This document shows positions 1-28,815 of a stretch of 28,815 bases of DNA, in pieces. Each line of letters starts with the position of its first letter. Positions within the stretch are counted from its first letter, which is position 1. The notes beneath the pieces are model-generated. The model was not told the DNA's origin. It worked only from the letters and a program-made list of their open reading frames with translations, and made no database searches. The position numbers were made by a program, and so were the translations under genes. Where the stretch lies: assembly GCA_031414595.1 (NCBI GenBank), contig JANNVX010000042.1:1-28815 (forward strand). Reading direction: 5' to 3'. Source of the DNA: Deinococcales bacterium. GTDB lineage: Bacteria; Deinococcota; Deinococci; Deinococcales; JAAFIG01.

Positions 1-111
1 CCATATCACTTGGCGACGAGTTTTTTCTTTGGCATCTTTGCACTGTTTGTAGTGTTTCTCGAGTTCTTCAGTCGTATGGTGGGCGGTTAGAGGTGTGCCT
101 AATCTTGACAT
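1..111 (-). mobile_element. 5' end of an IS630-like transposase gene (runs off the window start)
   Basis: Manual translation from ATG at 111: MSRLGTPLTAHHTTEELEKHYKQCKDAKEKTRRQVIW. This resembles the N-terminus ('ELE..Y..C.D..E..RWQ.IW') of IS630-family HTH transposases. AAGGA lies immediately upstream. Not in the ORF track. Confidence 0.6.
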
Positions 112-355
112 TCCTTATTATCTACCTAAAGTTGGTATTAAATCGTTTTGTCTGCGTTTTGTCTGCGCGAAATACAAATCTTTGGTCAGAATAACCCCTT
201 CGTTCCGCTTCGAGGGGTCAAACATAAGTTTCTCGGTAAACATGTACCGAATGCCCGAGTCTCGAGGCTGCCACGTATTTTTAATCGGGCTACGCGCATG
301 GGCTTTGGTTTCCAGTGCTAGAGCTTCCGAAAGAATGCCATATCATCGTTGTCAT

Positions 356-505
356 AGGACAGACACAGGGGTGTCTTGACCATAAACGCGCACCTTCTTG
401 CTCATAAAACGCGGGCTATTCGCGCTGACGGGCATGGTTGCCTATCCCTACAAAAAGGGCATAACAATGTATTTTGTAGGGGCAAACCCCCTGTGTTCGC
501 CCTGC
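356..505. repeat. GTAG-type REP doublet (REPIN-like); left REP interrupted by nested 39-bp elements
   Basis: Right REP is GTAGGGGCAAACCCCCTGTGTTCGCCCTGC (476-505). The inverted left REP is AGGACAGACACAGGGGT(356-372)...ATCCCTAC(444-451) and matches the intact copy at 28734-28762 once about 70 bp are removed. Confidence 0.8.
374..443 (+). mobile_element. 39-bp mini-element (374-395 + 427-443) containing a nested 31-bp internally deleted copy (396-426)
   Basis: TCTTGACCATAAACGCGCACCT [TCTTGCTCATAAAACGCGGGCTATTCGCGCT] GACGGGCATGGTTGCCT. The outer halves total 39 nt and align without gaps to the copies at 2723-2761 and 3418-3456. Confidence 0.75.
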
Positions 506-559
506 TTTTCTGGTTTGTTATTCAATGGTTTGCCTAAGAATCTGGACTTTTCGGAGGCT

Positions 560-660
560 CTATGTGATGATAAACCTCGTACTGGACTTAAGTATTACGG
601 GTTAAGATGGGGTGTGGAAACGTTTTTTGGGAACACAAAAACCCGTGGATTTAACCTTTG
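560..660 (+). pseudogene. IS4-family transposase remnant
   Basis: The frame of ORF 398-745 contains KYYGLRWGVETFFGNTKTRGFNL, matching the IS4 Y-x2-R-W-x2-E-x6-K (YREK) motif followed by RGFNL. The rest of that ORF crosses REP DNA and the antisense of the hydrolase gene. Boundaries are approximate. Confidence 0.65.
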
Positions 661-664
661 CCTC

Positions 665-2119
665 CTAGCGGCTAAACTCGAGTATCCATTGCATACTTGG
701 GTTGGCTCGAGCCGACAAGACATCCAAATGGGTCATGCCGGGTAAGTCGCGCACGGTTATTTTTTGCTGCATTTTCTGCTCGAGACTCTGGTAGGCATCG
801 GCAGCCGTGACGATGCCTCGTCCGCCACGAATGGCTAAAACTGGGATTTTAGTGCTGCCAATATGCTGAACACGCAGGGTGTCTTTTGCCCAGGCTGGGG
901 CTTGTAGTCCAACCGCCCCAATGTCCAGACTTAAACGGGCTGGAAAGTACCATTCTTGAAAATCGGCTTGTGGTGTGTAAAAACGGGTTGCAAAGTCTAT
1001 TGGGTCAGTTAATTCGGCGCTGTCGGTCTGGCTTGGAATATCCCAATCCACGCGGTTTGCTCCGTCTGCTACGCCAACCACATCAAGGGCAAATCCGCCA
1101 ACAAACCACGACAGCACATTGATTGAAACCTTGGCATTTTTGACCCGTCCAGCACTGATTGCAAAAGCACTGACTAAGGCGTGTTGGTCATCGCCTGAAA
1201 TCATACCAGCCGCCAAGTTACTGGCAGGATAAGGCACAATTCCGCCGGGGCTATCGCCATTGGGGTCAAAACGCGCCAATAACGCTGCCGAGCTTAATTT
1301 AGAAAGCCCAGAAGGGTCAAACCCAAAAGCACTAAAATACGGGATGTCCGAACCATTCTCGAGTCCAATTTGTCCAGCCCCACGAATCCCAAAAGGACCT
1401 GTTACCCCAGCTTGATAATCGGCTTGGCTACTGCCATTCTCGCCACTGGTGCGCCCCGCTACACCATCGAGTAGAATTAGGGCATTAATATCTTGATGTC
1501 CGGGTGTACCGGCAAAATCCCAACCAGCATACAAAGACACCATCACTGCCCCAAGGCTATGCCCGCCGAGTAAGACTTTATTGCCGTAGCTTCGCGCCAT
1601 TAAAACAACCCGTCTTAAATCCTCGAGATGAACTTGCAAACCCCAAAAAGCCATGAATTTGAGGTCTTTAGGGTTTACTGGCTTAAAACCATTGGTTTTT
1701 CCTGCATCGCGGATATGGTACTGCCACGCCAGCCTCGGATTACTTTTGGCAAGGGCTTCTTGCAAAACTTGGTGTTCCTCGAGTTGATTACTGCGGCGGT
1801 CTACTGCCCAGACTTCTAGACTTGGGTCTTTGGCGACCATACTCCGCGCCAGACGATCAAAATTGGCTGCTCCACCCAGAAAGCCCGGCATCAAGACCAC
1901 CACGGCTCGAGCTTTGGTGGTCTTAGGCAAGCTGTAACGCACAAAAAAAGCCTTATCGAGTTCGTTGGGTGTGTTCGGTTCATCAAAACCCGCAATACTG
2001 ACCCGTTCGGCATTGACCAATTCAAGGCTTTTTGGATTTGGGATTTCTGCGGCTAAAGGCTGTGTGGCTGGAGCGCAGGCGGCTAAGCAGAGCAGCGCAA
2101 CAAACAAGAAGGATTTCAT
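665..2119 (-). CDS. Alpha/beta-hydrolase fold lipoprotein
   Basis: Lipobox LAAC after MKSFLFVALLC; oxyanion-like PGFLGG; nucleophile elbow GHSLG; C-terminal THLD. Start moved to ATG 2119 because TAGACT lies 7 nt upstream (leaderless). Confidence 0.85.
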   Translation of the reverse strand: MKSFLFVALLCLAACAPATQPLAAEIPNPKSLELVNAERVSIAGFDEPNTPNELDKAFFVRYSLPKTTKARAVVVLMPGFLGGAANFDRLARSMVAKDPSLEVWAVDRRSNQLEEHQVLQEALAKSNPRLAWQYHIRDAGKTNGFKPVNPKDLKFMAFWGLQVHLEDLRRVVLMARSYGNKVLLGGHSLGAVMVSLYAGWDFAGTPGHQDINALILLDGVAGRTSGENGSSQADYQAGVTGPFGIRGAGQIGLENGSDIPYFSAFGFDPSGLSKLSSAALLARFDPNGDSPGGIVPYPASNLAAGMISGDDQHALVSAFAISAGRVKNAKVSINVLSWFVGGFALDVVGVADGANRVDWDIPSQTDSAELTDPIDFATRFYTPQADFQEWYFPARLSLDIGAVGLQAPAWAKDTLRVQHIGSTKIPVLAIRGGRGIVTAADAYQSLEQKMQQKITVRDLPGMTHLDVLSARANPSMQWILEFSR

Positions 2120-2262
2120 AGTCTCGAGTCTACGGGTTTTGTAGCGCGGCAATTTAAGAGTGGGTCACATAAGATAATTGCGGTTTGGGATTTATCAATC
2201 AAAGGTAGCTTCTCGAGGTCTCAAGATATTTAGGATTTGCCCGAAAATAAAATCCGTGAATT

Positions 2263-2320
2263 GCAGGGCGATGACAAGGTTCGCCCTGCAAAAAAACATT
2301 GTCCTGTAGGGGCGAACCTT
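2263..2320. repeat. REP doublet; second REP truncated at the IS110/39-mer insertion
   Basis: GCAGGGCGATGACAAGGTTCGCCCTGCA (2263-2290), then the inverted GTAGGGGCGAACCTT (2306-2320). Same family as 476-505 and 28785-28813. Confidence 0.75.
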
Positions 2321-2345
2321 GCGACCCACGCCCGAAGCAGCCGTG

Positions 2346-3351
2346 TTAAAAGTCAAGCCCCACCCCCACTTTTGCTACCATCATGTCAACCCACGGAGTA
2401 CGGTCACGCATAATAGTATGCAAGACAGCTAATAATTTACGCATACAAGCCACCAAAGCCACCTTCCTAGCCTTCCCTGCCGCTACCAGTCGTTTATAAC
2501 GACTTTTATGGCAGGGTTGTGCTTAACGGCAGTCTGAGCCGCCATATACAGCACAGCGCGAACTTCACCACGACCACCACGAATTAATCGTGAGCCACGA
2601 TGACCACCACTGTCATGATTCATTGGTGCAACCCCAACTAAAGCGCTTAAACTCGAGTGAGAAGCACTACTTAATTCAGGTAAACTCAAGAGTAATGTCG
2701 CCGACACGACTGGTCCGACACCAGCGCGAACAGCCCGATAGGTGCTGTCTTGTGAGCAAGAAGGAACGCCTTGCAGCAGAGCATCTAAGGCTTTAAATTC
2801 CGTGTCAGAGCGAATTAAGGTTCGCATCTGACCGTCAACATCAGCAATTTCCTGCTCGAGAAAATCAATCACACTTTGAATACTGGCTTGAGTGGCAGCA
2901 TCAGTGGTGCTTCCAAGGCGATTTCGTTCCATTTTTATCATCTCGAGGAGTTGTCTGCGACGCGATACAATACTTTCCAAAGCTCTTTTTTGTTGACTGG
3001 CTGGTATCGTGATTTCAGGTCGTATTCGAGATGCAAATTCAGCGAGGATAACAGCATCTATCACATCGGTTTTAGCTAGTTTCCCATTGCTTTGGCAAAA
3101 TCTCGTACTTGCCTTGGATTGACTACTGCAATCGGTAAGTTTGCTTCGCTGCACGCTAAGAATACAGGTTGCTCGAATCCTCCTGTTGACTCACAAGTCA
3201 TTAACGTTGGTTTTTGTTTCTTGATGTATTTTACGAATTGTTTGATACCCTTGGGCGTGTTCTCAAAAGCTAAAACTTCAGCATTGGGTAGAATCACGAC
3301 ATCAAGTCTAGGTTTACAAACGTCAATTCCAACGAATACTTCCTGTGCCAT
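2346..3351 (-). pseudogene. IS110 DEDD recombinase/transposase with two -1 frameshifts and a 13-codon insertion
   Basis: Motifs VGIDVCK, CESTGG, VNPRQVRDF, KTDVIDA, GVGP, DSG and LYMAA. Frameshifts at about 3080 (AMG/KLAKTD) and about 2498; the latter continues YKRLVAAGKARKVALVACMRKLL...GLDF to a stop at 2346. Insert SCSQDSTYRAVRA splits the conserved VPGVGP. Confidence 0.92.
2723..2761 (-). mobile_element. 39-bp mini-element inserted in frame in the transposase
   Basis: GTTC-CT-[TCTTGCTCACAAGACAGCACCTATCGGGCTGTTCGCGCT]-GGTGTC. Removing it restores the codons for V-P-G-V-G-P. Confidence 0.85.
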
Positions 3352-3379
3352 ACGAACTCCTTGAGTAGTGCAGCTTCAA

Positions 3380-3555
3380 TATCGTCCTTCCTTGCAAAGC
3401 GAACTCGAGGTTCAGGCAGCGCGAGTAGCCCGCAAGGTGCTATCTTACGAGCAAGAAGCCGTTCGGACTCGGTTGAAGCGAAGTTCAGCACAACGACCTT
3501 GCTTCGGGACGATCTCAAGGATCAGGGTGCGTGTGGGTCTATTGTGCTGACTCCT
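3380..3555 (-). ncRNA. Predicted IS110 bridge RNA (target-binding loop 3485-3550; donor-binding loop 3384-3468, interrupted)
   Basis: Two stem-internal loop-hairpin modules. Loop segments CACGCACC/CCCGAAG match the element flanks, and ACGGCTGC/TTGCAAG match the element ends. RNA ends are estimated from the -10 box at 3567-3562. Confidence 0.75.
3418..3456 (-). mobile_element. 39-bp mini-element inserted in the bridge RNA left donor guide
   Basis: ACGG-CT-[TCTTGCTCGTAAGATAGCACCTTGCGGGCTACTCGCGCT]-GCCTG. Ungapped homologue of 2723-2761. Confidence 0.85.
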
Positions 3556-3561
3556 ATTATT

Positions 3562-3590
3562 AACTTACAAGGTGCTGTAGTTGTGGTCAA
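3562..3590 (-). promoter_or_regulatory. Hybrid sigma70-type promoter across the IS110 left junction
   Basis: TTGACC (3590-3585, in the flank), 17 bp, then TAAGTT (3567-3562, in the element). The right-end TTGACT (2356-2351) gives the same 17-bp spacing in the circular form. Confidence 0.55.
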
Positions 3591-3626
3591 GAAGGGTCAA
3601 GAAGGTGCTGTCTTATGAGCAAGAAG
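3570..3626 (-). repeat. Stack of nested left halves of the 39-bp element
   Basis: CT-[TCTTGCTCATAAGACAGCACCT 3624-3603]-[TCTTGACCCT 3602-3593]-[TCTTGACCACAACTACAGCACCT 3592-3570]-IS110. The right half of the last copy (TCGGGCGTGGGTCGC) lies at 2335-2321. Confidence 0.75.
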
Positions 3627-3675
3627 AAGGAAGATACCCGTTTTGCCCTTTTGCCCTTTGCCCTTCGCCTGCTCT

Positions 3676-4167
3676 TCACTCGAGTTCGTCCACTGCATGA
3701 ATCCACGCGGCATCAGCATCATCTTGTGGTTTGTGGTGTCGTTCAATAATTTCAGCCACTCGAGCATCACCCTTTGCGCTGCGAATCAGCATTGCGCCGA
3801 ATTGTGGATGCAATGCCCGCACTTCAAGGGCAGTAAGCGGCGTTTTTTTTCGCATTGCCGTATCAAAATCAAGTTCTGGAATGGTTTGTAAGCCAGCCCA
3901 AACCCGTTCGCGCCAACGGTAAGCTCGTACCTGTTTACCACAATCATGAAGCAGGGCAGCGCAAATCAGGATTTTTGAGGCATCTGGTTTGAGTAAAAGT
4001 AAACGCTGCGCCACTCGCACCCCATGTTCTCGGTCTCGAGCATCCATGTTGCTATACACACGGTACTCGGACTCAGGTAGATATGTGGCTGCCCAAGCAT
4101 CGTCGGGCTTAGCAAACTCTGGGCGCATGGCACGAATTAAACGATTGATTCGCAAAAAGAAATTCAT
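3676..4167 (-). CDS. HD-domain metal-dependent phosphohydrolase
   Basis: Motifs REH, ALLHDCGK, HP..GA, IERHH and terminal D. Begins 2 bp after the stop of the upstream gene. Confidence 0.85.
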   Translation of the reverse strand: MNFFLRINRLIRAMRPEFAKPDDAWAATYLPESEYRVYSNMDARDREHGVRVAQRLLLLKPDASKILICAALLHDCGKQVRAYRWRERVWAGLQTIPELDFDTAMRKKTPLTALEVRALHPQFGAMLIRSAKGDARVAEIIERHHKPQDDADAAWIHAVDELE

Positions 4168-4169
4168 GT

Positions 4170-4658
4170 TTAACGAAAATTAAACCCCAAACCCACCGTT
4201 AGCCCAAAAGTACCACCATTTAAGGCTGGAATAAAACTAGGCAGTAACTCGAGGAAAAAACGCCCTCCAAAACCAGTGATATTGCTCTGGTAGCCAATTA
4301 ACCCTCGAAACTCGGCTAAAGCCTGCCCTGCTTGCAACCCTGCGATATTGGCAAAAGAACCAATGATACCCACACCTGCCCCAAGGTAAGCACTCGAGCC
4401 ACCCTGAATTGGCAGCACATAATAGGCATCCAAAGCCAAGCGGTAGGTCACAATCAGGGTGCTGGCACTGGCTCGAAAACCAAAACTGGCATCAGGGAAA
4501 TCCACCCCGAACTGCACCCCAAACTGAGGCAATGCCCAAGCACTGGTGTTACCGCCCGAAAAAGGAAACAGCAATTCGCCGCGCACCCCAAAATACTCTT
4601 CGGCTCGAGCCGAGTTCAGCATAAAAATACCCAATACAATCAATAAGAATCTTTTCAT
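4170..4658 (-). CDS. Exported hypothetical protein, probable small outer-membrane beta-barrel
   Basis: Signal peptide ending ARA; alternating Gly/aromatic strands (YLGAGVG; C-terminal LTVGLGFNFR). Confidence 0.7.
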   Translation of the reverse strand: MKRFLLIVLGIFMLNSARAEEYFGVRGELLFPFSGGNTSAWALPQFGVQFGVDFPDASFGFRASASTLIVTYRLALDAYYVLPIQGGSSAYLGAGVGIIGSFANIAGLQAGQALAEFRGLIGYQSNITGFGGRFFLELLPSFIPALNGGTFGLTVGLGFNFR

Positions 4659-4683
4659 CACGTTTTATATTACAATATACCCA

Positions 4684-5040
4684 ATGAAAGCCTTGCAATA
4701 CCTTCAAGTCGCGCTGTTAATCCTCGGCAGTATTTACTTAGCGGTGGTTCACTTAAACAACGCTAGTGTCTTTGTGACCTTAGAAACGTGGCTCTTAGGA
4801 CGATTCTCGAGTCCAGTCAGCTTGGTGATTTTACTGAGTTTCTTGGTGGGGTTACTGTACGGTTTACTTTTAACCATGCCCAGCATTGTGCGCCGCTCGA
4901 CCCAAATGCGGCGGATGAACAAACGCATCCGAGAACTCGAGAATGCCTTAGCCAAGCAAAAACCCCTGCAATCCGAAACCCCAAGAATCCCAGACCGCGC
5001 CGAAACCCTCGCTGCCCTGCGTTCCGAAGGAAAGATGTAA
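4684..5040 (+). CDS. LapA/DUF1049-like membrane protein
   Basis: Two TM segments with N..V.L between them, then P.SLVILLSFLVG and a coiled coil (RRMNKRIRELE). Start at ATG 4684, 7 nt after TACAAT. Confidence 0.75.
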   Translation: MKALQYLQVALLILGSIYLAVVHLNNASVFVTLETWLLGRFSSPVSLVILLSFLVGLLYGLLLTMPSIVRRSTQMRRMNKRIRELENALAKQKPLQSETPRIPDRAETLAALRSEGKM

Positions 5041-5042
5041 AA

Positions 5043-5083
5043 CAAAAAAAGGAAAACAGCGCCTTGCCATTTTCCTCTTTTTT
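5043..5083. terminator. Probable bidirectional intrinsic terminator
   Basis: AGGAAAA...TTTTCCT stem flanked by A and T runs, between convergent genes. Confidence 0.5.
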
Positions 5084-5085
5084 CT

Positions 5086-5436
5086 TTAGCTGACTGGTGT
5101 CAACGCTAAGTTATCAGATTCGCCAGTGCGGATTCGCACCACCCGCTCGAGTGGTTGAACAAAGATTTTTCCGTCACCGACTGCGCCTGAACGGGCGCTG
5201 CGGACAATTGCTTGGACAGTGCGTTCCACAAATGGCTCTGAAACCGCAATCTCGAGACGGACTTTTTCGTGGAATTCAAAGACAAGCGGGCGACCTCGGT
5301 ACGTTTCCAAGTGTTCTTTTTCGCCACCATGACCAGAGACTCGGGAAATGGTTAAGCCGGTGACTTCTTCTTTGAATAACTCGGTTTTGACATCTTCGAG
5401 TTTTTCGGGGCGGATAATAGCAACAATTAATTTCAT
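5086..5436 (-). CDS. glnK: Nitrogen regulatory protein P-II
   Basis: MKLIVAIIRPEKL, YRG, GDGKIFV, RIRTGE. AGGAGG RBS. Adjacent to amt. Confidence 0.95.
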   Translation of the reverse strand: MKLIVAIIRPEKLEDVKTELFKEEVTGLTISRVSGHGGEKEHLETYRGRPLVFEFHEKVRLEIAVSEPFVERTVQAIVRSARSGAVGDGKIFVQPLERVVRIRTGESDNLALTPVS

Positions 5437-5677
5437 GGACTTCCTCCTAGGGATTGTTTGGTGTGGTTCACAGTGTACAGCTTAAACTCGTCAGAGTGTA
5501 CCGCCTAAACTCAGGTTTTTGCTGGGCAAATTCGGCTGTGCAGAGTGTACAATTTTTTTGCTGCAATGTGTACGATTTTATATATACATTTGACCAATAA
5601 TTACAAAACAGTATTTCGTTTTTTAGTCTAATTTGTATAATTGTTTCAAATTTTTTGGTCAATCGAACATATTTAGC

Positions 5678-5707
5678 TTGACAGTTTGCTTTAGACTTGT
5701 TTATACT
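5678..5707 (+). promoter_or_regulatory. sigma70-type promoter for amtB
   Basis: TTGACA (5678-5683), 18 bp, TATACT (5702-5707). Confidence 0.7.
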
Positions 5708-5750
5708 CCCGCCATTAAGTCGCGCTTGGGCGCACGAAGGGGGCATTAAG

Positions 5751-7181
5751 ATGAGAAATTGGAAACTGGTATCGCCGATGTGGAAATTCGTAGTACCGAT
5801 GCTGTTGGGATTCTCGAGTTTGGCACTTGGGCAAGATGAAAAATGGGCAGCCGACACAGGCGACACCGCTTGGATGTTGGTTTCAACTGCTTTGGTGATG
5901 CTGATGACTCCGGGCTTGGCTTTCTTTTATGGTGGTTTGGTACGTTCCAAAAATTCTTTGAACACCATGATGATGTCCTACATTGCCTTGGGAGTGGTTA
6001 CAATTCTTTGGGTGACAATTGGATTTAGCTTGGCGTTTACCAATGATAAAGACCCAAATTGGATTCCTGGGCTTTTAGGCAGCTTAAAATATGCCTTCTT
6101 AAATGGAATAGATGGAACTGCGCCGTACTTACCCGCCGCCCCAACCATTCCAAATAGCCTATTTATGATTTTCCAAATGATGTTTGCGATTATTACCCCT
6201 GCTTTAATCAGTGGTGCAATTATCGAACGAATGAAATTCAAAACCTACTTGGTATTTATTGCCTTGTGGTTACTGGTGGTCTATGTGCCAGTTTGCCACG
6301 CGGTTTGGTCAGCCGATGGTTTTTTATTTAAGATGGGCGCACTCGATTTTGCTGGTGGCACTGTGGTTCATATCACGGCTGGTGTATCGGCGTTGGTTGC
6401 CGCGATTATCCTCGGACCAAGACGCGGTTTTGGACGGGTTGCCATGGCACCGCATAATGTTCCGTTTGTGCTGCTTGGGGCTGGATTACTGTGGTTTGGC
6501 TGGTTCGGCTTTAACGGCGGAAGTGCTGTAGCCGCAGGTGGAAGTCTTGCCAGTAGCGCTTTTATTGCCACCCACGTTGCAGCCGCAACTGCCATGGTGA
6601 TGTGGAGCTTACTCGAGATGTTCAAAACGGGGCATATTAGTGCTGTTGGTGCAGCTACAGGAGCAGTGGTTGGTTTGGTTGCGATTACTCCTGCTTCTGG
6701 GTATGTTGGACCAATGGCAAGTATCGCGATTGGCGCAATTGCGGCGGCTGTTTCGTTTGGCGCAATTCAAATTAAGAACCGCTTAAATTTAGATGATTCA
6801 CTCGATGTTTTTGCTTGTCACGGTATTGGTGGAATTACTGGGGCATTATTAACAGGTGTTTTTGCTTCCAAAGCGGTAAATCCAGCCATTACAGGTGGTT
6901 TACTCGAGGGCAATGCAGGGCAAATCTGGACTCAATTTTTGGGTGTGGCATTTGCTGTGGTAGCCGCTGCCATTGGCACAGCCGTACTGATGTATGCCCT
7001 GAAAGCGATGATGGGCTTACGACCAGACAGCCGTGACGAAGAACAAGGACTTGACCTTGCCGACCACGGCGAATCGGGCTACCACGGTGGCGAGTACGGC
7101 GTGACCCCCGGTGCAAGACCCATCGGCTCGAGTGTCACACTGAGCGTCCCAGTGGGTTCAAAAGCCGTAGCTGGCAACTAA
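5751..7181 (+). CDS. amtB: Ammonium transporter
   Basis: MTPGLAFFYGG, FQMMFAIIT, ER, DFAGGTVVH, WFGWFGFNGGS, DDSLDVFACHG. AAGGGGG RBS precedes ATG 5751. Confidence 0.96.
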   Translation: MRNWKLVSPMWKFVVPMLLGFSSLALGQDEKWAADTGDTAWMLVSTALVMLMTPGLAFFYGGLVRSKNSLNTMMMSYIALGVVTILWVTIGFSLAFTNDKDPNWIPGLLGSLKYAFLNGIDGTAPYLPAAPTIPNSLFMIFQMMFAIITPALISGAIIERMKFKTYLVFIALWLLVVYVPVCHAVWSADGFLFKMGALDFAGGTVVHITAGVSALVAAIILGPRRGFGRVAMAPHNVPFVLLGAGLLWFGWFGFNGGSAVAAGGSLASSAFIATHVAAATAMVMWSLLEMFKTGHISAVGAATGAVVGLVAITPASGYVGPMASIAIGAIAAAVSFGAIQIKNRLNLDDSLDVFACHGIGGITGALLTGVFASKAVNPAITGGLLEGNAGQIWTQFLGVAFAVVAAAIGTAVLMYALKAMMGLRPDSRDEEQGLDLADHGESGYHGGEYGVTPGARPIGSSVTLSVPVGSKAVAGN

Positions 7182-7195
7182 AAAAAACTTAAGCC

Positions 7196-7229
7196 AATCA
7201 GCCCTCAATTTGGGGGCTGATTTTATTTT
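7196..7229 (+). terminator. Intrinsic terminator after amtB
   Basis: AATCAGCCCT-loop-GGGGCTGATT followed by TTATTTT; overlaps the end of the convergent GNAT gene. Confidence 0.6.
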
Positions 7230-7743
7230 GCCGCTCGAGCCAAACACGGCGCGTCAGTTCGTACTTGGCAAAACGGTATTTGCCTGTATTGGTTGTCCCA
7301 ATAAACAAAAATCCATTCTTTTCAAAACTCGAGCGAGCGCGTTGGTTATCTTCTAAGGTCTCGAGGGTAATCCGCCCAAAATCTTTGGCAAAAATAAATT
7401 GTAAAGCCAAGCGCAACGCCCGAGTCCCTAAGCCCAAACCCCAAAGGCGTTTTTCGCCAATCAGAATCCCGAGAACCGCACTTTTTGGCTGCTGCACAAT
7501 GTCGTAAAATTCGACGCTGCCAATAAAAACCTGATCGAAATAAATCGCCAAGCCGATTCGCTCACCACTTTTTTCTTCACCCAGCACAATGTTTTTGAAC
7601 AACCAAAGCGGCATGAAAATCGGGTTTGCACCGTTTAGAAGCGCAATTTCTTTATCCCGAAAATACCTGTAAAATAATGCCCAATCTTTGGGTTTCATCT
7701 CGAGCATCGGGCGTACTTCAAGATGAGCGTCTTGCAAAACCAT
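7198..7743 (-). CDS. GNAT acetyltransferase, RimJ/RimL-like
   Basis: LGILIGEKRLWGLGLG and N.RA...FEKNGF. Leaderless start ATG 7743, 6 nt after TACAAT. The longer ORF-track start overlaps the SRP RNA. Confidence 0.85.
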   Translation of the reverse strand: MVLQDAHLEVRPMLEMKPKDWALFYRYFRDKEIALLNGANPIFMPLWLFKNIVLGEEKSGERIGLAIYFDQVFIGSVEFYDIVQQPKSAVLGILIGEKRLWGLGLGTRALRLALQFIFAKDFGRITLETLEDNQRARSSFEKNGFLFIGTTNTGKYRFAKYELTRRVWLERQNKISPQIEG

Positions 7744-7750
7744 AAGACCA

Positions 7751-7780
7751 TTGTAAAACACCAGCCCGATGACATATACT
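7751..7780 (+). promoter_or_regulatory. Promoter for SRP RNA, overlapping the divergent GNAT -10
   Basis: TTGTAA (7751-7756), 18 bp, TATACT (7775-7780), 7 nt before the RNA stem. Confidence 0.6.
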
Positions 7781-7787
7781 CCTGCCC

Positions 7788-7889
7788 GCGTCATCGGCGT
7801 AACGCGGTGATGGCTCTCGAATCAGGTCAGGTCCGGAAGGAAGCAGCCTTAAGGGATGCCCATCAGGTGCCGTTACTCACCGATGACGC
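7788..7889 (+). ncRNA. ffs: Bacterial small SRP RNA (4.5S)
   Basis: Signature TCAGGTCCGGAAGGAAGCAGC inside a long hairpin closed by GCGTCATCGG/CCGATGACGC, followed by a T run. Confidence 0.95.
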
Positions 7890-8000
7890 ACTTTTTTAAT
7901 AAATCCTAATTTAGGCTTGGATACAATCAACCTCTCACAGGTCAAGAAGCCTAATCCACTATTCACGAATTTTAGTTCAGGACAAATTTATCACTTTACC

Positions 8001-10043
8001 TCAAAGCGCATAGCCGAAGGCAGCCTTTAATTCTTCTAGGCTGCCAATTGGTTTTTGACATGCCATGTTCTGACAAATGAATACTTTGGGTTCTTGGCTT
8101 TGACGGTTTTCCAACAGTGGCAAATTAGCGTTTCCAGCCACAATCGCGGTGTGTGGTCGGTATTGGCGTTGCACCAGTTTTAGCATGGCTTGTGTGTCGT
8201 CCCTAGTCAAATCACCAGCCACAGCAATTTCTTGGTGTGGTGCAAGGTGTTGTTCTAAGGCGCGGTTAAGGCTACCAAAACCAGTCGGTTGACGCTGCAT
8301 CACTTCCTGCATTTGCAAAATAGCAGTCAGGGCAGTTTCTTCTAGGGCTGGCTGGCTGGTTAAGCGGGCGAGTTTAATCAGCAATAAGCTCGTCGCGCCG
8401 TTACCGCTTGGCATGGCGCTGTCAAAATAACTTTTTGGGCGAACAATTAGGGTGTCAAAGTCGCTAGGGGTGTCAAAAAAGCCGCCTTGGGGGTCGGTAA
8501 AAAACGCAAAGATGCTGCCGCTCAGGGCTTGGGCAGTCTCGAGGTAGTGGGTTTCAAAGGTGCTTTGGTAAAGTTCGAGCATTCCTAAGCCTAAGAGGGC
8601 ATAATCCTCGAGCATTCCATGGATTTTGGCGTTGCCGCCAGTTTTATAGCTGTGCCAGAGCCGCAAATGCCCAGTTTGGTCGGAATAAGCAAATTTCCCC
8701 AGCAAAAAAGCCGCTAAGTTTTTGGCGTGTTGCAGGTATTTTGGAGCGCGTCCGCCCATGATTCGCCCAGCAACAGCCAAGGCTTCTAGGGTTAAGCCGT
8801 TCCAACTGCACAAGATTTTGTCGTCTAAGCTAGGTTTGATACGTTTTTCTCGGGCATAAAAGAGTTTACCTTTGGCGTTCTCGAGCAGTTCTTCGATATT
8901 TTCGCCGCTTGCCATTAACGGCTCGAGTTCTTGGTGGGTAGCAGTTTGATGCAGTATGTTTTTGTGTTCCCAGTTGCCTTGGGGTAATACACCAAATGCG
9001 CGTTTGAAAATTGGGCTGTCTGCGCCAAGAATTGCGTCTATTTCGCTCTCATCCCAAACAAAGTATTTGCCTTCAATCCCTTCGGAATCGGCATCTTGAG
9101 CGCAGTAAAATCCGCCCTCTACCGACTGCATTTCGCGCAATAGGTACTCGAGGCTTTCTTTGGCGGTTAAAAAATATTGGATGTTTTGGGTGGCTTGGTA
9201 ACTGAGGGCATAAAGTTTAATCAGTTGGGCATTGTCATAGAGCATTTTTTCAAAGTGTGGCGCAAGCCAGCGTTCATCGGTGCTGTAGCGGGCAAAACCG
9301 CCGCCAAGGTGATCATAAATCCCGCCATCTGCCATACTGCCTAGGGTTTTTTGCAGCATCTCGAGGGCTTTGGGGTTGTTGGTGCGACTGTGATGCTCGA
9401 GCAACCATTCCAGATTAGCTGGATTGGGGAATTTGGGGGCTGCCCCAAAGCCGCCATATTGCGGGTCAAAGCTGCGTTCTAAGTTGCTTAGGGTTTTGTC
9501 GGAAGTTTCGATTTGTTCGGCACTTTTTAAGTTCTCAAAGTTTTTAAGATGATTGGTCAGGTCGTTGGCGCTCTCGAGCAATTGGCTGCGTTTGTTGTTC
9601 CAGGCTTCGGAAACCGAAATCAGCACTCGAGTCAAACCCGGTCTGCCATATCGGTCGGTTGGTGGGTAGTATGTGCCACCGTAAAAGGGTTTGCCTTCTG
9701 GGGTCAAAAAGACAGTCATCGGCCAGCCGCCAGCCCCACTTAAAATCTGCACTGCGTTCATATAAATGCTATCTACATCGGGGCGTTCTTCGCGGTCTAC
9801 TTTGATTGGGACAAATAATTTATTCATCAGGGCAGCAATCTCGAGGTTTTCAAAACTTTCGCGCTCCATCACATGACACCAGTGGCAAGCGCTGTAGCCC
9901 ACCGATAAAAGAATCGGTAGGTCTCGAGTTTTTGCCATCTCAAATGCCGCCTCTCCCCACGGTAGCCACGCCACTGGATTGTAAGCATGTTGTAAGAGAT
10001 ACGGGCTGGTTTCGTTGGCTAAGGCATTGGCTGGGTGTTTCAT
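8001..10043 (-). CDS. Thioredoxin-domain DUF255 protein (YyaL/SPATA20 family)
   Basis: [55 protein letters not shown] lies 6 nt before the ATG. Confidence 0.95.
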
Positions 10044-10137
10044 GGGGTTAGCCTAGGTTGAAAAGACCAAATTGGGTAGGGGCAGATGTGATGAAATTGT
10101 ACTTTTTACCCTTAAAATGCGTTAATGTTAGGTTCTG

Positions 10138-10782
10138 ATGTCCCGTTCTCATCTCGAGCAATTTCAAGATGTGGTTTTGGCTGCTTTACCGCAGGCAGAA
10201 TCTGTTTTGTTACCTGGTGAATTATCAAAGTATTTGCAACCCGAGGTGATGGCAGCGGCAATTGGGGCTTTACAAAATAATTTACCAGCCGCAGATATTA
10301 TTTTGGCAGCTTCGTTTGATGACCCCGCCTTGATTTTTGAATTGTCGCTTCGTTTAGGAATTCCGTTTGTGACGGCTCAAATTGTAGATGTAATTTTATC
10401 TGATGATACTGACTCGAGTGGTTTTTTGCAAAACGACCAGCTTTTGCAGGTTCAAGTAGCGGAGCAAACCATAGCGATTGTCAAAGGGGCAATTCCTCAA
10501 AATGCCAGAGTGTTGGTCTTTAGAGATGTACTGGACGAAGGCATCATGACCTTGAGTTTATTGCATTTGACGCAGTATAGTGGAGCATCGGCTGTGGGAG
10601 TGGCAGCATTAATTGAAAAAGGTTATTTAGGCGGGCGTAATCGTATTGCGATGGCTGTGTCGGGCATCGAGATTCAGGCATTGGTGGTCTTGGCTCGAGC
10701 CGCAGGGCGTGTCATCTTGGAGAAACGACAGGTACAATTGCTGGATTTACACATCCATAAGGGCAAACTAGGCGCATACTAG
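10138..10782 (+). CDS. Phosphoribosyltransferase-like protein with degenerate PRPP motif
   Basis: Overall Apt/Xpt-like pattern (LGIPFV, RVLVFRDVLDEG, VGVAALIEK), but the DD..TG.T signature is altered. Confidence 0.7.
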   Translation: MSRSHLEQFQDVVLAALPQAESVLLPGELSKYLQPEVMAAAIGALQNNLPAADIILAASFDDPALIFELSLRLGIPFVTAQIVDVILSDDTDSSGFLQNDQLLQVQVAEQTIAIVKGAIPQNARVLVFRDVLDEGIMTLSLLHLTQYSGASAVGVAALIEKGYLGGRNRIAMAVSGIEIQALVVLARAAGRVILEKRQVQLLDLHIHKGKLGAY

Positions 10783-10842
10783 ATAATTGACCTAAGACCA
10801 TCCTATGTAGGTCGTATCATTCATCAGTAACGAGGTGCAAGT

Positions 10843-11868
10843 GTGAATCTGGAAAAACAATTAACTCAAATGTCTTTTGCGACCACAGCCTTTGTCTTGC
10901 CGCCCGTTCCTTTGGATGCACCGATTTTTCAAGCCTTATCAAGTGCTTTAATTCGCTGGGATATGCTCGAGGCAGATGTTGAATCGCGCAGTCAGTTCTC
11001 TGGATTTTCGATTTTACGCACCCCCACAGGAGTCGCTAGGGCATATTTTATTGATTCGCGTCTGGCTGGTGTGGTTGGGCAAATCGGCGCAGAAACAGGA
11101 CAGATACTGGGGCGCGAAGGTTTTTTATCGCTTTATATGAACCGCGAAGCCAGCATCAGCCTGTATACCTTAGACCGATATGCAGTACAGAGTTTACTCG
11201 AGATTGGCACTTGGGACTTACAACTCGAACGGGTTGTACCGCAAGCCTCAGTCAGTGCCATTATGTCGAGCATCGAACAACAAAATTTAACAGGGCAACT
11301 GCTGACCCTTGGTGAAGATTGGCGCGGAGTCATGACCTATAACAATGGCACACCAGTCTTGGTCAGTTACGAACAAGCCGAACGGGTACTTTTTCAACAC
11401 GAAGCCCAAACCAGAATCGCTCTTGAATCCACCGAAGAAGGGACTCGATTTGCGGTCTACAGCAAAAATGGCTTCTCGAGTCTTGATCAGAACACAATTT
11501 TGAGCGAAAGTTCATTCGATGAACTGATTCGAGCTTGGAACGAAATTCTGTCTTTTTGCGAGAAACGCACCGATTCGGTACGCGGCAAAGATACTTGGGA
11601 TTTGACCTTTCGTAAAGCCCGTTTGCTGCTGGTAGACCGTTATGGCACACTCGACCCATTCTTAGACGATTTGCGTTACACCGCCAGTTTACTGATTGTC
11701 AGTCGTCCTAGCCAAGAGTTATTTGAGGGTTTAGTGGCGGCTTACTTAGAAACCTTAAAGCAATTGCAGATTCCACCAGAAGCGCTTTACCCGCTTATAG
11801 CGCCAATTCGGGATAAGTACCGTCGCTTATGGCGGGCAGCTGGGCTTGAAGTCGTTTGTCCGCTCTAA
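10843..11868 (+). CDS. Hypothetical cytoplasmic protein, possibly two DUF4388/PATAN-like modules plus a helical C-terminus
   Basis: Long ORF with GAGGT RBS. Repeated FSG...YFIDSRL / LTG...TYNNGTP patterns. The domain call is tentative. Confidence 0.65.
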   Translation: MNLEKQLTQMSFATTAFVLPPVPLDAPIFQALSSALIRWDMLEADVESRSQFSGFSILRTPTGVARAYFIDSRLAGVVGQIGAETGQILGREGFLSLYMNREASISLYTLDRYAVQSLLEIGTWDLQLERVVPQASVSAIMSSIEQQNLTGQLLTLGEDWRGVMTYNNGTPVLVSYEQAERVLFQHEAQTRIALESTEEGTRFAVYSKNGFSSLDQNTILSESSFDELIRAWNEILSFCEKRTDSVRGKDTWDLTFRKARLLLVDRYGTLDPFLDDLRYTASLLIVSRPSQELFEGLVAAYLETLKQLQIPPEALYPLIAPIRDKYRRLWRAAGLEVVCPL

Positions 11869-11893
11869 AATATGGGTTCTATAAGGTTAAAAA

Positions 11894-12673
11894 ATGAGTA
11901 CATTATCTGGTGCATTAGAAAAAGAACAACTGTTTAGCCTATTGTCGTACCTAAAATTAACGGCGGCTTCTGGTCGGCTCGAGGTCCATTACGGACAAGA
12001 AGATGCCAGTATTTATATCGAAAGTGGCGAAGTCACCCATGCTGAAGCTGGGGTCTTACTTGGTCAGCACGCCATTCGTAAGGTCACAGGCTGGGCTGGT
12101 GGGCGTTTTCTTTTTCATTCGGGCGAACGCAGTCCTCGTTCAAGCATAGACACTTCGCTTGAAGGCTTGGCGCTTTCTATTGCTGTAGCCCAAGATGAGG
12201 GTATTTCCGACGATGAACTAGGGGTTGACCTTGACCGCCGAGCCAGAATGGTCGGACAATTTGAAGGTGAATTAACCCTTTCTGCCGATGAACTGATGTT
12301 GCTGCCGCGTTTGAATGGCTCAGCAACCCTGCGTCAAGTCGGTCAAAGCCTCAATTGGTCTGAAGTGCGAACTCGGCAAGCGGTGGCTGCTTTAAGCACA
12401 CGCGGTTTATTGCAAGTTGGTAAGACAACCACCAGTACCATCTCAAATGAATTTATGCTCGAGTTACGGCGCAGCTATATGGGCTTACTTGGTCCTGCTG
12501 GAGAATTTTTATATGCTGATGTCGGACACGGCTTAAGTGTGGATATGACCCAAGTGCCAGTCACAAGGTTCTCGGAAACCATACGGGCATTAGCCGACAG
12601 CATTGGCGATGTGGCAACTCGAGAACGCTTTATTCAAAGTCTGGTACAACTTCGGAGTAAATATGAAATTTAA
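11894..12673 (+). CDS. DUF4388 (PATAN-like) domain protein with winged-helix-like middle
   Basis: LSG.L....L..LL..L.....SG.L.V......IYIESGEVTHA....G..A.....W..G.F.F pattern, then NGSATLRQV...L..RGLL. Confidence 0.8.
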   Translation: MSTLSGALEKEQLFSLLSYLKLTAASGRLEVHYGQEDASIYIESGEVTHAEAGVLLGQHAIRKVTGWAGGRFLFHSGERSPRSSIDTSLEGLALSIAVAQDEGISDDELGVDLDRRARMVGQFEGELTLSADELMLLPRLNGSATLRQVGQSLNWSEVRTRQAVAALSTRGLLQVGKTTTSTISNEFMLELRRSYMGLLGPAGEFLYADVGHGLSVDMTQVPVTRFSETIRALADSIGDVATRERFIQSLVQLRSKYEI

Positions 12674-12711
12674 GCACATTTTTGTTAATTTCGATCTCAA
12701 CAGGAGGTCAT

Positions 12712-14157
12712 ATGAGTAGTTTTAGCATTCATTTAAGCGAACCACTGTCCGATGGCGAAGCCAAACGGGTTGCCCAATTAACCGCACCAGCTTTGGGTGG
12801 TAGCCCCGAAAAATTGCAACTGCTACTCTCGAGACAAGCCGGCTCGAGAATTGCCAGAGCCGCTAATCAGCGCCAAGCCGAGACGGTTGCCAATATCCTA
12901 CGCAGTGCTGGGGTTAAAGTAGATGTTCTCGAGAATGCCGCCGAGGGTGAGGTTATTCCACCCACGGCGATTATTCCTCCTGTGTTGGCGGCTGTTCGTC
13001 CTGTGCAAGCCGATCCATTTGCTTCACCCAATATCCCACCCTTAAATCCACAAATTGTAGATTCTTTTGCTGCGCCGAAATCAGACCCCTTTGCTGCTCC
13101 AAAATCAGACCCGTTTGCTGCTCCAAAGTCAGACCCATTTGCTGCTCCAAAATCAGACCCATTTGCTGCTCCAAAGTCAGACCCATTTGCTGCTCCAAAG
13201 TCGGAATCCGTGACACGCACAAACCCAGTCAATACAGACCCATTTGCAGCCCCCGGAATGTCGGTGGTGGTGGATAAGAAAGAAGTTGTACTTACAGATT
13301 TACCAACCCAAGCCCGTAAAGCTCGAGACCGCGCTATGCCGCGTACCAGTGTGCGTAATCAAATGCTTATCTCGTTAATCATTCCGTATCTTCTGGTAGC
13401 CGTTGGCACAATTGCTTTTATGGCTTATCAGTTGCCGCAGATTTATCGTCAGGAACTTGGGTTAAGGGCGTATCAAGCTGCCGTTAGCGAAGCCGAATCT
13501 AACTTTGGGCTTATCGAACAATTACCTGCTCCAGCCGCTTTAGCCGAACTCCAAGCCGAAGCTGAAGGTGACTTAAAACAAATTCCAGAAGCAGCAGCTG
13601 TTATTTATGAAGCTACAATTTTAGAAATATCTGGAGCAAATGGGGCTTTGGCGGCGGTTGCTTCGACCAATAATATGACCATAGCCGAAGCTCGAGGACT
13701 CGAAAAACAATTTAAGGAACTCGAGGCACAAGGTTTGGGTTTTGGTCCAATTAGTTTTCGTGGTCAACCCTATATTGGTTCAGTTGCCGAAATTAAAGCT
13801 GAAGAACTGGTTGCACCGGCTTCATCCACTAATCAAGCCGAAAGTGCAATTGGCGAAGTCCATGTGATATTTTCTGTCTCCGAAATTCCAAACCGAGTGA
13901 TTCAAGCTATTGTTCCGCTTTTAGTTGCCCTAGGCATTATTTTTATTTTTGCGCTGTTTTTAGCCAATGCCCTAGCAAGTCGTTTGGCGCGTCCAATCAT
14001 TTCGGCTACCGACCAAGCCAACCGTATTGCCCTAGGCGATTTAGACCGCAGTGTGACCGTAGAATCCAACGATGAAATCGGCGACATGCTTGGTTCGCTC
14101 GAGCGAATGCGTGTTTCCTTAAAATCTATGGTGGCGCGAATGAGGCGAAATACATGA
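12712..14157 (+). CDS. Membrane sensor-like protein: N-terminal cytoplasmic domain with DPF repeats, 2 TM, C-terminal HAMP
   Basis: AGGAGG RBS; two hydrophobic segments; HAMP motif RPI...ANRIALGDL....DEIGDM..SLERM ends the protein. Confidence 0.85.
   Translation: MSSFSIHLSEPLSDGEAKRVAQLTAPALGGSPEKLQLLLSRQAGSRIARAANQRQAETVANILRSAGVKVDVLENAAEGEVIPPTAIIPPVLAAVRPVQADPFASPNIPPLNPQIVDSFAAPKSDPFAAPKSDPFAAPKSDPFAAPKSDPFAAPKSDPFAAPKSESVTRTNPVNTDPFAAPGMSVVVDKKEVVLTDLPTQARKARDRAMPRTSVRNQMLISLIIPYLLVAVGTIAFMAYQLPQIYRQELGLRAYQAAVSEAESNFGLIEQLPAPAALAELQAEAEGDLKQIPEAAAVIYEATILEISGANGALAAVASTNNMTIAEARGLEKQFKELEAQGLGFGPISFRGQPYIGSVAEIKAEELVAPASSTNQAESAIGEVHVIFSVSEIPNRVIQAIVPLLVALGIIFIFALFLANALASRLARPIISATDQANRIALGDLDRSVTVESNDEIGDMLGSLERMRVSLKSMVARMRRNT
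13060..13200 (+). repeat. 24-bp coding tandem repeat (SDPFAAPK x5 plus one degenerate unit)
   Basis: TCAGACCCNTTTGCTGCTCCAAAR at 13081, 13105, 13129, 13153 and 13177. Units differ only at synonymous positions. Confidence 0.95.
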
Positions 14158-15719
14158 CCGCTAAAACCTTGCGGCGTTGGTTGCCTTTGCTGCTGGCGTT
14201 GGGGTTTACCAGTTTTGCACTTGCCACCGACCCAAACGGAGCAAACACGGGTGGCATTGGTAATATCACTGACCCAACCCCCGATTCACCTTTAACCATC
14301 GAAGATTTAGGCAATATCCTAGGGCAGACTCGAGTTGCCTTAAACCTTGTCTGGGTGATGGTGGCGATGTTTTTAGTGATGTTTATGCAGGCTGGGTTTG
14401 CACTGGTCGAAGCTGGTTTTACTCGAGCCAAAAATGCTGGGCATACCATGATGATGAACCTTTTGGTCTACGGCTTAGGGGTGCTTGGTTTTTTAACTGT
14501 CGGTTTTGGGCTGCAAATGGGCGGCTCAGGTGGGAACGTAGCCGCTTTTGGTGGCGGTGATAACCTTAATTGCTTATTGGGGCTAACGATTGGCGATCAA
14601 AAATGGGGTTTTTTAGGCTGCACTGGTTTTGGCTTAGCGGGCAATTCTTATGATGTCGCAACCTTTGCTTTGTTCTTTTTTCATCTGGTCTTCTTGGATG
14701 CAGCCCTGACCATCCCGACAGGGGCATTAGCCGAACGTTGGCGCTCGAGTGCTTTTATTTTGTATGTACTTGGTGCTTCAACCCTGATTTATCCTGTGTT
14801 CGCAAATTGGGCATGGGGTGGCGGGTGGCTTTCGCAACTGGGTAAGAACTTGGGTTTAGGCAATGGTTATGTGGATTTTGCGGGTTCTGGGGTGGTGCAT
14901 TTGACGGGTGCAGTCATGAGCTTGATGGGCATCCTTGTTTTGGGTCCACGCATTGGACGTTTTAACCGCGATGGCACGGCTCGAGTAATTGCAGCCCATA
15001 ATTTGCCACTGGCAATTTTAGGCACTTTCATTTTGGCATTCGGTTGGTTTGGCTTTAACGCAGGTTCAACCTTAGCTGCCACCGATATTCGTTTTGTGAC
15101 TGTGGCAGTCAGCGCCATGATTTGCTCGGCGGCTGGCATGGTTGCGGCTGCATTTTATACATCTGCCCTGAACGGACGTATTGACCTTGGCATGGTTGCC
15201 AACGGAATGCTTGGCGGTTTGGTCGCCAATACCGCTTCGGGCGCGTTTATCGGCGCACCAGCCAGTGTGGTAGTTGGAGCAGTGGCTGGATTATTGGTGG
15301 TTTGGGGAACAGAACTGCTCGAGAAGTGGCGCATAGATGACGCTGTGGGCGCAATTCCAGTCCACGGTATTTGTGGGATTTGGGGTTTGCTGTGTGTTGG
15401 AATTTTTGCCGATGGCACATACGGACGCGGTTTTAATGGTGTTGACAGCACTGTTACAGGTATTTTGTACGGCAATTGGCAACAGATGGTGGCACAACTG
15501 ATTGGCATTGCCACCAATATCCTCTGGGTTGCCCCAACCAGTTATTTGTTATTTCGAGCCATTGATCGTTTTGGCGGCGGTATGCGGGTCAAACCACAAG
15601 CCGAAATTGAGGGCTTGGATTACCACGAATTAAGCGCTCCAGCTTACCCTCGAGACGATGACCATGAACCTAAACCAATACCGCAAAGCAATACCGATTT
15701 AATGCCCGTCGAACGGTAG
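14154..15719 (+). CDS. amt: Ammonium transporter (second, divergent paralog)
   Basis: FMQAGFALVEAG, GALAER, DFAGSGVVH, FGWFGFNAGS, DDAVGAIPVHG. ATGA overlap with the HAMP gene. Confidence 0.95.
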   Translation: MTAKTLRRWLPLLLALGFTSFALATDPNGANTGGIGNITDPTPDSPLTIEDLGNILGQTRVALNLVWVMVAMFLVMFMQAGFALVEAGFTRAKNAGHTMMMNLLVYGLGVLGFLTVGFGLQMGGSGGNVAAFGGGDNLNCLLGLTIGDQKWGFLGCTGFGLAGNSYDVATFALFFFHLVFLDAALTIPTGALAERWRSSAFILYVLGASTLIYPVFANWAWGGGWLSQLGKNLGLGNGYVDFAGSGVVHLTGAVMSLMGILVLGPRIGRFNRDGTARVIAAHNLPLAILGTFILAFGWFGFNAGSTLAATDIRFVTVAVSAMICSAAGMVAAAFYTSALNGRIDLGMVANGMLGGLVANTASGAFIGAPASVVVGAVAGLLVVWGTELLEKWRIDDAVGAIPVHGICGIWGLLCVGIFADGTYGRGFNGVDSTVTGILYGNWQQMVAQLIGIATNILWVAPTSYLLFRAIDRFGGGMRVKPQAEIEGLDYHELSAPAYPRDDDHEPKPIPQSNTDLMPVER

Positions 15720-15761
15720 TTTGGCTATCAGCTTTGAGTCCTGAGCTTTGATTTGGAGTGC

Positions 15762-15794
15762 AAAAAAATGACCCCGAATTCGGGGTCATTTTTT
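15762..15794. terminator. Bidirectional intrinsic terminator
   Basis: Perfect palindrome ATGACCCCGAATTCGGGGTCAT flanked by A and T runs, between convergent genes. Confidence 0.85.
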
Positions 15795-16023
15795 AATCTT
15801 CGTCATCATCATCTTCTTCATCGTCATCATCTTCGTCATCGTCGTCTTCCATGTAGACACCTTCGGTTTCATAACCTTCGATGTCCTCAGCCGTAGCAAC
15901 TTCCTCGTCGTTGGCAAAGAACGAAACGACACCATCATCGTTAAGTTCTATTGTTACATCGTCGGGGTCTATGTCGTCGGGAACGGTCACATAAAAAACG
16001 GCGGTCAATTCAATTTCTGGCAT
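15793..16023 (-). CDS. Small, extremely acidic hypothetical protein
   Basis: Strong GAGGAGG RBS and its own terminator; 76 aa with an Asp/Glu tail. Confidence 0.75.
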   Translation of the reverse strand: MPEIELTAVFYVTVPDDIDPDDVTIELNDDGVVSFFANDEEVATAEDIEGYETEGVYMEDDDDEDDDDEEDDDDED

Positions 16024-16121
16024 GATAATTCCTCCTCTACGCAGTATGCCAGACCAAGCCCCATGCTGTCGAGTCCAGACACATCTTGTCCCTGCTTAGT
16101 CTCGAGGGTAAGCTATGTTTT

Positions 16122-17699
16122 ATGCGATTTGCAATTTTTGGAGTGTTGGCGCTGATGCTGGGCGTAGCGGCGGTTGGACAATCTAGCTTGGATATTCCCA
16201 AGTTTATAGATGAAACAGCTTCAAGTGGCATTGTGGATCGTTATGAGGGCGATTGGGAATATATGGTTGGTGGTGGCACAGCCGTTTTTGATTGCGACGG
16301 AGATGCCTACCCCGAAATTTTTATAGCGGGTGGCACAAACCCAGCCACACTTTACCGAAATTTATCAAGACGTGGTGGAACACTGCGTTTTTCGAGAATG
16401 CTTTCTGGTCTCGAGTTAAGCCAAGTAACTGGCGCATATCCGCTTGATGTGGATGCAGATGACAACACCGACCTGATGGTTTTACGGGTCGGTGACAATG
16501 TGCTTTTTCGTGGTTTGGGTGCTTGTAAATTCGAGAATGCCAATAGGCTCTGGAATTTTACAACCGAAGATGCTTGGCACACGGCTTTTTCTGCCACTTG
16601 GGAGGGCGGGCAAACCTTACCAACGCTTGCTATTGGTTCGTACATAGACCGCAGCCAAAGCGATTACCCTTGGGGCAGTTGCACCAATAACACCTTGATT
16701 CGTCCAGCCTCGAGTACGGCTTACGCTGCGCCAACCCCTCTGCGCCCAAGTTACTGCGCCTTATCTATGTTGTTTTCTGATTGGAACAGGTCTGGCACAC
16801 CAAGTCTGCGGGTTTCTAACGACCGCGAATATTACAAGGGTGGTCAAGAACAACTCTGGAAAGTAGACCCTAACCAAGTACCGCGTTTATACACCGAAGA
16901 CGAAGGTTGGCGGCGTTTACAAATTTGGGGTATGGGTATTGCCAGTCATGACCTAAACGGCGATGGTCTGCCCGAGTATTACCTGACCAGCATGGCAGAC
17001 CAAAAATTACAAATCCTAGCCAAAGATGCCAGCCGACCACAGTACGCCGATGTTGCTTTTGCTAGGGGAGTAACTGCCCACCGCCCATACACGGGTGATA
17101 ACACCCACCCAAGCACGGGTTGGCACGCCCAATTTGAAGATGTCAATAACGACACTCGAGCCGATTTATTTGTGGCTAAAGGCAACGTCGCTTCAATGCC
17201 AGACTTTGCCATGTCCGACCCCAATAATTTATTATTACAACAACCAAATGGTACATTTCTCGAAGTCGGCGACCAAGCCGGTGTTGCCAGTGGTAAACGC
17301 GGACGCGGTGCAATGTTGAGCGATTTTAACCTAGATGGCGCTCTGGATTTAGTCGTGGTCAACCGTTGGGACTTGGCAGAAATTTGGCGCAACACGATTA
17401 AAAATAATTGGCTACAAATAAAACTTTTGCAACCCGGAGGCAACCGCAACGCGATAGGCAGTTGGGTCGAACTTAAACTCGAGAATGGAACAACCCTGCG
17501 CCGAGAAATCACGATTGGTGGCGGTCATGCCAGTGGGCAACTTGGCTGGACACATTTTGGCTTAGGCACAAACAAAACCGCCCAAGTGCGAATCCAATAC
17601 CCTGATGGCATCTGGAGCGACTGGCAACCAGTCTCGAGTAACCAGTTTTATCACTTTGAGCGCAATCAAGCCGCCAAAGTATGGACACCAAAGCGCTAA
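16122..17699 (+). CDS. CRTAC1/ASPIC-UnbV family FG-GAP repeat protein
   Basis: Signal peptide; repeated D.D/N.DG..D/E motifs; C-terminal NRNAIGS.V...GGG..S....HFGLG. TAAGCT lies 7 nt before ATG 16122. Confidence 0.9.
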   Translation: MRFAIFGVLALMLGVAAVGQSSLDIPKFIDETASSGIVDRYEGDWEYMVGGGTAVFDCDGDAYPEIFIAGGTNPATLYRNLSRRGGTLRFSRMLSGLELSQVTGAYPLDVDADDNTDLMVLRVGDNVLFRGLGACKFENANRLWNFTTEDAWHTAFSATWEGGQTLPTLAIGSYIDRSQSDYPWGSCTNNTLIRPASSTAYAAPTPLRPSYCALSMLFSDWNRSGTPSLRVSNDREYYKGGQEQLWKVDPNQVPRLYTEDEGWRRLQIWGMGIASHDLNGDGLPEYYLTSMADQKLQILAKDASRPQYADVAFARGVTAHRPYTGDNTHPSTGWHAQFEDVNNDTRADLFVAKGNVASMPDFAMSDPNNLLLQQPNGTFLEVGDQAGVASGKRGRGAMLSDFNLDGALDLVVVNRWDLAEIWRNTIKNNWLQIKLLQPGGNRNAIGSWVELKLENGTTLRREITIGGGHASGQLGWTHFGLGTNKTAQVRIQYPDGIWSDWQPVSSNQFYHFERNQAAKVWTPKR

Positions 17700-17868
17700 T
17701 TTTTCTCTTTTATCCTTCGTCTGTCCTTAATAACCCACGCTTCTCACGCACACTTCACCCGATGCCAAGGTCGGCTTCGTAAACTTCTGCCCGATACCAA
17801 GCCTACGGGCAGAAAACACCACGAATACCTTAAGCTGCCACTCGAGGTATTCAAACCAAGGAGAACTT

Positions 17869-19011
17869 GTGCTTCAACGTTTCCAAATTATGCTTTTCGC
17901 CCTCTTAGGCACTGCTTTGCTGCCAGCCTTGGCACAAACCCAACAACCGACCACACCTGCTCGCCAAAACACCTGTGTGCAATACATGCCATTGGGTAAA
18001 ATTTACCTTGGACAAGGCTTAACAGACCAAGCCTATCTTGCTTTTAGCAGTTGTGTCACCTTAGAACCCAATAACACCGAAGCACTGCATTGGCTTGGGA
18101 GCACCGAAACCAAGCTGAAACTCTTTTCTCCGGCAGTTGAACATCTTAAAAAATGTATTTCGGTGGATGGCAAATACTGGCGTTGTTATGTTTCCTTAGC
18201 CGATGCCTACCGTTTTCAGTGGCGTTCCTCGAGTGACCGCAGCCGTTTAACTTCGCTGCTCGACGAAGCCCTCAAAGTGCTTGATGATGCTGAACGGGTT
18301 ACCACCACCAACGATAGCAAAGCCGCCGTTTACAACATGCGAGGCACAATTTTTAAGGACCGAGGCGATGCCACCAAAGCAATAGAAAGTTTTGAACGGG
18401 CTGTGGCATTATCACCAAATTCGGCCGTGATTCTTTTTAATTTAGGGGCTTTGTACGTCTCGACCAATAAACTTGATAAAGCCATCGAAGTGCTAAAACG
18501 CGCCGTCAATATCATGCCAAGAGATGCCGAATTCCGAGCCTATTTAGCCAGAGCTTATCGCGCCCGTAACGAAAAGGGCGACCTCGATTTAGCAGCCGAC
18601 CAAGCCACCCAAGCCTATAATCTATGTGGTGCGACCCGTTGCAAAAATGCCTTTGTGATTGGGCAATACGGCATTGTCTTGTTTTTACAAACCAATCTCA
18701 ATTTGGCACGCCCAACACTCGAGCAATCCATAAAAGCCGACACAGGTGCGATTTACCATGAAAACTCGTATTTCTTAGGCAGGGCATACTTACAACTCGG
18801 CAGAGCCAAAGATGCCAAAGCCCAATTTAGCCGTTCTGTCTTCTTGAATGTAGACAACGAACTGTATTGGTATTGGCTAGGACAATCCAACGAAGCCCTA
18901 GGCGAAAAAGAAGACGCTTGTAAAAACTATGCCAAAGCCATTCAATTTGCTGGTGGCGCAGGGCAATACAAAGAGGCGGAAAAAGCATCCATTGCCTTGA
19001 AGTGCAAGTAA
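17869..19011 (+). CDS. Exported tetratricopeptide-repeat protein
   Basis: AAGGAG RBS and GTG start; signal peptide ending ALA; multiple TPR motifs; several Cys pairs. Confidence 0.9.
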   Translation: MLQRFQIMLFALLGTALLPALAQTQQPTTPARQNTCVQYMPLGKIYLGQGLTDQAYLAFSSCVTLEPNNTEALHWLGSTETKLKLFSPAVEHLKKCISVDGKYWRCYVSLADAYRFQWRSSSDRSRLTSLLDEALKVLDDAERVTTTNDSKAAVYNMRGTIFKDRGDATKAIESFERAVALSPNSAVILFNLGALYVSTNKLDKAIEVLKRAVNIMPRDAEFRAYLARAYRARNEKGDLDLAADQATQAYNLCGATRCKNAFVIGQYGIVLFLQTNLNLARPTLEQSIKADTGAIYHENSYFLGRAYLQLGRAKDAKAQFSRSVFLNVDNELYWYWLGQSNEALGEKEDACKNYAKAIQFAGGAGQYKEAEKASIALKCK

Positions 19012-19033
19012 TAAAATCAGAGAAAAGAGGAAG

Positions 19034-19062
19034 GAGGAAGCCTAAAGGGTTTCCTCTTTTTT
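19034..19062 (+). terminator. Intrinsic terminator
   Basis: GAGGAAGCC-loop-GGTTTCCTC followed by TTTTTT. Confidence 0.7.
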
Positions 19063-19070
19063 CTTTCCTT

Positions 19071-19727
19071 CTAGCCTTTAATCTGTCCATCCTCGAGCCG
19101 AATGATTCGGTCTGCTTTCTCAGCAAGGGCTTCGTCATGGGTGACAATCACCACTGCTGCCTGCTCATAGTGAGCTAAATCCACCAGCAGCGCAAAAACC
19201 CGTTCGGCATTGGCACGGTCTAAACTGCCCGTCGGTTCATCTGCTAAAACAAAATTGGGTTTTGTGACCAGCGCCCTTGCCAAAGCACAACGTTGGCGCT
19301 CGCCACCAGACAGGGTACGCGGATACGCATTGGCACGGTTTTGTAACCCTACCCGCTCGAGTAGCATTTTGGCTCGAGCTTGATTGGGCGCACCTGCAAT
19401 CAGGCTTGGCAACATCACGTTTTCTAAAGTGCTTAAATCCTCGAGCAGATAATGATGTTGGAAAACAAAGCCGACTTCTTTGGCACGGCGTTTGGCTAGT
19501 TTTTCTTGGCTCACACCAATAAGGCTACTTCCTCCCCAAATCACTTCGCCAGAAGTCGGGGCTTCTAAACCTCCCAGTAAATGCAGCAAGGTACTTTTAC
19601 CACTGCCTGAAGGACCTAAAACAGCCAGAACACAACCCGCTTCTAGGGCAAAACTAACGCCTTGCAGGACATCACCTGTACTTGGAAAACGATGAAAAAT
19701 GGCTCTGACCTCGAGTGAAAACACCAT
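19071..19727 (-). CDS. ABC transporter ATP-binding protein (LolD-like)
   Basis: Walker A GPSGSGKS; GFVFQ.H.LL; LSGGE; LADEPTG.LD; VTHD. Start uncertain (19727 or 19742). No permease adjacent. Confidence 0.9.
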   Translation of the reverse strand: MVFSLEVRAIFHRFPSTGDVLQGVSFALEAGCVLAVLGPSGSGKSTLLHLLGGLEAPTSGEVIWGGSSLIGVSQEKLAKRRAKEVGFVFQHHYLLEDLSTLENVMLPSLIAGAPNQARAKMLLERVGLQNRANAYPRTLSGGERQRCALARALVTKPNFVLADEPTGSLDRANAERVFALLVDLAHYEQAAVVIVTHDEALAEKADRIIRLEDGQIKG

Positions 19728-19765
19728 AACGATAAAAAACATACCACACGTGCTAAAATCCTTTT

Positions 19766-20470
19766 GTGGACACCATCCGTTCGGGGCTAGAGCGTTCTTC
19801 GTTGTTTAGCGGAGCGCCAGAAGCAGCCATTAAAATGGCGCTTGAAGCCACCACCATCCGAAACTTTGCCCCAGATTCCGAGATTTTTAGAGAAGACGAC
19901 CCCGGAGAAGCGGTCTATATGATTGTTGAAGGACGGGTCAAAGTTTCGAGGGCGAATTTAGAGGGACGTGAACGCATCTTTACCATCCTCAGCAGCCCAG
20001 AGGTACTTGGCGAAATGGCGGTCATCTCGAGTACCTTGCGGAGCGCTACCGCCTACTGCATAGACCAAGTGACGACACTGGTGATTTACCGCGAAGACCT
20101 GAAAGCCATTCTCGATAGACACCCGCATGTGCTATGGAACTTAACCAGAATTCTAGCCAAGCGCTTAGGCGATATGAACCGCGAAGTCGAAATGCTTTCT
20201 TTTGCCAGTACCCAAGCCTGTGTTGCTTATGCACTGCAAGGATTGTACTTGCGAGGCGGCTTCAAGAGCGGCAAGGACGGATTACCGACCCTAGAATTTA
20301 CCCATCAAGACCTTGCCAACCGCACAGGCAACAGCCGCGAAACGATTACAAGGGTTTTGCGTGACCTCGAGAAAGAAAGCATCATCAAAACCCGTCCGGG
20401 TTTAATTGCACTGCTAAAACCAGAGGCACTAGAAGCGATTATTTTTGGTTTACGTGACAAAGATGAGTGA
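19766..20470 (+). CDS. Crp/Fnr family transcriptional regulator
   Basis: cNMP-binding GE...RSA; HTH THQDLA..G.SRETITR. Leaderless GTG 6 nt after TGcTAAAAT. Confidence 0.93.
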   Translation: MDTIRSGLERSSLFSGAPEAAIKMALEATTIRNFAPDSEIFREDDPGEAVYMIVEGRVKVSRANLEGRERIFTILSSPEVLGEMAVISSTLRSATAYCIDQVTTLVIYREDLKAILDRHPHVLWNLTRILAKRLGDMNREVEMLSFASTQACVAYALQGLYLRGGFKSGKDGLPTLEFTHQDLANRTGNSRETITRVLRDLEKESIIKTRPGLIALLKPEALEAIIFGLRDKDE

Positions 20471-20533
20471 GTCCTAAACAGCAAATATAGAATTCCTCAC
20501 GGTAAATAAGTAAAAACGCAGTAGACTTTTAGG

Positions 20534-21025
20534 ATGCGTTATTTTTTCTTACTTGGATTGATTGTACTTGCGGCTTGCGCTCCAGCCCGTTTAGACCGCT
20601 CGAGTTACGCCAATGTTAATGTGATTAGCAACTTTTTACCAGATAAGGGTGAGGCTGCCAGTTATAAAGTTGGGGAGCAAGTTCGGTTTGGCTTTGCAGT
20701 TTCGCAATCTGGCTACCTGACCCTGATTTCTTATGGGGCAACGGGCAATACCGTGCCGCTCGAGAGCAATCTGCAACTGAGTACGGGTAAACACGTTTTC
20801 CCTCGAGCCGATGACCGTCAAGGCAGCGCCCAAGCTGCTTATGTGGTCGGTACGCCAACGGGCAATAACCGTGTGATTCTAATTTATACCAATGCGCCAA
20901 TTAAAACCCTGCCACGCGGTAAATTTGACCAAGGACAATTGGATGTCGCCGTTAAAACCGCCATTGAAAGCAGTCGCGCCAGCCAAGTAGATTTGGCTGA
21001 GACAGCCATTGAGGTGACACCATGA
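20534..21025 (+). CDS. DUF4384-like lipoprotein
   Basis: Lipobox LAAC; Y.VGE.V.F......GYL.L pattern, FP, P.G...V. TAGACT lies 6 nt before the ATG. Confidence 0.75.
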   Translation: MRYFFLLGLIVLAACAPARLDRSSYANVNVISNFLPDKGEAASYKVGEQVRFGFAVSQSGYLTLISYGATGNTVPLESNLQLSTGKHVFPRADDRQGSAQAAYVVGTPTGNNRVILIYTNAPIKTLPRGKFDQGQLDVAVKTAIESSRASQVDLAETAIEVTP

Positions 21026-22275
21026 AAGGTTACGCTGCCCTAACCGCTTTTTTAATGGTTGGTATGTTGGCTTGTAATTTGGTCACACCACCCCCAGCTT
21101 GTATCGCCGCCGCCGTTCAACCCGCCTCGAGTGTGGTTCAAGACCCAGCCGACTTAATTGCGGTTGCGCCAGCTTTTAAAGCAATAGACCCAAGCAGCAT
21201 CGATGCCGTCGAACCGAATCGTTTACTGACTGACCCAAGTGGCTTAGTGGTCGGCGACACGGTTGCCAGCAATTGTAACGATGGCATCATCCGAAAAATC
21301 AGTAAAATCACCACGCTGGGGGCAGTTGGCGCACGCCCCCAAGACATCGCTAAGGTCTACATCGAAACCACGCCCTCAAGCCTCGAGACCGCCATCACCA
21401 AAGGTACAGTCAATATGGATTTTGGCAGCCTTGACTTTGCTGGAGCAGAAATTTTGCCAGCCAACCTCGAGGCAGGGGTCAGTTTGCAACCCAATGTGGC
21501 TCGACCCCAATCGCTGATTTTAAGTTTTACCGAAAGAACTTTTGTATTTGGAGCAGCCACGCTCAAAGTCTCAGGCAATGTCGAAAATAATTTGCAACCG
21601 ACCTTTAACCTAAAATTCTCCAATGGCTCGGTTGAACGCTTTGAAGTTGGTATGGGTGGAACATTTAAGGTCAAGTTAAATGGCGATTTTGCGGCAACAG
21701 TCGGTGCGGGTAAGCCCGAAACGATTATCCCAATTCTTAAAAAACCAATTTCCTATAACCGCACTTTTTTGATTGGTGCAATTCCAGTCGTGATTGTTGT
21801 GACCCTCGAGCCAGTCATTGGCTACCGCATGACAGTCGATGGTACGGTAAGCGCTAAAGCCAGTATTGAAGCCAGCCTGAGCAATATGAAATATGGAATT
21901 AAGTATGTTCGTGGCGCTCAGAATCCGTGGACAGCCACCAATACGCCACCAACTTTTGGTCTGACTCCAACTTTTAGCTACAAGACCCAAATCAACGGTA
22001 CGGCTGAGGTTTTTGCTAAACTTTTGGTCGGCATTAAGGTTTACGGCGTGGCTGGTCCAAACATCGACAGCAAAGCCTTTATGAACCTCAACTTTAATCC
22101 TGCCAATTCCAATCCGTTAGCCGTGATGTCGATTGGTACAAAGTCAGTGGCAAATTTAGCCTTTGACCTCAATGTCCTTGGGGCTGGAGTTAATGTCAGC
22201 CTTGGTAATACAGTTTTGCTCGAGCCACCGAGTAAAGGCTTTAGCTGTACAACCACAGCCTGCACAGCACAGTAA
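21022..22275 (+). CDS. Beta-rich hypothetical lipoprotein
   Basis: Lipobox MLAC; ATGA overlap with the upstream gene; beta-strand-rich sequence. Confidence 0.75.
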   Translation: MKGYAALTAFLMVGMLACNLVTPPPACIAAAVQPASSVVQDPADLIAVAPAFKAIDPSSIDAVEPNRLLTDPSGLVVGDTVASNCNDGIIRKISKITTLGAVGARPQDIAKVYIETTPSSLETAITKGTVNMDFGSLDFAGAEILPANLEAGVSLQPNVARPQSLILSFTERTFVFGAATLKVSGNVENNLQPTFNLKFSNGSVERFEVGMGGTFKVKLNGDFAATVGAGKPETIIPILKKPISYNRTFLIGAIPVVIVVTLEPVIGYRMTVDGTVSAKASIEASLSNMKYGIKYVRGAQNPWTATNTPPTFGLTPTFSYKTQINGTAEVFAKLLVGIKVYGVAGPNIDSKAFMNLNFNPANSNPLAVMSIGTKSVANLAFDLNVLGAGVNVSLGNTVLLEPPSKGFSCTTTACTAQ

Positions 22276-22322
22276 CACCTATCCTTGCGCCGCAGACAAA
22301 AACAGGCTTAAACTAGACACAC

Positions 22323-24680
22323 ATGAAAAAGAGAATTGTATCGGGGACGCTCCTAGGCGTTGCGGTCATGGTTGCTTGTAGTCCAGCCGTCTTAAACACT
22401 CAAGGTATTCGGGGATTAACTGCCCCTGTAAACATCACCAAAGACCAATGGGGCGTGCCGCATATTCGAGCAAAAACCGACCTTGATGCCTTTTATGCCC
22501 AAGGTTTTGTTCATGCCCAAGACCGACTTTGGCAAATGGAACTGAACCGCCGCACAGGGGCTGGGCGCTTATCTGAAATTCTTGGGGCAGCCGCCTTAGA
22601 CCAAGATAAATTCCTTCGTACCTGGGGCTTTTACCGCGCCGCCGAAGCAGCCTACCCTGCCCTCGAGCCACGCAGTAAAGCCATTCTCGAGGCATACACG
22701 GCTGGCGTAAACGCCGTCATTGCCCAAGGCAATCTGCCGCTCGAGTTTGGCTTACTTGGTGCAAAACCAGAGCCTTGGAAACCCGCCGATAGTTTGGTCT
22801 GGTCAAAAATGCTGGCGTATAATTTAAGCAGCAATTGGAACAGCGAACTCGAGAACTCGGAGATTGCACGTAAGGTTGGCATCGCTGGTTTTAATGCCCT
22901 TAAACCCCAATACACCAAGCCCTACCCAAGCATCCTGCGTTTAGACGATTACAAAGGCAAATTAAACATTGCTGGACTCGAGCCGCCAGCCACCAAACCC
23001 GCCGTGATTTCGGCAGCTTTAGCCACCGCCATGCAAACCGTAGAAGCCACCGCTAAAACCCTGCGCGAACAATACGGGGTGGGTTACGAAGACGGCTTAG
23101 GCAGTAACAATTGGGTCGTATCTGGCTCTAGAACCGAATCCGGCAAGCCGCTTTTAGCCAACGACCCGCACCTTGGTTTCCAAGCCCCAAGCCTCTGGTA
23201 CTTAGCCGACATTAAAGGCGATACGCTATCCGCCATTGGCGCAACCCTGCCCGGCGTTCCTGGTGTGGTTCTTGGGCGCAACGAACGCATTGCATGGGGC
23301 GCAACCAACACTGCTCCAGACACCCAAGACTTGTTTGTACTTGAGGTCAAAGATGGGGCGTATAAAACCCCAAGCGGTATGGTCAAAATCGAGTCTCGAG
23401 AAGAAATTTTTAAGGTTGGCGGCAAAGAAGAAAAGTACACGATTCGCAGCAGTGCTTACGGTCCAATTATTTCAGACCTTGCAGCCGTTGGTGTAAAGCT
23501 CCCAGATACCCAAGCCATTGCCCTGCGCTTTGTGGCACTCGAACCGAACGACACCACTTTAGATGCCTTTATTGGCTTTAATTATGCGAAAAACTGGGAT
23601 GATTTCAAAACCGCCATGCGCCGCTACGTGACCCCGCAACAAAACTTTGTTTATGCCGATGACACGGGCAATATCGGTTACTATGCGCCCGGTAAAATCC
23701 CTGTTCGCAACTGGGATGGGCGTTTTCCTGCCACCGCCAGCAGTGGTGCAAATTGGAATGGTTACGCTGCCTTTGAAAACCTGCCCAATGTTTTTAATCC
23801 ACGCGAGGGTTTTATTGTCACCGCTAACAACCGCACCCTGCCCTTTGGCGCAAGCCAAACCGAATACAGCACCTACACCGAAGGCTACCGCGCCCAGCGC
23901 ATCCGCGAACTGATTCTCGAGACCCCAAAGCACACGGTTGCCACGATGCGAGCCGCCCAAGCCGACAACGAAAGCCTTGTCTCGAGGGAATTGATACCTG
24001 GCTTACTGGCACTGACCGCAAAATCTGATGCTGCTAAACGCATGCAAAACGAAGTCAAGCAATGGGATAACAAAGCGGGCATTGACAGCACAGGCGCAAC
24101 TGCCTTTGCTTTTTACTACCGCGAATTAACCCGTGTACTCGAAGACGAAATCGGCAGCAAATACTATGATGAACCCAATTTTCTGATTCCAGCCTTCACC
24201 AAAGGCAGCCCTTACTGCGACGACAAACGCACCGCCGCCCTCGAGACCTGTGCTTTAATCATGCAAAACGCCCTCGAGAATGGAGCAGCAGCCTTAGAAA
24301 AGCAACTAGGAAGCAGCCCTGCTGAATGGACATGGCGCAGGGTTCATATTGCCCAATTCAACGCCACGATTGGCAGTAATCCAACGATTGGATTTTTTGT
24401 TAATCGCAGTATTCCCGCCAATGGCAGCCGCCTGACGGTCAATGTTGGCAATTACAACCAAGAAACGTTTATCCAACGTTCAGGACCAAGTTACCGCAGT
24501 ATTTTTGACTTCTCGAGCCTGAATAAAAGCCGTTACATTCACCCAATGGGACAGAGCGGCGACCCGTTCTCGAAGGATTACGATAATTTACTTTCGCTCT
24601 GGCGCGATGGCTTAGATATTCCTATGAGTCAAGCCTCGAGTGACTGGGGGACTGGCGTTACGCTCGAGCTTAAGCCCTAA
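22323..24680 (+). CDS. Penicillin acylase / AHL-acylase family Ntn-hydrolase (peptidase S45), probable lipoprotein
   Basis: WGVPHI, AQDRLWQM, GSNNW (nucleophile Ser), LANDPHL, QNFVYAD, GQSG. Lipobox-like MVAC. Confidence 0.95.
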   Translation: MKKRIVSGTLLGVAVMVACSPAVLNTQGIRGLTAPVNITKDQWGVPHIRAKTDLDAFYAQGFVHAQDRLWQMELNRRTGAGRLSEILGAAALDQDKFLRTWGFYRAAEAAYPALEPRSKAILEAYTAGVNAVIAQGNLPLEFGLLGAKPEPWKPADSLVWSKMLAYNLSSNWNSELENSEIARKVGIAGFNALKPQYTKPYPSILRLDDYKGKLNIAGLEPPATKPAVISAALATAMQTVEATAKTLREQYGVGYEDGLGSNNWVVSGSRTESGKPLLANDPHLGFQAPSLWYLADIKGDTLSAIGATLPGVPGVVLGRNERIAWGATNTAPDTQDLFVLEVKDGAYKTPSGMVKIESREEIFKVGGKEEKYTIRSSAYGPIISDLAAVGVKLPDTQAIALRFVALEPNDTTLDAFIGFNYAKNWDDFKTAMRRYVTPQQNFVYADDTGNIGYYAPGKIPVRNWDGRFPATASSGANWNGYAAFENLPNVFNPREGFIVTANNRTLPFGASQTEYSTYTEGYRAQRIRELILETPKHTVATMRAAQADNESLVSRELIPGLLALTAKSDAAKRMQNEVKQWDNKAGIDSTGATAFAFYYRELTRVLEDEIGSKYYDEPNFLIPAFTKGSPYCDDKRTAALETCALIMQNALENGAAALEKQLGSSPAEWTWRRVHIAQFNATIGSNPTIGFFVNRSIPANGSRLTVNVGNYNQETFIQRSGPSYRSIFDFSSLNKSRYIHPMGQSGDPFSKDYDNLLSLWRDGLDIPMSQASSDWGTGVTLELKP

Positions 24681-24683
24681 GTT

Positions 24684-26156
24684 TTAGGTTGTAGGTGCAG
24701 TGTCCTCGAGAGGCACTGCACTTTTTTGTTGTGGGTCTGGAATGGCTTTAGCGCGTTCAATCCCAACCCAAGCCATAAGTGCCACCACCACATGGATGGG
24801 TTCAACCTGCATTGCTGGAAACCATGTCAAGTAATAAAACAGAATTCCAATGAGAACCCATGTCCAAATTTTGTCAGACTGGCTTCCAAAACGCCATGAC
24901 CAGTAAATTGGATAAAGATAAATATATAACCAAATGAAAACGCTAAAAATGCCGTAAGCCACCAGACGGTCAAGCCAAAAATTATGGGCTTTATCCCAAC
25001 TAAATTCAAGATCAATATAACGTGCTGGTTTACCCTCCAATTTCACAAATTCTATTCTTAACATCTGGTCGCGTTCAGTTTCACCAGCCCCAGGAATCAC
25101 TTCGACTTTTTTTAGAACCGTTTTTTCTGTCCATCCGAGTTCAACTCGGGTTAAATTTGTCAAATCTTCCACAGGTGGATTTCGTAACTGAGCTAAACGA
25201 AGCGCATCAGAACCGCCTCCAATCCAAGGCGCACCTGCAATTTGGGGTAAAAGTTTAAGGGTCAGCCTCCACATCATGAACCGTGTTGTTGTTGTCGTAG
25301 AGTCCTGTAAATCACGCAAAGTATCTGGTTGAGGTAGAATAGCTCGAGCATAAAATAGCGTTAGAACTACTGCCCCCGTTAAAACTAGACTTTGCCAAGT
25401 TCGTCGAACCAATAAAATCCCAACCAATCCCAAAACACATGCCAGCAACGAAGTCCGATTACTGATTAACGAAATTGTGACGGCATTAAATAACAAAAAA
25501 ACATATAAAAACCATTTTGTTTTTTTAAAAGAATCTATTTGAACCACAGCAATTAACAACAAAGGCATTAAAAAACCAGCCACAAAACCAGGATGTGCCA
25601 ACAAACCAGTGTGAACTGCTAGAGGTTGCCAACGACGCGCCAGCGTTAAAGGATCAAAACCAAAATACTGACCAATAAAAATAATGGCTTGAATTAATCC
25701 ACCCAACAATAACCAAAACACCAAACGATTTCGCAAATCTGGCAAGTTCCTGAGTGTTTGCCAAGCAGAAACAATAAACAAACAAAGAAAAGTCTGATAA
25801 AGCAAACCATCAAACCGACCTCGAGCGCCAAGTAACACATAGGTCAACTGATCTTTAGAAAGTAAACTCGAGATCAGTACGAACAGAAAATAAACACCCA
25901 CGACCCGAACCAAAGGGTGCTTAAAATCTATACTCGAACGACACTCCGAAAAACCTAGCAGGGTCAGAACGCCAAGAAAAAGGAGCTTGGGAAGCATTAA
26001 AAAGAGTTCAGTAGCTTGAAAAAGATTTTCTTGTTCAATAATAACAGGACGATAAAATAATGCCCCCGGGAAAAAGATAAAGCTAAATGCAAAGGCAAAT
26101 ACAAGTAACCAAGAACCTTTGGCTAAGAATTGTTTGGGTTCTTGATAAGTGTTCAT
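24684..26156 (-). CDS. O-antigen ligase-like (Wzy_C) membrane protein, candidate pilin O-oligosaccharyltransferase
   Basis: Multi-TM; R.DG, S.R.S, TR..MW, P.IG.G, DKAHN..LD..V.YG. Confidence 0.8.
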   Translation of the reverse strand: MNTYQEPKQFLAKGSWLLVFAFAFSFIFFPGALFYRPVIIEQENLFQATELFLMLPKLLFLGVLTLLGFSECRSSIDFKHPLVRVVGVYFLFVLISSLLSKDQLTYVLLGARGRFDGLLYQTFLCLFIVSAWQTLRNLPDLRNRLVFWLLLGGLIQAIIFIGQYFGFDPLTLARRWQPLAVHTGLLAHPGFVAGFLMPLLLIAVVQIDSFKKTKWFLYVFLLFNAVTISLISNRTSLLACVLGLVGILLVRRTWQSLVLTGAVVLTLFYARAILPQPDTLRDLQDSTTTTTRFMMWRLTLKLLPQIAGAPWIGGGSDALRLAQLRNPPVEDLTNLTRVELGWTEKTVLKKVEVIPGAGETERDQMLRIEFVKLEGKPARYIDLEFSWDKAHNFWLDRLVAYGIFSVFIWLYIYLYPIYWSWRFGSQSDKIWTWVLIGILFYYLTWFPAMQVEPIHVVVALMAWVGIERAKAIPDPQQKSAVPLEDTAPTT

Positions 26157-26185
26157 GAATGCAAAATCCGCCGTATACTAGCACG

Positions 26186-27505
26186 GTGAATCGTGTTCAA
26201 CAGTGGTGGTGGGTGACTTTTTTGCCTATTTATGTTTTTTGGTTTATCCCTATTCCATATTTGATGGGAGACACAGACTTACCCAATATGTGGATTGCGA
26301 TTATATGGATGCTGGTTGGTCTTGTACTCGAGTGGTTTGCACATCCAAACTTAAGATTTTCTGATATTAAGCGATTACCAACAGCCCTTATAAAACATCC
26401 TATTGTACTGCTGGCATTGCTTTTTGCAGGCTGGACGTTGCTTGTATCTTTATTTTCTCGGTATCCAGGGTTATCGTTTACGGGTACGCTACACGATAGT
26501 TCGGATGGCGCACTTTGGACTTGTGTTCAAATGATCATTTTGGTTTTGGTGTATTTACAAAGTATTCGAGACAATAGTTTGCCAATCAGATTGGGTTGGG
26601 CATTTGTAGCCGTAACAGGTCTACTGGTTTGTTTTGCCTTTGCTGAGTATATTTTAGGTCAAGGTATCTTTTTAGTAGGTATGAACCCTGTTGCCTTACC
26701 CGTAGTCACATTCTTGGGACGTGGACACCTGATGGGTACTATTGCATTTGGGGTAGGTACTGCTCTTGCATTGTGGTTTCATGGAAAAAAATGGTTAGGA
26801 ATTCCTATTTTCATAACCAGTATCTTGCTAGGTATCGCCTCGCATCGCGCTCCGTGGCTTTCATTACTTTTGGTTATTCCTTTTTGTTGGTGGAAAACAA
26901 AAAATTTGGTAACAACGTTTCTGGCAGTTCTGGCTATTGGGGTTGGGGTGTTTGTGGGAATTCAAGTTTTACAAACAAGTGGGGTTACAGTTAGAGCAGT
27001 TGAATCCGGAACTACGCTTTCCACACGTTCAATCCTCTGGAAAGCCGCGATTGGAGGCATCCAAGCAAAGCCTTTTGGCTGGGGTGGAGCGCATTTTAAT
27101 CATTTCTTTTATCAGTTTTTGAGTGAAAAAGAAATAAAAGAAAGCCTAAAGCTGGAACTGGGGATGACCTTTATTAAAGTGATTGGTGTAGGAGAATTAA
27201 ATCCATTATTTACAGTAATGACAGCAGATAAAAAAACAACTTCAATAGGTATTCTTTTATGGAAGGCGCACAATCAAGTTCTTGATATTGGTTTAATGTG
27301 GGGGATTCCAGGATTGCTTATTTATATTGCAATTTTCTTCCATGCTCTACGTGGTCTAGGAGTTCTGAATCCTCTGTCCGTAGGTGTTTTAGTCTATGCC
27401 ATATTTCTTTTGACATGGTTTATTCCACCAAATATTGAAGCCTTAGTCATGGTGGTTTTGGGAGCAGCTTCTGCAAAACCCGACATCAAAGTTGACTTTA
27501 CATGA
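26186..27505 (+). CDS. O-antigen ligase-like (Wzy_C) membrane protein, candidate pilin O-oligosaccharyltransferase
   Basis: Multi-TM; SHRA, TR..LW, PFGWG, KAHNQ.LD....WGIPG. Leaderless GTG 26186, 6 nt after TATACT, is preferred to ATG 26159. Confidence 0.8.
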   Translation: MNRVQQWWWVTFLPIYVFWFIPIPYLMGDTDLPNMWIAIIWMLVGLVLEWFAHPNLRFSDIKRLPTALIKHPIVLLALLFAGWTLLVSLFSRYPGLSFTGTLHDSSDGALWTCVQMIILVLVYLQSIRDNSLPIRLGWAFVAVTGLLVCFAFAEYILGQGIFLVGMNPVALPVVTFLGRGHLMGTIAFGVGTALALWFHGKKWLGIPIFITSILLGIASHRAPWLSLLLVIPFCWWKTKNLVTTFLAVLAIGVGVFVGIQVLQTSGVTVRAVESGTTLSTRSILWKAAIGGIQAKPFGWGGAHFNHFFYQFLSEKEIKESLKLELGMTFIKVIGVGELNPLFTVMTADKKTTSIGILLWKAHNQVLDIGLMWGIPGLLIYIAIFFHALRGLGVLNPLSVGVLVYAIFLLTWFIPPNIEALVMVVLGAASAKPDIKVDFT

Positions 27506-27516
27506 AGTGTACAACT

Positions 27517-27545
27517 AAAAAGGGCTAATGAATATTCATTAGCCC
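27517..27545 (-). terminator. Intrinsic terminator of the pilin genes
   Basis: Perfect palindrome GGGCTAATGAATATTCATTAGCCC followed on the minus strand by TTTTT. Confidence 0.8.
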
Positions 27546-27566
27546 ATAGTGCATAGCATTTAATTA

Positions 27567-27968
27567 TTACGGTAAAGCGCCATTGACTGCAACTATTCCA
27601 CCAATTTGAGTATCCCCCGTAATTGCAACATTAAATCCATCGGATGTTTGAGTGACAATACAACTAACAGCAATACTTGGTGCTTTGCTCCAACCATAGT
27701 TATAGACGGTACTGTTTAAGGTAATGTTTGGAACAGCCTGTAAGCAATCGGCTGTGGCTTTGGTGGCAAGGTCGGCTTGATTGATTCTATCTGAATCTGC
27801 ATAAAGGGCTGTGACTGCTTTGTAAACATTGGCACTGTGGATTTGCAAAGCCCGTTTCAGGGCGGTTGTTCTTGCACCAAGTAATTGCGGGATTAGTACG
27901 GCGGCTAAAATTCCGATGATGGCAATTACAATGAGTAACTCAATGAGTGTAAACCCTTGAGTTTTCAT
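27567..27968 (-). CDS. Type IV pilin (second/minor)
   Basis: MKTQG|FTLIELLIVIAIIGILAAVLIP prepilin motif with Glu5; GGAG RBS; two Cys. Confidence 0.92.
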   Translation of the reverse strand: MKTQGFTLIELLIVIAIIGILAAVLIPQLLGARTTALKRALQIHSANVYKAVTALYADSDRINQADLATKATADCLQAVPNITLNSTVYNYGWSKAPSIAVSCIVTQTSDGFNVAITGDTQIGGIVAVNGALP

Positions 27969-27976
27969 AAATCTCC

Positions 27977-28006
27977 AAAGCCCCAAAACCTAGGTTTTGG
28001 GGCTTT
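27977..28006 (-). terminator. Intercistronic hairpin between the pilins
   Basis: 30-bp perfect palindrome AAAGCCCCAAAACCTAGGTTTTGGGGCTTT directly abutting the downstream GGAG RBS. Confidence 0.7.
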
Positions 28007-28026
28007 TATACAGGTATAACCTGAGT

Positions 28027-28425
28027 TTAGTTACCGTTAACGGAGGTGAAATTGTCAGCGGCTGAACTACCAGAAGCCGTTACAACGAAATCATTACCAG
28101 AAGCTGAAGGTGCAATTGTACAGGTATCCATAGCACCTGGAGCGGCTTTCCAACCGTAAGTTGTTGAAGCAAATGAAGCAAGAGCAATTTTGCAGTCTGT
28201 ACCAGCCGCCGTAGCGATTGAAGTGGCAGTAGCAGAAGCATTATCAGCCAAAGCGGCATTAAGTGCTTTATAAACATTCGAGCTGTGAGCTTGAATAGCT
28301 TTCTTGTTAGCACTGACACGTGCGCCCAAGAGTTGTGGGATTAAAACTGCGGCAAGAATACCGATGATTGCAATAACAATCAAAAGTTCGATCAACGTAA
28401 AGCCTTTTACACTACGGTTTTTCAT
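28027..28425 (-). CDS. Type IV pilin (probable major pilin)
   Basis: MKNRSVKG|FTLIELLIVIAIIGILAAVLIP; AGGAGA RBS before ATG 28425; Ser/Thr/Ala-rich head with two Cys. Confidence 0.93.
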   Translation of the reverse strand: MKNRSVKGFTLIELLIVIAIIGILAAVLIPQLLGARVSANKKAIQAHSSNVYKALNAALADNASATATSIATAAGTDCKIALASFASTTYGWKAAPGAMDTCTIAPSASGNDFVVTASGSSAADNFTSVNGN

Positions 28426-28733
28426 GGCTATCTCCTGGTTTGCTCTCGAGCAATAGGCGCTCTCGAGCCGATGGTGCAGATGGTTCGTGGTTAAGATTTC
28501 CGCGAACTGAAAAGAGTTTAGCATAGATTTCTTACAATGTTATTACATTCTTCACATTAACGTGAATCACGTGCTGAACTGAATTTGCAAACGGCTGGCT
28601 CGAGCCTACACAACTTTTGGTTAGGTGCTGATGTGGGTTTTGACCAGTGCAGTTAAAGGAAAGCCTAGGCTCGAGCTTAGGATTTGTCCTGAAATAACTT
28701 CCCAAATTGGAAACGACGAAATATCATTTCCTA

Positions 28734-28813
28734 GCAGGACAGACACAGGGGTCTGTCCCTACAAAAATCATAAAAATACGTCAGGTAGGGGCGGACCCCC
28801 GTGTCCGCCCTGT
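28734..28813. repeat. Intact GTAG-type REP doublet (REPIN-like)
   Basis: GCAGGACAGACACAGGGGTCTGTCCCTAC (28734-28762), a 22-bp spacer, then the inverted GTAGGGGCGGACCCCCGTGTCCGCCCTG (from 28785). Confidence 0.85.
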
Positions 28814-28815
28814 GA

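Follow-up and report, generated by a model that had tools for sequence, protein, structure and literature searches.

A non-coding unit of about 39 nucleotides, the 39-mer, is supported as a real and repeated element of the window (the whole 28,815-nucleotide stretch of Deinococcales DNA that was analyzed) and of the genome from which the window comes (G000; the other G0xx labels denote genomes compared with it). Whole units are shown by sequence comparison to be evidently mobile, being present or absent at otherwise colinear sites. The guides of an IS110-family bridge RNA, as read from their sequences, further show a lineage that is RNA-programmed to land in the 39-mer tetraloop, and the 39-mer in turn repeatedly occupies the donor-binding loop of this IS110.

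The 39-mer and its copies

The first-pass annotation had placed three full-length copies in the window and they lie where it put them (Table 1). The two uninterrupted ones fit its IUPAC pattern with 0 mismatches, a pattern that gives 0 matches in 100 shuffles of the sequence, and the third is split as described, into 374-395 and 427-443, with a nested copy at 396-426 in between. Reading of the sequence also bears out the partial copies at 3603-3624, 3593-3602 and 3570-3592 + 2321-2335. The B-type copy that begins at 374 has the stem GACCAT/ATGGTT, and an intact 39-nt counterpart of the nested copy is found in a paralogous nest (G000:C41:1399-1437). The REPIN that hosts them is part of a ∼245-nt composite (319-565) of which related genomes have further copies; there are many matches to 319-372 and to 442-565, and the two segments abut in G007. 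An empty REPIN is present at window 28737-28812, and the approximate empty form of the interrupted REP, earlier assigned to 28734, stands at 28737-28761. Ordinary GTAGGG REPs and REPINs coexist with the 39-mer in the same genomes, and the 39-mer invades them.

Table 1. Positions of 39-mer copies, their hosts and the IS110 guides in the window
Feature	Position	Strand	Remarks
REPIN-type host	350..505	.	two inverted GTAGGG-headed REPs; mini-elements interrupt left REP
B-type 39-mer, 5' half	374..395	+	nhmmer model positions 1-22; split after GCACCT
Nested A-type copy	396..426	+	31 nt; 8-nt internal deletion
B-type 39-mer, 3' half	427..443	+	nhmmer model positions 21-39
D-type 39-mer, 3' half, host split by IS110	2321..2335	-	from IS110 homologue alignment
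IS110-family element	2336..3569	-	boundaries from alignment to homologues
A-type 39-mer in transposase gene	2723..2761	-	in frame, 13 codons, between P and G of VPGVG
Right donor guide UUUGCAAG	3391..3398	-	3' strand of stem-loop 2 internal loop
A-type 39-mer in bridge-RNA left donor guide	3418..3456	-	without counterpart in homologues
Left donor guide, first six bases ACGGCT	3457..3462	-	last two (GC) at 3416-3417, past the 39-mer
Right target guide (RTG)	3502..3508	-	reverse complement = CT core + right flank of window copy
Left target guide (LTG)	3525..3531	-	5' strand of stem-loop 1 internal loop
D-type 39-mer, 5' half, IS110 host	3570..3592	-	ends GCACCT
Further copy, 10-nt 5' fragment	3593..3602	-	sequence read
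A-type copy, 5' half	3603..3624	-	model positions 1-22; 3' half missing

Each unit is a single hairpin of 37-40 nt, mostly 39, with a fixed TCTTG at the 5' end and CGC(C)T at the 3' end. It comprises an outer stem of ∼6 bp, where subfamilies differ by compensatory changes, and an inner hairpin with the arms GCACC/GGGC and a T-N-N-C tetraloop. The compensatory changes that had been noticed in the window extend to the wider set of copies, since 6 of 6 stem pairs form in 41 of 86 unique copies and the mean number of pairs is 5.20, as compared with 4.16 ± 0.07 in 1000 arm shuffles (shuffle maximum 4.36). As single strands the copies are predicted to fold with no more than marginal stability (z between -1.9 and +0.07). 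A GCCACC subtype, present in five IS copies, has the arms GCCACC/GGGGC, one base more per arm than GCACC/GGGC, which we read, by eye, as a probable additional inner pair.

In the broad sense of the term, that of an imperfect palindrome of 20-40 nt in high copy number, the 39-mer is a REP. Its length had been singled out as far below that of MITEs; however, REPs of 20-40 bp, some in frame within ORFs, are described in PMC3733652 (articles and preprints are cited here from the portions available), so that so small a size is not unprecedented. The tag of the GTAG/CGTC REP super-families (Di Nocera 2013) is lacking from its ends, TCTTG and CGC(C)T and their complements, and CGTC arises only where the variable loop bases are GA. 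A classical MITE (TIRs of 15-30 bp, TSD, 70-300 bp) was ruled out, the unit being 39 nt long and without terminal inverted repeats; the direct sequence shared at its junctions is at most a 2-nt CT. A REPIN, in which an inverted REP doublet is the replicative unit, was ruled out because clean events insert single units. Arrays of 39-mers are direct tandems, which occur with a 39-nt period, or nests.

An nhmmer search of G000, one of the checks proposed with the first-pass annotation, finds further copies (126 hits at E ≤ 1, of which 97 have E ≤ 1e-3 and 77 have E ≤ 1e-5), and the pattern matches 19, 38, 57, 63 and 74 times at ≤ 0, 1, 2, 3 and 4 mismatches, respectively. The 39-mer is specific to a single family within the uncultured Deinococcales, with copies in 18 of 18 other genomes of that family and in 0 of 22 genomes from four sister families; among the matches listed (80 rows) 73 are from Deinococcales/Deinococcota MAGs, and elsewhere there are 7 single hits. 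In G000, four identical A-type copies each have a context of their own. Old, orthologous copies are numerous, such as C18:26452 in G005 (98.7% identity), and at the intergenic site C72:37839 G000 and G001 hold different subfamilies. Neither a match to the 39-mer in Rfam nor a description of this family in our literature search was found.

Filled and empty sites

Empty sites had been called for as a test of mobility, and exact filled/empty pairs exist for IS110 homologues, for metH and for a gene paralogue in G001. The insert at 2723..2761 is absent from the G005 and G003 IS110 homologues at exactly that point, and the insert at 3418..3456 is absent in G003, G005a, G005b and in six G007 fragments; the latter insert is bridged by a Logan contig that covers 2736-3598 with 0 differences (4 runs). 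Removal of the inserts restores, as had been argued from the window, VPGVG and an 8-nt word identical with the IS right end, both as in the empty homologues. The first-pass annotation had also raised the possibility that intact IS110 homologues might all carry the 13 residues natively, but the homologues of G003 and G005 are without the insert. At the transposase motif, though not at all sites, the opposite course, loss of the unit from a filled ancestor, can be excluded.

A 39-nt indel in the metH linker, absent in G007, is present in G000, G001, G003 and G006, and metH with the insert is an ORF of 1273 aa in which all five Pfam domains are recognized; the suggestion that 13-codon inserts can be tolerated is thus upheld, as they are carried in frame by intact-looking genes. 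Further cases are a 39-nt insert in the G001 gene paralogue relative to two empty G000 paralogues, a 38-nt insert in a G016 IS110 transposase gene relative to the window and a 38-nt insert in a G007 REPIN relative to three empty G000 copies. Of 13 nested G000 copies picked by script, 11 were resolved, with 7 of the 11 exactly 39 nt long and CT-ended and 4 of 38 or 39 nt, and for the two that remain the 3' half of the host was not found. The nesting first proposed, in REPs, in the unit's own copies, in the IS110 transposase gene and in the bridge-RNA donor guide, is confirmed, and insertion points are often in hairpin loops (REP centers, the tetraloop).

Junctions and a possible RAYT-like route

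Insertion junctions had been described as CT followed by G. The enrichment of CT holds, with CT directly 5' of 45 of 103 full-length copies against a dinucleotide background of 5.4%, but a subsequent G is not the rule (G 48, T 28, C 20, A 7; n = 103). For A-type copies the flank is CT in 16 of 22, the unit ends in CT in 19 of 22 and the base that follows is T in 11, G in 6 and C in 5. Over the 103 full-length copies right junctions are C|T in 79, C|A in 17 and C|G in 5, with no CGC found in 2, and left junctions are C|T in 62. A CT core at both junctions is absent in the REP-center and G007 REPIN insertions, and one clean insertion stands after G instead of C. Units at non-CT targets begin T-TCTTG and finish CGC, as a C|T cut would release. 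E. coli TnpA(REP) had been described as cleaving at CT; in the available text of PMC3333891 the cut falls between C and T, not after CT, and such a cut would also account for the inserts at non-CT targets.

Our preferred reading, tentative and at slightly less than an even chance, is that the 39-mer, a REP-sized single-hairpin mobile unit and a landing pad for IS110, would be mobilized in trans by a RAYT-like HUH enzyme. We favor this RAYT-like single-strand route over IS110 acting in trans. A RAYT (TnpA-REP)-type HUH/Y1 strand-specific nuclease-ligase, encoded elsewhere in the genome, would recognize the folded hairpin in single-stranded DNA and cut C|T on both sides, yielding a unit that starts with T and ends with C. 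The released unit would then be joined 3' of C at a different single-stranded position, in most cases C|T but occasionally C|A, and the donor site may remain filled or be resealed. We know of no demonstration so far of complete transposition by a RAYT. In the portions available, E. coli TnpA-REP is reported to require C|T (PMC3333891) and a Marinomonas RAYT to cleave CT and CA (PMC8266576, which still terms REP dissemination poorly understood), and the predominance of C|T and C|A among the right junctions fits RAYT cleavage and joining.

Two RAYT-like genes with HUH and Tyr motifs are present in G000 and homologues occur in 16 of the 18 family genomes, in keeping with this route. Against it stand G002 and G005 (82% and 84% complete), neither of which gave a RAYT-like match, with 38 copies of the 39-mer in G005. 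Homologues are also present in 6 of the 22 sister-family genomes, which lack the 39-mer, and in G013 five RAYT-like matches stand beside a low number of pattern matches, 1 exact and ∼15 near. No 39-mer adjoins either G000 RAYT-like gene, so the flanking arrangement of a REPtron is absent there; G003 and G006 do have a 39-mer upstream of a RAYT-like gene, but it is inserted in an ordinary REP whose G007 counterpart is empty. Orientation relative to GC skew is without bias (19/28/27/26, Fisher p = 0.32) in a test that has low power because the G000 skew is weak. The missing GTAG/CGTC tag, the marginal folds, this lack of bias and the clean insertion after G likewise count against the RAYT-like route.

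It is also conceivable, though in our estimation quite improbable, that units are copied without an enzyme of their own, by replication template switching, hairpin gene conversion or inter-copy recombination, with the hairpin kept by selection for a structural or protein-binding role. The variation in junction length (37-40 nt), the many junctions with short shared bases, the tandem arrays and the many old orthologous copies would all suit such a process, and the different subfamilies at one site in related genomes (C72:37839 and the IS donor loop) could reflect conversion. Whole units with the same ends stand, however, at unrelated sites without donor homology, the four identical A-type copies of G000 differ in context, and the uniformity of the ends (right junctions C|T in 79 and C|A in 17 of 103) is far above what microhomology would be expected to produce. 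There is no preferred orientation to neighboring ORFs (near them, 24 same versus 34 opposite), which argues against a role in mRNA.

The IS110 element and its bridge RNA

The IS110 element is 1234 bp long, degraded and interrupted by two 39-mers. Its ORF pieces (3351-3076, 3154-2483 and 2522-2349) match Pfam DEDD_Tnp_IS110 (PF01548) and Transposase_20 (PF02371) as well as NCBIfam NF033542, the last with a score below the cut-off because the transposase gene is broken; the DEDD/RuvC-like and Tnp domains place the element in the IS110 family. An intact 336-aa transposase homologue is present in G003. No other IS110 ends were found in the G000 assembly, where the window copy is the sole one.

At its 5' end the element has a bridge RNA of the IS110 kind, with guides that match both flanks and ends; the consensus fold of 10 copies contains 34 pairs, 8 of them with compensatory change, and no matching family was found in Rfam. 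The LTG, defined as in the available part of PMC11208160, has the sense of the GCACC(T) arm of the 39-mer inner hairpin. Among the 8 copies where both parts are visible, the RTG agrees with the flank in all 8, across five loop variants (G015 and G016a by reading), and in the window the right flank beyond the IS end, TCGGGCG..., agrees with it. The target loop reads the inner hairpin together with the tetraloop, which makes the 39-mer the landing pad of the IS. Once rejoined, the left-donor-guide 8-mer is identical to the bases that precede the final T of the IS right end, and the right donor guide pairs, by eye, with the core and the IS left end with one G-T pair. In 7 of 10 IS copies a 39-mer, A-type in some and of the GCCACC subtype in others, lies inside the left donor guide. 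The guide check found no donor guide matching the 39-mer ends, which share with the IS ends only core-proximal bases. By its ends the 39-mer does not qualify as an IS110-derived non-autonomous element like MITEPpu9, the left donor guide being the IS right end and the right donor guide fitting the IS left end, not the ends of the 39-mer.

We consider it unlikely that the IS110 recombinase itself moves the 39-mer in trans, excising it as a single-stranded circle and pasting it at CT sites, in which case the CT core would bound the unit as it does the IS and the preferred site would be the bridge-RNA target, another copy's tetraloop. IS ends and 39-mer do share one form of junction, with CT ahead of the unit and CT as its last bases, both start with T and end in GC, 39-mers nest behind GCACCT, the exact IS landing point, and the donor-binding loop so often carries one. 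In addition, the ISPpu9 transposase circularizes a small non-autonomous module, ssr9/MITEPpu9, according to the available text of PMC12288879, and IS621 reportedly releases single-stranded circles and acts on half-matched sites (preprint 10.64898/2026.08.31.748434, in part), so that the earlier argument that the unit is too short for a dsDNA circle no longer rules out IS110. On the other hand, the left donor guide matches the A-type right end in its last two bases only (hand count), and the right-donor-guide region resembles the shared 39-mer left end only if a bulge is allowed, a near match that does not hold in G015, G016a and G018 (by eye). Insertion sites outside copies have C|T alone in common with the programmed target, and some clean inserts lack a CT core and stand at C|A or G|C. 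Moreover, the IS protein is found in only 7 of the 18 genomes that all have the 39-mer (plus DNA fragments in G007) and was not found in G006, G009, G010, G011 and G013, which are 91-94% complete, while the sole G000 copy is degraded and twice hit, other IS ends being absent from the assembly.

Relation to known systems

With REP/BIME/REPIN-RAYT systems, as portrayed in the available portions of PMC3733652, PMC3333891, PMC8266576 and PMC3116915, the 39-mer shares a length of 20-40 nt, an imperfectly palindromic sequence, a high copy number, stem variants that keep pairing, in-frame copies in ORFs, use as an IS target and C|T and C|A junctions, which are RAYT cleavage sites. It differs in the missing GTAG/CGTC tag, in its long conserved inner hairpin and tetraloop and in its occurrence as singlets, direct tandems and nests, with no inverted doublets and no arrangement centered on a RAYT gene. 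Clean insertion of single units contrasts with REP singlets of Pseudomonas fluorescens, which the excerpted PMC3116915 judges immobile. IS200/IS605 elements and their miniature derivatives, which move by single-strand 'peel and paste', are similar to the 39-mer on the RAYT-like reading in that a hairpin is recognized in single-stranded DNA and insertion is 3' of a short specific word without true duplication, a single-stranded circle being assumed (PMC8266576 and PMC6006769, in part). The 39-mer has one hairpin for both ends rather than two subterminal ones, and a lagging-strand bias was undetected in the GC-skew test, whose power is low. IS200/IS605 elements and their miniature derivatives are also at least 10 times larger.

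MITEPpu9 (ssr9) is likewise a small non-autonomous unit tied to a REP-targeting IS110, ISPpu9, and transposase-dependent circles of the module alone have been detected (PMC12288879, available text). Its boxes are like the IS ends, whereas the far smaller 39-mer has only core-proximal bases in common with them and is spread more widely than its IS110. IS621, ISPpu9 and ISPpu10 share with the element described here two stem-loops, internal loops with target and donor guides, a CT core and a repeated stem-loop palindrome as target (PMC11208160 and preprint 10.64898/2026.03.19.712850, each in part), but the target here is the 39-mer, not a GTAG REP, the RTG tracks five target-tetraloop variants and in most copies a 39-nt hairpin lies inside the left donor guide. 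Our literature search found no description of the 39-mer as an IS110 target, of an RTG that tracks loop variants or of a hairpin in the left donor guide. The cyanobacterial small dispersed repeats of Elhai et al. 2008 are reportedly very short and nest in one another and in genes. Rickettsia palindromic elements are, like the 39-mer, palindromic in-frame inserts in ORFs (PMC3733652, in part). Both kinds of repeat are unrelated to it in sequence and host phylum, those of Elhai et al. being compared by description only.

REP-sized mobile palindromes, some of them in frame, are a kind already known. What is new is an IS110 lineage that is RNA-programmed onto the 39-mer tetraloop, with the 39-mer, in most copies, within its bridge-RNA left donor guide. 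In the genomes of a single group of uncultured Deinococcales a 39-base hairpin has given rise to ∼100 insertions, including those in genes and in the IS110 that uses the 39-mer as its RNA-guided landing site.

Copies and Distribution

The two uninterrupted 39-mers of the window fit the pattern proposed in the first-pass annotation with 0 mismatches, and 100 dinucleotide-preserving shuffles gave 0 matches. The third copy is interrupted, as had been described, by a nested 31-nt copy, and an intact counterpart of this nest lies elsewhere in the genome; the reported stack of partial copies, together with a 3' half, proves to be the two flanks of an IS110 element. The further genome copies that were anticipated are present: the 4.49 Mb assembly (120 contigs, 47% G+C) has 19 exact matches to the pattern and 63 at ≤3 mismatches, a profile made from the 63 pattern matches finds 97 places at E≤1e-3, and the 103 places at E≤0.2 form our full-length set. 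One identical A-type sequence (A to D denote subfamilies) is found in four copies in four distinct contexts, and relatives contain arrays in which three or four units follow one another head to tail with a 38-39-nt period.

Coordinates of features discussed in the text (G000, this genome; other G numbers, relatives of the same family; C, contig; L, locus)
Feature	Location	Remarks
Full 39-mer	window 2723-2761(-)	
Full 39-mer	window 3418-3456(-)	
Nested 31-nt copy	window 395/427	point of interruption
Intact counterpart of the nest	G000:C41:1399-1437	
IS110 element	window 2336-3569	1234 bp
Flanks of IS110 element	window 3570-3624 and 2321-2335	partial-copy stack; 3' half
Head-to-tail arrays (examples)	G010:C174:2208-2314; G009:C10:6624-6766	
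Syntenic RAYT-like gene	L203 = G000:C109:4189-4776; loci L177-L184	between trpE-like and trpS-like genes
Second RAYT-like gene	L001 1417-2121 = G000:C98:106765-107469	234 aa
C72:37839 intergenic site	L143 11270-11640 = G000:C72:37769-38139	A-type in G000; G005 there 96% identical
REPIN-like composite	window 319-565 and 28737-28812	
ORF adjoining REPIN	window 665-2152(-)	495 aa
CTCGAG (examples)	window 61-66, 262-267, 689-694	

The 18 other genomes of the family (five genera), MAGs throughout and, being related, not independent, all contain the core pattern, with 1 to 89 exact matches each; G013, which has 1, has about 15 at ≤2 mismatches. It was found in 0 of 22 genomes from four sister families, and a reversed control gave no match. 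With one genome scanned per species, 73 of the 80 matches listed are to Deinococcales/Deinococcota MAGs and the other 7 listed are single matches in unrelated taxa. Two matches on viral contigs, neither with a stem that pairs and both in DNA at 60-66% G+C, are taken as chance.

A separate feature of this DNA is the hexamer CTCGAG, the commonest in the genome with 23,235 sites (5.2 per kb), 24 times the 971 expected from base composition; 10,194 of 23,115 gaps between sites are a multiple of three. The density in 180 loci of relatives is 5.5 per kb, and GCGATCGC has 0 occurrences in the genome. CTCGAG looks like a highly iterated palindrome of this clade; we found no paper linking it with the term 'iterated palindrome'.

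Hairpin Architecture

The subfamilies all have TCTTG, GCACCT and CGGGC and end in CGC(C)T, and the conserved centre is predicted to form a small inner hairpin whose loop is T-N-N-C. RNAalifold, given 86 unique copies aligned with MAFFT, recovered nothing beyond this inner hairpin because the stem register differs among subfamilies, and stem pairs were therefore counted by a register search with an arm-shuffle control. All six pairs are formed in 41 of the 86 copies, with a mean of 5.20 pairs as compared with 4.16 ± 0.07 when the 3' arms are shuffled among copies (maximum 4.36 in 1000 shuffles). The compensatory stem changes noticed at the outset extend across the family, the 6-bp stem differing among subfamilies with both arms changing together, and a subtype with an extra C on the 5' arm also has an extra G on the 3' arm. 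The stability of the predicted fold is modest (z of -1.9 to +0.07), and Rfam returned no match for window 1-5000 at E≤1.

Insertion Events and Junctions

Insertion of the 39-mer is real, with support from five lines of evidence. The IS110 homologues of G005 and G003 (76-78% identical) align across both window sites and lack the 39 nt, leaving a VPGVG motif and an unbroken 5' region as had been predicted from deletion of the inserts, and the 3418-3456 unit is absent from six G007 fragments as well. In an alignment of metH from six genomes of the genus, exactly 39 nt in the linker that joins the homocysteine domain to the pterin domain are missing in G007 and present in G000, G001, G003 and G006; in this genome metH reads open for 1273 aa and retains its five Pfam domains, in line with the suggested tolerance of in-frame inserts. 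An exact 39-nt A-type unit in a G001 gene paralogue falls at a site unoccupied in two G000 paralogues, a 38-nt unit in a G016 IS110 transposase gene corresponds to an empty point in the window, and a 38-nt unit in a G007 REPIN is empty in three G000 copies. Nesting was found by script in 13 copies of this genome and resolved in 11, with an insert of exactly 39 nt in 7 and of 38 or 39 nt in 4; the 3' half of the host was not found for the remaining 2. The fifth line is the set of identical A-type copies noted above, four in number and each in its own context. Further copies are old and orthologous across genomes, and BLAST of flanks in both directions between this genome and 180 external loci gave no additional clean pairs of filled and empty sites. 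The C72:37839 intergenic site was rejected as such a pair, as G005 is without a 270-nt block there and G001 holds another subfamily. Logan contigs from four runs of one study, possibly the source of this DNA, break within 2723-2761 and gave no joint skipping either full window copy; since contigs are blind to rare empty alleles, this is uninformative on ongoing excision.

The REPIN-like composite, which spans ∼245 nt and contains an inverted pair of REPs, has many copies in G001, G005 and G007; its copies at window 28737-28812 and in G007 are without a 39-mer. The 495-aa ORF beside it has a signal-like N-terminus and is conserved in five genomes of the genus (72-96% DNA identity).

The junction rule of the first-pass annotation, CT followed by G, does not hold generally. 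Directly 5' of TCTTG, CT is found in 45 and CTG in 17 of the 103 full-length copies. Past the terminal CGC(C), 79 of the 103 continue with T, 17 with A and 5 with G, no CGC being found in the other 2. Clean A-type events read C|T ... C|T in all cases, and units at non-CT targets (a palindromic REP at its centre, another copy just past GTGC, and G|C in the G007 REPIN) start with T-TCTTG and end with CGC. Cutting a resident copy between C and T on both sides would yield exactly this T-TCTTG...CGC unit, which would unify the junction classes, those of the B- and C-types being based on few clean pairs.

Which Enzyme Moves the 39-mer

These junction statistics are mirrored by known RAYT site use: E. 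coli TnpA-REP needs C|T (PMC3333891) and a Marinomonas RAYT uses CT and CA (PMC8266576). RAYT-like genes with HUH and Tyr motifs number two in this genome, and homologues are found in 16 of the 18 family genomes but also in 6 of 22 non-family genomes. In eight genomes the HUH and Tyr motifs of the syntenic gene have two GTAGGG REPs lying between them, inverted and within the frame in at least five of the eight, and a 39-mer sits within one of these REPs in G015. The second gene, with a low-complexity REP-derived insert, lies in a type I restriction system, flanked by the methylase gene on one side and the specificity gene on the other, and close homologues were found in G001 and G014 only.

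Mobilization in trans by the IS110 recombinase would fit the CT junction and the nesting site that are common to 39-mer and IS, and recent work on related systems reports single-stranded circles for IS621 (10.64898/2026.08.31.748434) and a small module mobilised by ISPpu9 (PMC12288879). However, the protein was detected in just 7 of the 18 other family genomes, plus the G007 fragments, the single copy in this genome is degraded and no further IS ends are present, and the bridge-RNA donor guide sought for the 39-mer ends has no credible candidate among the bridge RNAs searched. A match arising from the 39-mer that resides in the bridge RNA itself is trivial and was rejected as support, as was a bulged near match between the RDG region and the 39-mer ends, which is unconserved in G015, G016a and G018. 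No bias in orientation was detected relative to local GC skew (replication strand) or to neighbouring long ORFs. On the RAYT, IS110 and strand evidence we therefore rank a RAYT-type single-strand route first, at somewhat less than an even chance, then the IS110 recombinase in trans, which we regard as unlikely, and third, as a little less likely again, enzyme-free copying; the probability left over falls to some other enzyme.

IS110 Targeting of the 39-mer

Ten IS110 copies from eight genomes were examined, eight with both flanks visible and two (G005b, G016b) with the left flank alone. All genomes are MAGs, and multi-copy IS elements are therefore under-assembled. Each copy lies within a 39-mer, after GCACCT and before the last loop bases and CGGGC. 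The 5' region forms two stem-loops with internal loops (34 consensus pairs, 8 with compensatory changes), matching the IS621 bridge RNA architecture as outlined in PMC11208160. With guide positions taken from alignments, the first loop has CGCACC(U/C) on its 5' strand and on its 3' strand a heptamer whose reverse complement is the CT core plus right flank in 8 of 8 copies with both visible, across five different loop variants; the second loop has an 8-mer identical to the right end of the IS, together with a word pairing with its left end. Since the putative loop guides match the flanks, the IS110 appears to be programmed for the mini-element, and this lineage shows, judged from sequence, the known REP-targeting habit of IS110 elements with a new target.

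The 8-mer donor guide is itself occupied by a 39-mer in 7 of the 10 copies, by an A-type in the window and G018, by a rare GCCACC subtype in G012, G014, G015 and G016a and by two tandem units of this subtype in G016b; it is empty in G003 and both G005 copies. Because the five rare-subtype copies sit at five different sites with differing target guides, at least one having an open frame, the insert was probably inherited through IS110 transposition. The 5' region of G018 groups in the alignment with G015 and G016a and yet holds an A-type, so that the donor-loop unit has been exchanged. The lineage suggests that a 39-nt hairpin is tolerable in the left donor guide of IS elements that kept transposing, which is relevant to how far the donor loop can be engineered, and it provides a series of right target guides that nature has re-programmed in step with a variable tetraloop.

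Relation to Known Systems and Significance

Small mobile palindromes, in-frame in genes and used as IS targets, are established already (PMC3733652, PMC3116915). The 39-mer behaves most like REP/REPtron/REPIN systems, but GTAG/CGTC tag, REPtron and REPIN tests all came out negative and it is therefore kept out of those families. We found no published account of its architecture, with the supplements of PMC3733652 and PMC11208160 possibly holding related cases, and no description of clean single-unit events, of restriction to one Deinococcales family, of a guide-by-guide match of IS110 to tetraloop or of a hairpin within a donor guide.

A joint reading, which we think improbable even as we set it out, is that of selfish DNA nested at three levels, with adaptation running in both directions. 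A single hairpin would act as both ends, the 39-mer travelling as a single-stranded circle of ∼39 nt; IS110 bridge RNAs would have evolved to read tetraloop variants one by one; and the 39-mer would be an exchangeable hairpin cassette in the IS donor-binding loop that does not stop transposition, the five IS copies at five sites having inherited the same rare subtype. In its boldest form, included in that assessment, the IS110 recombinase with such modified bridge RNAs would itself move 39-mers. If the joint reading is true, the 39-mer would be the smallest known self-contained transposable unit.

The 13-residue in-frame inserts in metH, a nuclease-like paralogue and RAYT-like genes constitute a route by which linker peptides are added to proteins. 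The 39-mer family bears on how REP-sized palindromes spread, by mechanisms called 'poorly understood' in PMC8266576; with unusually clean single-unit events, empty sites in close relatives, defined C|T/C|A junctions and several subfamilies, it makes a biochemical comparison of a RAYT with an IS110 route straightforward.

Follow-up and report, generated by a model that had tools for sequence, protein, structure and literature searches.

A defunct IS110-group insertion sequence with a putative bridge RNA written for the middle of a hairpin micro-repeat in an uncultured Deinococcales family

The window, by which we mean the whole 28,815-nt stretch of DNA analyzed here (contig JANNVX010000042.1 of Deinococcales assembly GCA_031414595.1), carries a CT-bounded element of the IS110 family that runs from 3571 to 2336 on the minus strand. 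The element consists of the following parts.

3570 to 3571, minus strand: left CT core; homology with relatives continues through the CT.
2338 to 3569, minus strand: body of the insertion sequence (IS), which begins TGTAAGTT... at its left end and closes with ...TTTTAACACGGCTG at its right end; the two 39-nt inserts count toward its 1232 nt.
2336 to 2337, minus strand: right CT core, placed by sequence and by comparison with relatives.
2358 to 3351, minus strand: recombinase pseudogene (DEDD_Tnp_IS110 and Transposase_20) in frames 3351-3082, 3100-2498 and 2519-2358.
2723 to 2761, minus strand: GCTC-type 39-mer within the coding sequence, in frame (13 codons), at a CT that is single in relatives.
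2351 to 2356, minus strand: TTGACT, a right-end hexamer resembling a -35 element; all copies and the Deinococcus relatives have kept it.

As is usual for the IS110 group, a CT stands on both sides of the element (3571-3570 and 2337-2336) and there are no terminal inverted repeats, the ends TGTAAG... and ...ACGGCTG being unrelated to each other in the window and likewise in 8 full copies. The three reading frames of the recombinase gene correspond to two frameshifts, which we located by tblastn with an intact relative as the query; these and the two 39-nt inserts (3456-3418 and 2761-2723) had been described in the first-pass annotation just as we found them. Pfam families PF01548 (DEDD_Tnp_IS110) and PF02371 (Transposase_20) matched the window's two open reading frame (ORF) pieces, so that the gene has the N-terminal DEDD (RuvC-like) domain and the C-terminal Tnp domain with a serine that mark IS110-group recombinases. 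Compared with solved recombinase structures, the intact relative matched ISCro4 (3.5e-39) and IS621 (8.7e-38). Five residues (D10, E54, D96, D99 and S235) are invariant among five intact relatives, and, judged by their positions, they probably correspond to the catalytic residues of IS621. The window copy is the sole copy of this IS in the genome, and no other IS110-family gene was found in the 4.49-Mb assembly, which is 94% complete.

We searched for relatives in 61 related genomes and then throughout the 19 genomes of the uncultured Deinococcales family to which the window belongs. The same IS was present in 8 of these 19 genomes, with eight full relatives and additional fragments among them; the full copies are referred to here as L031 to L037 and the ends or fragments as L144, L148, L149, L143, L053 and L236. 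Intact ORFs of 318 to 330 amino acids remain in five copies. A scan of a collection of genome contigs returned one match at 100% identity (the L032 copy itself, also listed as L055) and otherwise matches of no more than 52% identity, and a scan of metagenome contigs returned nothing above 51%. Since matches outside the family do not exceed 52% identity, all close copies come from the family's 19 genomes. The copies fall into the tree (WIN,(L031,L032)),((L033,L037),((L034,L035),L036)), where WIN is the window copy, and one genome (G014) holds two paralogous copies at different loci that are ~98.6% alike (judged by eye over ~220 nt). Because the copies are related, the eight guide matches described below cannot be counted as independent; beyond the repeat, however, the copies have unlike flanking sequence, which places them at different loci.

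Upstream of the recombinase gene, where IS110-group elements encode their guide RNA, we found a sequence that is predicted to fold into a two-loop RNA. It is built from two near-identical modules, in each of which the two sides of a stem enclose a 5' loop strand of 12 nt and a 3' loop strand of 12 to 13 nt, with a small hairpin between them. The predicted features are as follows.

3485 to 3550, minus strand: target-binding module, with stems 3550-3542/3493-3485 and 3539-3536/3498-3495.
3535-3524, 3523-3511 and 3510-3499, minus strand: left target guide, hairpin and right target guide of the target module.
3502 to 3508, minus strand: right target guide proper, CCCGAAG, within loop strand 3510-3499.
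3374 to 3478, minus strand: donor-binding module, with outer stem 3478-3472/3380-3374 and inner stem GTCC (3468-3465)/GGAC (3387-3384).
3464-3457 plus 3417-3414, 3413-3401 and 3400-3388, minus strand: left donor guide (split), hairpin and right donor guide of the donor module.
3418 to 3456, minus strand: GCTC-type 39-mer at the CT in the left donor guide; this site is empty in L031, L032 and L144.

In the target module, TCAGCACAA (3550-3542) pairs with TTGTGCTGA (3493-3485) as the outer stem and GACC (3539-3536) pairs with GGTC (3498-3495) as the inner stem, both read on the minus strand, and the loop strands CACACGCACCCT (3535-3524) and GTCCCGAAGCAA (3510-3499) surround the hairpin GATC-CTTGA-GATC. 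The stems, loops and hairpin that had first been drawn from the window's sequence all lie where they were put. Across 10 leaders this first module was 94% paired and kept its 9-bp and 4-bp stems, its 4-bp hairpin and its two 12-nt strands; six of its pairs changed on both sides, and none of 500 shuffles of the 10 copies did as well. Once the inserts were removed, a consensus fold of the 10 leaders contained both modules, and the outer donor stem, too, showed compensatory changes; the intact 187-nt leader of L032 folded into two modules at -60.1 kcal/mol (z = -3.3). For the window leader, the annotation had proposed folding 3555-3380 with and without 3418-3456, and the two-loop bridge appeared only when the insert was left out; with it in place, the insert paired with the right donor guide, whereas relatives that lack it fold into the two modules natively. 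The leaders of L033 and L036, which carry a repeat in the donor guide, likewise formed no defined donor loop (z of ~0). The idea that the repeat in such leaders is neatly extruded as a hairpin thus found no thermodynamic support. Rfam holds no family for the bridge RNA and its only match in the window was a signal recognition particle (SRP) RNA at 7791-7889; the region itself gave one subthreshold match, to sX15 on the other strand, with 22 bits against a gathering score of 55. We conclude with high confidence that the window element is a defunct IS110-group insertion sequence consisting of a bridge recombinase and a 5' bridge RNA.

To either side of the CT-bounded element lie fragments of short repeats.

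3603 to 3624, minus strand: fragment of a GCTC-type 39-mer, namely its left half (TCTTGCTC...GCACCT), lying farther out than any other repeat piece on the left; placed by sequence.
3593 to 3602, minus strand: first 10 nt (TCTTGACCCT) of a GACC-type micro-repeat, broken after its CT by the next repeat.
3572 to 3592, minus strand: left arm of the target micro-repeat (TCTTGACCACAACTACAGCAC), the left target; uninterrupted copies of this subfamily lie on C22, C67 and C88.
2321 to 2335, minus strand: right arm of the target micro-repeat (TCGGGCGTGGGTCGC), the right target, placed by sequence and guide match.
2301 to 2320, minus strand: half of a GTAG-type REP (reverse complement GTAGGGGCGAACC), abutting the micro-repeat; the partner half is missing on the left.

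The micro-repeat to which the two arms belong has the form TCTTGACC(8-11 nt)GCAC-CT-(1-3 nt)CGGGC(2-5 nt)GGTCGC(T), and its center is the landing site of the IS. The genome holds 76 to 107 uninterrupted copies, depending on the pattern used. Their arms covary in pairs (GACCAT/ATGGTC, GACCAC/GTGGTC, GACCCT/AGGGTC, GAACCC/GGGTTC and GATTCT/AGAATC), with an arm complementarity of 0.77 against 0.63 when shuffled (shuffled maximum, 0.68), and DNA folds place the CT in the apical loop. The repeat is thus a short, abundant, imperfect palindrome with a conserved hairpin, as REP and REPIN elements are; it starts with TCTTGAC and has neither the GTAG or CGTC head nor the RAYT linkage that define those elements. 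It is confined to the family, with 17 to 200 copies in 15 of the 18 other family genomes and only 0 to 2 copies in 42 other genomes of the order that were searched.

The first-pass annotation had suggested that the IS uses such a microelement as its landing site and had named the insertion sites of other copies as a test. Right arms of the micro-repeat were present at 10 of 10 visible right junctions and left arms at 9 of 10 left junctions (the exception being L037), cut in each case at the central CT, so that the micro-repeat position taken by the other copies is that of the window copy, whose flanks are the two arms of a hairpin repeat cut at its central CT. The L032 copy lies within three concentric repeats. 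The suggestion that the window's empty site was itself a member of the 39-bp family also stood up, in that both halves belong to one subfamily, of which the three uninterrupted copies named above have the same left arm.

We read the guides in the register described by Durrant et al. (PMC11208160), in which left guides have the top-strand sequence and right guides are complementary to it. In the window, CCCGAAG (3508-3502) and CTTCGGG (2337-2331) are exact reverse complements of each other, as had been noticed at first pass. Among the copies, the right target guide was the reverse complement of CT plus the next 5 nt at 7 of 7 positions in 8 of 8 copies, although the flanks concerned were of five kinds (TCGGG in three copies, GACGG in two, and AACGG, TACGG and ATCGG), and only 12 of 40,320 permutations of loops and flanks matched as well as the observed pairing. 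Covariation between loop and flank, which the annotation had put forward as a test, is therefore clear for the right target guide. For the left guide it is partial: 7 of 7 positions matched in L034, L035 and L036 (3 of 9 copies) and 6 of 7 in L148, and only 4 or 5 of 7, comprising the invariant GCAC, matched in the remaining 5 of 9 (the window copy, L032, L033, L037 and L144). The left guide of the window, CACGCACC, has only GCACC in common with the actual left flank and matches CGCGCACC at 387-394 at 7 of 8 positions, as first described; counted against its own flank it scores 4 of 7, with none of the three variable positions matching. A full match to both window guides, CACGCACCTTCGGG, occurs nowhere in the genome. 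The 11-mer that the window guides imply, GCACCTTCGGG, occurs 27 times, against ~2 expected from length alone, and 26 of these 27 sites fall in micro-repeats.

The 5' loop strand of the target module corresponds to the seven bases to the left of the core plus the first core base and would pair with the bottom strand. Taken together, the two target guides would specify GCAC-CT-nnCGG, that is, the apical loop of the ~37- to 39-nt hairpin of the micro-repeat, and it is in this sense that the guide RNA of the IS is written for the middle of a family-wide hairpin micro-repeat. Opposite the second core position, the left guides of both modules vary: 5 of the 10 target loops have C instead of U there, and the donor loops have C (7) or A (3), none of them U. 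With C or A in place of U at this position, core pairing is unlike that described for IS621. Matching loop strands at the same positions were also found in Deinococcus relatives (~50% identity) with targets GTGACTG-CT-CAG and TTATGCG-CT-AATCA; ends and guides could be parsed by script in 4 of 160 distant loci, too few for a test.

Could the likeness between loops and flanks instead be a leftover of events at the DNA level, in which a micro-repeat was captured or recombined and the folded region is an ordinary leader? The left loop strand does have the sequence and the orientation of the repeat's left arm, and in L149 a deletion joins that arm directly to the left loop strand, so DNA-level recombination between loop and repeat does occur. 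A leftover would not, however, account for a right guide that lies in reverse-complement orientation and tracks five flank variants in all eight copies, for the compensatory changes in the stems, or for the fit of the same loop positions to unrelated targets in the Deinococcus relatives, and we consider this explanation extremely improbable. We therefore retain the reading of the folded region as a guide RNA.

The donor module gave a simpler picture. Its first guide, ACGGCUG plus C, reproduces the terminal seven bases of the right end, followed by C, in every one of the 10 leaders, and UUGCAAG or close variants face the left-end CT-TGTAA with one G-T wobble or bulged position; the donor-loop strands thus match the element's right and left ends, as in the IS110 group generally. 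The ends are invariant among the family copies and the match is accordingly one without covariation there, while Deinococcus relatives with a different right end (ACAATTG) have a donor guide that matches their own right end. The donor guides would recognize the joined ends of the element. By analogy with the IS621 model, the element may pass through a circular or single-stranded intermediate, with strand exchange at the CT. Joining the ends would bring TTGACT of the right end 17 nt in front of TAAGTT of the left end, the latter agreeing by eye with 3 of 6 positions of a -10 element; in a promoter scan of the integrated copy, the corresponding site formed with the repeat arm (TTGACC-17 nt-TAAGTT) was not listed.

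The surroundings of the window copy are less tidy than the three-tier nesting of REP, 39-mer and IS that had been proposed for them. The right side agrees with that proposal, with the REP half next to the micro-repeat, and an intact GTAG-type REP surrounds the same micro-repeat subfamily at C88 and C22; the left side has the two micro-repeat fragments 3624-3603 and 3602-3593 instead. With a REP half only on the right and two fragments only on the left, one side has probably been rearranged after insertion. A more radical version, in which the flanks never came from one intact micro-repeat and the nesting is partly an artifact of one side having been replaced, after insertion, by recombination with a further copy of the repeat or of the IS, must be taken seriously, even if we think it the less probable account. 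The left context (39-mer half, TCTTGACCCT and left arm) is that of the copy on C67, where TCTTGACCCT is followed by the repeat in the same arrangement with no IS interruption, while the right context (right arm, AA and REP half) is that of the copies on C88 and C22, and the rest of the two outer repeats is missing on the right. Moreover, a repeat on C106 has a left arm that closes with the 10 terminal bases of the IS right end and a CT, and its right arm is the window's; this repeat is probably the scar of another, lost IS copy. Against replacement of a whole flank, both halves belong to the same repeat subfamily and are one base off intact copies, and the right guide is perfect for the right flank.

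Whatever its history, the window copy is dead, a fossil without self-mobility, because two frameshifts and a 13-codon insert interrupt its recombinase gene and a 39-mer breaks its donor loop. In contigs from four DNA runs, possibly the very ones from which this sequence was assembled, only the integrated form was recovered, in pieces; contig depth over the IS equaled that of the flanks, and no contig crossed the empty site, the joints listed there being other copies of the repeat. The opposite possibility is that the copy still moves, its frameshifts bypassed or a recombinase supplied in trans and its donor-loop 39-mer tolerated. This would be in keeping with the wider distribution of the donor-guide insert. 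Nine of the 12 copies have a repeat at the CT in the left donor guide, among them L033 and L035, which have intact ORFs, and the two paralogs of G014, which sit at different loci and both carry the repeat. The damage to the recombinase gene, the lack of any second copy or other IS110-family gene in the genome, the loss of the donor loop in the predicted fold, where the insert pairs with the right donor guide, and the failure of any contig to join across the empty site all speak against it, and we judge continued mobility highly unlikely.

With the site filled this often, the donor-loop insert is not a one-off lesion. The occupant is a GACC-type repeat in L033, L034, L035, L037, L148 (two copies), L149 (three copies) and L236 and a GCTC-type 39-mer in the window copy and L036. 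The GCTC variant belongs to a common genomic family, and every match to the GACC variant, which fills the site in one clade, lay within an IS leader (9 of 9, in five genomes, at no more than 3 mismatches). L033 and L034 are 71% alike overall, yet their donor-guide repeats differ at only 1 of 39 positions. Either the GACC repeat has been conserved because it belongs to the RNA, or it has spread among coresident IS copies by recombination.

The alignment of IS copies also bears on the insertion of micro-repeats. At six insertion sites with a known empty state, the CT was duplicated at 4 and only the T at 2; the inserts are 36 to 40 nt long, and the L034 ORF stays open. In the genome at large, micro-repeats are mostly CT bounded (50 of 107 are preceded by CT, against a background of 5.4%), and they form onion-like nests at the central CT as well as tandem arrays. 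These features would fit the idea that micro-repeats are the smallest passengers of bridge-type recombination, CT-bounded hairpins of 34 to 37 nt that an IS110-type enzyme would move in single-stranded form, as strands or circles. Two preprints report that IS110 elements carry out single-strand excision (10.64898/2026.08.31.748434 and 10.1101/2025.10.25.684509), and the small MITEPpu9 would be a precedent (PMC12288879). If this were true, micro-repeats would insert preferentially at the IS's own target CT and into its donor guide, and IS and micro-repeat would be reciprocal parasites. The repeat ends, however, have no match to the donor guides of this IS, the target sites have little in common besides CT, and no IS110-family gene was found in 7 of the 16 repeat-bearing genomes (9 of the 19 family genomes have such genes), all of which makes the idea an unlikely one. 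Matches to Y1_Tnp track the repeat somewhat better than IS110 does: 15 of the 16 genomes with the repeat have them, as does 1 of the 3 without it. IS200-like Y1 transposases were considered as movers and rejected, as their five strong loci are mutually unrelated and no micro-repeat adjoins them. The sole RAYT-like gene of the genome goes with the GTAG REP.

The interpretation first given to this locus thus holds, with three qualifications: the left target guide is weak, the nesting is not clean, and the donor insert is recurrent. The clade offers a natural demonstration, outside the Proteobacteria, of a right target guide reprogrammed base by base, following the variable dinucleotide at the center of the host micro-repeat, and it defines a 7-nt right guide and a left-guide register distinct from those of IS621. 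Copies without a donor-guide hairpin (L031 and L032) and with one (L033 and L035) form natural pairs for studying how well insertions in the donor guide are tolerated, which bears on the engineering of bridge RNAs. The micro-repeat family, limited to one uncultured Deinococcales family and found even as in-frame inserts in genes, poses a small problem in the movement of very short DNA.

The arrangement is of a known kind, documented here unusually well by natural covariation. Insertion of IS110-family elements (IS621, ISPpu9, ISPpu10 and ISPa11) at one position of a palindromic repeat has long been known (PMC1525189, PMC12288879), and the RNA-guide explanation of IS110 targeting dates from 2024 (PMC11208160). 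Since IS621, ISPpu9 and ISPpu10 already target repeats, the arrangement is not new in kind.

The closest comparison is with IS621 of Escherichia coli (PMC11208160; structures, 8wt6). The proteins of IS621 and of a relative of the window IS match over nearly their whole length (E = 8.7e-38), and the two systems share a homologous recombinase, a left-end noncoding RNA with target and donor loops, left guides that pair with the bottom strand and right guides that pair with the top strand, a CT core and a repeat (REP in the case of IS621) as the natural target. The window-type IS differs from IS621 in that its right target guide has 7 nt (CT plus 5) rather than 4, its left guides consistently include the first core base only, and its target is another repeat, one that is nested in its turn and apparently mobile. 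Pseudomonas putida likewise has IS110-group elements, ISPpu9 and ISPpu10, that enter one fixed position of a species-specific palindromic repeat (PMC12288879, PMC1525189). For ISPpu10 the target stem-loop adds specificity (PMC12288879; 10.64898/2026.03.19.712850; Tobes and Pareja 2006, PMC1525189); ISPpu9 has a small nonautonomous partner, MITEPpu9 (PMC12288879). In the window-type IS the core lies in the apical loop of a predicted 37- to 39-nt hairpin, and, unlike for ISPpu9, our search found no partner element with IS-like ends.

The micro-repeat itself invites comparison with other short repeats. Like REP and REPIN elements, it is a short, abundant, lineage-restricted hairpin, and its stem covaries; a GTAG-headed REP and a RAYT-like gene are also present in this genome, as they are in REP/REPIN systems. 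Unlike those elements, it lacks the GTAG or CGTC head, is mostly CT bounded, nests within itself and enters coding sequence as well. Systems of REP/REPIN elements and RAYT transposases are said to have been treated by Bertels and Rainey in 2011 (PMC3116915) and by Di Nocera et al. in 2013 (PMC3733652), and Elhai et al., in Genome Research in 2008, reportedly described small dispersed repeats of Nostoc, tens of nucleotides long and nested in each other as well as in elements of other kinds, whose mobilizing activity was not known. The latter belong to another phylum and have another sequence. The present clade might already figure among the targets and guides tabulated by Durrant et al.; what goes beyond the known systems is the behavior of the micro-repeat and its recurrent occupation of the donor guide.

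In the IS leader, the CT of the left donor guide, the strand of the bridge-RNA donor loop that matches the IS right end, holds a micro-repeat variant, TCTTGACCCCACTACGCCACC..., in seven relatives of the window element (L033, L034, L035, L037, L148, L149 and L236). Across five genomes, all nine matches to this variant lay inside an IS donor loop and none elsewhere, and only 1 of its 39 positions differed when IS lineages with 71% overall similarity were compared. The variant stands in tandem within the donor guide of two of these relatives, with two copies in L148 and three in L149.

The L149 element (G016:C667) has also lost its 5′ end, in a deletion bounded exactly by the left arm of a micro-repeat and by the left-target-guide loop, two stretches that have their sequence in common. 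Its coding sequence carries micro-repeats at two sites, the same as those in L036 and L034. The coding sequence of L037 contains a 32-nt palindromic insert, AGTTCGTACCGTCATCCCGGTACGACGGGATG (block 725 of the IS-copy alignment), which is unrelated to the micro-repeat and is a second kind of micro-insertion.

Outside the IS, on the minus strand of contig C106 of the window's genome (G000), near offset 46519, we found a micro-repeat with a right arm identical to that in the window and a left arm that closes with AACACGGCTG-CT, the terminal bases of the right end of the IS. A second IS copy was probably deleted here and left this repeat as its scar. Micro-repeats also occur as an array in another genome:

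G006:C56:44165-44302, tandem array of four micro-repeats with a 37-nt period

The left arm of the micro-repeat (CTTGACC, ~12 nt, CT) and the right end of the IS (CTTGACT, 13 nt, CT) are similar. Where the IS is integrated, the TTGACC/TTGATC hexamer of this arm lies 15 to 17 nt before the TAAGTT of the left end, and the arm may serve as a mimic of a read-in promoter. The arm/TAAGTT site of the integrated window copy was absent from the promoter-scan list.

Two further features were a RAYT-like locus (L150) in G000 and an RNA gene in the window:

G000:C98:105348-108518, RAYT-like Y1 protein of 234 aa, weak PF01797 match (23 bits)
Window 7791-7889, plus strand, bacterial small SRP RNA (Rfam, 68 bits)

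The middle of the Y1 protein is broken by a low-complexity stretch with a GTAGGGGCG-type REP, and the adjoining ORFs resemble, by eye only, the M and S subunits of type I restriction-modification.

Whole-genome word counts of G000 gave no occurrence of GCGATCGC and very few of the near-missing palindromes GAGCTC (n = 6), GGATCC (n = 24) and GTCGAC (n = 27). For CTCGAG, by comparison, the count over the 4.49 Mb is 23,235 (~1 per 193 bp), ~20 times a flat expectation, and the word is present in all 60 of the commonest 11-mers. Example sites, among many in the window, are as follows:

57-62, CTCGAG
263-268, CTCGAG
677-682, CTCGAG

CTCGAG in this genome looks like a hyper-iterated palindrome of the HIP1 type, built on a word other than that of HIP1.

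Follow-up and report, generated by a model that had tools for sequence, protein, structure and literature searches.

Why should the gene for a second ammonium transporter-like protein (Amt2) overlap the gene for a transmembrane receptor that ends directly after its HAMP domain, with PATAN (DUF4388) proteins encoded just upstream? This question is raised by positions 10138 to 15719 of a Deinococcales contig of 28,815 nucleotides, the whole of which was analysed and is referred to here as the window. The original prediction, made from the letters alone, was that five genes here encode a split Amt-HAMP-DUF4388 complex for sensing ammonium.

Organization of the locus

ORF calls bear out the predicted layout of five genes, all on the plus strand, with its spacing, ATGA overlap and closing terminator:

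10138..10782, + strand, PRTase-like gene, ORF of 214 aa
10843..11868, + strand, tandem PATAN-like gene (earlier called hypothetical; HYP341), ORF of 341 aa
11894..12673, + strand, PATAN (DUF4388) gene, ORF of 259 aa
12712..14157, + strand, receptor gene, 481 aa from ATG 12712
14154..15719, + strand, Amt2 gene, ORF of 521 aa
15763..15794, no single strand, bidirectional intrinsic terminator hairpin, 14-bp stem between an upstream A-run and a downstream T-run

The first two intergenic gaps measure 60 bp (genes 1 and 2) and 25 bp (genes 2 and 3), and the gap before the receptor gene is 38 bp given a start at ATG 12712, five nucleotides ahead of which an AGGAGG Shine-Dalgarno sequence ends; the longest receptor ORF opens with a TTG at 12682. 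The receptor and Amt2 genes share 4 bp (ATGA, 14154-14157), and Amt2 is predicted to be translationally coupled to the receptor. The closing hairpin (dG -21 kcal/mol, z -5.5, with 0 of 200 shuffles equally good) was not listed by a simple terminator scan of the window. A small acidic ORF, convergent with the cluster, uses this terminator too.

Conservation of a four-gene core

Nine loci were picked by their matches to the receptor and HYP341, without reference to Amt. All come from one uncultured Deinococcales family, and because the genomes are related MAGs the nine loci are not independent. The order tandem PATAN, PATAN, receptor, Amt2 was found in every one of them, in genera g1, g5, g4 and g2. 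Linkage of Amt to these genes beyond the window, on which the original prediction depended, thus held in 9/9 loci from four genera and, approached from the Amt side, in seven of eight genomes, the eighth having its Amt2 gene truncated where the contig stops. Amt2-type genes (61% identity or more) occur in 8 of 301 genomes of the phylum, in this family only, with the receptor upstream in 7/7 genomes whose contig permits inspection; an Amt2-type gene away from a receptor was never found in the 301 genomes. The start/stop overlap is retained in all eight loci with intact ends (4 bp in the window, L043, L044, L045 and L050; 11 bp in L047-L049), and order and overlap persist although the proteins are 31-64% identical across the four genera.

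The "pseudo-PRTase", predicted to be a module member, lies outside this core. Its gene encodes a divergent phosphoribosyltransferase-fold protein with no Pfam match at E<=0.01, sub-threshold NCBIfam XPRT/APRT matches (33.8 bits vs a cut-off of 177) and a PRPP-loop region that, in the alignment, is degenerate and unlike between genera. It precedes the core in six of the nine orthologous loci, in g1 and g5 only; it was not detected at L050 and L051 (the g4 and g2 loci), and L046 ends short of its position. The gene is accessory and peripheral to the module, and the conserved core consists of four genes, encoding the tandem PATAN-like protein, the PATAN/winged-helix-like protein, the receptor and the divergent Amt.

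A receptor that ends at HAMP

The receptor comprises, in order, a ClpS-like N-domain, a DPF-repeat linker, a transmembrane (TM) segment, a PDC/Cache domain, a second TM segment and HAMP, followed by the stop:

12712..12936, + strand, N-terminal cytoplasmic domain, residues 1-75, ClpS-like alpha/beta fold, pLDDT ~85
13066..13199, + strand, 24-bp tandem repeat, 5.6 copies, SDPFAAPK units of the linker (Tandem Repeats Finder)
13357..13434, + strand, TM1, residues ~216-241 (hydropathy scan; model helix 211-263)
13435..13875, + strand, periplasmic PDC/Cache-like domain, residues ~242-388 (VIA-align)
13876..13971, + strand, TM2, residues ~389-420 (hydropathy scan; model helix from 389)
13972..14124, + strand, HAMP domain, residues 421-471 (PF00672, E 2.5e-11), stop 10 residues on

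PF00672 is indeed the last domain, with no kinase, MCP or cyclase after it; the first description as a HAMP protein was right about this terminus and missed the N-domain, the repeat linker and the PDC/Cache-like periplasmic domain. Nor do its relatives suggest a truncated kinase: all 12 aligned family members stop after HAMP, and in 42/42 database relatives HAMP is the sole signalling domain, again with no kinase, MCP or cyclase. In the AF2 model of the receptor (pLDDT 67.8) the N-domain matches ClpS 9ayn in VIA-align (Z 8.5, rmsd 2.5 over 74 residues; further matches 7d34, Z 8.3, and 4yjm, Z 7.7), and its profile is present in 163 of 301 Deinococcota genomes. The linker that follows is disordered (pLDDT <50 for residues 77-197), differs in length among orthologues and contains the 24-bp repeat (score 226, 93% matches). 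The periplasmic domain matches CitA 2j80 (Z 11.3, rmsd 3.0 over 122 residues), 3li8 (Z 11.3), DctB (11.2), LuxQ (10.7) and LapD-like 4u64 (10.1) in VIA-align, and two database relatives carry sCache_3 Pfam domains; with a PDC/Cache domain of its own the receptor could sense a ligand without Amt. HAMP is the best-conserved part of the receptor (70% identity between genera, 48% to the MHYT-type paralogues described below) and the periplasmic domain the least (23% and 11%), a pattern that fits HAMP as an interaction surface.

Two PATAN proteins

The supposedly hypothetical second gene product is not without relationship, being itself PATAN-like. A Pfam search of the 341-aa protein gives nothing and a search of the PDB no convincing match; its AF2 model (pLDDT 84) has beta-rich domains at residues 27-131 and 132-207 and helices at 222-332, and residues 132-207 match the PATAN profile in hhalign (probability 43%, E 2.5e-4). 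Paralogues match PF14332 at 24.3 and 26.6 bits, and weak DUF4388 matches are found in 9 of 20 distant relatives. In the 259-aa protein PF14332 covers residues 5-102 (E 1.6e-11); the middle domain is winged-helix-like, and the C-terminal domain is conserved. Searched with the family profile, the stretch at ~128-200 gives only winged-helix matches (MarR, ArsR, Lrp, Snf8), all weak (E 0.02-0.9); HTH_5 is matched by 4/15 and HTH_20 by 3/15 family members, HTH_47 by relatives in family f2, and the window's own protein has no HTH match at E<=0.05. Of 13 further Deinococcales loci, 11 have a PATAN gene as the immediate upstream neighbour of a receptor with the N-domain and a terminal HAMP. In cyanobacteria PATAN is described as a membrane-localised output domain that binds PilB1 and PilC (bioRxiv 10.1101/2021.06.11.447907). 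The genome encodes four T2SSE-type ATPases, and one PATAN gene adjoins a PilT-like ATPase.

Amt2 and the ammonium receptors

Amt2 (PF00909, Ammonium_transp, E 8.3e-104) is a divergent Amt with a signal peptide and an N-terminal periplasmic extension, and it keeps the pore motifs first noted in it (H249, H404, GWFGFNAGS). The window holds a second Amt gene, together with its sole P-II gene:

5086-5436, - strand, P-II gene, upstream of the cluster (ORF/Pfam)
5697-7181, + strand, Amt1 gene (ORF/Pfam)

These two, taken earlier for a canonical glnK/amtB pair about 7 kb upstream, are divergent and do not form an amtB-glnK operon. The best PDB matches of Amt2 are the ammonium receptors Sd-Amt1 (204.5 bits) and Ks-Amt5 (198), followed by Af-Amt1 (157) and AmtB (~148); with Amt1 as control, Sd-Amt1 and Ks-Amt5 ranked last. 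A sensory reading is supported by Amt2 matching the solved ammonium receptors better than it matches AmtB. It has the Sd-Amt1 N1-site ligands Q79 and E86 and, in g1 and g4, also N102, T186 and T189, and it retains N350, the Asn that narrows the exit. In Amt1 these six positions read T, Y, S, A, S and Thr, and the g5 orthologues of Amt2 lack the N1-site Asn and first Thr. The published ammonium-receptor signature is not matched by Amt2: 8/8 orthologues have Val, Ile or Thr in place of the N2-site Asp, the next position is Tyr, and the spacer is 79 residues vs 54-60. In overall identity Amt2 is about equally close to the ordinary Amts that are linked to glnK in sister families (38-43%) and to fused sensor Amts (35-42%).

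Paralogous operons with another membrane partner

Amt is absent from five paralogous triplets (proteins of about 340, 272 and 440 aa), three of which are followed by a stand-alone MHYT protein (L053 and L055 by Pfam, E 1e-35 and 9e-45; L054 by tblastn, 83% identity). Four genomes hold both types of module. The remaining two paralogous modules, like most PATAN-receptor pairs of family f2, have no membrane partner downstream. One rhodopsin neighbour was seen; it is divergently transcribed, and a rhodopsin-type partner is not established. According to the account in PMC11347149, MHYT is validated as a CO-responsive sensor domain. The replacement of Amt by an MHYT sensor also supports a sensory reading, and the swap behind the receptor points to what may be an undescribed plug-in way of nutrient sensing.

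A proposed kinase-free split sensor and its alternatives

The most likely reading, which we hold with middling confidence, is that of a split sensor without a kinase, in which Amt2 would serve as input or co-sensor. Confidence is likewise moderate that the four core genes make up a conserved module for transmembrane signalling, again without a kinase, in this uncultured family. The original prediction of a split Amt-HAMP-DUF4388 sensor accordingly stands in part, upheld by the linkage, the HAMP-only receptors and the MHYT swap and weakened by the failed receptor signature of Amt2 and the peripheral PRTase. The contacts, signal and output that we infer would be as follows. The two-TM receptor, with nothing after HAMP, would act as transducer together with the PATAN/winged-helix-like protein, a pair widespread in Deinococcales that in this family would also work with the tandem-PATAN protein, and an integral-membrane sensor would be plugged in behind the receptor gene, Amt2 here and stand-alone MHYT in paralogous operons. 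Amt2 would signal laterally to the receptor whether ammonium is bound or flowing, much as sensory rhodopsins do to their Htr transducers and transporter co-sensors to their sensor kinases; HAMP and the N-domain would then alter their hold on the PATAN proteins, whose output might be protein-protein contact (for example with a type IV pilus motor, as in cyanobacteria) or, alternatively, DNA binding through the winged helix.

Amt2 might instead be regulated cargo, a second transporter without a sensing role, with the PDC-HAMP receptor sensing a periplasmic ligand and holding or releasing the PATAN/winged-helix protein as the operon's local transcription factor. We consider this rather unlikely. 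The receptor's own ligand-binding fold and the winged-helix-like matches in the PATAN family argue for it, as does an Amt2 in which all transporter pore features (twin His, Phe gate, Ser) are retained and the receptor signature is not; within the receptor-like Amt cluster, true transporters are described among the stand-alone members (PMC11152129). Same-genome PATAN proteins of 250-270 aa without a receptor adjoin a Na:alanine symporter, an amylase/SBP operon and an RND pump, a setting consistent with local regulators whose cargo here would be Amt2, and the PATAN-receptor pair at L061 lies within a glycoside hydrolase operon. However, the MHYT protein that replaces Amt in 3/5 operons is known, in the account cited above, only as a sensor module and not as an enzyme or transporter in need of regulation, the receptor-Amt2 overlap is kept across genera in which the periplasmic domain is 23% identical, the window's PATAN protein lacks an HTH match, and the cyanobacterial work, in its account of PatA-type proteins, argues against DNA binding (bioRxiv 10.1101/2021.06.11.447907).

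Quite improbable, in our estimate, is that, at the post-translational level, the Amt2 channel is opened or blocked by the receptor and PATAN proteins, which would take the place of the P-II protein of an ordinary AmtB. No P-II gene adjoins Amt2, whereas in at least 7 of 16 sister-family loci one follows the Amt gene immediately, and the window's P-II gene pairs with Amt1; the tight translational coupling of receptor and Amt2 would suggest stoichiometric assembly. HAMP receptors can signal inside-out, as LapD does, and the LapD output-domain fold is among the matches of the periplasmic domain (4u64). Against this, the triplet also occurs alone and with MHYT, a protein that is no channel, the PATAN-receptor pair is widespread without any Amt, and the gating contact is hypothetical. 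That Amt2 was inserted behind an unrelated triplet in the family ancestor, with order kept by descent only, is very improbable indeed: the loci do all come from related MAGs and the triplet does occur without Amt, but order and overlap have outlasted the divergence of the proteins, the slot behind the receptor has been taken independently by another membrane sensor family, and no Amt2-type gene was found away from the receptor in the 301 genomes.

Comparison with known systems

Like AmtB-GlnK, the split sensor that we favour has an Amt gene tightly coupled to that of a regulatory partner; unlike there, the partner is not P-II, which in the window sits beside Amt1, 7 kb away and divergent. With the PatA-type (PATAN-REC) regulators of cyanobacteria the operon has the PATAN domain in common, but its two PATAN proteins, one winged-helix-like and the other tandem PATAN-like, lack a receiver domain, and a kinase that could drive such a domain is absent too. 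In sensory rhodopsin II/HtrII, DctA/DcuS and BceAB/BceS a membrane partner signals sideways to an adjacently encoded two-TM HAMP transducer; their transducers continue into an MCP signalling domain or a kinase, and the window receptor stops at HAMP. Such an ending is found in Af1503 of Archaeoglobus fulgidus, the prototype HAMP protein, described in PMC3585426 as non-signalling, of unknown function, without a cytoplasmic output domain and lacking a periplasmic input domain too. The likeness is one of HAMP-ended layout, since the window receptor has in addition a PDC/Cache domain, a ClpS-like N-domain and a repeat linker. In the Amt-domain ammonium receptors Sd-Amt1 (Shewanella denitrificans; described as Amt-HAMP-cyclase) and Ks-Amt5 (Kuenenia stuttgartiensis) the transducer is fused to the Amt C-terminus and ends in a cyclase or kinase (PMC11152129), whereas Amt2 is stand-alone, lacks the N2-site Asp and the signature spacing, and has its HAMP on a separate two-TM PDC receptor with no enzyme output. 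Common to all three would be an Amt-fold membrane domain tied to signalling, in Sd-Amt1 through HAMP; with Sd-Amt1 the window Amt2 further shares Glu, Asn, Thr and Ser/Thr as N1-site ligands and the Asn at the exit.

Operon Architecture and Conservation

The contig, which is the window in its entirety (28.8 kb, from a 4.49-Mb assembly of 120 contigs), carries five co-oriented open reading frames (ORFs):

10138–10782, +, phosphoribosyltransferase (PRTase)-like protein
10843–11868, +, 341-aa protein, candidate tandem PATAN-like
11894–12673, +, 259-aa PATAN (DUF4388) protein
12682–14157, +, HAMP-terminal receptor (longest ORF)
14154–15719, +, Amt2, a divergent Amt

Pfam searches with the five products matched DUF4388, HAMP and Ammonium_transp and gave no match for the first two genes. 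The tight spacing of the original prediction stands: the gaps of 60 and 25 bp between the first genes follow from the ORF coordinates, and the third measures 38 bp when the receptor is started not at 12682, where the longest ORF begins, but at ATG 12712, which has AGGAGG 5 nt before it and is most likely the true start. The receptor stop and the Amt2 start overlap in ATGA as described, and the single terminator said to close the cluster is found as a 14-bp hairpin at 15763–15794 with A- and T-run flanks (dG −21 kcal/mol, z −5.5). This bidirectional terminator is also used by a convergent 76-aa acidic ORF (15793–16023, −), which is preceded by a strong Shine-Dalgarno sequence and whose C-terminus is a stretch of some 20 Asp/Glu residues. 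On the other side, a 680-aa DsbH/DUF255 thioredoxin-domain protein (8001–10043, −) is encoded divergently from the cluster, and because this arrangement is kept in g1 and g5, two genera of the window's own uncultured Deinococcales family (f1), the 94-bp intergenic region 10044–10137 probably holds both promoters. The end of the contig encodes two small type IV pilin-like proteins, both bearing the N-terminal methylation motif of prepilins (27567–27986 and 28027–28524, both −).

The evidence throughout is comparative, drawn from related MAGs of one uncultured family. The receptor and the 341-aa protein each served as query against forty relatives, and 19 loci were taken from around the matches, Amt not being a selection criterion. 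The order 341-aa protein, PATAN protein, receptor, Amt2 recurs in 9/9 loci (four g1 genomes, three g5, one g4 and one g2) at 31–88% protein identity, with a receptor/Amt2 overlap of 4 bp in the window and four other loci and of 11 bp (by longest ORF) in three g5 loci. Linkage of the Amt to these genes in relatives, on which the prediction depended, is thereby upheld, the receptor lying upstream of Amt2 in all seven genomes whose contig reaches that far. The 341-aa protein is confined to f1 (16 of 18 f1 genomes vs none of 22 in other families), 8 of the 301 Deinococcota genomes sampled, every one of them f1, carry Amt2-type genes (at least 61% identity), and a locus search with a nine-row alignment returned 15 loci, exclusively from f1. 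The g2 counterparts of the 341-aa protein (loci L051 and L060) are 478–534 aa by longest ORF, and this greater length, together with a query match in two separated pieces, suggests an insertion or extra domain. Among the papers listed by literature searches on DUF4388/PATAN, Ks-Amt5/Sd-Amt1 and Amt-HAMP neighbourhoods, none was seen to describe an operon of Amt, HAMP-only receptor and PATAN.

Two parts of the original prediction had to be revised. The supposed canonical glnK/amtB pair upstream consists of a P-II gene (5086–5436, −) and the canonical-type Amt1 (5697–7181, +), which are divergent and some 260–310 bp apart; probing 10138–15719 as an AmtB-GlnK operon revealed no P-II gene, the sole one being that on the opposite strand beside Amt1. 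Just beyond this pair (2483–3154 and 3676–4167, both −) lie an IS110-family transposase fragment and an HD-domain gene. The PRTase-like gene, counted as a module member, is better regarded as accessory, since it accompanies the core, together with the divergent DsbH-like thioredoxin gene, in 6/9 loci; searches of the g4 and g2 loci found neither, and one further locus ends too early. Type I phosphoribosyltransferases bind PRPP through a loop in which an acidic pair is followed by a T-G-x-T type sequence. The PRTase-like protein has neither profile match nor intact loop: Pfam Pribosyltran was not matched at E ≤ 0.01, NCBIfam models reach at most 33.8 bits vs a cut-off of 177, and the PRPP-loop region differs between g1 and g5 and is missing the Thr-Gly start.

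Amt2 between Transporters and Receptors

Amt2 is a member of the Amt/Mep/Rh family by both profile and pore. It covers 399/399 positions of PF00909 with 347.9 bits (cut-off 23.2), scores just below the cut-off of TIGR00836 (342.4 vs 343.3), and its twin-His, Phe-gate and Ser residues (H249, H404, F180, F301 and S305) are invariant in eight orthologues. Because every pore residue is kept, Amt2 may still transport ammonium. Its closest solved relatives are Sd-Amt1 (204.5 bits) and Ks-Amt5 (198), both of them characterised ammonium receptors, followed by Af-Amt1 (157) and AmtB (about 148), an order that is reversed for Amt1 as control. In Sd-Amt1, as the account in PMC11152129 has it, a HAMP domain joins the Amt domain to a cyclase. 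The ammonium receptor (AmR) signature of Pfluger et al. 2024, as given in that account (PMC11152129), comprises an N1 part, Q-X6-E-X15-N and further on T-X2-[S/T], and an N2 part, N-X2-D-[F/T], 54–60 residues from the Thr. Q79, E86, N102, T186 and T189, which make up the full set of N1-site ligands, are kept in the window, g1 and g4 Amt2 proteins; in the three g5 orthologues, position 102 is Val and position 186 is Ala. The exit Asn is kept as well; the N2 Asp is replaced by Val, Ile or Thr in 8/8 orthologues (Val in the window), the next residue is Tyr, and the spacer in the window is 79 residues vs 54–60. Amt1 carries none of the signature positions checked. AmR proteins bind ammonium without translocating it and carry a transducer module at the C-terminus. 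No such transducer is fused to Amt2, which ends about 25 residues past the usual C-terminal region in 8/8 orthologues. Judged by the AmR signature, Amt2 is outside the receptor class, yet by sequence it is closer to receptors than to canonical transporters.

Long relatives of Amt2 at 35–42% identity are overwhelmingly Amt domains fused to kinases, GGDEF/EAL, SpoIIE or MCP modules. The next-best Deinococcota Amts (38–43% identity), from 16 genomes of a second family, f2, are ordinary Amts and as near to Amt2 as these fused sensor Amts; at least 7 of the 16 have P-II directly downstream, and with this identity and these amt-glnK operons they were rejected as Amt2 orthologues. Complex prediction with Amt2 (25–505) and the receptor (200–481) from eight-row alignments gave a score of 0.02 against a mark of 0.32, a value that speaks neither for nor against binding.

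A Receptor That Ends at HAMP

No domain follows HAMP (44.1 bits) in the window's receptor, where the stop codon comes 10 residues on, and 12/12 aligned family receptors end about 10 residues past it. HAMP is the sole signalling domain in 42/42 database relatives (E ≤ 1e-5, 264–842 aa), two of which add sCache_3 (PF17202 or PF17203). HisKA/HATPase, MCPsignal and GGDEF are absent after HAMP in the window as in all these sequences, up to 842 aa in length. The receptor was predicted to lack an output domain, and this is borne out; its reading as a truncated kinase is rejected, since all 12 aligned and all 42 database relatives (up to 842 aa) stop without a kinase.

The AF2 model (pLDDT 67.8) orders the receptor as N-domain, disordered linker, TM1, periplasmic PDC/Cache domain, TM2 and HAMP. 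The N-domain (residues 1–75) is ClpS-like in the model (Z 8.5, rmsd 2.5 over 74 residues). The SDPFAAPK units of the linker are the product of a 24-bp tandem repeat at 13066–13199 (5.6 copies, 93% matches). Orthologous receptors differ greatly in their DPF-type repeats and in the length of the linker, the whole protein being 481–695 aa long. PDC/Cache sensor domains combine a long N-terminal helix with a five-stranded alpha/beta fold between two TMs; in the model, the periplasmic domain matches many PDC/Cache structures, among them CitA, DctB, LuxQ and McpH, at Z 9–11.3, and with CitA, DctB and LuxQ also a LapD-like output domain (Z 10–11.3). Periplasmic domain and HAMP are the worst and best conserved receptor parts, with identities of 23 vs 70% between genera and 11 vs 48% to paralogues. 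The N-domain profile was found in 163/301 phylum genomes, including 8/9 of f1, 75/103 of f2 and 79/112 of a third family, f3, and in none of 76 genomes of families f4 and f5. The same domain also heads Sel1/Ank repeat proteins and one membrane protein with a Yip1 domain, several beside MFS transporters (e.g., loci L116, L124, L125 and L128).

The Soluble Proteins of the Module

PATAN spans residues 5–102 of the 259-aa protein (PF14332, 44.7 bits vs a cut-off of 25), and PF14332 is matched by 15/15 members of its family. The region that follows has matches confined to winged-helix families, all weak (E 0.02–0.9): some relatives match HTH_20, HTH_5 or HTH_47, none of which is matched by the window's own protein. 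The C-terminal domain is conserved, and a protein atlas search with the last 80 residues gave no usable match.

The 341-aa protein of the window has no Pfam match, PF14332 included. Its AF2 model (pLDDT 84) comprises two beta-rich domains and a helical domain, the second beta-rich domain aligning with PATAN at an hhalign probability of 43% (E 2.5e-4). Two paralogues score 24.3 and 26.6 bits against PF14332, weak DUF4388 matches occur in 9/20 distant relatives, and the protein atlas places the protein with a PatA_N/DUF2226 cluster at 0.93, which we treat as a lead. Close relatives form 36 clusters within a wider superfamily of 498 representatives (E ≤ 1e-3), and the family profile found nothing among PDB sequences at E ≤ 1. 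Neither the sliding-clamp matches of Foldseek (TM 0.10–0.14) nor the best VIA-align match (Z 6.5 over 81 residues) was accepted as the fold.

Eleven DUF4388/PATAN genes are present in the window's own genome (G000). Those of 250–270 aa adjoin a Na:alanine symporter, a PilT-like ATPase with an RDD protein, an amylase/SBP operon and an RND pump; one PATAN gene is fused to an AhpC/TSA peroxiredoxin domain, and two are PatA-like with receiver domains (contigs C41 and C115), one of them in a che cluster. The loci concerned are C71 (L076), C28 (L074), C88 (L082), C18 (L081), C86 (L075), C41 (L073) and C115 (L077). Response_reg was matched in Pfam neither by the operon's PATAN protein nor by its candidate tandem PATAN-like protein.

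Reuse of the Module

In f1 the receptor and the two soluble proteins also recur as five paralogous triplets, and four genomes have such a triplet as well as the Amt2-type module. A stand-alone membrane protein with the sensor domain MHYT replaces Amt after 3/5 of them, and the two g5 triplets have no membrane partner following. In one sister operon (L054) a 232-aa ORF after the receptor was discarded as wrong-frame, the real gene there being MHYT. Outside f1, 11/13 further Deinococcales loci examined have a PATAN gene immediately before the gene of an N-domain/HAMP-terminal receptor, with variable genes downstream and, at L136, a 341-aa-like gene alongside the pair. As the pair recurs beyond f1, the minimal unit, by gene neighbourhood, consists of the receptor and a PATAN protein, to which this lineage has added the tandem PATAN-like protein and a membrane partner. 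One of the pairs, at L061 (G006:C12, 3548–12957), is set within a glycoside hydrolase operon: the genes of a 213-aa PATAN protein and a 356-aa N-domain/HAMP receptor stand between GH81 and GH1 genes on one side and GH43 and xylose-isomerase-like genes on the other. Rhodopsin was considered as a third plug-in partner and rejected: at L135 (G207:C1, about 6200–7913) a 240-aa N-domain protein (−) is encoded divergently, on the opposite strand to a bacteriorhodopsin-like gene (PF01036, E 4.8e-61), an orientation that gives no operon link.

Interpretation

Our preferred reading, with about even prospects of being right, is a split sensor that works without a kinase: Amt2 or MHYT would serve as input or co-sensor, the receptor as transducer and the PATAN proteins as output. 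It is favoured because two membrane-sensor families swap at one position, because the translational coupling of receptor and Amt2 is conserved, and because HAMP is highly conserved though nothing is attached to it. The main rival, in which Amt2 is the cargo of a locally regulated operon, keeps a substantial minority of our confidence: the receptor has its own Cache domain, and receptor-less PATAN genes adjoin transporters in the same genome, points to be set against the sensor swap and the conserved coupling. GlnK-like gating of Amt2 by the module strikes us as improbable. Mere inherited adjacency of Amt2 and the triplet, which keep their order in every locus of the core, deserves very little credence.

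Returning to the split sensor, PATAN has been shown in Synechocystis to act as an output domain and to bind the pilus motor (bioRxiv 10.1101/2021.06.11.447907), and G000 encodes pilus-type ATPases and Roadblock proteins besides its 11 PATAN genes. A bolder and distinctly speculative version, which we would sooner expect to fail than to hold, is a Deinococcales-wide, kinase-free modular system: swappable membrane sensors, with Amt detecting ammonium and MHYT detecting gases or redox, would dock sideways on an output-less PDC-HAMP transducer ("Htr for Amt"), whose HAMP and ClpS-like N-domain would act directly on PATAN adaptors, and these would steer the motor of type IV pili or cell polarity, or else act on a promoter. 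If true, this would mean ammonium-guided behaviour without phosphorylation or second messengers, and would give Af1503-type HAMP-only receptors a function.

To our knowledge, ammonium-receptor Amts are known only as kinase or cyclase fusions, HAMP-only receptors such as Af1503 have been structural models for twenty years with no output that we know of, and the only output role of PATAN known to us is in proteins where a receiver domain precedes it. PatA-type response regulators have REC joined to PATAN, in contrast to the operon's PATAN and candidate PATAN-like proteins, which are without REC. Because a receptor-like Amt, a HAMP-only receptor and PATAN are here joined in one conserved enzyme-free unit, the sensor position of which is refilled by a second sensor family, three questions raised by the known systems become testable: how HAMP passes on a signal when no output domain follows it, whether receptor-like Amts that stand alone use partners for signalling, and what PATAN adaptors bind outside cyanobacteria.
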